From: Octopus sinensis
Taxonomy: Eukaryota
Reading direction: 5' to 3'
Assembly (NCBI RefSeq): GCF_006345805.1
Contig: NC_042997.1
Location: 42,842,001 to 42,906,000, forward strand
DNA: 64,000 bases
The position numbers and the translations under genes were made by a program. The notes below the pieces were generated by a model, which made no database searches, was not told the origin of the DNA, and saw only the letters and a program-made list of their open reading frames with translations. Every line of letters starts with the position of its first letter. Within the stretch, counting starts at the first letter, position 1. Positions 1 to 64,000 of the stretch are shown one piece after another.

Positions 1-101
1 AGAGTGCAGCAGATACTTTTTACATGCCACCGGCATGAGGGCCAATCAGGCAGTACTGGCATCGACCACACTCGAATGATGCTTTTTACGTGCCACCAGC
101 A
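1..101 (-). mobile_element. RTE LINE 3'-UTR fragment
   Basis: Contains the TGCTTTTACGTGCCACC repeat-unit motif shared with the RTE 3' UTR at 37127-37702. Confidence 0.7.
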
Positions 102-1457
102 CATATGCATATATATATATATGCACACACACACACACACACACGCATACACACACAAGTAAGCACATAAATGTAAAACAAGGTGGAAAAAATAGTACTC
201 GAATATTGTGGGTAGATGAAGAGTCCTGATCACAACTGTCTGGGGAACAGGAATGTGAAACTCTGGATGAGTTTTTGTGATGTTTTTGCAGTTTTAATTA
301 AAAAATTATACATGCACACACACACACACACACAGATACATATATTCACACATACACAAGCCAATATAAATACGAACATTAAGTTATGATGATACATCTT
401 ACATATATAAACATGCACACATACACAAACAACATTATCATTGTCTCATTTTACACCCAAGTAGAGACAACTGTTTCAATGTAAAGATCTAAGGTGAATG
501 TATAAACTTTTACCTGAAATATTTGTGGCTAGCAACACATATTTTGACAACATAATTAAATGCTTAAAACCAACTTAACTTTTGCATACATAAAGCATAA
601 ACAAAGCACTATTGTACTTCAAGAGATCACTTTTCTATTCATGACATTATCCATTGATGTCATTCTGATATTACAACATTTAAATAAAAAGCACTGGAAA
701 AGCAATGCAAACACTCTTTATAGATGTAAGAATAAGTACACATCTCTATACATTTACTATTGAAAATATAAGCCATTTTATACACAAATACTCTATTATA
801 TACATGTTATACATGAGCACTTGCATATATGCACTCAAACACACACACTCTCTCTTTGTCTCTTTGAAATGCAACATTTCAGATGTAGTGATATTTTTCT
901 ATCTTATATCATATAAAGTATATTGCTGATGCAAATTTATGATAAATTTAGTTTTCAATCTATACATGTCATTCTACATTTAACTTTTCTATGCCAGTGG
1001 TAAATGAAGTGAATTGAGCAACAGGAGAAGAACACCAAGAAAACTCTGACAGAAGTATGAACATAGAAGTAGATTTTAAAGAAGATCCAAAACAGTATGG
1101 AAGCACACAAAAATAGAAAGACAATAGAAACTAAATACAACATATATTATTGAAAATTATTAGATAGGACTTTAAATATAAAGAGCATCCAGCAATGGGA
1201 CCCTAGTTCAAGAGTCTCAGGGTTTTCAGGAGTGTGGAACCATCTCTGATTAGTGTTCCCAGGTCTGCTCTGACCTGGGGACAATAGTGGATAAGAGATG
1301 TAACACCTAACAGGACCCTAGTTAGGGGTTGTTAGTATGTCACAGTGTTATCATTCAATTTCATATATACCTCCAAAAAGAGGTCACTCACAGATATCCC
1401 TATGGACTCAGGGGTGATGAAACCTTTCAGCTCTTAGCTGTTCATCTAAGAAATGTA

Positions 1458-1727
1458 GTGAAGGTGCATGGCTCGGTGGTTTTAGAGTGTAGGGCTCACA
1501 ATCGTGAGGTAGTGAGTTCGATTCTCAGACCAGGTTGTGTGTTGTGTTCTTGAGCAAGACACTTTATTTCATGTTGCTCCAGTTCACTCAGTTGTAGAAA
1601 TGAATAGCAACATCACTGGTGCCAAGCTGTATCAGCCTTTGCCCTTTTCTTGGATAACATCGGTGGAGTGGAGAGGGGAGGAGGTGGAATCCCATGATCA
1701 TTCATGACCAAAGGGGGTCTTTGTCCT
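1458..1727 (+). mobile_element. tRNA-derived SINE, family C (CORE/V-like centre)
   Basis: A box TGGCTCGGTGG, B box GTTCGATTC, then TTGAGCAAGACACTTT; the body recurs at 63610-63870. Confidence 0.8.
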
Positions 1728-2262
1728 TTATAAGAAAAGGTAACTCCACACAAATCCTGCATCCTGATGACTACCAAGCACTAATTGCACCAGAGCTATA
1801 CAAGTCTGAAGGATGAGAGAGTGGAAACTGGCTCTACATAAACCAGCCCCTCTACAACAATATTCATCATGAAGCTGTCCTGCAAACCAAGACACCAATG
1901 CCAACACCATCGGACTTTCTTCACAAGTCCAATGGTGATAGGGAAAGAGGTGATATGGACAGGTAGAGTATGCAACTGGAAGTCCTCACCTTTGACACTG
2001 CACACAGGCAACCATAAGGTGACGGTCAGTTTTCTACAGATCTGGGACAGATGTGGATTTCATATCCTCTTAAAGAGATGACAAAACATTGAACTAGGAA
2101 CACTATGAAGTTATATTTAGCTGAACCTTCATTCATGGAAGTAACAAGAGAGTACACACCACAAGAAAATTTAAATCAAAATAGCACTGGGAAAAAATAT
2201 TTTCACCAGTACAAACTAATGAGTGAGTCAAAGGACTTTGGAAACAGTATATCAGTAGTTAA

Positions 2263-2656
2263 TCTTTATATATAAAAGTGAGGTTGTGTGTCTGTCTTCT
2301 ACGATTTAGATTCCTAACTACTCCCACATTTTGCGGTGCAGTTTAACCAAAACCGGGTATCTTATAGTCGTGATTCATATCGAGCCCTTCTGGGTATTAG
2401 CACGCATCTACGATGAGTCTACGATTTAAAAGAAAATTTACCATCAATTTTTCCCATTTTTAATGCATTTTTGGCATATATAAGGGAAGTAACTCTCTAA
2501 AAATTTATTATTAAATCTCAGAACGTAAAAAGCTACAGTAACACCCCCTCCTTTGTGGTTAGCCATATTGAGATGGCTATTATACTTTACATCTCTAAAA
2601 ATGCTTATATAGTTATTTCCCTTACAAACCCGAGCAACGCCGGGCGATACTGCTAG
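2263..2656 (+). mobile_element. Non-autonomous Helitron
   Basis: 5' TC(TTTATATATAAAAG), subterminal hairpin CCCGAGCAACGCCGGG, 3' CTAG, inserted between A and T with no TSD; a near-identical inverted copy lies at 31262-31660. Confidence 0.88.
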
Positions 2657-2924
2657 TCTTATATAATAAAACGCAATGTGTGTCCGGTTGGTCATGCTGG
2701 TAGGAGAAAACTAAAACAACAAACGGAGGGGCGGGGTGAGAATAGGAAATGCTAAATACAAGTGAACTGCAGTAAAAGGTTTTTACTTTGCTGTAAGTAG
2801 GTGGTATTTTAATCAAAATAAAACTGCAAATTTTTATAAATTATATGTATGAACTTCACACGCACAAACATATAAATGAAATGGAATGATAACACTCTCT
2901 GCATAATATTACCAATCACGTAAC

Positions 2925-2960
<36 letters not shown>

Positions 2961-3221
2961 GAAATATGTTACGAAAAGAAAATATAAAATACACGTGGAA
3001 ATGTAAGGGTAAAATATGAAAAATCAACGAAAATGCACATTGCAAATAAAAAAAACCCTATTTATGACAGGTAACGACAAATATATACATTTAGATTGAC
3101 TGAGGTAGTAATACGAGTCATAAAAGTCATTATTATGAGATGATTATAAGATGATAATAAAGTAAGAGAACAAAACGAACCATGGTTTACGCAAAACTAT
3201 TCATCGTTTGAACAACACCGG

Positions 3222-3223
<2 letters not shown>
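2657..3223 (+). mobile_element. Older non-autonomous Helitron-like element
   Basis: Starts TCTTATATAATAAAA (Helitron-type 5' end) and ends in GAACAACACCGG, a decayed form of the GAGCAACGCCGG hairpin, before (TA)n. Confidence 0.5.
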
Positions 3224-3278
<55 letters not shown>

Positions 3279-3321
3279 GAAAGAATGGAGTCGAACGAAG
3301 ATTTTTAACAAAATTCCTTTA

Positions 3322-3404
3322 CTCTCGACACATGTTTCGAAGATGGCATACTTTTAATTCCGAAGGAATAAAGGGTGCATTATGCCATCTTCTCATTAGG
3401 AAAG
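3322..3404 (-). ncRNA. Minimal type I hammerhead ribozyme motif with a core mutation, in a probable Penelope-like fragment
   Basis: Minus strand reads CUUUC-CUAAUGA-GAAGAUGGCAUA...UAUGCCAUCUUC-GAAA-CAUGU-GUC-GAGAG: 5-bp stem I, 12-bp stem II, GUC cleavage triplet. The core is CUAAUGA rather than CUGAUGA. Confidence 0.72.
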
Positions 3405-3830
3405 ATAAGGAGCCTCTTTCAGCCACAAGACAAACAAAAGTTTTTGATGACTGCCTACATGGTGACCATTATCACTGTCAAGAAACTCAAATATTCTGAA
3501 GCTAAGTTATTAATAAAGTCTCAAGTGTTCACAGTCTAACAATAAGTATAAAATTTATAGAAAGAAAAGGCACTGAAAAGAATTTAATATATAAAGGATA
3601 GAACAAATGAGAATATTTGAATTTCCATTCTTTGTTTTTTGCACAACAGCAAGTGCAAATAGATAAGGGTATATATAAACATGGTTTAAGGATAGTCCTC
3701 TTGAAATAAAATGCCTAGATGACTAATAAAGTTGATTTGGTGGAAAATAAAAGAATCTGCAACACATTTATAGAAAACTTCTAGGAAAAACAAAGACAAG
3801 AAAGAAAAAAAAAATGTAGGAAACACACAT

Positions 3831-4238
3831 AGGCGCAGGAGTGGCTGTGTGGTAAGTAGCTTGCTAACCAACCACATGGTTCCGGGTTCAGTCCCACTGC
3901 ATGGCATCTTGGGCAAGTGTCTTCTGCTATAGCCCCGGGCTGACCAATGCCTTGAGAGTGGATTTGGTAGACGGAAACTTAAAAAAGCCCATCGTATATA
4001 AATATATATATATATATGTGTGTATGTTTGTGTGTCTGTGTTTGTCCCCCTTAGCATTGCTTGACAACCGATGCTGGTATGTGTATGTCCCCGTTACTTA
4101 GCGGTTTGGCAAAAGAGACCGATAGAATAAGTACTGGGTTAACAAAAGAATAAGTCCCGGGGTCGAGTTGCTCGATTAAAGGTGGTGCTCCAGCATGGCC
4201 GCAGTCAAATGACTGAAACAAGTAAAAGAGTAAAGAGT
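3831..4238 (+). mobile_element. tRNA-derived SINE, family A, full length
   Basis: AGGCGCAGGAGTGGCTGTGTGG head, GGTTCAGTCC B-box-like motif, central (TA)/(TG) tract, GTAAAAGA-repeat tail; many near-identical copies in the window. Confidence 0.92.
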
Positions 4239-4359
4239 ATCTTATTCTTTGTTAGCCACCATAATACAGATCACCAGAAAACTTAATCCACCAATGCTAA
4301 TATCAATTCATTATTGTGCACAAATTTAATGGCTTCAAATATACCTCAAATAATAATTC

Positions 4360-4580
4360 TTTAAAATTTTGGTACAAAGCCTGCAATTTTAGGGGTAGAA
4401 GGGGTTAGTCAATTACGTTGACGCCCCCCTCCCCACACCAGGTATATGATTAGTACTTTGCCTTTCATCCTCTTGGGGCTGATAAAATAAAGTTGACTCA
4501 GTAGTATTTGAACTCAGAATGTAAAGAGCCAGAAGAAATGTTGCAAAGCAGTTTGGTGTGCTAATGATTCTGCCAGCTAA
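4360..4580 (-). mobile_element. Diverged SINE family B (Meta-domain-like)
   Basis: TTTGAACTCAGAAT...TGATTCTGCCAGCT is the reverse complement of the head at 6247; the centre is partly inverted. Confidence 0.6.
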
Positions 4581-4674
4581 ATATCAAAGATGAGGATAAC
4601 ATGCAATAATACAAAACAACACTAATGAATATAGTAGTAGTAATAAAATCACGACAATAAGAGGACTTTGTTGG

Positions 4675-5220
4675 TGGTAGTGTGGTAAAAAGCTTGCTTT
4701 CCAACCACACGGTTCCGAGTTCAGTCCCACTGCATGGTACCTTGGGCAAGTGTCTTCTTTAGCCTCAGGCTGACCAAAGCCTTGTAAATGGATTTGGTAG
4801 ACGGAAATCTCTCTCTCTCTATATATATATATCATCATCATCATTATCGTTTAACGTTTGTTTTCCGCGCTAGCACGGATTGGACGGTTCGACCGGGGTC
4901 TGGGAAGCCAGGGGCTGCTCCAGGCTCCAGTCTGATCTGGCAGAGTTTCTATGGCTGGATGCCCTTCCTAACGCCAACCATAAAGAAATAAATATATATG
5001 TATGTATATGTTTGTGTCTGTGTTTGTCCCCCCCACCCACCATCACTCGACAACTGATGTTGGTGTATTTATCGTCCCATAACTTAGCAATTCGGCAAAA
5101 GAAACTGATAGAATAAATACTAGGCTTACAAAGAATAAGTCCTGCAGTTGATTTGTTCTACTAAAGGTGGTGCTCCAGCATGGCTGCAGTTAAATGACCG
5201 AAACAAAATAAAAGAATAAA
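4675..5220 (+). mobile_element. SINE family A interrupted by an antisense RTE 3' end (about 4832-4980)
   Basis: SINE head and body flank (CAT)nCGTTTAACG...GCCAACCA. Confidence 0.85.
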
Positions 5221-6246
5221 TGTAATCGCAAACAGATGTCCATCAACAGACATCTATGGCAGGCAGCAGGACACAACTACATGGAAACTCTGAGAAAGAA
5301 ACTGTCTCTGAACTTTTGTTATGAAGGCCTGAATTAACCTATTGCATTTAGCAAATCAACAGTTTAAGGTGAAGATAAATGGAAAAGTTGTTTGGTGTAA
5401 AACCTCAGCAATAAATCTCATCCCAGATTAAGTACCAGTCTATCTGAAATGATCCTAAATGATCCAGTATATATTCCTGAGTATAGTGTGAACTAAAAGA
5501 TATATAACTGTATGTACTAGTTGCATATGTAGCAAAACAATTTCGGGAGAGATGTATTCAACACCAATATAACACTGGTACAACACTGATTTTCTGGAGC
5601 CTTTGCTTCCAAAGCCTTTCCAGATTATTGATCTTTCCGAACAAGGTGTGGTCACCTCTAAATTAAATAAATATTAAATTCATTTGAGTAATTAAATGAA
5701 ATACAGGTATCTGCACATTGGTATAAATGTTACAATTTTATCAATACTCTATTATGCAAGGTACTGTAAAAAGAAAACCACCAAGTAAACTAGTCTGGTG
5801 GCCATGGTAACCTGAAGTTCCTACTTGTAAATTAGTGTGAATTATAAGAGTTTCAAAATTATAGAGAAAAGAACTTCGTGCACCTTGGCAAAATTAATGA
5901 AGTAAAAAAAAAAATCAATCTGCATATAAATGTAAATGTTTTAAATATAGTTTTTCCAAGGTTTTATTAAAATTTAGGTTTTTTGTTCTTACTTATAAAG
6001 GAACACAATGATTATGATTCTAGGTTAAATCTTCCAAATGATGCATGGTTCATCTCGTGTACAATATGTTAACTGTTTTTTTTAACAATATATTGTATAT
6101 TGTTTATTATCCAAACATTTATTTAACTATGCATATCTAGAAGAGAAATTAATACTGTAATGAATTAATGCTTGTTCACATGCAAAACATGAATATATCT
6201 AGTCATCATGCATTCATACATTATATATTTTAAATATTTTAAATAA

Positions 6247-6475
6247 GGCGGCGAGCTGGCAGAATCGTTAGCACGTCGGGTGAAATGCTTAACGGTATTT
6301 CGTCTGCCGCTACGTTCTGAGTTCAAATTCCACCGAGGTCGACTTTGCCTTTCATCCTTTCGGGGTCGATAAATAAAGTACCAGTTTCGCACTGGGGTCG
6401 TTGTAATCGACTTAATCCCTTTGTCTGTCCTTGTTTATCCCCTCTGTGTTTAGCCCCTTGTGGGCAATAAAGAAA
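6247..6475 (+). mobile_element. tRNA-derived SINE, family B (Meta-domain-like)
   Basis: GGCGGCGAGCTGGCAGAATCG head, GAGTTCAAATTCC B box, and GCCTTTCATCCTTTCGGGGTCGATAAATAAAGTACCAG, which resembles the MetaSINE central domain. Confidence 0.85.
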
Positions 6476-6545
6476 TATATATATTTTAAATGGACACATA
6501 TTACATAGTCACACACACATTCTCTCTCTCATTCTGTGTGTGTGC

Positions 6546-6692
6546 CATCATCATCGTTTAATGTCCGTTTTCCATGCTGGCATGGGTTGGACAGTTCGAC
6601 TGGGGTCTAGGAAGCCAGGAGGATGCACCAGGCTCTAGTCTGATCTGGCAGTGTTTCTACAGCTAGATGCCCTTCCTAATGCCAACCACTCC
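6546..6692 (-). mobile_element. 5'-truncated RTE 3' end
   Basis: (CAT)n tail plus sequence matching 37555-37702 in reverse. Confidence 0.85.
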
Positions 6693-7306
6693 ATGTGTGT
6701 AAAGAAATATAAGAACATTGAAATATGAAATAAAGTAAATACATATTAAGAAGAATTATGTATGTGTACATGTCTATGCACACACACACATATATATATA
6801 CATACATACATACATACATGCATGCATGTTTGTGTCTTAATGTTCATTCATTTTCACACACACACAAAGATAGATAGATAGAGAGAGAGAGAGCTAACAT
6901 TAAAGATGTTTATTGATAACAAGAAAACTGGCCACCAGTGGCCCACTAATGTTATTGTTTGCTACTAAAAGCTAGCTATTTCTCGCAAGAACCACATCAA
7001 TGAACTAGATTGGTCAGTAATTAAGGCACCAATTTCCTGACTTCTCTTCCCTCATTAGTTCTCATACTTTGCTTTAATAGGTTTTTATATATATATTGAA
7101 CATCAAATGTAGCAATTTAACTGCCCAATTAATTCATCTTCATTTCAAAATGGCTCTCGTTAATGATCTCTGAAATAATTCAGAATTCCAACTTGCTGCC
7201 CATATTATTATGGAGAATAATCAAAACAAGGCTAATCCATTCAATGATTTTTCAATCAAATGATGGTGACTCAATTCCAAAGTTAAAACAATTATATTGT
7301 ATGAAA

Positions 7307-7710
7307 ACAGGAGTGGCTGTGTGGTAAGTAGCTTGCTAACCAACCACATGGTTCCGGGTTCAGTCCCACAGCGTGGCATCTTGGGCAAGTGTCTTCTGCT
7401 ATAGCCCCGGGCCGACCAATGCCTTGTGAGTGGATTTGGTAGACGGAAACTGAAAGAAGCCCGTCGTATATATATATATTTGCGTGTGTGTATATGTTTG
7501 TGTGTCTGTGTTTGTCCCCCTAGCATTGCTTGACAACCGATGCTGGTGTGTTTACGTCCCCATCACTTAGCGGTTCGGCAAAAGAGACCAATAGAATAAG
7601 TACTGGGCTTACAAAGAATAAGTCCCGGGGTCGATTTGCTTGACTAAAGGCGGTGCTCCAGCATGGCCGCAGTCAAATGACTGAAACAAGTAAAAGAGTA
7701 GAGTAAAGAG
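7307..7710 (+). mobile_element. SINE family A
   Basis: Near-identical to 3831-4238. Confidence 0.92.
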
Positions 7711-8766
7711 TATCCAAAAAATAACTAGAAGGGCTCCAATCAAGCTTAGATGACAATACTCACTTTCTTAACCCAGAACATAAATTAGGTTGGTTCTTTT
7801 TTAATATTATTTTGTCTTTCCAAAGAGCCAAATAAAACCAATTCTATCTCTAAGCCTAAACTGTTTAGTTGTCTTTGATAAGTTATCTTGATATATATAT
7901 ATATATATACACACACACATATATATATGAAGAGAGAGAGAGAGAGAGAGAAATGTTATCCACTGTATTCAACTTAACACAGGTTTGTTTATCCTGTTGG
8001 CATGGCAATTTCATGTTTGTTTGTTTGTTTTTTATTTGGTTTTTTTTTTTGATAAAGGTAACTTATCTTCAGCTGCTAGTTTGCGTATGTGCATGCGTGC
8101 ATGAAAAATCCTCCCTCTAAGACACAAAACAATAAACCCTCTCATGAATGAGTGTGTGTGTGCATATAAATATATATAGGAAGATAGATAAAGACAGACA
8201 GGCAGGCAGGCAGACAGACAGATCATAATCATTTATCATTTGTGTACCATGCTGAAATGGGTCGGACAGTTTGAAAGGATCCAATAGGTCAGAAGACAAT
8301 GTCAAGTTTCAATGTTTGTTTTGTATGGTTTGTGTGGTTGGATGCCCTTTCTAATATCAACTATGCCCTTTCTACACACACACACACACACACGTCTTTT
8401 TTGCAATATGAATTCCTTCTTCAATTTCAAATTCTTTTCCTTTTAATTTTTGGACACATCTGGCAAATGAGGACGGATCATAAGAATCAAAAAGAGAATC
8501 CATTTTCTTTTTAGTCTTGTCACAGTTGATGCCACAATAAAAACACCAAGTACATTCCATAAAGTGATTGCATCCAACCACAGAAAATAAAGCAAAAATG
8601 TATCCCATCCGGGAAAGCATTAACACTGAATAAGAATTGACTCAAATTATGACAAACCAACCAACATGGAAAATGGATGTAAATCACACACGATGATGAT
8701 GATGATGATGATGATGATCCATTTTTGGGATTGCTCTTGTTATAGATGGATACATATGGACAGTAT

Positions 8767-9180
8767 ATTCTTTTACTCTTTTACTTGTTTCAGTCATTTG
8801 ACTGCGGCCATGCTGGAGCACCGCCTTTAATTGAGCAACTCGACCCTGGGACTTATTCTTTGTAAGCCCAGTACTTATTCTATCCGTCTCTTTTGCCGAA
8901 CTGCTATGTGATGGGGACATAAACACACCAGCATCGGTTATCAAGCAATGCTAGGGGGACAAACACAGACACACAAACACACACACGCATATATATATAT
9001 ATATATACATTTATACGACGGGCTTCTATCAGTTTCCGTCTACCAAGTCCACTCACAAGGCATTGGTCGGCCCGAGGCTATAGTAGAAGACACTTGCCCA
9101 AGGTGCCACACAGTGGGACTGAACCCGGAACCATGTGGTTGGTAAGCAAGCTACTTACCACACAGCCGCTCCTGCGCCTA
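8767..9180 (-). mobile_element. SINE family A
   Basis: Reverse complement of 3831-4238. Confidence 0.92.
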
Positions 9181-9248
9181 TGTGCAAAAGCATATAATTT
9201 CAATTAATTAAAATTATTATAAACTAATCATAAAATGTCATGAAAAAT

Positions 9249-9643
9249 AGGAGCAGGTGTGGCTGTGTAAATACGAAGCTTGGTTTCAGGTTCAGTTCCA
9301 CAGCAAGGCATCTTGGGCAAGTGCCTTCTAGTATAGCTCTGAGCTAACCAAAAGCTTGTGAGTGGATTTGGTAGATGAAAACTGAAAGAAGCCTGTTGTG
9401 TGTGTGTGTGTGTTACTATCTCCTTGCTTTGACTTCATGTAATGTAAACAAATGACACTCTTATGCATTCATTGTCCTTCATTTCTGTGAAAACATATCC
9501 AGTCATTGGGAAATATTACTTTGCCTGGAAACATGTGAGGGTTGGCAACAGGAAGAGCATTTGGTCAAGAAAATCTGCCTCAATACATTCCATTTGACCC
9601 ATGTGAGTATGGAAAACTGAACGATAAATGATGATAATGATGA
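9249..9643 (+). mobile_element. SINE family A variant with an RTE-like 3' tail
   Basis: Family A head, a different body, then GGAAAACTGAACGATAAATGATGATAATGATGA, which resembles the RTE terminus; similar copies at 33393-33797 and 43225-43557. Confidence 0.7.
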
Positions 9644-10084
9644 ATAATAATTGAACAAGACATTTTTTATTGTTATAATTTCCTGTAGATATTACAATTA
9701 AGAGTTAAAAAACAAAACATTTTTTGGATAACAAAATATTAAAAGCTTTTGATATTGAAAAAGAAGAAAAGAAAACGTCCCAAATAATAAAAGTCAAATA
9801 TTATTTAAGCTAAAGGGTGAATAATGAAAATTATCAAAAGCAGAAATAAAATATTCAGCCACTCATCAAAAAGTATTAAAAATTAAGTTAAAATTTATCT
9901 GCCCAGTACAAAATACTAAGGATTATTCATGGATGTTATGCAATCTCTGATGATTTGATAATGCAATAAACTTTGATTTATTTTGATTCATTACTAATGA
10001 AATGTATGTAAGAAGACAACTAAATGTGTGACAAACTCTTCTGTTTTGTTTTACTTCATTCAAATGTGTGTGTGTGTGTGTGTA

Positions 10085-10126
<42 letters not shown>

Positions 10127-10847
10127 TATCTGTTTAGATTAAATAGATTAGACAGACTGAAACTTGTTCCCTAACATAATAGTAAAATAAACACTAGTAA
10201 GACTCAAAAATACTAATACTATCTAACTGACATTGTTTCCCCGTACATATAATATGAAGTATATCTCAGAATGATATACACAAAGTGATTAAACAGATAG
10301 CTTAAAAATAGAGATTAGCAAGAAGACATCTGTATTTTAGTTTGGTGTTTGTTAATGAATGAATCTGACATAAACTGCTGAATTAGTGATTTCTCAGATG
10401 AACACAATCCCGCCTCCCACCACAAATGTATAGAAGATAGAGAAGGCGATTAGGTGATATTCATACTTTACTCAAATGATTGAAGTGAAATGATTTACAA
10501 CTGAGAATGGAAATCAGGTCAAAGATTTGATTCACTGGATTCTTTGTATATCTAATCAATAGACTTGATTCATGTGAAGCTTTTCCATTTCATATTAGTC
10601 CCAGCACAACAATACATAACAGCTGGAAAAGTTCTAACAACATCGAAAAAAATAAATAAATGGAATTAAGGAATTGCTACAGAAGATGGAAAAGAAAGAA
10701 AGAAAGAGGAAGATCAGCTGCTTTGAATGTACCAAAATTATCAAAATCCCACTCAATGACTTTCCTTCAAAGTTATTCAATGATCAGTTATATACTGCTA
10801 AGGTTATTTTTATATCTTGTTTAAAATATTTTTAAAAATTCAATATT

Positions 10848-11203
10848 AGGTGCAGGTGTAGTGTGGTAAGAAGTTTGCTTCTCAATTACATGGTTCTAGG
10901 TTCAGTCCCACTGCAAGGCAACTTTGGCAAGTGTTTACTATAAGCCAAGTCTGGTCAAAGCTTTGTGAAACTGAAAGAAGCCTGTCATGTATTTGTGTGT
11001 ATGTCTTTGTCTCCCACCACTGCTAGACAACCACTGTTGGTTTGTTTATGTCCCTATAACTTAACGGTTTGGCAAAAAAAAGAGAGCAATAGAATAAGTA
11101 CCAGGCTTTAAAAAAAAATTATTACTGATTTATTTAACTAAAACCCTTTGAAATGGTGCCCCAGCATGGCCACGGCCTAATGATTGAAATAAGTATAAGA
11201 TCA
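10848..11203 (+). mobile_element. SINE family A, diverged
   Basis: Head, body and CCAGCATGGCCAC terminal motif are recognisable. Confidence 0.8.
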
Positions 11204-11429
11204 AAGTTAGTAAAAGATTATAAAGCAATAAAGAAAACCACATTAACTTTTTATTTAATAAGCATTTTGTAGTTGCAGCTTTAATTTTTTAATTTCTCAC
11301 CTACTACATTAGTTAAAAACATATTTGTTACCCAAAATGTTTTAACGAATTAAAGTACCCCACCACTATGTGACTGATGATAAATAAGTAATTATTTCAA
11401 ATAAAAAAAAAATGAACAAAATTACTTAC

Positions 11430-11610
11430 CACCTGTATAACATCACACATGTGAGAATAAACTGGAAAATTAAGACTTTGTACTAACATGACTGTACACT
11501 AAATGTAACCAAGGTAACGGCTTTTTAAAGACATGATTCAATAGCTGAAACAGTGTGTGGGGCATAATAATAAAGTAAACCTATAAAGTTCCTTTTGAAT
11601 TCTGTAGAAA
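11430..11610 (-). other. Candidate exon of an unidentified minus-strand transcript
   Basis: Unique sequence bounded by acceptor TGTTTCAG (AG at 11612-11611) and donor G|GTAAGT (11429-11424). All frames hit stops; the longest reads STEFKRNFIGLLYYYAPHTVSAIESCL*. Confidence 0.3.
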
Positions 11611-11981
11611 CTGAAACAGGTTTAAACATACTAAAGAAAGAAATTCAATCATAAACACCAATTATGAGAGAAAGCGACTTTTATATAGTTGATTGCCACC
11701 CAGCACAAAGTAGCAATCAACTCTCCCTCAAATCACAACTGGTTTTGAAAAGATATATTGGATAATGTAGTTCTAGATATACTATATCTGAAAACAGGCG
11801 GAGATGGTCACAGCTGAAATGCTCTTCGATCAGAGGTCTGCTTGATCAAAGTTGTCAATAAAACACACCTTAACATGACAGAAACAATTTTCGTATCAAG
11901 AAGTCCAGATAAAATTCAAATAATACAAGATAAATTAAGTGTTAGTAATGATAGCAGGCTAAAGATAAATTTGGTAAGAAT

Positions 11982-12030
<49 letters not shown>

Positions 12031-12240
12031 GTGAATTTATGCATTTAATGAAAATATAGAAATTTCAGTTTTTCCACATAGTTGACTCTCACATGATGGC
12101 CAAAGATTTATCAAGTAAATGAATCAGAAACTTGTATATGAATTAACCAGCATTTGGGTACAAAGCCATCATTAGCAGCAAATAACTAGATTTGAAATAT
12201 CAAATTAGAAAGAATTCATCAATCCAAAAAGAAAATACAT

Positions 12241-12662
12241 AGGCGCAGGAGTGGCTGTGTGGTAAGTAGCTTGCTAACCAGCCACATGGTTCCGGGTTCA
12301 GTCCCACTGCATGACATCTTGGGCAAGTGTCTTCTGCTATAGCCCCGGGTCGACCAATGCCTTGTGAGTGGATTTGGTAGACGGAAACTGAAAGAAGCCT
12401 GTCATATATATGTATATATATATAAGTGTGCGTGTATATGTTTGTGTGCCTGTGTTTGTCCCCCTAGCATTGCTTGACAACCGATGCTGGTGTGTTTACG
12501 TCCCCATCACTTAGCGGTTCGGCAAAAGAGACCGATTGAATAAGTACTTTGCTTACAAAGAATAAGTCCCGGGGTCGATTTGCTCGACTAAAGGCGGTGC
12601 TCCAGCATGGCCACAGTCAAATGACTGAAACAAGTAAAAGAGTAAAAGAGAGTAAAAAGAGA
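12241..12662 (+). mobile_element. SINE family A
   Basis: Near-identical to 3831-4238. Confidence 0.92.
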
Positions 12663-13039
12663 TCAGAAACATAAACAAGCAAATAAAATGATAGCAAAAG
12701 GGTTCTAATTTGCATGAGTTTGAAAAGAACTATGAAGGCCATGGGACATGAAATGGATATAAAAGAAAGAGTAAAAAAAAAACCAAAACATTATGATGCA
12801 GCACGGATTTTTGTCAGTGAACAGGTCGCAGATTTTAGCGACGAAAATATTTTGACAAATTAAACTTAAATGTTGAAGTGAATCGAACGGCTTTTGTGTG
12901 TTTCTTAAATGGCTTACAAACACCTTCCACGCTGCAATTGTTTTCGTTTCAGCACACGATCTCAGATCAAATCACTTGCTATGCGAGTACATCTCCGTAA
13001 ATATAAAATAGATAGAGACAAAACATGTAATCTTTTATC

Positions 13040-13521
13040 TTTTCCCTCGTTTCAGTCATTAGGCTGCAGCTATTCTGGACCACTTCCTTCAGTGATTAAA
13101 TCAAACAAATTCACCCCAGGACTTATTTTTAAGCCTGGTACTAACTCTATTGGTTTCTTTTTGCCAAACCACTAAGTTATAGGGACAAACCAACAGCAGT
13201 TGTCAAAAAGTGGTGGAAGACAAACATACACACATCTATATATATATCATCATCATCATCATTGTTTAACGTCCGTTTTTCCGCACTAGCACGGGTTGGA
13301 CGGTTCGACCGGGGTCTGGGAAGCCAGGGGCTGCACCAGGCTCCAGTCTGATCTGGCAGTGTTTCTACAGCTGGATGCCCTTCCTAACGCCAACCACTCC
13401 GCGAATGTAGTGGGTGCTTTTTACGTGCCACTGGCACAGGTGCCAGGGGAGTCTGGCATCAGCCACGATTGGTTGGTGCTTTTAACGTGCCACCGGCACG
13501 GAAGCCAGCCAAGGCAGCGCT

Positions 13522-13557
<36 letters not shown>

Positions 13558-13700
13558 ACTTTTTTGCCAAATCCACCACCAACATTTTAGTTGGCCTGGA
13601 GATACAATAGAAGACACTTGCCCAAGGTACCACACAGTGGGACTGAACCTTAAACCACATGGTAGGGAAGCATCTTCTTAAACATAGCCATGCCCCTGTC
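13040..13700 (-). mobile_element. Diverged SINE family A split by an RTE 3' end (about 13247-13525)
   Basis: SINE body at 13040-13240 and head at 13550-13700 surround a (CAT)n-tailed RTE UTR segment. Confidence 0.8.
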
Positions 13701-13954
13701 TATGTAATGAAAATAAATAACCACTAGATGCTTCTTAAAATAAAGAACCCTGCAGCAAACACAGGACACAATGATGAATGAGCAGCATTCGTAAAAATAA
13801 GATGGCTTCCAGCCTCTCTGGATCTCAAAGTGTAGAGCAAAGAGGCAATGGGAAAAGATAAGTTTGTTTTAGAACTTGTATGAATTACAGTAAACCAGAT
13901 TGATAAAGAGGACACACCAAAACAGATAGAAATCATGCAGAGGTAAAGGCCTTC

Positions 13955-14086
13955 TGTGTGTGTGTGTGGTGTGTGTGTGTGTGTGTGTGTGTGGTCTGTG
14001 TGTGTGTGCATGTGTGTGCGTGTGTGCGTGTGTGTACGTGTGTGTGCGTGTGTGTGTATGTATGTGTGTGTGTGTGCGTGTGTGTG

Positions 14087-14141
<55 letters not shown>

Positions 14142-14192
14142 GCATGTGTGTGTGTGTGTGTGCAGTGTGTGTGTGTGTGTAGTGTGTGCGTG
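13955..14192. repeat. Imperfect (TG)n microsatellite
   Basis: Directly visible; it produces the HT/VC ORFs. Confidence 0.98.
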
Positions 14193-14939
14193 TTCCACTC
14201 AAACTGAATATGGAATACACTAAACAGTAAGTGTTCTCTGAACATTTACAGCTACTTTTATCTCAATAAGTGGTTGAAAAACACATCAACTTTCATTCAA
14301 GGTTTCATGTTTAAAGTTAAAGAGGCTTTATTAGCAAAAAAAAACAAACAAAATGTATTACGTACAACACAATATTTAAAGAAAATATCCAAACTTTTAA
14401 TTAAAACCCTCCAGTTTAAAGGTCAACATATGTAAGTAAAAGTGAGTCTAAAGAGTAAAAATATAGTTAACACAATTTTGCTAACTTCATTCCTAGTTAG
14501 ATAACATATCAGTATAAACAGAGTGACTCCATTCAGCTAGTAGGAAGAAGCAGATAACAGGACTCCATAGTGTTACACGGAATAGAATGGTGACTTATCC
14601 AAATGCAGAAATATTTCGCATTGAACACTTTTCATACAAACCCATTTCAGACCACGCTTGGTTCTATGATACAAACTTTTTGTTTTAAAAAGATTTAAAT
14701 TTAAAGCTTCATTCAAAACTATGTCCCAAACACCAAATTAGTAACCAGTTCTACTACTACTACAGGTACTTATTTCATCAACCCTGAAAAGTTGAAAGGC
14801 AAAGCACTGTGCTAACCGATTTTGCCACCAAATGAATAATTACAAATATACTTTACTAAATTTTTCATTATTACCAAAATATTTTGTCGAACTGTCAAAC
14901 TTATGCCAACAGAGAAGATGGATGCTAAATGACAAAGAT

Positions 14940-16712
14940 CCATATATTGTCAGCTCCAGCTCGTATCTGAGCACTGGATATGTCAGTTTCTATCCAGTCT
15001 CCTCAGCAGATGTTTATGCAGAATGTGACTTTGGAGTCCAAATCGGTGGTGAAAGAGTCGTGGGAAGAATTCACACAAGATGGTCGGTGCGGGTTGAGGA
15101 TGTTGAAGAAGAGACAAGAAGGCCCCATTCGCTAGACGTGACCTGCCCAGCAGAGACGATGGCGAAGAATGGTGGCTTCAACACTTGGTAATGAGGTGCA
15201 GCAAAGAGCCGCCGTGTTGTTGGTAATGTGATTTTCCCATTGAATATTGAGGATCTGTCATAACTGAGATTGCTGGAATCATTCCAGGTGCTTAAAATCA
15301 TGGTGGTACAGCGTCCAAGTCTCACAAGCAGAGAGAAGAGTTGGGAGGACAATGGCATGGAAGACCATGATCTTTGTCTGGAAGTTCAGCACATGATTAA
15401 AGAATAGACATTGGCTGAGTCTACTGAAGGCAGAGTGGGCCGCCCTGATCTGGTTCTCCATGTCCTTTTCACATGTGGGGGTTTTCAAACGAATACTTCC
15501 AAGGTATGAGAAGTGTTCAACTTCTAGGGGTTGGCCAGTGATGCTAATGTTTGTGCATGAGTGGACTGTTCTAGCCTGGTGCAGGTGGGATCAGGGTCTT
15601 GGCCTTTAATATGTTTACCTGCAACCCAAAGCATTCATAAGCCACATTTTAAAGATCAACTGTCCTTTGTAGGCCATCTACAGTCTGGCTTGGGGTGTCA
15701 TCATCACCGGCACACTGCATCTCACAGACTGAGATGGTGGAGATCTTTGTCTTTGCGCAGAGACATGGGAGATTGAAGAGTCTGTCATCCAAGCGATAAT
15801 GCATGTTCATGGAAGGTGAGTCCAGTGGGATTTCATTGAACATGGCAGCCATGTACAAAGAGAAACAGGTTGGTGCCAGGACACATCCTTGCTTAAGACC
15901 CCTAGTGATAGGAAATGGGTTTGTAAAGGAATTTTGATGGTATACCTTACCCATGATGCCATTATGAAGGGAACGGACCAGGGCAATAAAGTCCTCCAAA
16001 CATCCAAACCGAGTAAGGACAGCCCACACTGCAAGATGGGAGACCATGTCAAAGGCTTGCTTTAGGTCCCAGAACATGAACAATGCAGGTGTTGTTGTTG
16101 TTTTTGACACTTCTCCTGAAGTTGGCAGGCACAAAAAATCATATCAGTTGTGCCTCAAGAGGGTCGAAAGCCACACAGGGATTCAGGGAGGACGTCTTCC
16201 GCAAGGATGAGGAGGCAACTGAGTAGGATACAGGCAATGATGATCTTGCTTGCAATACTCAAGAGTGAGATGCCCCGATAGTTGTTGCAATCCCCTCAGT
16301 CTTCCTTCTTGTAGATGGGGATGATAGTTGCATTGCAGAAATTATTCGGGAGGATCTTGCTTTCCCAGATCTTGAGGATAAGGAGCATCAGATGACTTCT
16401 CAGCTCAGGACCTCCATGCATGAAAAACTCAAATGGGATGTTGTCTAGTCCTGGAGATTTGCCTGGCTTTGTGCACTCAAATGCCTTGCTGAACTCGTGG
16501 GGCAAAGGCAGCAGAGACAGCTGTGGGGTGTTTTGGAGGAGGTCGTCAGAAGTGCATGAGTAGTCATTAAGTAGGCTCTCGAAATGAGACTTCCAGTGAT
16601 TGAGAATTCCTTGGGTGTCAGTTATTGTAAAGCCAGCTGCTTTCTTCAGGCTACCCACTGATGACCTTATGGGGGCTGAAGATCTCCTTGGTTGTGACGG
16701 AAAAGTGGCACA
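14940..16712 (-). pseudogene. Decayed RTE-clade (BovB-like) LINE reverse transcriptase region
   Basis: Frameshifted pieces KPGKSPGLDNIP, ATIIPIYKK, FWDLKQAFDMV, GLKQGCVLAPTCF, QCAGDD (the YADD position), FSYLGS, TKIMVFHAIVLPTLL..CETW occur in collinear order. Confidence 0.93.
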
Positions 16713-17471
16713 ATATATACAGACACATACACACACATACAAGTAGATGTACATGCATACATATACATATATACACATGGATCACCCTGATTACTGCTTT
16801 CTATGAATCATTGCAATCACAGAGATGTCTTAATTAATATTACGATTTCTACAACTAACACTACTATTTGTATTTATTCAGTAAACAGAAGAAAATTGAA
16901 CATTGTGTGAGAAAACTTTTGAGCCATGTTGTAAATTTATTTTAAAAGTGAAAGGTTAAAGATTTCAACAAAATTTTTATGAGCAAACAGTGAAGTAACC
17001 CACAATGAATATGACGGAAAAACTCTGTGTAGGAACAGTGCAGTAGAGGCATTCCAAAGATAACAGGTTAACATGAAAGATGAGAATAACATTTAGAAAT
17101 GACCTTAGCAGTACTAAAATTTTAATTATATCTCCTTTGACTATAACATCCTTTTCTTCCTATTATTATTTTATGCTTGCTTTGATCTTATTCTTTTTCA
17201 AAATCAGCACCAAAAAAGGCCGCTGTCAGCTACAAATGTGGTGGTCGCCTCAAGTCATATATGAGTGAAAATTTTGAAACATTTTGGAAAATACTAAATT
17301 AGTTCATTTAAGGTCATTTTCTTGCCATTTAGTTTCAGAAGATGATTTAGTATTTCTAGTAACTGAGATACAATTATTAAAGGAAGTATAACATGAATTA
17401 CAACCAGAAATCAGAATCAGTTTTAGAATCTAATACTTTACTAAACTGATTACTGCAAAATGTCTAATGAA

Positions 17472-17866
17472 CTCTCTCTTTTACTCTCTTTTACGTGTTT
17501 CAGTCATTTGACTGCGGCCATGCTGGAGCACCGCCTTTAATCGAGCAACTCGACCCCAGGACTTATTCTTTGTAAGCCCAGTACTTATTCTATCAGTCTC
17601 TTTTTGCTGAACCGCTAAGTGACAGGGACATAAACACACCAGCATCGGTTGTCAAGCAATGCTAGGGGGACAAACACAGACACACAAACACACACATGCA
17701 TATATATATATACATATATACAACGGGCTTCTTTCAGTTTCTGTCTACCAAATCCACTCACAAGGCTTTGGTCGGCCCGAGGCTATAGCAGAAGACACTT
17801 GCCCAAGATGCCACGCAGTGGGACTGAACCCGGAACCGTGTGGTTGGTAAACAAGCTATTTACCAC
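17472..17866 (-). mobile_element. SINE family A
   Basis: Reverse complement of 3831-4238 with the extreme 5' end missing. Confidence 0.9.
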
Positions 17867-18107
17867 AAGCCAACTGTTCAACTACACTAATAAAACATAA
17901 TCCTAGAACTATTATCTCGAACTTCTGATCTAGAAAAACTCAAAATATATCATTGGCAACAAACCTAGATGTAACAACAACTGCTTTGCTAAAGTAGTGC
18001 CATTGATGAACGAAAGAACTACTTGCGTTGCCGACAGTATTAACTAATAACAACTATGAGGGTTGCTTATGACAAGTAACAATAAAAAGAATCCTGTTCG
18101 GCTTTAA

Positions 18108-18328
18108 CCCTTTAGTGTTCACATTATTCTGCCCAAATTTATGCTTTTTAATCCACATTGTTTTGAACTAATCATGCATTATCTTGTAGCTATGAGATTT
18201 TGATGAGGTAGCTGTTAATTTTGAAAACGATATTGTAGGGTTGGTGTGAGAGACCAGATCTGACCAGTTTGAACATAAAACAGGCAGAATACATTTGGCC
18301 GGATATGGCCGGTTTAAATGCTAAAGGA
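18108..18328. mobile_element. piggyBac-like MITE
   Basis: TTAA on both sides, termini CCCTTTAG / CTAAAGGA; a second copy lies at 30881-31093. Confidence 0.8.
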
Positions 18329-18729
18329 TTAAATGAAAAACACAACAGTGATGTCAGTGTTATGCAAATTGCAGTAGTATTGCACATGAGCTGATCAAAG
18401 CTGATTTAAGGACAGTAAGTAACTACAGAACCACCTTTTGGTTAGTACAGTACATGACACCTGAGTTTCAATTTTATGGTCGATGATGATGCACCAAATA
18501 TTCCAACTGTTAGACAGGGCCTAAGTCCTTCTTACCCACATTCATCAACAGAACCTTCAATCACACAGGAAAATGAACTGTTAAAACATGCATCACACAC
18601 ATTCAACCAATGTGTATAATCATCCTCAATCAGTATGGAGCTTAATGAATAACCAGTGAGTTTCTCCTGAGTATTCAACCATCCACTTCTATGCTATAAG
18701 ATCTACCAAGTAAATCTCATCAGCCTTAC

Positions 18730-19131
18730 ATCATCATCGTTTAACGTCCATTCTCCATGCTAGCATGGGTTGGACATTTCGACCGGGGATCTGGGAAGCC
18801 AGAAGGCTGCACCAGGCTCCAGTCTTATCTGGCAATGTTTCTACAGCTGGATGCCCTTCCTAACGCCAACCACTCCGTGAGTGTAGTAGGTGCTTTTTAT
18901 GTGCCACCTGCACTGGTGCCAGGCGAGGCTGGCATCGGCCACAGTCGGATTGGTGCATTTCACGTGCCACCTGCATGGAAGCTAGTCGAGGCGGCACTGG
19001 TTTCGGCCACGATTCAGATAGCACTTTTTACGTATCTCCAGTCCAGGGGTCCTGGTATCTGCCGGGTGCCAGTCATAGGATTAGTTCAATTTCGATTCCG
19101 ATTTCACTTGCCCCAACAGGTCTTCGCAAGC
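18730..19131 (-). mobile_element. 5'-truncated RTE 3' UTR, young copy
   Basis: Nearly identical to 37240-37702 in reverse, with one internal repeat unit fewer. Confidence 0.92.
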
Positions 19132-20494
19132 AAAGGGGGGTTAACAATAATCTGTTCTCTGTTTTAAAACTATAATAATCTTACTGAACATTAGAAAATG
19201 CTTTCCAAGCCCATGTTAGTACAGATGAGATACTTTCACAAATCATTTATAGCAAGTTGGAAGTTGTAACTCACAATATTTAAAATCAAAAATACCTGGC
19301 ACCAGTAATGATTGCAATTAATGTTTTTACCTTGCTAAAGTAAATAGCAACAATACCCTTAACTTACAATGTTCAGGTTGAGAGTTCAGAACTCACTCTT
19401 TGGCTCTTGTAACTTTTTTAACCCTTTCCAAGCCAGGAAATGCTTCTAATTATGGAACATATAAGTGTTACAAAAACAAATTTGGCAACAATTAATAGAC
19501 ATTTTTGTAGTTATATATATTGTATATAATAGGAGCTCAGGCAAAACACAAGCATTCTATCTAGCAGATAAATAATTAGAACTGCAGTGGCTCTCATGAT
19601 TGAACAGAATGTCATCAGAGAGAGGGGGAGAAGAGAGAAAGGAGAGGAAGGGGACAGAAGAGAGAGAGAGAAGGAGAAGAAAGATAGAGTGTTAAAAATG
19701 AAAAGGAGAAACAGAAAAATAGTGACAGAGAAAACAAAAGAAAAAGAGAGAATAACAAAGAAAAGGAAAAAGAAAAAGAGAAAGAAAAATGAAAGAAATT
19801 AATAAGGTTTTTTTTTTTTTTTTTTGCTTTTTCCTTTTCTTGCTACTCTGAATAACTACTCAAAAATTAATATGGATGTAACTGAGTCAACTTTATTGTT
19901 TCAAAATCCAATGTACGTCATCACTTTTGTCACTAGATCATTAATCAGTTTTAAAAATATAACGATTATTATCATCATTATCATTATTATTAATAATAAT
20001 AATAATCTAAAGAAGGGTGAGGGGAGAAATTTTTTTAATTATAAAGAGTTCTAATACCTTACAGCCTAAAAATATAATCAGCTAAAAATAGTTATGGAGA
20101 TGCTTGAATTTCAAATTATGTTTATTTTTCCAGAAGTATTTTAACATGTTTATAGATTATTTCCCACACCATACACAAGACCTTCTATCTAAACCAACCA
20201 CAGAAATGTCTCTAGTTTGGGTGCAACCTTTACTGTCTAGTTCAATTTTATTTTATGTCAATTTCTCAAATTTCTCTCTTCATCTTCCTTCTTTCTCAAA
20301 CACATTTCAAGATGATCCTTTATGTTGAATTACAGTTTCGATTCTACCTTCCTCAATAAATTTTAATTTTCAATTAATAATTTTTTTAGAATTCATTTGT
20401 TGCAAATAATATTGCCTGTTTTGAGCAAAATGAAAAGATAGAGTCATTATTAGTATTGATGTAATTGTTATTTAAGAAAATGCTATTTAATACA

Positions 20495-20940
20495 TCGGTT
20501 TCAAATTTTGGCACAAGGCCAGTATGTTCAGAGGAGGGGGGCTAGTTGATTAAATACATTGACCCTAATGCTCAACTGGCACTTAGTTTATCAACTCTGA
20601 AAAGATGAAAGGCATAGTCAACTTTGGCAGAATTTGAACTCAGGATGTAAAGACAGATGAATGCTGCACCCCATTTTGCCCCACATGCTAATGGACCCTG
20701 CCAGCTTGCTGCCTAACTGTTATTTAATATATTGGTTTCAAATTTTGGAACAAAGTTAGCAAGTTTGGGGGAGGAGTAAGTTGTTTACATCAATCCCCGT
20801 GCTCAATTGGTACTTATTTTTTCAACCCTGAAAGGATGAAAGACAAAGTCAACCTTGGTAGAATTTGAACTCAGAATATAAAGACAGATGCAATACTGCT
20901 GAGCATTTTGCCTGGTGTGCTAATGATTCTGCCAGCTTAC
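20495..20940 (-). mobile_element. Two tandem diverged family B SINEs
   Basis: GGTTTCAAATTTTGG...AAAGGATGAAAG...TTTGAACTCAG...TGCCAGCTT occurs twice with about 235-bp spacing. Confidence 0.8.
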
Positions 20941-21317
20941 TGTTATTTAAAATATTGAAAACGATTTATTATTGTTGGAGAATGATGGTTAGCAAGATTA
21001 CAAAAACACTAGACAAATTGTCTTAGAGCATGTAGTTGTTCCCATGATGTTCCAAGTTCAAATCCCACTGGTATCGACTTAGTCTTGGGATCAATAAAAA
21101 ACAGTAGTGGTCAAGTGCTGCAACCAATATTACTGACTATAACCCATCTCAAAATGTGTTACCTTGTACTGACATTAAAAATACCAGTAGCCAAAGACAA
21201 GCTAAGTAGCATAATACTGTTGTTGGATTTTCATCCTTGGTCTAAATAATGAGAGAGAGAGAGGAGAGGGATAAGGAGAGAGAGAGAGAGAGAGAAAAAA
21301 AGCTTTCAAAATATGGA

Positions 21318-21395
21318 TTACGAGGGCAAGAACTTATGTAGAGTGTGGGCTGTATTGTGTAATACTATTTTCTGGATTTTTGTGTATTTATTATT
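21318..21395 (-). pseudogene. C-terminal fragment of an RLE-type (R4/Dong-like) non-LTR retrotransposon ORF
   Basis: IQKIVLHNTAHTLHKFL* resembles the terminal QKxxLLGTAxILRxxL motif of R4/Dong proteins. Confidence 0.55.
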
Positions 21396-21842
21396 GAGTG
21401 AGAGAACAGTGCATGCCATCAAAATGACACTGGGGTAAAATATACAAAGCCGAGTATACCCATCATGCCTACCCATCTGATAAGGGTACACTAGGCACAT
21501 GCATGACAACTATGTGTGCGCGACATGGTGATCTCATATCAAGGTAAACAGTGCATGACTTTGCAGTTAGAATTTTCTTCAGGTTGAGTAGCCCATCCCA
21601 CTCAAAAGGTCCTTGAATAAGGGTTGTTTAAGGATGTTGAACGAAACACCCATGTTTCCAGAGGTGAATTATTCAAATCCCAAAGAATTCTTCTCAACGT
21701 ATGGCTATGATGCTCCCCCACAACTTCTGCTCGTGATCAGAAATGCACATATCGTCAGTCACCAAGGGACATGCTCAACTGGTTAAGGTCAAACAACTGA
21801 CAAGCAAATCTGTGGTATTGAGCAGAATATTTGCTGTAGCCC
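21390..21842 (-). mobile_element. Unclassified interspersed repeat with an (AAT)n tail
   Basis: GC-elevated block of about 450 bp ending CACTCAATAATAA on the minus strand; I recall it as an octopus repeat but it is single-copy here. Confidence 0.5.
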
Positions 21843-21859
21843 TACTATCATTATTATTA

Positions 21860-22060
21860 AGGTATCAAGCTGGCAGAATTATTAGCATTCCAGACAAAAT
21901 GTTTAGCGGTACTTTTCATCTGTCTTTACAGTCCGAGTCCAAATTATACCAGGGTGGACTCTGCCTTTCATCCTTTCGGGGGTTGATAAAATAAGTACCA
22001 GTAGTGTTAATGTAATCAAATAGATCCTACTCCAGGTCTTGCGCCTAATGTAGAAAGGCT
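21860..22060 (+). mobile_element. SINE family B, diverged
   Basis: GCTGGCAGAAT head and GCCTTTCATCCTTTCGGGGGTTGATAAAATAAGTACCAG. Confidence 0.75.
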
Positions 22061-22514
22061 AATTATTCTCATTAATATTATAGAAGTGCTGTGAATCATA
22101 AAATTAGAAGAAGTCTGACCAAAGAACTTTTGCATTATTTATATCCTTTTATATCTGTGTTCAGATACTGCCAAGGTCAACTTTTAACCTTCTGGAACCA
22201 ATAAATAAGAACTGGAGTTGATTTAATTGCCTACACTTCCTTCAAATTTTAAACCTTGTGTCAAAGTTAATTATTGCTTTCATCAAACTTGTGTTGACAG
22301 AAAAGAAAACATTTTAATCCATCTAGTAGTCATATTAAATGCTTGAAATTTCATGCATTACTGATATAGACTAACTTCATCAAAAGTATTTTGAATTAGA
22401 GCCAGTTCAATAATTAAAAAAACAGGAACCATTAAAATAAAAATCTATTGAATGGAGTTAGCTTCCAATTTTCAATCAATTTAGATTACACTAATTGCAG
22501 AGAATAAAATAAAA

Positions 22515-22836
22515 GTGTTGTGTGGTAAGAAGCTTGCTTTCCAACCATATAATTCCAGGTTCAGCCTTGTGAGTGGATTTGGTAGACGAAAACTGAAAGA
22601 AGCCTGTTGTGCATATATATGTGTGTGTGTGTGTGTGTGCATGCACGCATGTGTGTTTGTGTCTGTGTTTGTCACCCCATCACTGCTTGACAACCAATGT
22701 TTGTGTGTTTATATCCCTGTAACTTAGCAGTTCAGTAATAGAGATGGATAGAATAAGTACTAGGCTTAAAAAATAAGTTCTGGTGTTGATTTGTTCCAGC
22801 ATGGCCACAATCAAATGACTGAAAGAGTAAGAGAGT
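22515..22836 (+). mobile_element. SINE family A with internal deletions
   Basis: Head, microsatellite centre and tail are present with two gaps. Confidence 0.8.
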
Positions 22837-22972
22837 AAACAAAAACCTATTTTATTAGGAATATACACTAGTTTCATGATAACCAGCTGTGGTTTTGTAC
22901 ACTAAGTAGATAGCGTATCTTTCAGCTAAGAGGACCAACAGATTGTCACAGGTAGTCTGCTGTTCACCAGGT

Positions 22973-23274
22973 CAGTGGTTTCCAAATTTATTTTCTTGTG
23001 AAATCATTAGATGATTTTCCAGAAAAATCTCATGACCCATATCTATACTTCATAGGCAACTATCCCACCTTCACCTGCCACTCTATTCTAATAAAACATT
23101 AAATAAAACAAATAGCTGTAGATAGAGAATTTATTAATTTAAAAATAATAAAAAACAACTTATTTCAACTAACATTTACTTTAATAATAAAATAAAATTT
23201 TCGTAAGTTTAATCCAAATCCCTTATCTTGTAAAGCTCTAGTATTTTTCATGGAACCCGCATTGAGAAGCACGG
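22973..23274. mobile_element. hAT (Charlie/Buster-type) MITE
   Basis: Ends CAGTGGTTTCCAAA / ATTGAGAAGCACGG; the 8-bp flanks CACCAGGT / TACTAGGT match at 6 of 8. Confidence 0.62.
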
Positions 23275-23379
23275 TACTAGGTAATGACTTGACTTTCAAT
23301 AATAGGTACACATACTTGAATATGTTTAGCCACTGAAAAAACAAGGAGCAAGTAAGTAACTGACAACTTAAAATCATAC

Positions 23380-23470
23380 CTGTGTCAACTGTTTGTAGAT
23401 GTAAGGAAACTGATGTTACTAATGCTTTCAAGAAAGCCATGAACATGCAATATCCTATTTCTCATTTATT
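23380..23470 (-). other. Candidate exon of an unidentified minus-strand transcript
   Basis: Acceptor TGTATTTTAG (AG at 23472-23471) and donor CAG|GTATGA; an ATG at 23446 opens MFMAFLKALVTSVSLHLQTVDT up to a phase-1 junction. Confidence 0.25.
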
Positions 23471-23514
23471 CTAAAATACAGGGTTTATAACAAGTCAAAA
23501 CAGAATATATATAA

Positions 23515-23540
<26 letters not shown>

Positions 23541-23545
<5 letters not shown>

Positions 23546-23937
23546 GGCATAGCTGTGTGGTAAGAAGTTTGCAACCCAACCATATGGTAATGAGTTCAGT
23601 CCTACTTCATGGCTCCTTGGGCAAGTGTTCTCTACTATAGCCTTGGGCTGACCAGAGCCTTATGAATGGAGTTGGTAAATGAAGACTGAAAGAAGCCCAT
23701 CATGTGTGTGTGTGTGTGTGTGCATGCCTTTGTGTTTGTTCCCTATTGCGGCTTGACATCTGGTGTTGCTGTGACTACATCCTTGTAACTTAGCAGTTCG
23801 GCAAAAGAGACTGACTGAATAAGTACCAGGCTTTAAAAAAATAGTACTGGGGTTAAATCACTCAACTAAAAAATTCTTCAAGGCGGTACCCCGCCATGGC
23901 CGCAATCCAATGATTGAAACCAGTAAAAGACAAAAGA
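23541..23937 (+). mobile_element. SINE family A, diverged
   Basis: Full head-centre-tail layout. Confidence 0.82.
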
Positions 23938-24293
23938 TGTGTGTGTGTGTGTGACATGTTTTAACTGAAGAAGGTTATGTAAACGATGCATTTCCTATTG
24001 TATATTACGCAAACCAGTAACGTACATATTAAATGATTTCAAAATATCACTTTATGCCTTGACTTCATTGTTACAACTTATATATGACTCGATGCCAAAA
24101 CAAACCAGCTAGTCTAGACTCTGCTTATGTGGATACTCTAACAACGGTTTACAGTGGTTTGTAATATTTAACTCAGGTCAAAAGTTCAGGTACCGTGCAC
24201 CACCTCTTTGTGTGAAACAAAATTGTTTGTGTGTGTTATGTATGTGTGTATGCATGCAAACACAGGATATTAAAAACACAAATATAATGTAAA

Positions 24294-24700
24294 GGGCTGT
24301 GTGGTAAGTAGCTTGTTTACCAACCACATGGTTCCGGGTTCAGTCCCACTGCGTGGCATCTTGGGCAAGTGTCTTCTGCTATAGCCTCAGGCCGACCAAA
24401 GCCTTGTGAGTGGATTTGGTAGACGGAAACTGAAAGAAGCCCATCGTATATATGTATATATATATATATGCATGTGTGTATTTGTGTGAGTGTGTTTGTC
24501 CCCCTAGCATTGCTTGACAACCGATGCTGGTGCGTTTATGTCTCCGTTACTTAGCGGTTCGGCAAAAGAGACCGATAGAATAAGTACTGGGCTTACAAAA
24601 GAATAAGTCCTGGGGTCGAGTTGCTCGATTAAAGGCGGTGCTCCAGCATGGCCGCAGTCAAATGACTGAAACAAGTAAGTGAGTAAAAATAAAGAGAGAG
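24294..24700 (+). mobile_element. SINE family A
   Basis: Near-identical to 3831-4238. Confidence 0.92.
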
Positions 24701-25124
24701 TATTGTAGTCAGTGCTCTACAAATTTTAACATTCATAGCCTTACTATCATAATAATAATAATAATAATGATTAGCAGGACCCATGAATATTTCACAGAAT
24801 TAATGGTAAACTTATTGGGTTATTTTTGAAAACTTATCCAAAAAAGCTGAAAGTGCAACCTGTGTTGTGTCTGTATCAAAAGATAGTTGCTCATCTACTA
24901 ATCAGCGAAAAGCGAAGGAAGTTGGAATACAATGATTACTTAATACACTTTATATACTTAATGCACAATTTTATAGAATTAATACACAACACTCTCCCTC
25001 TTTCTCCCTCATTCTTTGCCTTACCCTCTTTTTTCTCTCCTTTTTTTTTTTACTCTTCACCTCTCCCTTCAACTAATCATGTGAAGTGTTACAGATGGGC
25101 TAAGTAACGGAGGAAAAAAACATA

Positions 25125-25441
25125 TACATTATTTACATTTGACGGATATTTGTCCTCATCTTGTTTGTTGTTGACACAATGTTTCGGCTGATATACCCTC
25201 CAGCCTTCATCAGGTGTCTTGGGGAAATTTCGAACCTGGGTTCTCATTCCTAAGCTATTTTTCGATATTATTATTATTATTATTACTATTATTTAGGTCA
25301 CTGCTTAGAATCAAACTTGGAATCTTGGGGTTAGTAGCCCGTGCTCTTAACCACTATGCCATATGCCCATGGGCATATGAGGACAAATATCTGTTAAATG
25401 TAAATAATGTACATAATTCCTCGTCTCTTAAATATAGAACT
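25125..25441 (-). mobile_element. tRNA-headed, hammerhead-containing SINE-like element with inverted-repeat architecture
   Basis: TSD GAAAAAAACATA (25113-25124 / 25442-25453); 35-bp inverted repeat 25125-25159 / 25377-25411 (33 of 35); tRNA-like head 25368-25296 with TGGCATAGTGG and GTTTGATTC; central palindrome 25360-25379. Confidence 0.82.
25173..25218 (-). ncRNA. Minimal type I hammerhead ribozyme motif
   Basis: Minus strand reads GACAC-CUGAUGA-A-GGCUG-gaggguauau-CAGCC-GAAA-CAUU-GUGUC: both core boxes, 5-bp stem I, 5-bp stem II, vestigial stem III. Confidence 0.8.
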
Positions 25442-25596
25442 GAAAAAAACATAGTTAAAAAAAATTAAACATTTCACTCACTACCACCTCTCCTTCCCCA
25501 TCTCTCTTCTCTTCCTCTTCTCCCCTCCTTCAACTAATCCTGTGGAAGCATTACAGACAGGCTAAGTAATGGAGAAACAAGTAGAATTATTAGAAG

Positions 25597-25732
25597 ATCC
25601 TTTCTACTATAGGCACAAGGCCTGAAATTTGGGAAAGGAGAATTGACAATTACATCAACCCCAGTGTTCAACTGGTATTTATTATACTGACTCTGGAAGG
25701 ATGAAAGGCAAAGTTGGCTCCAGCGGCATTAC

Positions 25733-25765
<33 letters not shown>

Positions 25766-25978
25766 CCTTTCTATTATAGGCACAAGGCCTGAAATTTGGG
25801 GGAAAGGGATAGTCGATCAGATTGACCCCAGTACTCAACTGGTACTTAATTTATCAACTCCAAAAGGATGAAAGCTAAAGTTGACCTCAGTGCAATTTGA
25901 ACTCAGAATGTAGTGACAGGCGAAATACTGCTAAGCATTTTGCCCAGCATGCTAACAATTCTGCCAGCTTGCCCCCCT

Positions 25979-25980
<2 letters not shown>
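25597..25980 (-). mobile_element. Two adjacent family B SINE copies with (AAT)n ends
   Basis: ATCCTTTCTA.TATAGGCACAAGGCCTGAAATTTGG occurs at about 25597 and 25763, each followed by the Meta-like domain in reverse. Confidence 0.8.
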
Positions 25981-25982
<2 letters not shown>

Positions 25983-26012
<30 letters not shown>

Positions 26013-26463
26013 ACGAACTAGTGAGTTAAGTTTAATGGCCTACCAATGTATACTATGAGTTTCTGTGCCCTAGGAGTCGGGAAGACACTCGGCAAGAAAT
26101 GGAAGCAAATTTGAAAGAAGAAAAATCCATAAATAATAATAATAATAATAATAACAATAATAATAATAATAATGAACAAACTAGTGAGTTAAGTTTAATG
26201 GCCTACCAATGTATACTATGAGTTTCTGTGCCCTAGGAGTCGGGAAGACACTCGGCAAGAAATGGAAGCAAATTTGAAAGAAGAAGAAAAATCCATAAAT
26301 AATAATAATAATAATAATAACAATAATAATAATAATAATGAACAAACTAGTGAGTTAAGTTTAATAGCCTACCAATGTATACTATGAGTTTCTGTGCCCT
26401 AGGAGTCGGGAAGACACTCGGCAAGAAATGGAAGCAAATTTGAAAGAAGAAGAAAAATCCATA

Positions 26464-26516
<53 letters not shown>

Positions 26517-26651
26517 ATGAACTAGTGAGTTAAGTTTAATGGCCTACCAATGTATACTATGAGTTTCTGTGCACTAGGAGTCGGGAAGACACTCGGCAAG
26601 AAATGGAAGCAAATTTGAAAGAAGAAGACAAATCCATAAATAATAATAATA

Positions 26652-26681
<30 letters not shown>
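25983..26681 (+). repeat. Four-unit tandem array: core of about 122 bp separated by (AAT)n
   Basis: Cores start at 26011, 26174, 26340 and 26515 and are nearly identical. Confidence 0.95.
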
Positions 26682-26682
<1 letters not shown>

Positions 26683-27320
26683 CAAATTTTGGAGAAGTAA
26701 GGGAACATGCAACTAAGCTGACCAACCCTTCCACCCAACTATACTTCACTGCAACTTATTTTATTGACCTTGGAATTATAAAAGGCAAAGTCAATTCTTG
26801 TGGGATTTAAACTCAGAATAAAAACAAAATATAATTATAAACATTTTGTAATTTTGCCATTTATCACCACTAATTAATTTCAGGATCTTAAATAAGGTAT
26901 AATTGTACTAGTAATGATACAACCATTTCATTTTGTTCAGAATTAATTTTGCTTAAAGCAAGTTTTATTATTTGCAACAAATGAATTTCAATTATAAAGA
27001 AGTATTGTAAAGAAAAAAAAATGTAATTAATAATAGAAAATTTGAAAAGAAAGTTGAAATCTGGTTAGGGTGTATACTTAAAACAAGAAATCCATTTATC
27101 TTTTACTTATTTCAGTCATTTGATTGTGACCATGCTGGGGCACTGGCTTGAAATGTTTTAGTGGAATGAATCAACCGAAGTAATAATTTCTTTAAAGTCT
27201 GGTACTTATTGCATCAGCCCCTTGTTTTTTAGCTGAACCACTAAGTAACGGGGACATTAACAAACCAACATCAGTAGTCAAGCAGTGGTTGGGGACAAAC
27301 ACAAATACAAACACACACAC

Positions 27321-27367
<47 letters not shown>

Positions 27368-27399
27368 TAATAAATAAAGTAAAACATATGCATATATAT

Positions 27400-27622
27400 A
27401 AACATATATGTACGTACCTACCTCTACATGTACATATACACGCATATATGAGTACAGGACACCAAAGGGACGTCGAACACAATGAGAAACGAAAACAGAC
27501 ACAAACCAAAGGAACTGCACATATATTTAAAAACAGCAAAAAAAGGAGTACAGGACAATTAACACAAAGAAAAAACCCCTTCTTCAGTCGCTAAAGGTTT
27601 CATCTACTCTACGTTTCGAAGG
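27400..27622. mobile_element. (TA)n-embedded repeat fragment, possibly Penelope-like
   Basis: Flanked by (TA)n; internal direct repeat GAGTACAGGACA (27450, 27546); hammerhead half-motifs on the minus strand. Confidence 0.45.
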
Positions 27623-27636
27623 ATATATATATATAT

Positions 27637-27850
27637 ATGGGAGGGGGGGCACTGAAAAGTACTGGGGTACCATGAAAGGTCTGGTTGGAGGCCCAACCTT
27701 CCGACTTCTTTTACAGGGCTTAGAAAAACTGACAGACCACTGCAATAAGTGCGTGAATCTGAGAGGGGGAATGTGTTGAATAAAATCCTTAACTGATCCT
27801 CCTGTATTTTCTAGTTCCCAAAGCAAAGAACTTTTCAGCACCCCCTTGTA
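27637..27850 (+). mobile_element. Mariner-derived MITE
   Basis: TIRs GGGGGCACTGAAAAGT / ACTTTTCAGCACCCCCTTGTA with TA flanks; the internal LQGLEKLTDHCNKCVNLRG resembles a mariner transposase C-terminus. Confidence 0.8.
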
Positions 27851-28574
27851 TTAACGATGGGTTTCTTTCAGTTTCTATCTCTACCAAATCCGTTCACAAG
27901 ACTTTGGTCAGCCCAGGCCTAGAGTAGAAGACACTTGCTGTAAGACTGAACCTGAAACAATATGGTTGAGAAGCAAACTCCTTACCACACAGCCACACTC
28001 ATTTACAGAATTTTGTTGTGGAGCTTTAAAAGTTACTGAAATGAATGTTCGGCCCATTTCACAGTGACCAGAAAGTATTAAGGAGCTATTGTCATAAAAT
28101 ATAGGACACCACATTTACAGTTAGTATGTACTGTACAAGTCGAACACCTAAGACCATCCAACATACACACATATATGCACACACACATGTATGCATACCC
28201 CCTCCACACACCCACACAAATAAACAATGGGAAATATCTATGAAAGAAATCTATATATACCAGAATATTTATATGGAATTAAAGAAAAACCTGACAGACT
28301 TAAAAAGAAACAAAAAAATCACTTAAAAATAGAAAAAGATTGTGTCACACAGGAAAAAATGTAAAGTGTAATAAAAAGAATAATAACCATATTAAAAATA
28401 TAAGTGTAAAAAGTAGAAATATTAGATTAATATCACAAACATTATTAATACAGTTTATGTGTCAATATAGATTCATGATTGAAAGCCAGGTTAACTACCG
28501 AATATATTTACTTAATAGAAACAATAGGAATAATTCTGTTGCTCTTTCACCTGTTTTAGTTATTTATTTACTTA

Positions 28575-28957
28575 CTAGCAGTATCGCCCGGCGTTGCTCA
28601 GGTTTGTAAGGGAAATAACTATAAAGCATTTTTAGAGAGTTATAGCCAAAAAATAGCAAAAAAATGGTAAAAAAATTATGGTAAATTTTTTTGAGAGTTA
28701 AAAAAGGTGGAGTTGCGTCCCCTAGACGGTCTGTGGTTTGGGTTTCTGATTCTTGACCCCATGTCGAATTTATCGATTTTTTTCAGAACTGGGGGAACTT
28801 TTCAAAATTTTCACTGCGTTAGTTTTGAATTACGACATTGGGCTATGTGTGTGTCAAGTTTCATCAGAATCGGTTGAAAGCCGTGGTCAGAGTGAGGGTA
28901 CGAGAAAACAGACACACAGAAAACGCACAGACAAACTGCCGTTTATATAGAGAGAGA
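28575..28957 (-). mobile_element. Non-autonomous Helitron, second subtype
   Basis: Minus-strand 5' TCTCTCTCTATATAAAC; hairpin and CTAG 3' end shared with 2263-2656; A|T target. Confidence 0.85.
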
Positions 28958-29242
28958 TTTATACTTTTCATAGATATTTGACCTTGAAATATTAGCTATA
29001 AAACCTATAACAGCAGAGAAGGACATCTAAACAATAACGAAAACAAGATCATCACCACCAACAAATGTGCTTTCCATGCTGGCATGGGTTAGACAGGATC
29101 TGGTGTAAGCCAACTACTTTACAGAGTGTACTGGGTGCTTTTCTGATGTCACCAGCACTAGGTGGCTTTATGCCAGGTGTTGAAAGGCAAAAGTATGATA
29201 GAGATAAGTACAGTTGTCTTACCATAGAGGAGATACACAGCT

Positions 29243-29668
29243 ACTCTTTACTCTCTTTTTTTTTTTTACTCTTTTTACATGTTTCAGTCATTTGACTGCA
29301 GCCATGCTGGAGCACCACCTTTAGTCGAGCAAATCGACCCCGGGACTTATTCTTTGTAAGCCCAGTACTTATTCTATCGGTCTCTTTTGCCGAACCACTA
29401 AGTGACGGGGACGTAAACACACCAGCATCGGTTGTCAAGCAATGCTAGGGGGACATCACAGACACACAAACATACACACACACATATATATATATATATA
29501 TACATATATACGACAGGCTTCTTTCAGTTTCCGTCTACCAAATCCACTCACAAGGCATTGGTCGGCCTGGGGCTATAGTAGAAGACACTTGCCCAAGATG
29601 CCACACAGTGGGACTGAACCCGGAACCATGTGGTTGGTAAACAAGCTACTTACCACACAGCCACTCCT
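29243..29668 (-). mobile_element. SINE family A
   Basis: Reverse complement of 3831-4238. Confidence 0.92.
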
Positions 29669-29881
29669 GTGCCACATTATATAAAATAAATCATTTCATA
29701 GACATTATTAATGTATCCAGTGTATAGTTTGCAGTTTCAATGACTTTATTTAATGCTTAGATGTAGTTAGGTTGCTTGTAATTGAGATAGATTCATCAGT
29801 CAAATACTACTTTTTTTATTCACAGTATCAGCTCAAGGGGCCACAGTATCAGAGGCATTTTGCTGTACCTTAAGCATAAAG

Positions 29882-30297
29882 TTGCAGACATGGCTGAGTG
29901 GTAAGAAGCTTACTTCCCAACTACAGAGTTCTGGTTTCAGTCCCACTGCATGGTATCTTGGGCAAGTGTCTTCTACTATAGCCACAGATCAAAGTGGATT
30001 TGTTAGACAGAAACTGAAAGAAGCCTGTCATGTGTGTGTGTGTGTGTGTGTATTTATATATGTATATATTTATGTGTGTCTGTATTTGTCCCCCCCTACC
30101 CCCACCGTCACTTGACAACCGATGCTGGCGTTTTTATGTCCCTGTAATTTAGCGGTTCAGCAAAATAAACCCAAAGAATAACTACTAGTTTTACATAGAA
30201 CAAGTTCTGGGATCGATTTCTTCAACTAAAACCCTTTAAGGTGGTGCTCCAGTATGGCCATAGTCAAATGACTGAAACAAGTTAAAGAATAAAAGAA
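29882..30297 (+). mobile_element. SINE family A, diverged
   Basis: Full layout recognisable. Confidence 0.85.
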
Positions 30298-30759
30298 TGC
30301 CGCAATTTCCAGTATCCAAACACACTGGTGTAAAATATAAAAAGTAGGGTTCAGCTATTTGGCTGAGGACACAGCCAACAACTGAGCCTCTATAAGGTCA
30401 AAATACCCTTCGGACTACAAAAAAATATGGGATCACTATGGGTAGAGTGCTTTTCCTCAAGTTCTACATGATCAGCGCTGAGGCTAAATAACATGAAGAG
30501 ACAGTATAGATAAGAGTGAAATAGCACATAAAATGCCCTCACCAGCCCCGCTTTGTAAAATACTATGATAATAGGAAAATGCTGAAGATTCTATCAAAAC
30601 TATTCTTACTTTTAGTAGACATTCAAATAAAATTATCTACTGGCACAGTTTCATCACAAAAATTTGTTTCAGAGAGGTCGTTAAGTCAAACAACAAATTC
30701 AAAAATACACTTGAACTTGATGTGAAGAGTTGATATGGGAAGAGAGCAAAAACATTCTA

Positions 30760-31188
30760 TTTTAATGCCAACCCACTTAAGACCATCCCTACTTCTAGGA
30801 TATAAAATTCCTGTTTTAAAGTGATTCCAAAGCCTGCCATCAAAATTCCATGTTGACTTATGTTCCAAACATTAGTCTAACCCTTTAGCATTCGTATTAT
30901 TCAGTCAAATGTAATACTTATTTATTCACATTGTTTTGAATTAATCAAGCACTATCTTATGGCTTCAAGATCTTGATGTAATTATTTTTAGAATGGCATT
31001 ATAGGATAAGTATAAGATGTTGGATCAGGCCAGTTGGAACATAAAAGGGACAGAATATTTTGGCCACATATGGCCAATTTAAATGCTAAAAGGTTAATGA
31101 TGACAAAGCTATTTTGTTAAATTCATTATTTTTCAAAATTAATCGAAAGGCAGTGTATTTCAACAGAAATATGGTAACAAAAGGGTTA
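30760..31188. mobile_element. Nested piggyBac-like MITEs (inner element 30881-31093)
   Basis: The inner copy matches 18108-18328 and is flanked by CTAA/TTAA; the outer element ends GGTAACAAAAGGG-TTAA and its left part resembles 14640-14735. Confidence 0.68.
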
Positions 31189-31261
31189 AAGTAGTCTTTG
31201 AATACATACAAAGTGTGAAATACAAAGATTTGTGTTTGTCAGTTGTAAAATCTATAAAGAA

Positions 31262-31660
31262 CTAGCAGTATCGCCTGGCGTTGCTCGGGTTTGTAAGGGA
31301 AATAACTATATAAGCATTTTTAGAGATGTAAAGTATAATAGCCATCTCAATATGGCTAACCACAAAGGGGGGGTGTTACTGTAGCTTTTTACTTTCTGAG
31401 ATTTAATAATACATTTTTAGAGAGTTACTTCCCTTATATAATAGCAAAAAAATGCATTAAAAATGGGAAAATATGATGGTAAATTTTTTTTTAAATCGTA
31501 GACTCATCGTAGACACGCGCTAATACCCAGAAGGGCTCGATATGAATCACGACTATAAGATACCCGGTTTTGGTTAAACTGCACCGCAAAATGTGGGAGT
31601 AGTTAGGAATCTAAATCGTAGGAAACAGACAGCACACAACCTCACTTTTATATATAAAGA
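31262..31660 (-). mobile_element. Non-autonomous Helitron
   Basis: Reverse complement of 2263-2656 with intact TC...CTAG ends and A|T target. Confidence 0.9.
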
Positions 31661-32029
31661 TTTCTACTGAACCAATTAATGTATTTCTACCGAAAGAATG
31701 ATAACATGTCAAAGACGTAAAAAACAAGATTTACTTAAAACTCAATGAGAATCCTTAGAAAAACAAATGTCGTAATTACATTAATGTAACAATTTACTAT
31801 TTAGTAAATTTTAATCATTTCAATAATTTTGTCTTTTTTTTTTTCCATAATATTGTTTCCTTTTCTTTTGTTTTTGGCATCTTTTGCCTATGTAGGTGTA
31901 CTGGATATTGAAAGTTAAGCCATTGCCTAAGTAACAGCAGAATGCTTGTGACACTGGTGCCCTTTGAACTGATGAAAAACAAGGAAGAAAAATTGAACAA
32001 AGAAATTAAAAGTTTGCATGTGTGTGTGT

Positions 32030-32075
<46 letters not shown>

Positions 32076-32593
32076 CGAGGGTGCACATGTATGTGTGCAC
32101 ACACCTGTGGTTTCTACTTAGTAACAAATGACAAAGCAAATAACAGAAGTGAAACAATAGAGAAAATTATATGGCAATGTACATATACTGTGCAAATGAA
32201 GCCATCCTTTGTCTATGAGGATCAAATGAGTTCTTGTAAACAGAGATAGCAAATGAAAAGAAAGGAATCTATCATTGTTTCAACTGCTTTGAATTGATGA
32301 CCTTTCAAAGACAAAACTGAAAAAAACCCCAAAAAACAGACAATGAGACTCAAATAAGGTCAGCAGGGCCTGACTAACTACAGCAGCAAATATTTTAGTA
32401 ACCATCAGGAGAGAAGATCTCAGATATGTTGCAAACCAATGCACATATAGATAGAAAAAAAAAAAAGGAAAAAAAGCACAGTCCTACATTCTGTTGGCTT
32501 ATATAACAGTATCATCATTCATTATCAGTGTTTCAACTCAGAATGTCCAGGTTTCTCAGTTCAAATCCAGCTGCAGTCAACTTTATATTTCAC

Positions 32594-33000
32594 TTACTCT
32601 TTTTTACTCTTTCACTTGTTTCAGTCATTTGACTGCGGCCATGCTGGAGCACCGCCTTTAGTCGAGCAAATCGACCCCGGGACTTATTCTTTGTAAGCCC
32701 AGTACTTATTCTATCGGTCTCTTTTTGCCGAACCGCTAAGTGACGGGGACGTAAACACACCAGCATCAGTTGTCAAGCAATGCTAGGGGGACAAACACAG
32801 ACACACAAACATGCATATGTATATATACATATATACAACAGGCTTCTTTCAGTTTCCGTCTACCAAATCCACTCACAAGGCATTGGTCCGCCCGGGGCTA
32901 TAGCAGAAGACACTTGCCCAAGATACCATACAGTGGGACTGAACCCGGAACCATGTGGTTGGTTAGCAAGCTACTTACCACACAACCACTCCTGTGCCTA
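32594..33000 (-). mobile_element. SINE family A
   Basis: Reverse complement of 3831-4238. Confidence 0.92.
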
Positions 33001-33392
33001 CTTCTCTAGGATAATTTTTAAAAAAATACTGTTAATGGATCAATTTGACTGATTATATGCTGCTTTCTACCAAAATTAGTGTCATGTCTAAATAAGAACA
33101 ATGGAAGACTGAAAGGAATCCTTTAGCAATTCTCAGTTTCATCCCTCTTCTAAGTCTCAATCTTACTTTTTGCTTCATGACAGTCAGATGGAAAAAGCAA
33201 TGCTGAATTCATAAGACATCATTACCATTATTACCATTATTATGGTGGCAAAAAAACCGAAATGATAGAATACAAGATAACATTCCATTGTTGTTTGGCA
33301 TTTAATGTTCAAACATGGTCAAAGCCAAATTACACCATTTCTCTAGAGATGATGAAATACTGGCAACATACTAAACTGAATTCAGAAGAGTA

Positions 33393-33797
33393 GGGATGGC
33401 TATGTGATTAAGAAGTTCATTTCCCAACCATGTGGTTTCAGGTTCAGTCCCATTGTATGACACCTTAGGAAAGTGTCTTCTACTATAGCCCTGGGTCAGT
33501 CAAAGCTTTGTGAGTGAATATGATAGACAGAAACTGACAGAAGCCTGTTGTGCAAATGTGTCTGTGTGTCACCTCGTCTTGACATACAATAATTATAAAT
33601 GACCTTCACTGTCATCCAGGTGATGTCCCTTGTTTCCAGTAGTCTGTATAAACATACCCAACCATAAGAAAATATAACTTTGCCTGGAAACAGGTAAGTG
33701 TTGATGGCAAGAATGGCATCCAGCCATAGAAAATGTGCTTCAGTGAATTCCATCTAATTCGTGAAAGCATGGTAAAGTGGACATTAAACTAATGATG
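33393..33797 (+). mobile_element. SINE family A variant with an RTE-like tail
   Basis: Same layout as 9249-9643; ends GTGGACATTAAACTAATGATG. Confidence 0.72.
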
Positions 33798-34643
33798 AAA
33801 GCACTCCTCTGACAAAAGAGAAAAAGAACTTGGTCTTATACTTAAGAAACCATTACAATGCAAAGGTAATAAAAAAAAAAATACAGCCTGAGGAAACTGG
33901 TGGTTGTTTATCAGTAAAATTATAGAGTGAAGTACATGAGTTTGCATAAATTTGAATATATTACTTCCTGTTTAAGTGTGCTCTTACAAAATAGTACTTA
34001 TTTATGCATTAGAATGCGCAGTTCGTGACTTGGGATAGAATCCAATGTTTTGAATGTGCACCTCCCTTGTAGAGAGCAATTTTCTCCCTCAGACCAAAGT
34101 CTACAATCAACAGATTTCTATTCTCCCCAGGGAATATAAAATTTATCAAAACTCATGAACTTCACATCATAATGGCTGCGTTAAACAGGAAGCAATGAAT
34201 TAATTTTTGTTTTTATGTTTCTTTCTTAATTTAGCAAATAATACAACAAAAGAGGTTTTACAAAATGAAATTTTATTTACTTTGACCACGAGTTTTAGGC
34301 AACGCGGAATGAAATTACCACTCTTTAAACATGATCAGATTATTCATTTCCTAGTGTGATATAAAATGAGTGCTAAATATTTTCAACACTATACAGATTT
34401 TTGGGTCTACAAATAAGTGTCTGTGTGTGTGTATGTATGTTTATATATATATATATATATTCATCTCATCATCATTTAGCATTTGTCTTCCTGGTGGATG
34501 GCATGGGTCGTGCAGTTTGACCTGGTCTCTAGGGCTGGATGCCCTTCGTAATGCCAACTGCTTTACAAAGTGTATTTTGTTGTGGCACTGGTACTAGTGA
34601 GTTCATCAAGTAACATGTAACACCACTTGACTGAGTAATATAT

Positions 34644-34727
<84 letters not shown>

Positions 34728-34848
34728 TTAATAAGGGTGAGAGAATTAGATACTAATTTAATAGTATATTTATTCAACACCAAGTGGCCTAGTGCTACGA
34801 GAAACCTGGATTATTATAATATTTTATAACATATTATAATATTTTTAC

Positions 34849-35136
34849 AAAATAAATATAAGAGAGTGGTCACTATATTGCTCACTCTAGCACCAGTTAA
34901 TCCAAAAGGTTTCAACCACGAAAATACATGTTTCCCATGAAAGCCAGTACGACTGTTAGCTCACACGGACAGGGCAAGTAAAAAATAACAAAATAGTTAT
35001 TTTTTACTTGCCCTGTCCGTGTGAGCTAACAGTCGTACTGGCTTTCATGGGAAACATGTATTTTCGTGGTTGAAACCTTTTGGATTAACTGGTGCTAGAG
35101 TGAGCAATATAGTGACCACTCTCTTATATTTATTTT
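34849..35136. repeat. Perfect inverted repeat with 141-bp arms and a 6-nt spacer
   Basis: 34849-34989 is the reverse complement of 34996-35136; the loop is AAAATA; the block lies between (TA)n tracts. Confidence 0.95.
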
Positions 35137-35349
35137 ATATATATATATATATATTTGTTGTGTTTTTGCAGAATGGAGAGTGGTTAAGAAGTTTGTTTTG
35201 CAATCAAAAGGCCCCAGGTTCAATAACATAGCAAGGCATCGTGGGTAAATGCCTTTTATCAAAGCTTCAGGGAAAACTGAGCTATTTGAATGAAATAAGG
35301 AAGATAGAAACTGTTGAGATAGAAACTGAGATGGACACTAACTGTAACT

Positions 35350-35960
35350 TGGTGAAAACAAGTGTAGGTACTCTCAGTATTAGTAAAGCTTTCAACTTTG
35401 TCTGGCAGAGAAATCTAATGAAAAACTGTCTGTCACTTGACTTCTGTCAGATCACTGCATTACAATATGTGCAAATGGAACTGTCACTGACCCATACTAT
35501 CAACTCTGGTATGCTCCAGACTTTGGTTTTTGTCTTCAATAATCTTCCACACAAACATCAACAAACCTTCATTATTCAATAAACTTCCACATCCAAGTAC
35601 CATCTTTATCAAGAAATCTCATCAAATTTGCACAATACTCCAGGAAGAAGAAACACCTTGAAAATATCATCCAATGGGTGGCTCATGTTAATTTGTCTTC
35701 ATCAAAAGCACAATCACTGTACATATCAAGAAAACATTATTTCACTTTACACCACCCTAAACAAAACACTACACAACTACATCCCGCATGGCTGCTACAA
35801 GTGCCAGGGCGCAACATCACTGAAGATCTTACTTGGCAAATACATCCTCATCATAGCTGAAATGATATCATAAATACTGGCTTTCCTTGTCAGAAACAGA
35901 AAACACTTCACCTCCAACTGCTACTCACTCTCTGCAAAACCCAAGTATACCTGTGATATT
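35350..35960 (+). pseudogene. Highly decayed Jockey/CR1-group LINE RT fragment
   Basis: LSISKAFNFVWQRNL (DISKAFDRVWH-like) and INSGMLQ (SGVPQG-like) are followed by an LGFL.RNRKHF-like segment. Confidence 0.6.
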
Positions 35961-36803
35961 TAGACAGGGGAGTAAAAATTAAATCTTGCCATTTACCATA
36001 ATCTCTAAGTCAACTCCAACATGTATGTCATGGTTGCAGCTAGAGTCCTAATTAAACAGCAAATATTGATTTAAAAAAAATTATTATAAGTAGTATCAAT
36101 ACTATGGTACTCTTCATTCATTTTTTGCAGTCATCTCACTGAAATGGCTTCAACTTTTACCCAACACCAATTAGCAAAGATAGTAACAGATATAGCAAAA
36201 AAGAAACAACAAATCATGCCCCACCCCTACCATATGGTAAGCACAATCAATCACCTTTAGTAACACTCCAAAGATCTCCAATAATGACAAGGAAAATACT
36301 TTATAATGATTCAGAATATTATTAGTTATGCCCCAGATAAATTCTCTTGATACCTCTTACAATTACTTAAAATCCTTTTGAGACAGACACAAAAACCAGT
36401 AGCTGCAATCTATAAATATTTCAATGTCAAAGTTTGGTTAGCTTTAACAAAGTGAATTTAATAAGTGTTGGGGAGCTTAGTTAGGCTGAATAACTGATAC
36501 GGGATATCGAAATATAAAGGTTAATTTGGTATCATATAGTTACCAGTTTTTATGAGACTTCTAAAATGATTTGTAAGAAGAGCTGGGTACAAATGAATTG
36601 AGGTCTAAAAGGTTCTAGTGATCAATACGTATAAAGGTAGAAGAATACGGGAAGGCTGCAGCAAATAAATAAAGTGTAAAAGAATTCTTGTGCAAACCTT
36701 TTGTTCTTAGAATCAAGACTATCTGAAACCTGTTTACTAAGATGTAATACTAGATTAGTATGGAAAAGGTTTTAAATATATCTTTAAAGTTGCACATAAA
36801 GTT

Positions 36804-37702
36804 GTGCATACTCGACAGAGCATTAGTGCATACTCGACAGTGTTAGTACCCTGAGAGAAATGTTGGACCTAAGAAGCATCAGTTGTGGTGTGCAAGAAAG
36901 ACGATTGCGCTGGTATGGTCATGTGGCGAGAATGGATGAAGATAGGTGTGTGAAAAAGTGCCAATCCCTAGCAGTGGAGGGAACCCGTGGAAGAGGTAGA
37001 CCCAGGAAAACCTGGGACGAGGTGGTGAAGCACGACCTTCGAACTTTAGGTCTCACTGAGGAAATGACCAGCGACCGAGACCTTTGGAAATATGCTGTGC
37101 GTGAAAAGACCAGGCAGGACAAGTGAGTCCAGCCCACTTATGCATGCCCTTCCTCCCTTGGACACACAAAGACCTGTTGAGGCAAGCGAAGTCGATATCG
37201 AACCTCATCCGACGACAGGCACCTATGCCAACCACCTCTGCTTGCGAAGACATGTTGGGGCAAGTGAAATCGAAATCGAAATTGAACCAATCCTATGACT
37301 GGCACCCGGCAGATGCCAGGACCCCTGGACTGGAGATACGTAAAAAGCACTATCCAAATCGTGGCCGATGCCAGCGCCGCCTCGACTGGCTTCCGTGCCA
37401 GTGGCACGTAAAAAGCACCAGCTGAAGCCAGTGCCGCCTCGACTGGCTTCTGTGCCGGTGGCACGTAAAATGCACCAATCCGACCGTGGCCAATGCCAGC
37501 CTTGCCTGGCACCAGTGCAGGTGGCACGTAAAAAGCACCCACTACACTCACGGAGTGGTTGGCGTTAGGAAGGGCATCCAGCTGTAGAAACATTGCCAGA
37601 TAAGACTGGAGCCTGGTGCAGCCTTCTGGCTTCCCAGATCCCCTGTCGAACCGTCCAACCCATGCTAGCATGGAGAACGGACGTTAAACGATGATGATGA
37701 TG
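36804..37702 (+). mobile_element. Young 5'-truncated RTE LINE: ORF C-terminus to 37126, full 3' UTR, (GAT)n tail
   Basis: RRLRWYGHVARM...RGRGRPRKTW is the RTE C-terminal signature; TSD AAAGTT (36798-36803 / 37703-37708). Confidence 0.93.
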
Positions 37703-37872
37703 AAAGTTATACTCAAGCAACTTTAAGTAAACATCCAACAACCAAGAATAAAGGGAATAATTACCAACGAATATAAAAATTGTAAGATGAAAGTAAATGA
37801 TACGGCTTTATTCATTAGCTAGATCAATGTCTGCCAAATATTTTTTTTAATTCATTATACTTTGGCTCTTAA

Positions 37873-38270
37873 GGTGGCGAGCTGGCAGGAACGTTAGCAT
37901 GCTGGGTGAAATGCTTAGCGGTATTTTGTTTGTCACTATGTTCTGAGTTCAAATTCCACTGAGGTTGACTTTGCCTTTCATCCTTTCGGGGTCGATAAAT
38001 TAAGTACCAATTACGCACTGGGGTCAACGTAATCGACTTAATACCTATGTCTGTCCTTGTTTGTCCCCTCTATGTTTAGCCCCTTGTGGGTAATAAAGAA
38101 ATAGGTATTTTGTCTGCCACTATGTTCTGAGTTCAAATTCCACTGAGGTTGATTTTGCCTTTCATCCTTTCGGGGTTGATAAATTTAGTACCAGTTGCAT
38201 ACTGTGGTCAATCTAATTGACTGGCCCCACCTCCCCAAAAATTTCAGGCCTCGTGCCTAGAGAAGAAAAG
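37873..38270 (+). mobile_element. SINE family B with a duplicated B-box/Meta segment
   Basis: GGTATTTTGT.TG.CACTATGTTCTGAGTTCAAATTCC...GTACCA occurs at about 37920 and again at about 38104. Confidence 0.85.
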
Positions 38271-41200
38271 ATTATACTTTGGCTCCTGAAATGATAATCA
38301 AAAGGCCCCAAGTTCAATAACATAGCAAGGCATCATGGGTAAAATGCCTTTTACCATAGCTTCAGGGAAAACTGAGCTATTTGTAGTATTTGGCTACAAC
38401 CTGTTCATTTAACACCTGTTTTCCATTCTGGTATGGGTCATTAAAATTTTGCCAGGGTTGTCTTTGCCTTTTATCGTTCCAATTTTAATAAAATAAGAAC
38501 AAACATCCAGCCATATTATCCAATCATTGAGTCCTTGAAAATTTTACTGTAATGTCAAATTCCATAACATGAAACCTGTTTTCTTATTGGCTTCTTTGTT
38601 ATGCAAAATAAAGTAGTCAATGGGAAAAAAATAGGTTATATTACAGGATTTTACATTATGGCAAAATTGTCAAAACACTATTTCCATAATGTGAAAGATG
38701 CCTGTACTAGTCATGTGCTTTAGACAATAAAATGGATTACATTCCCCACTTCTAAAATTCAGCTGTATCAAAGTTAGAATGCATTATTAATATATTTGTT
38801 ACCACCGTTACACTACCTAAAACTTGGACTTCAGATTTGATTGTGCCCATTCTGACCATAAAACTTATGAAACCCTTCAAAGCCCCACTTTTATAGCAGT
38901 TAGGCCTTAAAAGATAAGAGTTTTGTTTTCTTTTTATACTAATAAAATGTAAAACTAATGCAGTCAGACTGTACCAACAACACTAAAAAATTCTAACAAG
39001 AATCGAAATTTGAATTATTCTGCTGTAAATAAATCTACATCTGCTGAATTTATGTATTCATAAGTTTTGTGAGCCTTCAACCACTTGTGAGCCCTTGGTG
39101 CACTGGGAAAAGAAAAGGCTGGAGAAGTCAACCTCAACGGCAATTCAAGGAGTCAGTCAGGCAGTCTGGTGTGCTCTTTGACACCCTTCCAGGAACTCAA
39201 GAGTTGCTGGAGCTCTCAAGCCCTGTCAATCAACTCAGCTAGAAGAATACCACTCTAGTGTAAAACTTACAGCTTGCTGGACATTGCAGCTGTCTTAGAC
39301 TACCAAGCAACTGTGGCTAAAGAGAACTACTATACTACTATACTAGACTGTGACTAAAGAGAACTACTATACTAAGCACAGGCAAGAAGAAAAAGCCCTG
39401 TAACACCAAGGATCAGTTCACATAGTCACTGGAGAGCTTTCCTCTCTTCTGCATGATCTTCAGAAATAAAGAAACCGCTCTCATATAATTAACAGCCAAA
39501 TGAGCAATGTTTTACTGACAACATTTAAATAACAACATCAAAATGGCTGTCTTCTCTTATTTAATATATTCCCAGAGATAATGGTAAGAAATACATGTGC
39601 TCAAACTTTGTTCAAGTAGAAATACTGACATGTATTTTAACAATCCCAAAGAAATGAATGATTAAGTTAAGCTTAATACAATGTGAGTCTGACAGGTTTT
39701 AAGATCAAATCATTATAAATATTTCAAACTGAGTAGACACATACAATAATGTGAGTAAATATTATGAAAAAACTGCATGAAGTATACACACATGTAAAAT
39801 GAAATTAGGTTTCTCAGTGCAAAGTGTGAGTAGCTCTTAATAAGTATATGAAAGTCAGCATGAATTTGTTGTAGAGAAACAATGTTAAAAATCATGCATT
39901 TTATTGAATTAAGTCCCATACATCTCAAAGGATGCAAATGATGGATCTTGATAACAGAAATATTGTAGAAAATTCACTTATTATAAAAGTCAATCTTTCC
40001 CTCCTCTAGAAAGTGCCATTAAATAAATTACAGCAGTGTTTTTGTGATAAGAATAAAGCCTACAACTTACTTCTTATATAAATATATTTGATGACAATTT
40101 TATTTTTTTTTACTTTATAAATATGAAAAGTTAAAAAGAAAAAAAAGCTAGCTATCAAAGATATGTTATTCAAAATCTTTAGTAGTTTCAATAAAAGAAG
40201 CATTGACAACCTCTGCTTTAAGATAAAGAGTAACAAAAAGAAAAATGTAAAAAAAAAAAAAAACTTTGAAAACCAAAGTCAACCGAGCAATTCAGAATAT
40301 TAACAAATAAAAGTAAATGCTATGTAGCATTTTTAGCACCAACATGCTACTGCTTCTGCCATCACAGATAATATCAAATATATCCGATTTCAAAACACCA
40401 TCAAACATATAATAAAATACTTTTCTATAAATTCTTGTTTTATTAACAAGATTGGCTGCTAGTAAATTATCAAGGATTTGTGAATTATTCTGGGCCAGCT
40501 GGACAAGATATTAGCCAACAAATATATGAATCAAGAATTCATATATGCACTGCAGGTATTTCATTGTCTCAGACTAAGATAATTAATTCTACATCATCTC
40601 AGTTCATCTAGTTGTGAGGAATATGTAGTAGGCTGTTTAGGAAAGCTATCTAACTCTGTATTCAGGAAAATATTTGACTTATCTACTAAAAGCTATAGAA
40701 CTTTATATCAAAGTAACTAGCATTGCATGTCCTTTCTTATTTTATTAGATTAATGGCTATAATCTGACATAACATTGCATTGATAATTCTGCAACTATTA
40801 CTAATCTGCTACCAGGATTGCAATAGCAATGTCGTACAAACTAAGAATTTACATCCCTCGTAAGAAATGTAACAAAAACACCATAAGTAGGTCAAATTAT
40901 AGAAATGATATTCTTTGATTTTTTACTGAAATAAAGGTTTAAGCTTTTGTTGTCTCCTTTTTATAAAGGTTTATAACATCAATTTTTTTTCTTTAATTGA
41001 ATATTTTCCAGGTGATTTACTTTTTAAAAAATAATAATAATAATAATACACCACGAGAAAGACTGATTTTGTTTTTCTTAAATAAAAAAGAAAAAAAATT
41101 TTCTTTGAATGTGCTGTACTCAAAGGAAGATAATTTTCATTTGGAAGGATGGGGGAGTGTTCTTGTATGAATTGAGCTGTCTTCAAAACAAAAATAAATA

Positions 41201-43224
41201 AATATGAGAAAAAAGAAAAAAATTTAACACTAAATAGAGCTTTTTAAAAGAAACAATAAGAGTAAAAGTAATGAAAAAATCTTGAAACCACCAAGGACAA
41301 ATACCAGATGACATCAGACTTCCTAAATGCTACAGATGTTAGACCAGTTGTCGGCTCTATTCAGAGTTTCATCTGTTTCATCTATGACTAGTGCAACAGT
41401 CTATCAGAATTGCAATAACAATAATAAATCAAAATAAATATAAATAAAGAGCATTGAAAAAAAAAAAAAAAAGAAGAAGAAATGAATGAGCAAAAATGTC
41501 TAAAGCAAGTAATAATATAGGATTAAGGTTTTGAATAGCAAAATCCATTTTGTTCTACTACCACATACCAAATATAAAATACAAGGTTTGAAAGAAGTCT
41601 TTGCTTGCCCCCAAAAATTCACACCCTCACACACTAAAATGTGCACATAAATATAGGTGGGTGTATGCCTATATATGCATCTGTGCACACAAAGGAAAAC
41701 AGATATATGCATATGAAGAGATAAGTTTATTATTATAGTGGGAACTGGCTACAACACTGAACATTTGTATATACATACACACATATGTACATACAGTGTG
41801 TGCATATATACAGACATGCATACACACACACACACACACATATATGTATACATATGTGTGTGTGTGTGCGTGTATATATAAAAAATAAAGAAAATGTCAA
41901 CAAAAATAATTGCTTTCCAAATCGGCACGAAACCCCAAATTTGTAGTGGTAAGGAAATGAGAATTTTGTTTGCCTTTTTTTTTTAGCAAATTCCTTTGCC
42001 AGAGTGTAATAACCCAAATAAAAGCAATTAAAGCTAGATTTGTTAATGATTTAACACTGCACTATAAGGATTCCTTCAAGAGGTACAAGATTGATTTTTT
42101 TTGCAGAGAAAATTTATAGAGGGGAAAATATATAGAGACCCATCTGTAATTTATACAAAAAAAAAAAAAAAAGTGATAGACAGCTGTTTAGGATGAGTTG
42201 GGCCACTCCTAAACTTACCTTCTCAATCAACCACTATCAACTCAAGCAAAATCACTTCACTCAGCTCTAGTACCAGGAAAAGACACAACAAGTAGTAATT
42301 TATTGATAAGCTTGAGAAACAAGATTATTTTTAGAGATATTACATATTTAATCGTTTCCCAACATGTTAGTTTTAATAAATATAAGTTTTCCTTCTTAAT
42401 GTGCATTGTTTTGTATTCTTATGAAAATATTAAATTTGTTCCTTGTCAAATTGACTGATATTTTGTTTTTAAGAAAGAAAAAGAAGGTAATTAAGAAAGT
42501 GATTCGATTCCTGATAAATGGTTATCATAAAAATGACAGTGCAGTACAATAGCTAAATGCTTTCTTGTTTGTTCTAAGATTGAAATTCACAGTACATGCA
42601 CACACACACACATGTGATTGACTATGTAGAGCAAATTGGACATATCCTTCCTCAGTTTATATGAAAATCAGTGTTGCAAACAAACATACATTGAATGCAT
42701 GTGAAAACAAAAATTACTCCTTTGGCAGTGGCGTTTTAACATCCAGTTAATCGTGTTTGCAAGGGTCAGATGGAATTTAATGAGGTAGATTTTCTACAGC
42801 CAGATACCCTTCCAGCTGCATTTACACATGAGGCTACAAACAGTATTTATGTAAAGCACGCGATTTACATTCAGGTCAAAGACTAAAACCCAAATATTAT
42901 TAACACGAAGTGGGTGTGACTTTACTATTGAAACTCATTTAAAAGTATATATATTGCAGTTCACCACACTCAAATTCCACCTGGAATTTTTGCTTTTCGT
43001 CTTTCTCCAGAGTTTACAAAATAAGATTGAAGGTTGACTGCATTGACCATTACTCCTTGTCAATAAAAATAAGCCACAGTCTAATCAACAACACACACAT
43101 GAATAAAGGAATCTTTGAGAAAGAAAAAAAAATGTCAATAATTTGCTGGCTGTTATTTCTAGTTCTACAAAGTGTGTTATAGCATCCTATTACAATTTAC
43201 TATCTATAGGCACAAGTATGGCTA

Positions 43225-43557
43225 TAGATGCAGATATGACTGTATGGTTAAGTGCTTCTTAGCTGTATGGTTTCAGGTTCAAGCCCACTGCATGGCAACC
43301 TGGACAAGTGTCTTATTACAGCCTCGTGCCAACCAAAGACTTGTGAGGGGGATTTGGATTTTATAGACAGAAATTGAAAAAAGCCTATTATGCATGTCTT
43401 CGTTTTGGCATCATGTAATAGCTGTAAGCATCAATGTTACACAAGCAGTGTTGTTTGTTTGTAATCTTCCATGAAAATATGCTCAACTGGGGAAAATCTG
43501 CCTCAATGAATTCCGTCTGATCCATGCAAGCATAGAAAACTGAGCATAAAAATGATG
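43225..43557 (+). mobile_element. SINE family A variant with an RTE-like tail, diverged
   Basis: Head and AAAATCTGCCTCAATGAATTCC tail motif as at 33393-33797. Confidence 0.68.
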
Positions 43558-43952
43558 TGATGATGGGGGAAGCACTCCGTCGGTTACGACGACGAGGGTT
43601 CCGGTTGATCCGAATCAACGGAACAGCCTGCTCGTGAAATTAACGTGTAAGTGGCTGAGCACTCCACAGACACGTGTACCCTTAACGTAGTTCTCGGGGA
43701 TATTCAGCGTGACACAGAGAGTGACAAGGCCGGCCCTTTGAAATACAGGTACAACTGAAACAGGAAGTAAGAGTGAGAGAAAGTTGTGGTGAAAGAGTAC
43801 AGCAGGGATAACCACCATCCCCTGCCGGAGCCTCGTGGAGCTTTTAGGTGTTTTCGCTCAATAAACACTCAAAATGCCCGGTCTGGGAATCGAAACCGCG
43901 ATCCTATGACCGCGAGTCCGCTGCCCTAACCACTGGGCCATTGCGCCTCCAC
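43558..43952 (-). mobile_element. tRNA-derived SINE, family D, full length
   Basis: Minus-strand head GTGGAGGCGCAATGGCCCAGTGGTTAGG...GGTTTCGATTCCC; TSD AAAAATGATG (43548-43557 / 43953-43962). Confidence 0.92.
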
Positions 43953-44899
43953 AAAAATGATGATGACAATGATGATGAAAAGAATATTAGAAGCATAAAC
44001 ACAATGCTTATAGCGTGTTACTTTGCAGCATTAATTGGTTTCCCTTGTCAACTGATTTCTAATATCACATATCAAAATCCAAAAATATTATACTTTGATT
44101 AAAAGGAAAAGTAATGTAATGTGTTAAGTTTTTCCTAACTGGGGTTAATGACTTTCTAAAATATTAAAGCAACATTTGAACAATTATCAAAATACTGATG
44201 CATCCCAAAGCAGACATTTTGGCTACAATATATTTGTAGATGTCTGCACACATTAAAAAAAAACCAAAGTGCATTGCTCTTTAACCAATTGGCTTAATGG
44301 ATACAGTAAGGGACAATTAGATGCAGGCAGGAACTGATATTGACTGTAAAAATCTTGTTTAGCCTAAAGGTTAGGCAGTTCTAATTAACAAGTTAACTTT
44401 CATTGGAAAATAGAAGCAAAACTCCTTGGAAAGTTACCTGCAATAGGCTAGTGCCCTTCACACAGACAACAACAACAAGCATAAGAACATTATTTAAGAA
44501 TACACTATTTTGCTATCTATTATCCACATCTTTTATAGAAATGAATATTAATAATTTGTTTTTGTATTTTTCTTTTCATATGATCTTCACCATTTTAATG
44601 TCCACTTTAACATGCTTGCAAGAGTGAGAATTAACTGAGGCAGATTTTGTATGATTAGATGCCCTTCGTGTGTCAACCCTCAACTATTTCCAATTAACGT
44701 AACAATCCTCAAGTTGACTGAACAATATACAGCCCGAACATATTCAAGCAATGAACTCGAAACAAATGGTATCATTTGAATGAGCCTTTTGTTTACAAAG
44801 CTCATGCAACATGTCATGACATGTCAAGAAAAGAGGACATAGATTTCCTGCAAAGAATATACACAAGATTATCTATTTGAACCTATATGATGACACAAT

Positions 44900-45096
44900 G
44901 CAAATCCTCTGGCTACCAAATAATGAACTAGCTTCAACAGATGATGAAATTAGCAGTGATGAAGGTGTAATTTGGAGATACAGATCTTGAATACATATCT
45001 CAAGAAAATAGGGATTCAAGAACATTTACAAAAGAATATTGGAATGATCTTACAAGTGACTAATCACTAACTAAAGAGAAGGCAGAATTATTAGCA
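44900..45096 (+). pseudogene. Chapaev3-like DNA transposase relic
   Basis: An acidic ELASTDDEISSDEG stretch is followed by FTKEYWNDLTSD*SLTKEKAELLA, resembling the FxQxELNDLVRDLxLSKEKAELLA motif. The family assignment is from memory. Confidence 0.5.
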
Positions 45097-45889
45097 CACC
45101 AGGCAAAATACTTAGTGGCATTTCAGCTGTTCTTACATTCTGAATTAAAATTCCACTGAGGTTGATTTTGCTTTTCATCCTTTTGGGCTCAATGTAATTG
45201 ACTTCCTCCCTCCACTTAAATTGCTGGCATTGTGCCAAAATTTGAAATCAATATTAATTTGGAGTGAAGGCATAAGAAGTATGATGACAACCCAGACAAA
45301 ATTTATGATAGAAAATCATATTCACAAAACTCTAAAACAAAATACTCCTCAGTTATATGCACATCTAATTCAATACACAATATAAAAATGAGATAAAAAT
45401 GAATTATGCATGAATTAATAAAGAATATGTTGTATGCGTTTCAGTTCTTGAGCGAAAAATGTTATTTAATACACTTTAAAGTTTTGATTATATAAAAAAA
45501 GGAAAAATTTAAATTATCGTATTTGTAAAACTAGACACACTAATGAAAAGCTAAAGACAGATGTAGAATCAATGTTCAAAATGCATTCAGGAAACACTAA
45601 GTGAAAACAAAGAGTTTATATTCTCAACCAGGATTGTCAAAGTTTTAAACAATTTTTAGACTATGTTTTCTTTGAGGCTACAAAATCATCTTCGTCTTTT
45701 GTATGTAGTGTTATAACGAGAAACGAGCTCATAGGGATAATAAACTGACAGCGATCCATGTAATCAAAGAATTTTATTGAAAATATATACTGAAATGGGT
45801 TCCGATTGCCTATTCAGGCCCATGGAAAGATGTCAGTGAGCATCACAATCGAATGAAACACTTATCACTGGAAGCAGCACTAGAATAAA

Positions 45890-46054
45890 TCTACATATCT
45901 AGCTATATATATATAATAAATGTGAAAAACTGATTTCTGTGTGTCAGTGTGTCACACTTGGACTCCTCTCCCACTATTCAATGACACTCCTACTTTTCTT
46001 CATGCTGGGGTGAGAGTAATAGTAGGCATATAGAGACGGTGAGAGTGGTGGCTA

Positions 46055-46097
<43 letters not shown>

Positions 46098-47475
46098 CAA
46101 AGAAATTTAGAGAGAGTTGATGTTTTCTTAAAAGAAGTAGTGTTGATGGTGGCAGTGGGAGTAATAATAAAAGAGAGAGAAAGAGTGGGTATGTGAAAGA
46201 AAGAGGGAGATGATGTACAGAAATTCCTGTTGCCAACATACTAAACACTATAATTTTTGTTTCATTTTTTGCTTTCTTTAATACACACACACACACATAT
46301 GTATGTGTATAACATACACCTCATCGAAATAAAGTTTCCCCAAAATTAAACATCTACAATATAAATCCTGTTTTGTGTGTGTGTGTGCAAAAGATTATAA
46401 CAGCCGTATTTTTCAACTGATTTTCTACAAACTGGGAACATACATTACTTACGTTCAAGGGATGGTTTTAGACTCTTAAAATTTTTCGCATAATGAATAC
46501 TGGGCCCCCTGGGGACAGAAAACACCCGTTCCTGGGTTACATGAGAAAGGGAGGTAACTCTTTGTGAAGTAACTTTCTGAAATTGATTGTCTCCTTTACA
46601 TCCATTGGTCATAAAAAAAACAAAAAACAATATTACTTTTTATATTAGATTCACGTCTTTGAAAGTTTAAAAAAAATATCAACTTCTGGTTTTCTAGAGT
46701 CAGTAACATTTATATCTCTCTACCCACTTCTCTCTATCTATATTGCTCTATCCATATTGTTTCCACTTTTATTGTTTTCACCGTAAATTTTCAATCGCTA
46801 TTTACAAATAACAACAATAAATTATTGACAGAAAGAAGTTCACAATTACTGATGAAAGTAATTTCATACATAATTTACTGATGAAAGTAATTTCATAAAC
46901 TTCACTTCAATCCATATACACTTAGTTAATTTCCCTAAAAATTTCATATTTACTTTTGCAACGGTTTTGTGTTTTCTTGTTAATGGCTTTTTTCTGGTAC
47001 CTTCAATACCGGCTCTTTGGTTCACTAAGTGACAAATTTGGCTTCAACCTGTACAACTCTTTATTTTCCATAAAAATTTCTTATTTCTTTTTTGCCTTTC
47101 ATATTCAGAAATATAATTTCCGTTACCCAGTTATTTTTATTGTTTACTTTCTTCTGCACCTGTGTATTTCTGTATACGTATATAACCATGCCAAGAACGA
47201 AGGTGTCAAATTTGTCCACAATGTCAGGGTCATCAAAAAGAATGTCTTGGTCCAGGGAAAGAGAGACAGCGGCAGAAATGGAACCATACCAAGAAATGAA
47301 CAGACTGCGCACTACAAAAACCAGAGCATCTCAAAGGGATGAACAGAGGTATGCATGGCTTTCAAAGTATAGGATCTCCACTGCAGAGCGAAGAGCAGTT
47401 GCAACAGTTCAGAAAAGCAATTTCTATGAAGCAGCTTTCAAATATGATCCAGCAGTTTTTTATGCAGATGGCATT
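45890..47475 (+). mobile_element. 5' part of an autonomous-type Helitron
   Basis: TCTA...TATATAATAAATGTG 5' end, a long leader, then a RepHel-like N-terminal ORF that is cut off by RTE/SINE sequence. Confidence 0.62.
47188..47475 (+). pseudogene. Helitron RepHel N-terminal fragment
   Basis: MPRTKVSNL...RERETAAE...RLRTTKTRA...EAAFKYDP matches the charged-repeat and AFxYDP pattern that precedes the zinc finger in animal Helitron proteins. Confidence 0.62.
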
Positions 47476-47479
47476 AGAG

Positions 47480-47675
47480 ATTTCATGAAAAACGGACATT
47501 AAACGATGATGATGATATATATATATGGGCTTCTTTCAGTTTCCATCTACCAAATCCACTCACAAGGCATTGGTCGGCCTGGGGCTATAGTAGAAGACAC
47601 TTGCCCAAGGTACCATGCAGTGGAACTGATCCCAGAACCATGTGGTTGGTAAGCAAGCTATTTATCGCACAACTT
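47480..47675 (-). mobile_element. SINE family A head with an RTE 3' tip at 47480-47516
   Basis: GGACATTAAACGATGATGATG, then (TA)n, then the reverse SINE head. Confidence 0.82.
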
Positions 47676-47686
47676 CTGTGTGTGTG

Positions 47687-47747
<61 letters not shown>

Positions 47748-49012
47748 CTCACATATATATATATGAGGAGGTTATGAGTGTGTGTGTATAGTGTATACAC
47801 ACAAGGCAAAATCCTCTACTCTTTCAGTAGATACAAGAGGGGGATAACTTTCACTTTACACACTCATTTGATCTTCTAAAACTAACAACTAAATCTCTGT
47901 CAATTAATACCTACTATGTTACCGAAGAAGGGCTCATTAGACAATGTAGTCTTACATCCGCTATTAAGTATATTACATCCAACCACTACTCATGAGCATG
48001 TAAGGCTTGGTTACATTTATACTGTCACTAATTGCTTTAATTGCTTATGCTAATTGCAAACATAGCCATCCTGTGAGACACCCTACACCTCAATTTTGAT
48101 CCTGTGGGACATCCAGCATGTGAGAACTAGAGAAGAGATCTGCAACATCACACTGATGGTGCTCACTGCAGATGAGGGGACTGGAACAAGTATGAAATGA
48201 AGGACACAGTATGCTGCTTAGTCCAGGAATTGAACTCGTGATCTTATGATCTAGCCAACATGCGTTACACGTGGAATACTTCTGCTCATAGGATTACTGA
48301 ATTAGGGCCAAGCTGGAGCTAAAACATCAGTTCCATGAATAGGAAAGTGGAGTAGAATGTTTCATTGTTTGCAGTAATTAGTCAACTCATCTCTTTTATA
48401 CATGGCTGGTGATGAAAGGGCTTTGTTTAGCCCTTTTAACTTGTTCTGGAGACACTATCAACTCTTCCTTTGTATACAGTTGGTGAGGAATGGGCTTTGG
48501 CAGGCCGACTTGCTGTAGATAAATTACTCAAGAATAAACTCTTTAGTTGTGCTCCTATGACTGCGTATTTATTATAGTAGGAGGAATATGAGGATTGAAA
48601 AAAAGGCAGGCAAATTCCTGTAATCAATAGTATTTAAAAGGGATTTCAATTTTATAAACATAATTTCCATGGGATGCAAACTCTACTGTGTTCTCAATAA
48701 CGAAGAGTGGGAAAATGTCAACAAATTTTGTTAATATCTATCTTAAGGGGTCCTAGGATTTGTCACATTGATAGCTACTGCTATAGGGCAGTAGTTCCCA
48801 ACCTTTTTCAGCCCAGGGACCATTTTTTACTTGAAAAAATTTCTAGGGACCACTTCTACTTTTACTTTATGCTGTTCTATTTTCACATTAAAATACTTAA
48901 TGAAAAGACAAAATAGTCTATTTACACTTTTAAATTTATTTTAGAAAACAAAAGATAAACACCAGATATCAAAATCATTTTTCATAAAGTCATTCCTTTT
49001 GAGTCCATTCAG

Positions 49013-50803
49013 CTAGTGACTAGCTTGATACTGGTGTTTCTCACACAAGATATCATAATCAATTTTAATGAACTCATTTAGTCTGAGTCTGATAGTTCCT
49101 CTGCTGTTGACATCTAATTTATTTCTTTTTCTACTTAAAATATCTACAACAGATGAAAATGCAGATTCCACCATCCATGTGGTAGGGAAAGAAATGATGC
49201 TTGCTACATGTCGAAAAATATTTGGGTGTGATCCCTTTATCGATATGTAGGCAAAGACACCCCCTTTTTCAACTCTTCTTCTCAGTTTCATATTCTCTTT
49301 CAAGTCCAACATTTCAGCCACCTCAAAATTTTCATCTCCTGGCTCATAATCTTCTAGGTCTACAAACCAGAGTGGATAATCCATCTTTAATAAATCATTG
49401 TATCTTTTCTCAAAGTCTACATGAAAACCTTCAAGATGGGCAATGCATGAAGCAATGCATTCTGATGTAGGAACGGTGGTGTTAAAATTTCAAATGATGC
49501 CAATCTTTTTTTTTTAACTGTTTTTTCCAAAATTTTAATTTCCCCATATAGGCTAGAGTAGAAGACACTTGCCCAAGGTGCCATGCAGTGGTACTGAACC
49601 CAGAACCATGTGGTTGGTAAGCAAGCTACTTACCACACACCCACTCCTGCGCCTATGTAGAATATTTTTGATTTAAACTGGGAAAGTCTTTCCAAAATTT
49701 TCTTAGCTGTATCAGTTTGCTTCTTGGATTTGTAATGAGTCATCTGACTCTTGAACATGAGAAAGTTGATTAATGGTTCCCACAAATTCACCAGTCTTTC
49801 AATGCTCAGGCCTTTTGACAACCATCTTACTTCTGTGTGAAGCAATAGGGTTTTAAAATCTTCATCTTTACAGAATTGCATAAAAAATCTGTTATTCATT
49901 AAGTTTGATTTGACAAAGTTAATTGCATGTATGGCAGTGTTGAGTACTTCTTCCATCTGTCCAATATTCTTAGCAACAAGATGCTGCCTGTGGATAATGC
50001 AATGTATATAAAAGATGTAAGGAGCAACTGATTTCATTCTAGAAACAAAGTCTTTCATTTTTCCAGTCATGGCTGCAACTCCATCTGATGCAATGTTGAT
50101 CAAATTAGTCAATGGAATATTTTTATCATTAAAATACTGCATTACTTCATTGAATATATCTTCTCCATTAGTAGTTTCAGACATTTCTTCCCTTATATCA
50201 TCTTCATGGTTGAATCTGACATAGACCAGAAAGATAGCTTGGTTAAGAATTGTGCTATCATCAACCTGGATAGAAAAATTTATCTTTTGGAGAATTTCAA
50301 CAATCTTCTCCTCAACAAAATTAGACATTTCATCCTGTCTTTTTGTAATTGTGTTATTTGAAAGTGGAATTGTACTCAGAGTAGATGCAGCATCTTTTCC
50401 CAGAACTTCATTTGCACAAGCTATCATAGCAGGCTTAACAGGTTCCTCACGATAAATCTGAGGTGCTGCAACCTTGGCAATAATTTCAGAGACCAAATAA
50501 CTTGGTTTAAGTGTCTTTGCTTTTTCAGTAAATATCGTCTTTACAAAAGTCGGGTAGTTTGATTGGCTGCATTTTCTTTTTATTCTCAAAATATTCCCTA
50601 CTTTTATCAACAGGTAATGGATGCCTTAATTTCTGGTGCTGTTCCAGCTTAACTTTCTTCGTGGAATGATTTGTCATGATGGCATCACATTCAAGACACA
50701 CAGGTTTGGAGTCTACAGATACAAAACCAAACATGATAAAATCTTCTTTGTAGTTCCTCAGTTTTGCAATTTTAGTAGCTGGTTCAGACATTATTACAAC
50801 CAA
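49013..50803 (-). pseudogene. hAT transposase pseudogene (ZBED5/ZBED8/SCAND3-like)
   Basis: BED finger (PVCLEC..HQKLRH), IPLSNNTI, FSIQVDDST, IASDGVAAM, HCIIHRQHL, HTEVRWLSKG and FPTTWMVESAFS, with frameshifts and a SINE insertion. Confidence 0.93.
49549..49654 (-). mobile_element. SINE family A head inside the hAT transposase
   Basis: GAAGACACTTGCCCAAGG...CCTGCGCCT. Confidence 0.9.
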
Positions 50804-51490
50804 TCTTTTAAAAAATTAAAATAATAAATACTTTATTTTTATAAATTAAAAGTATCAAATTTATTATTAAACAATATTGTGTAGTGATCTATTAAAAATA
50901 TCAAGTTTATTATGAAACTGTTGTGATTGTAAAATTTAAATTATGTAATTCTTGATTGTAATACGTTATTGATTATATATTATACATTATTGATTCTTAT
51001 GGAATAATTATTGAATTTTGTTTTCTTATTATTATTCTGTCTTCCTATGAATTATTATTAAATAACAGTGTCTTTATTATCGGACAATATTGTGTAGATC
51101 TGAAATGGCTTCAATTTCTTTGATTACGAATTCTCTGGGGACCACCGGTGGGCCCCTGGGTCCACGTTGAAAATCACTGCTGTAGAGCATCGGGAAAATG
51201 CTTGCAGCATTTCTTCCGTTTCTTTAAATTCTCGGTTCAAATCCCAGTTGATGCCATCGATCTCAACCAAACCCGTCCCTTCAAAATTGCTGGATTTGTA
51301 CCTCAATGAGAAATCAATACTTAAGCTATTTAGTTTGAAACGAAGAATAATCTTAATTATATCAGCGTGTTTCAATAGTTTCTTCTCAAACTGTAAATGA
51401 AAATATAACGTACAGAAATACCAACAAGATTTCTGGTGGTATATGAAACTACTATAATGTATTTTTGATGTTTGATAATTATTTTAATAT

Positions 51491-51920
51491 AGGCGCAGGA
51501 GTGGCTGTGTGGTAAGTAGCTTGCTAACCAACCACATGGTTCCGGGTTCAGTCCCACTGCGTGGCATCTTGGGCAAGTGTCTTTTGCTATAGCCCAGGGC
51601 CGACCAATGCCTTGTGAGTGGATTTGATAGACGGAAACTGAAAGAAGCCTGTCGTATCATCATCATCATCATCGTTTAACGTCCGCTTTCCATGCTGTAT
51701 ATATATATATGTATGTGTGTCTGTGTTTGTCCCCCTAGCATTGCTTGACAACCGATGCTGGTGTGTTTACGTCCCCGTCACTTAGAGGTTCGGCAAAAGA
51801 GACCGATACAATAAGTACTGGGCTTACAAAGAATAAGTCCCGGGGTCGATTTGCTCGACCAAAGGCGGTGCTCCAGCATGGCCGCAGTCAAATGACTGAA
51901 ACAAGTAAAAGAGTAAAGAG
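51491..51920 (+). mobile_element. SINE family A with an antisense RTE tip of about 40 bp (51657-51697)
   Basis: (CAT)nCGTTTAACGTCCGCTTTCCATGCT sits at the start of the central TA tract. Confidence 0.92.
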
Positions 51921-52290
51921 TATACCAAATAGTAATTAACAAAGGAGAGAGAGAGAGAGAGAGAAAGAACAGACCCCAACAAAATTCACGTCATTTCTTA
52001 ACTAAAACAGTTTTGCTTAGGTTATCTGGTCCACAAGACCATATCTAATTGTGAGATAAACACTATTTCTATTATTATATAATGTATAATAGCAAGGCTG
52101 TTTAAAAAACAGAGAAATGAGATATTTTCAATATTTGGGTGTTTCTCAGGTGTTGATTTTGTATATGATGGCAGTTCATTGCTCAAATGTGAGATAAGGT
52201 TGTTACAAAATAATAAGAGAAAGGGTTACATTGACAGATCACATTTAAGATATTGGGGATCAGTCACTCACACACAGTGTGTGTGTGTAT

Positions 52291-52334
<44 letters not shown>

Positions 52335-53239
52335 AGTTGTGTTGAATGTATGGCAGTTGAAAAAGAAAAGTTACAGGATAGTTCCAAACGTAACCCCACC
52401 TCTATGTTTGTTATATGTGAACAACAAAACAAACTATGCTCCACTGTACACATCTTACACAAGCTGTGTTCTACAAGTTAAATTTGTCACGTGCATAAAC
52501 AGAGCAAAGTCAATAATAATAATAATAAAAATAATAAAGATTTAGTATAGCAAACGTCTAAGGCCCGAATAACATGCATAACGCAGATTAGTTAATAAAG
52601 CTTTAGATAAGGGTGAAGGTAGTTGGTGGGACGAAGCAAAACAATGCGGTCTTATGTACTCTGAACATGCCTGGCATGCTAGAGTCATGCTGCTAGTAGT
52701 AAGTAGACTGGTGCTTAAGTTTCCACTAGCTGAGAGCCTCATGGGAATTCTTATTTGAAAACAAACATCCCAAAGTCGTGATGATTTTGTATATAGAAAT
52801 GGATGTTTAACCTTTTCTCTTATGTGGTCCTTGTCATGTTTAATTAGTCCACCAAGAGCTGCAGGGTATGGAATAAATCATCATAGCTAACTAATAGCGT
52901 CCTATAATGATAGAACGAACAGAAAAGATAACATATTACACTACTTATAAATACGTGGTTTTCTTTTTCATCTGAAATAATACAGAAGAAAAAAATAAAA
53001 AGGAAATCACACACACAAAAAGAGAAATGTTTCATTATCGACAATAACTGCAACTTTTTTTAATGTTATTTCTCTCTTTATTTCCATAAGAGATGTTTTT
53101 AAAAAATGGGATTATATTAATTGAATTGTCGTCTAGTAAACTCGGTTAAAAAGATCAGAATATCTTGTCTGTCTATGGAAATCGCAGAAATGTACTTATT
53201 CCTTTTTTTTACCGCTTTGAAACTAGCATTCATAAAAAG

Positions 53240-53240
53240 A

Positions 53241-53271
<31 letters not shown>

Positions 53272-53327
53272 GAGAAAGAGAGAGAGAGAAAGAGAGAGAG
53301 GGGAGGGAGAGGGAGAGAGAGACAGAG

Positions 53328-53366
<39 letters not shown>

Positions 53367-53532
53367 TAGACAGACAGACAGACAGACAGATAGATAGATA
53401 GAATAGGTATATAGATAGATAGACAGATAGATAGATAGACAGACAGACAGATAGATAGACAGACAGACAGATAGATAGATAGACAGACAGATAGATAGAT
53501 AGACAGACAGATAGATAGATAGACAGACAGAC

Positions 53533-53563
<31 letters not shown>

Positions 53564-53677
53564 TAGATAGATAGAATAGATATATAGATAGACAGACAGA
53601 TAGATAGATAGACAGACAGACAGATAGATAGATAGACAGACAGATAGACAGATAGAATAGATAGATAGAATAGATAT

Positions 53678-53718
<41 letters not shown>

Positions 53719-54188
53719 TAGATAGATAGATAGATAGATAGACAGACAGATAGATAGATAGAATAGATATATAGACAGACAGACAGACAGATAGACAGAC
53801 AGACAGACAGACAGATAGATAGATAGAATAGGTATATAGATAGATAGACAGATAGATAGATAGACAGACAGACAGATAGATAGACAGACAGACAGATAGA
53901 TAGATAGACAGACAGATAGATAGATAGACAGACAGATAGATAGATAGACAGACGACAGATAGATAGACAGACAGACAGATAGATAGATAGACAGACAGAT
54001 AGATAGATAGACAGACAGATAGATAGATAGACAGACAGACAGATAGATAGACAGACAGACAGACAGATAGATAGACAGACAGATAGATATATAGATAGAC
54101 AGACAGACAGATAGAGAGACAGATAGACAGACAGATAGATAGATAGACAGACAGATAGACAGATAGAATAGATAGATAGAATAGATAT

Positions 54189-54221
<33 letters not shown>

Positions 54222-54233
54222 TAGACAGATAGA

Positions 54234-54301
<68 letters not shown>

Positions 54302-54372
54302 CAGACAGATAGAGAGACAGATAGACAGACAGACAGACAGATAGATATATAGATAGATAGACAGATAGATAG
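53240..54372. repeat. Compound (TA)n/(GA)n/(GATA,GACA)n satellite of about 1.1 kb
   Basis: Directly visible; it produces the spurious 422-aa ORF. Confidence 0.98.
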
Positions 54373-54637
54373 TTAAAAAAGACAAATGTTGATTTAGCTT
54401 GCTTAAGTCAACTATTACAACACAGTGACTTCCCTGCCATGGGACATGCAGTTAAGAAGATTTATAGAGAAATGCACAGAACTTCTAATTGCTTGATAAT
54501 TAGTATTTATTTGTGCAAAGTTTCAACCAACTGTTTCTCCAGCTGTGATCTCACTTCACTGCATCTGTTTCCCTATTAAATTAAAAGCTACACTGCCGTT
54601 AGTATAATGCTTGCTCTCTTCTACAGTTACACAACAT

Positions 54638-54673
<36 letters not shown>

Positions 54674-56174
54674 CAGGCACATCTTCAAGGGAGCCTCTAT
54701 GTGGTCACTCCCTGCTAGAAATAAAAGTAAATCTCCTTTCTATCAGGACATAGTATCTTTTTGTTTTCCTTTCTATTTAGAACACATTAGATCAAAACTT
54801 GACAAAAGGACCAAACAAAACACAAAAGCTGCTAAAACTCTACAAAGAATTTAAGGCCAGGAATGGGGAAACAGCACCAGTCACCACCACTAAGCAAAAA
54901 CAAAACAAAAAAGAAAGAAAGAAAGAAAGAAAGAAAGAAAAACGAAAATTTGGGTTCTGTCAGATTTCCACAGCAGTCTGACATTTTCAAATGACCAGAA
55001 GATAAGAAAAATTGCTTGAAAACAGATAATGGGTAAGGGATTAGGAGCAATGGAAGTAGCTCCATTTAACTGAAGCTAATAAACTTTAATGAAGCTCATT
55101 AAATTCACTTTCGACAGAATGTCAAGCCTCATGGAAACCGTTTTATAAAAGAAGGTTAATAAGGTGTCAAACAGAAATAAAAACCTTACTTAGACGTGTG
55201 CATGCGTGTATTGGCAAACGAGGCAAATAAAGGTACAAGACTACAATTATATATAATGAAATTGTATGTGTGTGGGTGTGCGTGTTTGTGTCTGCATGTG
55301 TGCGCGTGAGTCCAAATCTTTTGTATGCATTCTCTAATATATTTCTGGGTAGAACACTTATCACTACATGCCTCACTTTAGCTAACAGTTACAAATATTT
55401 ATCGTATCTCCTACTAACATTCTTAGACTTGAAGCCTGCCTGAAAAAGGTAAAGGCAATGTGAAACCACTTAACTGTATCCTTCCTTTCCCACCCCTAGA
55501 AAATGCAACAAACTAACAACCGAAATGATCTCTAAGGTACTATTGTGGAATGCCAGAGAAAGTGCATTGAGGTATTAAAGTGTATATCCTTTTACAATGT
55601 GGGTTCAAATCCCGTCAAAGTGGGTTGATAAAATGAAATATCAGCCAAGTACTGGATGGAGCAGAATCTGTTGTTTCAACCCTATTCAACAGCTAAAAAA
55701 AAAAAAAAAAGGGGCCTTTAAGCCTGAATCAGAAATCAATAGAAGAAAGGTAGACCACAGGAGAAAGTGCAGAGTTGTTTTAGCTTCAGCCTTCTGTTTT
55801 CAGAATTAATATCTCACCAAAGTCAGTTACTTTCCATTCTAGGGTCAATAAATTAAGTACTAGTTAAGTACTGGAGAAAGGGATGACAGGATACCCCTTT
55901 GTTTGAGTTGTAGCTTCGTGTCTTAAGTAATTAATGTTTATTCTTGTTCAATCCTGGCTGAGCAGACATATGTTCCAGTTATGACCATCTTGTTTTCCTT
56001 AATATTTTTTTCAAACCAAGGGTATCTGGGACAATATCCAATGTGCCCAATTCCAAAACAATAGGGTGTGATTTGAAGGAAATTTGGTTGTGTGATTGTG
56101 TAGCTGCTGCTTCTCTTGCAACTAGGTTAGAAATCTCTAGAGTACCTAGTGAAATAAGTTGTGAAGATGTATTG

Positions 56175-56560
56175 GATGGAAGCACTCCGTCGGTTACGAC
56201 GATGAGGGTTCGGGTTGATCCGAATCAATGGAACAGCCAGCTCGTGAAATTAACGTGTAAGTGGCTGAGCACTCCACAGACACGTGTACCCTTAACGTAG
56301 TTCTTGGGGATAATCAGCGTGACACAGAGAGTGACAAGGCCGGCCCTTTGAAATACAGGTACAACAGAAACAGGAAGTAAGAGTGAGAGAAAGTTGTGGT
56401 GAAAGAGTACAGCAGGGATCACCACCACTCCCTGCCGGAACGCGTGGAGCTTTAAGTGTTTTCGCTCAATAAACACTCACAACGCCCGGTCTGGGAATCG
56501 AAACCGCGATCCTACGACCGTGAGTCCGCTGCCCTAACCACTGGGCCATTGCGCCTCCAC
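56175..56560 (-). mobile_element. SINE family D, full length
   Basis: Near-identical to 43558-43952; TSD GAAGATGTATTG (56163-56174 / 56561-56572). Confidence 0.93.
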
Positions 56561-56849
56561 GAAGATGTATTGAGCCATATGTAAATAAAAAAAACTTTTC
56601 TTTAATCGAAATTTCCTTCTCAAACATGGCCACCAGATACAACATGCAATTCTACTACATATCCACAGCTAATGTGCTTTTCTTTCGATCTACATAGTAG
56701 CAGTAGTTTGCTTGAAAAATTTGATAAAATATCTAAAACTAGGATTCTACTAATTGGACTTTTAATTCATCTTAAAAAGAAAGAAAAAAGAAATTTTGAT
56801 AGCATTATCAGTGATTACATCTTCCTCTGAATATCTAAAAAGAAAGTGT

Positions 56850-57050
56850 GATGTGCATGGATGCATGTGCATCTGTATGTATGCATGTATGTGTGTATAT
56901 GTATGCATGTGTGCATGCATTCATGTATGCATGTGTGTATGCATGCATGGATGCGTGTGTATGTATGCATGTATATGTATGCATGTATGTGTGCATATAT
57001 GTATGCATGTATGTATGCATGTATGCATGCATGCATATATATATATATAT
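56850..57050. repeat. (ATGT/ATGC)n degenerate microsatellite
   Basis: Directly visible. Confidence 0.92.
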
Positions 57051-57218
57051 ATCATCATCATCGTTTAGCGTCTGCTTTCCATGCTGGCATGGGTTGGACG
57101 GTTCAACTGGGGTCTGGGGAGCCAGTAGGCTGCACCAGGCTCCAGTCTGATCTGGCAATGTTTCTACGGCTGGATGCCCTTCCTAACGCCAACCACTCCG
57201 TGAGTGTAGTGGGTGCTT
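57051..57218 (-). mobile_element. 5'-truncated RTE 3' end
   Basis: (CAT)n tail abutting (TA)n; matches 37535-37702. Confidence 0.9.
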
Positions 57219-57669
57219 AGAGTGACATAAGTATATGCATTTAACTAGAGAAACAGTGGCATATGTATGTAGAGAGTGATGTAAGCATTATACCAAAGCC
57301 TTCATTTATCTCTTAAGACCCACAACATGGCATGAAACTAGATGTAAGTCGGTGATCTCAAGGGGCTCATTGGTGCCTAAGAAGAAACAATCAGACAATT
57401 TCTGAATGTGAAATATAAAGTTCATTACAACTGCTATAGTGTTATTTACATTAGCAAAGAGATTCCTAATAAAATAGACTATTATTGTTATGCATCACTG
57501 CTTTTATTTTCCTCCTCATCCCACCTGGCAGTCAAGCATACTCAAATACAACGGTAGCAGGTAGCTACCTCCGATTATGTCTAGTTTGCTTCTTTGCTTA
57601 CTTCACTGTCCACACTGGCAGCGAAGAAACTACTGAAGCCAGGAAGCTCATTTTTTTTTGTTTCAATTA

Positions 57670-58180
57670 TTATCGAAGTCGATCAACATCAATGGAAATT
57701 GCAGCTGTGGTACCAGTGCCGGTGACAAGTAAGCGAACCATCCGATCGTGGCCGTTGCCAGCGCCGCTCCGACTGGCCTCCGTGCTGGTGGCACGTAGCG
57801 CCGTCCGTTCGTGGCCGTTGCCAGCCTCGACTGGCCCCTGTGCCGGTGGCACGTAAAAGCACCATCCATTTGTGGCCGTTTGCCACCTCCGTCTGGCACC
57901 TGTACAGGTGGCATGTAAAAAGCACCCACTACACTCACGGAGTGGTTGGCGTTAGGAAGGGCATCCAGCTGTAGAAACACTGCCAGATCAGACTGGGCCT
58001 GATGCAGCCTTCTAGCTTCACAGACCCCAGTTGAACCGTCTACCAAATCCACTCACAAGGCTTTGGTCGGCGCGAGGCTATAGTAGAAGACACTTACCCA
58101 AGGTGCCACGCAGTGGGACTGAACCCGGAACCATGTGGTTGGTAAACAAGCTACTTACCACACTGCCACTCCTGCGCCTA
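57670..58180. mobile_element. RTE 3' UTR (+, different subfamily) fused to a SINE family A head (-)
   Basis: Junction GAACCGTC|TACCAAATCC at about 58040. Confidence 0.85.
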
Positions 58181-58181
58181 A

Positions 58182-58258
58182 TTTTTTGTGCAGGGGTTCC
58201 TTGAGACATGTAATTTATTTTAAGAGTTGTGCAAGGGTAAAAAGGTCGAGAAACACTG
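58182..58258. mobile_element. hAT MITE terminus
   Basis: Ends GGTCGAGAAACACTG (reverse complement CAGTGTTTCTCGACC), followed by ATCTACAG (nnnTAnnn); the partner end was not found. Confidence 0.5.
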
Positions 58259-58976
58259 ATCTACAGTATGTATAGTGAAGGTACTTAACTGTTGCTAGCC
58301 CTGACCATGAGACAGATTCAGCTTGAACTGGAGACATGCATGACTAATCAATGTTTTGTTAGCCAGCAGGGCCGAATTCAAGTCGTTCCCCAGACATGAA
58401 AAAAGTTAATGGGAACTCATTCCAATGTATTCTTTCTTGAAAATCCTGTGCGCTCCATCGAAAATGCTTAGAAATTGATAGTGATGCTTTAGCCCCCATT
58501 TCAGTGGAAAAATAAGAAATACTGCAATCACACTGCCAAAATCTTAGCAACAGCAACACTAACACATATCTGGTGAAACACTTAAAAAAAAAAAATAAAG
58601 ATAATTTGATAAGTGTCAGAGTAAAATTCCTTGTATCAAGCAACAAATTCTAGATTTAAAAAGGTCAATGAGCTGAAAACATACGAATTTATCAATGCCA
58701 TTGTGGATACAATAATGAAATAGAGGCTGTTACTCCTTGATTCCTGTCAAAATTGTTGTATATTTTGAGCAACATAAAATGATAGCTGGTTAAAATACTA
58801 ATCATTTAATTTTGAATTACTTTTTGATATAACATGATCCATGCAGATCTGATGCATCTATTCTGTGCATACAGTATACTGACTATGGGGTTTCATACTA
58901 AACAAAATTTCCCAGTATGAATAAGAGGTTATATGATCAGTTTTTCTGTTTGATATTTCTATGGCATACACTAGGA

Positions 58977-59152
58977 GGAAGCACTCCGTCGGTTACGACG
59001 ACGAGGGTTCCGGTTGATCCGAATCAACGGAACAGCCTGCTCGTGAAATTAACGTGTAAGTGGCTGAGCACTCCACAGACACGTGTACCCTTAACGTAGT
59101 TCTCGGGGATATTCAGCGTGACACAGAGAGTGACAAGGCCGGCCCTTTGAAA
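58977..59152 (-). mobile_element. SINE family D, 3' half
   Basis: Matches 43568-43743. Confidence 0.92.
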
Positions 59153-61011
59153 TGCTAACATTATAGCCACAGGGTAAGAAACACAGTTAACTGTGGGCAA
59201 ATTAGGCTCAAATAAAGATGGAAGTGCATTTAACAAGTTTTGAAACACAGAACATATTGGAGTAACAATAAAATCGCCAAAAGATTGAGAATTTGATGAT
59301 TGCTAAAAAGGAAAGAAACATCAAAATGTTATAGAAAATGTATGAGTTTAGAAATGCTTGGGTAGTGTTTTGAAATGCTTGGATAATAAAATATTTGAAT
59401 AAATTGAGGGGAATAAGGGATGGTATAATGATAGTAGAAGGATGGGTGAGAGTGATTTGTTTATGCTAACAGTCAGGGGCAACACTAGTGTCAAAGGGGC
59501 TGGCCTAGACTTCACGGGGTAGTGTTAACAGAGATATTTTGCTTAAATGGGGGAGGAGAAAGTGTAAAGTTGGTAAAGATGCATGTTGCAAGGGATCAGA
59601 ATACACAGCTGCAATTGAGAAACAGGGAAAGGTCTACAGCTGTTTGCTGAATAAAAGAGTCATATGCCTTTCTAATAATCTTCCAGCAGCAATTTCAAAT
59701 ATTGACACACACACACACAACTGAACCACTTTGTCGTGGTCAATTACACCTAGATCACATAACATATCATTAAGGCTAACAAATTGTTTTTGTTTTCTTT
59801 TTCCTCTGCTTTGTGTTACTTTATTTATTTATATATTTACTTGTTCACTTCCCTTCTCCTCTGAATTATGAAAGAACTTATACCTTTTAAACAAAGAAAA
59901 TATTTTAATTTTGTTTATGAAATTGTGAAAGAGAAAAAGAAAGAGAACAGGGGATGATGTTTTTGTTTTGTTTTATTTTCTTTCAATCTCAACTGACACA
60001 GTAGGAGAGATGCAAAACATTGACAATTTCCTTTCCTGAGAAAGTGGGAAAAGTATCATACCCTAAAATTATTGTAAAATTACATTTTTGCATAAAATCT
60101 TTGTTATAAAATCAAAAATAGACTATGCCAAATTAAACAAATTTGATGTGAGAAAAATCCCCAAAATCACTTTCAATAAAGGAATTCAAGTTTTCAGAAC
60201 AATTATATAAATAATATAAAGTGTTAGCATTACTTCAAATGTATATTATTGCTGCATTCTATTATACAAATCATACAGGTAAAGTAATTCATGAATTCAT
60301 ATTTATTTTGTTGAAAATTCACATCCACTGCAAAAGTAACATTGTCTCTGGGCAAGTCATTTTATGCCATGCACCACAATTCTTCTGGCAGTTGGAAATA
60401 ACTTGAAATGTTAGTAACGATAAATAAACATTCTATCCAGAAAATGGTTCATCTATCTTTTTCCTTAGCATTACTGAATCCTAAAATGAATAAATTAGAA
60501 TTCTAGATAGACATGAAAAATAATATTGGTTGTGAGATCAGTTGCCAAAAGAATCAATCACACTTTAATAGTGGATACAACAGTTACTTGTTTGTCTCTA
60601 AATCAAAGTATACTAACAGTAAACTCTGGGTACTGGAACTGAGTAGAGTGACCATTTTATTAAACAAATATTGTATGTAACCTGCAGTAGGCTATGCTAA
60701 TAAACTGTGCAGAAAACAGGGATAAGAAATTGTACACAAGAGAATTACCGCTACACCTTGAAATATGGTATGCTGCTGAAGTTAACTGAAATTGGGCCCG
60801 TGAAGTAGTTTCTGCATAATCCCTTGATTCCACGGAATATTAAAAAGATACAGAATGTCTATGAAACAAGTTCAGCCAAATATAATCAGCACTGCAAACA
60901 GTCTGTCAATATCTAAAATGTTAGATAAATGGATTATTCCTAAGTTTTCAATCACTTATCTCTGATCTATGCATCTAATCAAGCAAAGCAGACCAAAATT
61001 TCTCAATAGTA

Positions 61012-61228
61012 TTGGTTTCAAATTTTGGCAGAAGGCCAGCAATTCCAGTGGAACGGGTAAGTCAGTTACTTCGACCTCCTACTACTCAACTGGTACTTGT
61101 TTTATTGACCTCAAAAGGAAGAAAGACAAAGCCAATTTCGGCAGAATTCAAGCTCAAAATGAAAATACAGATGAAATGCTGCTGTGCATTTTGCCTGGTG
61201 TGCAAATGGTTCTGCCAGCCCATTGCCT
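61012..61228 (-). mobile_element. SINE family B, diverged
   Basis: Similar to 20733-20940. Confidence 0.72.
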
Positions 61229-61827
61229 GAGATTACTCAATAACATTATCAAGGAAAATGGTTATTATTTCAAACTCACAGTGGAAAGTGTAGCTGAGAA
61301 AAGGACTGTAAAATATCCAAGGCAATAAATGGAATATCTGGTGTTGTTCATTGATTAAAATCCATGCTAACAGAAAATCCAAATACAAAATATCAATAAG
61401 TTTTTTAGAATTGAAAATGATTTTAAATTCCAAATATTGTTTCAGAAAAGAAACTTACATATGCCTGACTTTAAGCTACAAATAACTGCTGGTATAACTT
61501 AAAATATGTTGGGATTTTTAACCAAGCAGGAAAAGTTTATAACGTTATAAGTTCACATAGAAATATTACTAGTGCTTATTTTATCAATGCTATTTAAATG
61601 AAAGGCAAGTCAATAGCCAGAGTTATCAGAAATGAAATAGGGACATGAATCTAAATACCGTAGGAAATTCAGTTTGATGCATGAGGCATTTCTGTATTAC
61701 ATTGCCAAAAAGTGGATTGCAAAATCATCTCAGCCAGGCATAGATATCATAATGTATTTAAGTTCAGTATGTTACCATTTTAGCCAACTACCTGCTCACC
61801 AACATCATAAACATAATTGTTTCTTTT

Positions 61828-62182
61828 ATCGTGGCTGTTGCCAGCGCCGCCTCGACTGGCTTCCGTGTCGGTGGCACGTAAAAGGCACCATCCGAATCGT
61901 GGCCGAAGCCAGTGCCACCTCGACTGGCTTCCGTGCAGGTGGCACGTAAAATGCACCAATCCGACCGTGGCCGATGCCAGCCTCGCCTGGCATCAGTGCA
62001 GGGGGCACGTAAAAAGCACCCACTACACTCACGGAGTGGTTGGCGTTAGGAAGGGCATCCAGCTGTAGAAACATTGCCAGATAAGACCGGAGCCTGGTGC
62101 AGCCTTCTGGCTTCCTAGATCCCCGGTTGAACCGTCCAACCCATGCTAGCATGAAGAACGGACGTTAAACGATGATGATGAT
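61828..62182 (+). mobile_element. 5'-truncated RTE 3' UTR
   Basis: Matches 37358-37702 and has a (GAT)n tail. Confidence 0.92.
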
Positions 62183-63339
62183 AACAAAAGATGAAGATAT
62201 AAAATGCCCAAGTTGTTTGATCACTAATTCTTACACCTTGAGTTTAATTCTGCTACTATATTGGCTGTAATCCTTAAATTGTAATAATATAGTTAAATAC
62301 TAATCATCATAGAATTAATCAAAATTAAAATCTAAATTATACACACAGGAAATACTTTGTTTGGAAGTTGAGAAGGTGGAGGGTCTCCCATATATCTACC
62401 CTGTTATCATTATTAAAGTGCAGACATTCAATGAGTAACGTTAACAGAAAACATAGATAGAATCTCTAAAAAATATTTGTGAATATGTTTTGAAGCTGAG
62501 ACGTCATTAAAAAATATATTAATTAGTTGGTTGCAGTTAAAAGTCAAATCTGAAAATGAATCTCTCCTCAAAAGATATAACTGAAAAATGTTCGTTCCAT
62601 GATTTCAACATTTACCCATCCCTCAACAATCACATCCTAAAGCAATTAATTTCATTGCTATCAACCTCTAGAGAATGAAGAATTAATACACCTTGAGAGC
62701 AATTACTGCATGGGAAAACGGACACTGAATTCATAACAGTAATAATAACAATGATGATGAAGATGATGATATCAAAATAAAATTGGGTGAATGTGAATTA
62801 GTGCCACACCCACTGGATTAGAGAAGCAGCACTTTGAAGACTTCATCTACATATTGTCTAATATAGGAAAAACCAGCTTTGCAAAGCACATCCTCCTTCA
62901 AGCGGCAATAAAAATGGAACCATCTGAATTCAGTGCTTGTAAGCAAAGTTAAACAGTCGCCAATATAACAACTGATCACCTAAAAATTATTAATACCCTT
63001 GATGAAGCACTCCCAAGAAGAAATAATTACAACATATCTAAACTCATTTGGAAAACATTTGTATAAATTATAACTCATAATGACTTTTAAAACTGTTTCA
63101 TAATGAGCCTGATAAAAGAGCAATCAAGAAAAGAAAAGCAAAAAAGTTGAGATAGTCAAACTCATTCTCAGATTTCAATGAAATTAACAGGAAATGACAA
63201 GAATATGGTTTCATTGTAATCAATACTTAATTGCACTATTTACAAATATTTGAGATGGAAATGAAATAATCTATAATTGTGCTAACTGCTGGTTTTCATT
63301 CCCATTGCATATCTATGTAGATACATTCCTATTACACTA

Positions 63340-63458
63340 TATGTGTGTGTGTGTGTGTGTGTGTACATGTATACATATATAAGTGTATATATATAAATGT
63401 ATAGATATATGTGTATATATATAAATGTATATATATATGTGTATATATATAAATATAA

Positions 63459-63496
<38 letters not shown>

Positions 63497-63575
63497 ATAT
63501 ATATATATATAAATGTATATATATGTGTATATATATATAAATGTATATATATGTGTATATATATATATATATAAA

Positions 63576-63607
<32 letters not shown>

Positions 63608-64000
63608 AATGTGTTCTTAAGCAAGGCACTTTATTTCACATTGCTCCAGTTCACTCAACTGTAGAAATGAGTTGCGACGTAACTGGTGCCAAGCTGTATC
63701 GGCCTTTGTCTTTCCCTTGGATAACACTGGTGGCGTGGAGAGGGGAGGCTGGTATGCATGGGCGACTGCTGGTCTTCCATAAACAACCTTGCCCGGACTT
63801 GTGTCTAAGAGGGTAACTTTCTAGGTGCAATCCCATGGTCATTCATGACCGAAGGGGGTCTTTACCCTTTAAATGTATATATATATATAAGCGTATATAT
63901 ATATATATGTGTGTGTATATATATATACATATATATATATATATAAGTGTATATATATATACATATATATATATATAAGTGTATATATATATATAAAGTG
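63340..64000. repeat. (TA)/(TG) microsatellite field containing a headless family C SINE (63610-63870)
   Basis: Repeats are directly visible; the SINE body matches 1540-1727. Confidence 0.9.

What the first reader, a model, noticed from the sequence alone, without database searches (positions are those of the whole stretch)
25125..25441. Pol III-type tRNA head coupled to a hammerhead ribozyme in a Penelope-like inverted element
Seen: on the minus strand a tRNA-like head with A and B boxes (25368-25296) is followed by (AAT)n and then a complete minimal hammerhead core (GACAC CUGAUGA A GGCUG..CAGCC GAAA CAUU GUGUC). The unit sits in a 35-bp inverted repeat with a 30-bp one-sided extension, a 20-bp central palindrome and a 12-bp TSD. 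Established: minimal type I hammerheads with a vestigial stem III, inverted pseudo-LTRs and short 3' extensions are hallmarks of Penelope-like elements, and ribozyme-bearing non-autonomous repeats exist (retrozymes, Schistosoma Sm-alpha). Inference: this is a SINE-like, self-cleaving element transcribed by Pol III and mobilised by Penelope-type machinery rather than by a LINE. It was probably a full palindrome whose right arm was lost across an ATG microhomology at 25377-25379. Stem III ACAU is one CpG transition from palindromic ACGU, so this copy may be impaired.
Basis: partly seen in the sequence, partly recalled or inferred. Interest (0 to 1): 0.85.

Follow-up and report, generated by a model that had tools for sequence, protein, structure and literature searches.

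The report
Penelope retrotransposon with tRNA-derived start
This stretch is the end piece of a protein-coding Penelope-type jumping gene, not a separate SINE; its copies begin at a borrowed tRNA-like sequence that likely serves as its promoter, which would make it an unusual jumping gene read by the tRNA-making polymerase.

Summary
In detail: tRNA-like head, (AAT)n, minimal hammerhead, unequal inverted arms, central palindrome and TSD are all there. The 'SINE' reading does not hold as stated. The same sequence is the pseudo-LTR of an autonomous Penelope/Poseidon element in this genome (2.66-kb unit, 835-codon RT + GIY-YIG frame), and the hammerhead lies inside that element's first codons. Short and long copies show no diagnostic differences. 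Insertions carry the known Penelope signature: 42 of 46 inverted pairs have the tail on one arm only. The hammerhead is the published minimal PLE type; this copy is CpG-decayed in stem III and the B box.

What seems new: copy 5' ends pile up about 9-fold at the tRNA head, near-full-length copies start there too, and the sense strand has no TTTT run in 2.66 kb (about 3-6 expected, P 0.001-0.04). No tRNA-like head was seen in the pseudo-LTRs of relatives from other organisms. The element's RNA therefore likely starts at a captured tRNA-type promoter, possibly with Pol III making a coding retrotransposon RNA. The polymerase is untested, and some relatives are equally T-poor. Verdict: new variant of a known kind; interest 0.55.

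The parts
25113..25124 (+). Target-site duplication, left copy (9-12 bp; the last bases can also be read as element)
   Evidence: 12-nt exact direct repeat with 25442-25453; TSDs of 8 nt or more in 34 of 53 inverted-arm rows, control 1 of 92
25122..25375 (-). Long arm: pseudo-LTR of the Penelope/Poseidon element from about -6 to +253 (+1 = first G of the tRNA-like head), ending at the tail-less reverse-transcription start
   Evidence: 92.5% match to the family's column-majority 3' end; 3' ends of 100 arms are bimodal, about 250-256 and about 281
25360..25379 (.). Central 20-bp palindrome at the head-to-head junction, built on the element's own imperfect palindrome TGCCC-AC-GGGCA (centre AT here by CpG decay)
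   Evidence: this junction has 794 strand matches in G000, most loci counted on both strands; the read-through form has 398
25296..25368 (-). tRNA-derived head, the likely internal promoter (A box 25361-25351, B box 25316-25307; both carry CpG transitions in this copy)
   Evidence: 38-49 identities in about 76 columns to 11 host tRNAs, z 1.8-6.6, no clear isotype; commonest boxes TGGCGTAGTGG and GTTCGATTCC
25267..25293 (-). (AAT)n tract in the 5' leader; length varies between copies
25125..25247 (-). First 41 codons of the element's RT + GIY-YIG ORF (ATG at 25247)
   Evidence: first in-frame ATG at +127 of the 872-codon open frame; 11 of 20 identities to the N-terminus of relative P0005, E 5e-5
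25173..25218 (-). Minimal type I hammerhead (extra A after A9, 5-bp stem II, no intramolecular stem III); predicted cut between 25178 and 25177; stem III decayed to ACAU
   Evidence: same architecture as in PMC4209133
25377..25442 (+). Short inverted arm: 5'-truncated second copy (+217 to +282) with the 30-bp tail (25412-25441), joined to the centre across a CAT/ATG microhomology
   Evidence: 95% match to family positions 217-282; 42 of 46 inverted pairs have the tail on one arm only
25442..25453 (+). Target-site duplication, right copy

Best explanation
The insert is a decayed, two-armed solo pseudo-LTR of an autonomous Penelope/Poseidon retrotransposon whose copies preferentially begin at a tRNA-derived head that likely acts as an internal RNA polymerase III promoter. 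Steps: (1) Shown: the head, (AAT)n, hammerhead and tail form both ends of a 2.66-kb RT + GIY-YIG element. (2) Inferred from copy ends: the RNA starts 1-7 nt before the tRNA-like +1 and runs into the ORF. (3) Inferred by analogy with the Anolis element: the protein cuts both target strands with a 10-15 bp stagger and primes reverse transcription inside the RNA at two sites (+250-256 and +281). Priming in the 5' pseudo-LTR gives a short copy that ends at the RNA start; priming in the 3' pseudo-LTR gives ORF-bearing copies. (4) Inferred: the two cDNAs, one from each target end, join head to head through the near-palindromic RNA start or through microhomology. (5) Predicted: the hammerhead works only as a dimer or with protein help, and this copy's ACAU stem and decayed B box make it inactive. 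Step 1 is near certain, steps 2-4 about 0.8, the Pol III assignment about 0.55.
For: ORF end runs straight into the head in L040, L058, L245 (398 exact junctions). The tail runs into the ORF N-terminus (134 exact junctions). One 872-codon open frame with DKG, YVDD and GIY-YIG motifs; 33% identity to an 836-aa Anolis carolinensis PLE protein. 5' ends: 31 of 93 loci end in -20..+20, 8.7 times the background rate, P 5e-15. Among arms with no inverted partner, 9 end in -19..+10 against 1 in the 240 nt upstream. Of 54 copies that run from the ORF into the 5' pseudo-LTR, 5 reach the head and 4 stop there. No diagnostic column between 69 long and 73 short copies. No TTTT on the sense strand of the unit: 3.05 expected with its own codons permuted, P 0.023; 3.0-5.6 under three other nulls, P 0.04-0.001. 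27 LINE ORFs in the same assembly have 0.7-6.7 per kb, near expectation. The two cDNA ends are predicted to pair at -10.4 kcal/mol against -0.6 for a hairpin; the centre points to the tailed arm in 5 cases and to the other in 4.
Against: No transcript start, cap type or polymerase was measured. The TTTT deficit is modest: natural copies have 0.43 per kb and 3 of 34 composition-matched relatives are as low; GGGG is also absent, though only 1 is expected. A TATAA lies 30-34 nt before the head, at the ORF stop, and the studied PLE promoters are Pol II-like (PMC2377424, PMC8557442). An uncapped Pol III RNA is a poor mRNA (recalled). One of the 5 copies reaching the head reads on into an upstream ORF, so multimeric templates exist. 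The head is too diverged for ARAGORN or Rfam.
Confidence: 0.55

Rival explanations
1. Same element and same RNA start, but RNA polymerase II makes the RNA; the tRNA-like stretch is a captured SINE or tRNA head that now serves as 5' leader or as part of a Pol II internal promoter.
For: D. virilis Penelope has a TATA-less internal promoter like Drosophila LINEs; Chlamys-3 also starts in its pseudo-LTR. TATAA 30-34 nt upstream of the head. A protein-coding RNA normally needs a cap (recalled). The genome is rich in SINEs with similar heads that could have been captured.
Against: Commonest A and B boxes fit the Pol III consensus and vary mainly by CpG decay. Ends sit where a pre-tRNA leader would start. 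No TTTT in 2.66 kb. Copies that begin at the head lack the upstream TATAA.
Confidence: 0.25
2. One reading: solo pseudo-LTRs live as an independent Pol III SINE or retrozyme that borrows the Penelope protein.
For: Hammerhead-bearing arms outnumber ORF-end arms about tenfold (6158 against 761 exact 23-mers; 11 of 100 arms extend upstream of the head zone). Solo copies starting at the head with TSDs exist (L173, L181, L214, L235). Pol III SINE-like hammerhead repeats exist in Schistosoma, and non-autonomous PLE derivatives are proposed in vertebrates.
Against: No short-copy subfamily (lowest P 0.005 among about 280 columns). Background 5' truncation (about 0.3 per 100 nt) plus priming in the 5' pseudo-LTR accounts for the excess. 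In the Anolis element the template needs ORF sequence beyond both priming sites, which solo copies lack. No head-to-tail array of the short unit among the 100 arms mapped.
Confidence: 0.12
3. The pile-up of ends at the head is a reverse-transcriptase stop or fold-back hot spot on long multimeric RNAs, caused by the TGCCC-AC-GGGCA hairpin, and marks no promoter.
For: The exact palindromic junction is about as common as read-through. L519 shows a partial tandem.
Against: The hairpin is weak (-0.6 kcal/mol). Arms without any inversion cluster at the same place. Centre orientation is random. A tRNA-like fold should stall reverse transcription at its 3' side, where the rate is background (8 events in 2295 nt).
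Confidence: 0.08

Closest known systems
Penelope/Poseidon-clade PLEs, e.g. Poseidon of Anolis carolinensis (PAc; Frangieh et al. 2024, PMC11167929)
   Same: RT then C-terminal GIY-YIG with a short linker; hammerhead overlapping the ORF start; two internal priming sites that define a 30-bp tail; inverted 5'-truncated arm; TSDs
   Different: The pseudo-LTR begins with a tRNA-derived head with A and B boxes and an (AAT)n leader, and the sense strand has no TTTT. No such head was seen in the relatives fetched. PAc's own DNA file could not be read.
Minimal hammerheads of metazoan PLEs (Cervera and de la Pena 2014, PMC4209133)
   Same: CUGANGA plus one extra base, G10.1-C11.1, short stem I, palindromic 15.2-16.2; found mostly in single truncated copies and opposite-strand pairs 100-700 bp apart
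   Different: Nothing in the ribozyme itself; this copy is decayed
Schistosoma Sm-alpha / Sj-alpha repeats (as reviewed in PMC6765202)
   Same: Pol III-type promoter followed by a type I hammerhead
   Different: Those are non-coding, often tandem repeats with an active ribozyme; here the unit is the terminus of a coding element and inserts as inverted arms
Animal non-LTR retrozymes (PMC7229834; bioRxiv 10.64898/2026.07.22.740005)
   Same: Short hammerhead-bearing units related to PLE pseudo-LTRs
   Different: Defined by head-to-tail tandems, not seen here; no tRNA head in the sections or passages read

Membership tests
EN+ Penelope-like element, Penelope/Poseidon clade | Single ORF with PLE-type RT and C-terminal GIY-YIG endonuclease | tested here: met
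   872-codon frame with DKG, YVDD, YSIPC..YKGET, EH and RKLKEA motifs; RVT_1 E 1e-11 on one of four natural fragments; relatives carry PF00078, some PF01541. All copies seen are broken.
EN+ Penelope-like element, Penelope/Poseidon clade | No zinc-finger linker between RT and EN (unlike Neptune and Nematis) | tested here: met
   Nearly gap-free alignment to the Anolis protein across the thumb-EN junction; no tree was built
EN+ Penelope-like element, Penelope/Poseidon clade | Pseudo-LTRs, inverted 5'-truncated arm, 30-40 bp tail on one end | tested here: met
   L285, L286, L287 have the repeat at both ends; 42 of 46 pairs have one tail
EN+ Penelope-like element, Penelope/Poseidon clade | Hammerhead in the pseudo-LTR | tested here: met
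EN+ Penelope-like element, Penelope/Poseidon clade | Intron in the 5' leader (some PLEs only) | tested here: inconclusive
   No GT..AG joint among the 15 best joints shown in each; 33 and 39 further joints were not shown
Minimal type I hammerhead | Conserved core with covarying stems | tested here: met
   20 distinct motifs (19 from relatives plus this family): 55 of 60 stem I pairs formed, shuffle mean 26, 0 of 5000 shuffles reach it; stem II was a filter and is no test
Minimal type I hammerhead | Self-cleavage as dimer or with protein | not testable with these tools
   Predicted stem III duplex -3.5 kcal/mol for AACGUU, +2.8 for this copy's AACAUU
tRNA-derived SINE | tRNA-related head with A and B boxes | tested here: met
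tRNA-derived SINE | Non-coding unit distinct from its autonomous partner except at the 3' end | tested here: not met
   The whole unit, head included, is part of the autonomous element and holds its first 41 codons
tRNA-derived SINE | Own source lineage (subfamilies) | tested here: not met
   No diagnostic column, 69 long against 73 short arms; small sample
tRNA-derived SINE | Transcribed by Pol III | not testable with these tools
   Only indirect signs
Non-LTR retrozyme | Head-to-tail tandem monomers released by hammerheads | tested here: not met
   No tandem array of the short unit among 100 mapped arms; no genome-wide tandem search was run
Non-LTR retrozyme | Circular RNA of monomer size | tested here: inconclusive
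   A few 'goes back' joints of 41-60 nt with extra letters fit single loci, not monomer circles; the libraries were not made for circles

The most novel reading that the evidence does not exclude
An autonomous, protein-coding Penelope retrotransposon captured a tRNA gene head and is transcribed end to end (2.7 kb) by RNA polymerase III, having purged every TTTT terminator from its coding strand. One Pol III RNA would serve as mRNA, as template for full copies and, by priming in its 5' repeat, as the source of tens of thousands of SINE-looking ribozyme copies: a snapshot of how a Pol III hammerhead SINE such as Sm-alpha could arise from a PLE.
Probability: 0.33. Interest if true: 0.8.

Novelty: new variant of a known kind. 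Interest (0 to 1): 0.55.

Why it matters
Studied PLE promoters are Pol II-like, and Pol III promoters in retroelements are known mainly from non-coding SINEs (recalled). A coding element that starts at a tRNA head would blur the line between SINE and autonomous element and raise a testable question: how is an uncapped RNA translated, and does the hammerhead 70 nt into the ORF matter for that? Self-cleavage can drive cap-independent translation in fungal RNA viruses (PMC13725137, abstract only). Even if Pol II makes the RNA, the family maps an RNA start, two priming sites and a two-cDNA junction from sequence alone. It also warns that repeat libraries may split such pseudo-LTRs off as SINEs.

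Tried and rejected
RNA evidence: no holder on record as RNA was listed. Two raw RNA runs and two contig sets were laid on the element: reads on both strands about equally, 71-89% of raw reads run on into unlike sequence, no place where many molecules begin or end, no GT..AG joint among those shown. This looks like passive read-through, the runs may be of a sister species, and it says nothing on promoter or cleavage.

5' ends at the predicted hammerhead cut: 5 of 90 ends fall within 5 nt after it, about twice the local rate; not accepted as evidence.

Pure fold-back copying of one arm: rejected, because in 4 of 9 informative loci the supposed copy has a tail that its template lacks. Allele concordance between arms was uninformative.

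A second PLE family in G000 as control: none found; all 30 top loci from a search with the Anolis protein are this family, and a scan of 1.16 Mb of held loci found none.

tRNA-like hits near three metagenome PLEs (L417, L442, L472) are neighbours upstream of truncated ORFs, not pseudo-LTR parts. The first A/B-box pattern could not match this family's own B box and was replaced.

tRNA isotype: not resolved. Rfam and ARAGORN: no hit. Viral contigs: no relative. First metagenome scan: none. Look-ups of earlier findings by sequence, by the full word set and by genome: nothing.

Full report
OBSERVATION. On the minus strand: a tRNA-like head from 25368, (AAT)n at 25293-25267, and a hammerhead at 25218-25173. 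Around it: 38-nt inverted arms, a 30-bp one-sided extension, a 20-bp central palindrome and a 12-nt direct repeat. G000 is a 2.72-Gb animal genome; its repeats look like those of an octopus (recalled, not tested). An exact 23-mer across the hammerhead core occurs 6158 times, control 0. With 52 of 224 independently chosen arms matching exactly, that is roughly 26,000 arms (rough, probably high). Positions below count from +1 = first G of the head.

IT IS THE END OF A CODING ELEMENT. In L040 and L058 the DNA upstream of the head is the end of a GIY-YIG domain; this junction has 398 exact matches. L245 holds an inverted tailed fragment, the remains of an RT-thumb-GIY-YIG frame, then head, (AAT)n and hammerhead. 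In L277 and L280 the unit begins at the head and runs through the tail into the ORF N-terminus; that junction has 134 exact matches. The commonest letters of 26 long arms give a 2663-bp unit with one open frame of 872 codons, first ATG at +127, with the PLE motifs in order. A natural 300-aa piece is 33% identical to an 836-aa Anolis carolinensis protein, which I take to be Poseidon. The 41 codons in the window match the N-terminus of relative P0005 (11 of 20, E 5e-5), so the hammerhead lies in coding sequence, as in the Anolis element. All 30 top loci of a search with the Anolis protein belong to this one family. Long arms differ from the majority by 4-8% and every copy seen is broken.

INSERTION SIGNATURE. 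I mapped the first 100 of the 6158 matches in contig order (all on C1, window copy included, seven loci giving two arms). 3' ends fall at about +250-256 or about +281. In 42 of 46 inverted pairs one arm has the tail and the other lacks it. TSDs of 8 nt or more flank 34 of 53 inverted-arm rows and 6 of 39 solo arms, against 1 of 92 in a shifted control. This is the published PLE pattern (PMC8557442), and the tail matches the two internal priming sites shown in vitro for the Anolis element (PMC11167929). The window's short arm carries the tail that its long arm lacks, so it was primed separately.

RIBOZYME. The motif is the published minimal PLE hammerhead: extra base after A9, short stem I, palindromic stem III, low activity and only as a dimer (PMC4209133). 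Across 20 distinct motifs (19 from the 80 metagenome relatives, plus this family) 55 of 60 stem I pairs form, and no shuffle of 5000 reaches that. In 199 arms from loci not chosen for the ribozyme, the most frequent non-CpG variant is at the free position N7 (25 of 126), and stem III reads ACGTT 52, ATGTT 21, ACATT 17. The window's ACAU is CpG decay and loses the predicted dimer helix. Cleavage was not tested.

WHERE THE RNA STARTS. With one arm per locus and the window copy left out, 31 of 93 5' ends lie in -20..+20. That is 8.7 times the background rate (P 5e-15; the AAT tract, 31 ends, was left out of the background); 11 arms pass further upstream. Among 40 arms without an inverted partner, 9 end in -19..+10 and 1 in the next 240 nt. 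Of the 134 tail-to-ORF junctions 90 were mapped; 54 extend at least 50 nt into the ORF, 5 of these reach the head by automatic chaining, 4 stop there (-13 with a short inversion, -7, -1, -1) and L519 reads on into an upstream ORF. L576 reaches part-way into the head by eye. So long and short copies point to one RNA start just before the tRNA-like +1. No column separates 69 ORF-attached from 73 head-starting arms (lowest P 0.005 among about 280 columns). The simplest source of the short copies is the element's own RNA, primed in its 5' pseudo-LTR.

THE CENTRE. The element itself reads TGCCC-AC-GGGCA across the start. The exact head-to-head junction has 794 strand matches, most loci counted twice. 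The AC centre points to the tailed arm in 5 loci and to the other in 4 (33 junctions examined, 9 informative). Two cDNA ends would pair at -10.4 kcal/mol, a hairpin at -0.6. I infer annealing of two separately primed cDNAs, with short fold-backs and microhomology joins as variants.

WHICH POLYMERASE. For Pol III: the head aligns to host tRNAs (38-49 identities in about 76 columns, z up to 6.6, no isotype); its commonest boxes fit the consensus and vary mainly by CpG decay; the sense strand has no TTTT in 2663 bp against 30 on the other strand, and none appears among the changed columns listed when 249 arms are used. Expected counts are 3.05 with the element's own codons permuted (P 0.023) and 3.0-5.6 under three other nulls (P 0.04, 0.001, 0.003). 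27 LINE ORFs in the assembly, from a handful of families, have 0.7-6.7 per kb near expectation, one being low under one null. The 34 of 80 relatives with similar T content average 2.1 per kb. Against: 3 of those 34 are as low as this family's natural copies (0.43 per kb); a TATAA lies 30-34 nt before the head; D. virilis Penelope has a LINE-like internal promoter; and a coding RNA normally needs a cap (recalled). The RNA reads laid do not decide the point. I put Pol III at about 0.55 for transcripts from the head and about 0.33 for the whole coding RNA.

IS THE HEAD GENERAL? A profile of 11 host tRNAs finds six copies of this family but, among 80 relatives, only three strong hits, all upstream of truncated ORFs and none between ORF end and hammerhead. 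Only about 20 of the 80 show that interval with a recognisable hammerhead, so the test is limited.

LITERATURE SEEN. PMC4209133 and PMC11167929: parts 1-2 of 4 each (results and discussion); for the latter also supplement 3, while its element file could not be read. bioRxiv 10.64898/2026.07.22.740005: parts 1-3 of 5, supplements closed. PMC8557442, PMC6765202, PMC7229834, PMC2377424, PMC13282606, PMC8967140: passages only. PMC13725137: abstract. No PLE with a tRNA-derived pseudo-LTR or Pol III promoter turned up in searches. Repbase, Dfam and the repeat libraries supplied with octopus papers were not seen and may hold this family. Three unchecked AI notes from other genomes describe tRNA modules in non-coding Penelope-type repeats without a ribozyme; they are leads, not support.

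VERDICT. The insertion and its ribozyme are known PLE anatomy, and the SINE label fails two membership tests. The tRNA-derived start of an autonomous element, with a terminator-free coding strand, is the new and testable part. New variant of a known kind; interest 0.55.

Noticed in passing
window 25050-25118 and 25512-25580: The element sits in an older local duplication (81% identical); the two copies were about 135 bp apart before the insertion.
   Followed up: no
window about 25730-26680 (L001 2110-3055): Several (AAT)n tracts about 150-170 bp apart, interleaved with another short repeat (25597-25681 resembles 25764-25848 and 38189-38272).
   Followed up: no
element +76 to +118, e.g. L153, L183, L227, L239: About a third of 5' ends lie in or just after the (AAT)n tract, often merged into long flanking AAT arrays; the tract may seed or target microsatellites.
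   Followed up: partly
L257, L258: An ORF N-terminal fragment is followed in direct orientation by a copy starting at -5, as a template jump from the RNA 5' end would leave.
   Followed up: partly
element 3' ends, e.g. L185, L284: The tail-less priming site often shows repeated AAATAATGT units, suggesting reiterative priming or slippage at that site.
   Followed up: no
L312-L315: Four loci hold nearly the same full-length insertion with the same flanks (three on small contigs): segmental duplicates or haplotype copies.
   Followed up: no
G000 small contigs, L334-L363 and L366-L377: Many intact LINE ORFs and tRNA genes unlike the chromosomal ones lie on unplaced contigs; these may come from another organism in the assembly.
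   Followed up: no
window 49015-50625 (-) and 15651-16781 (-): Decayed open frames that look like a hAT-type transposase and an RTE-type reverse transcriptase (labels recalled).
   Followed up: no
L380: A cluster of seven tRNA-Cys-like genes within 3 kb, four of them at 156-bp spacing.
   Followed up: no
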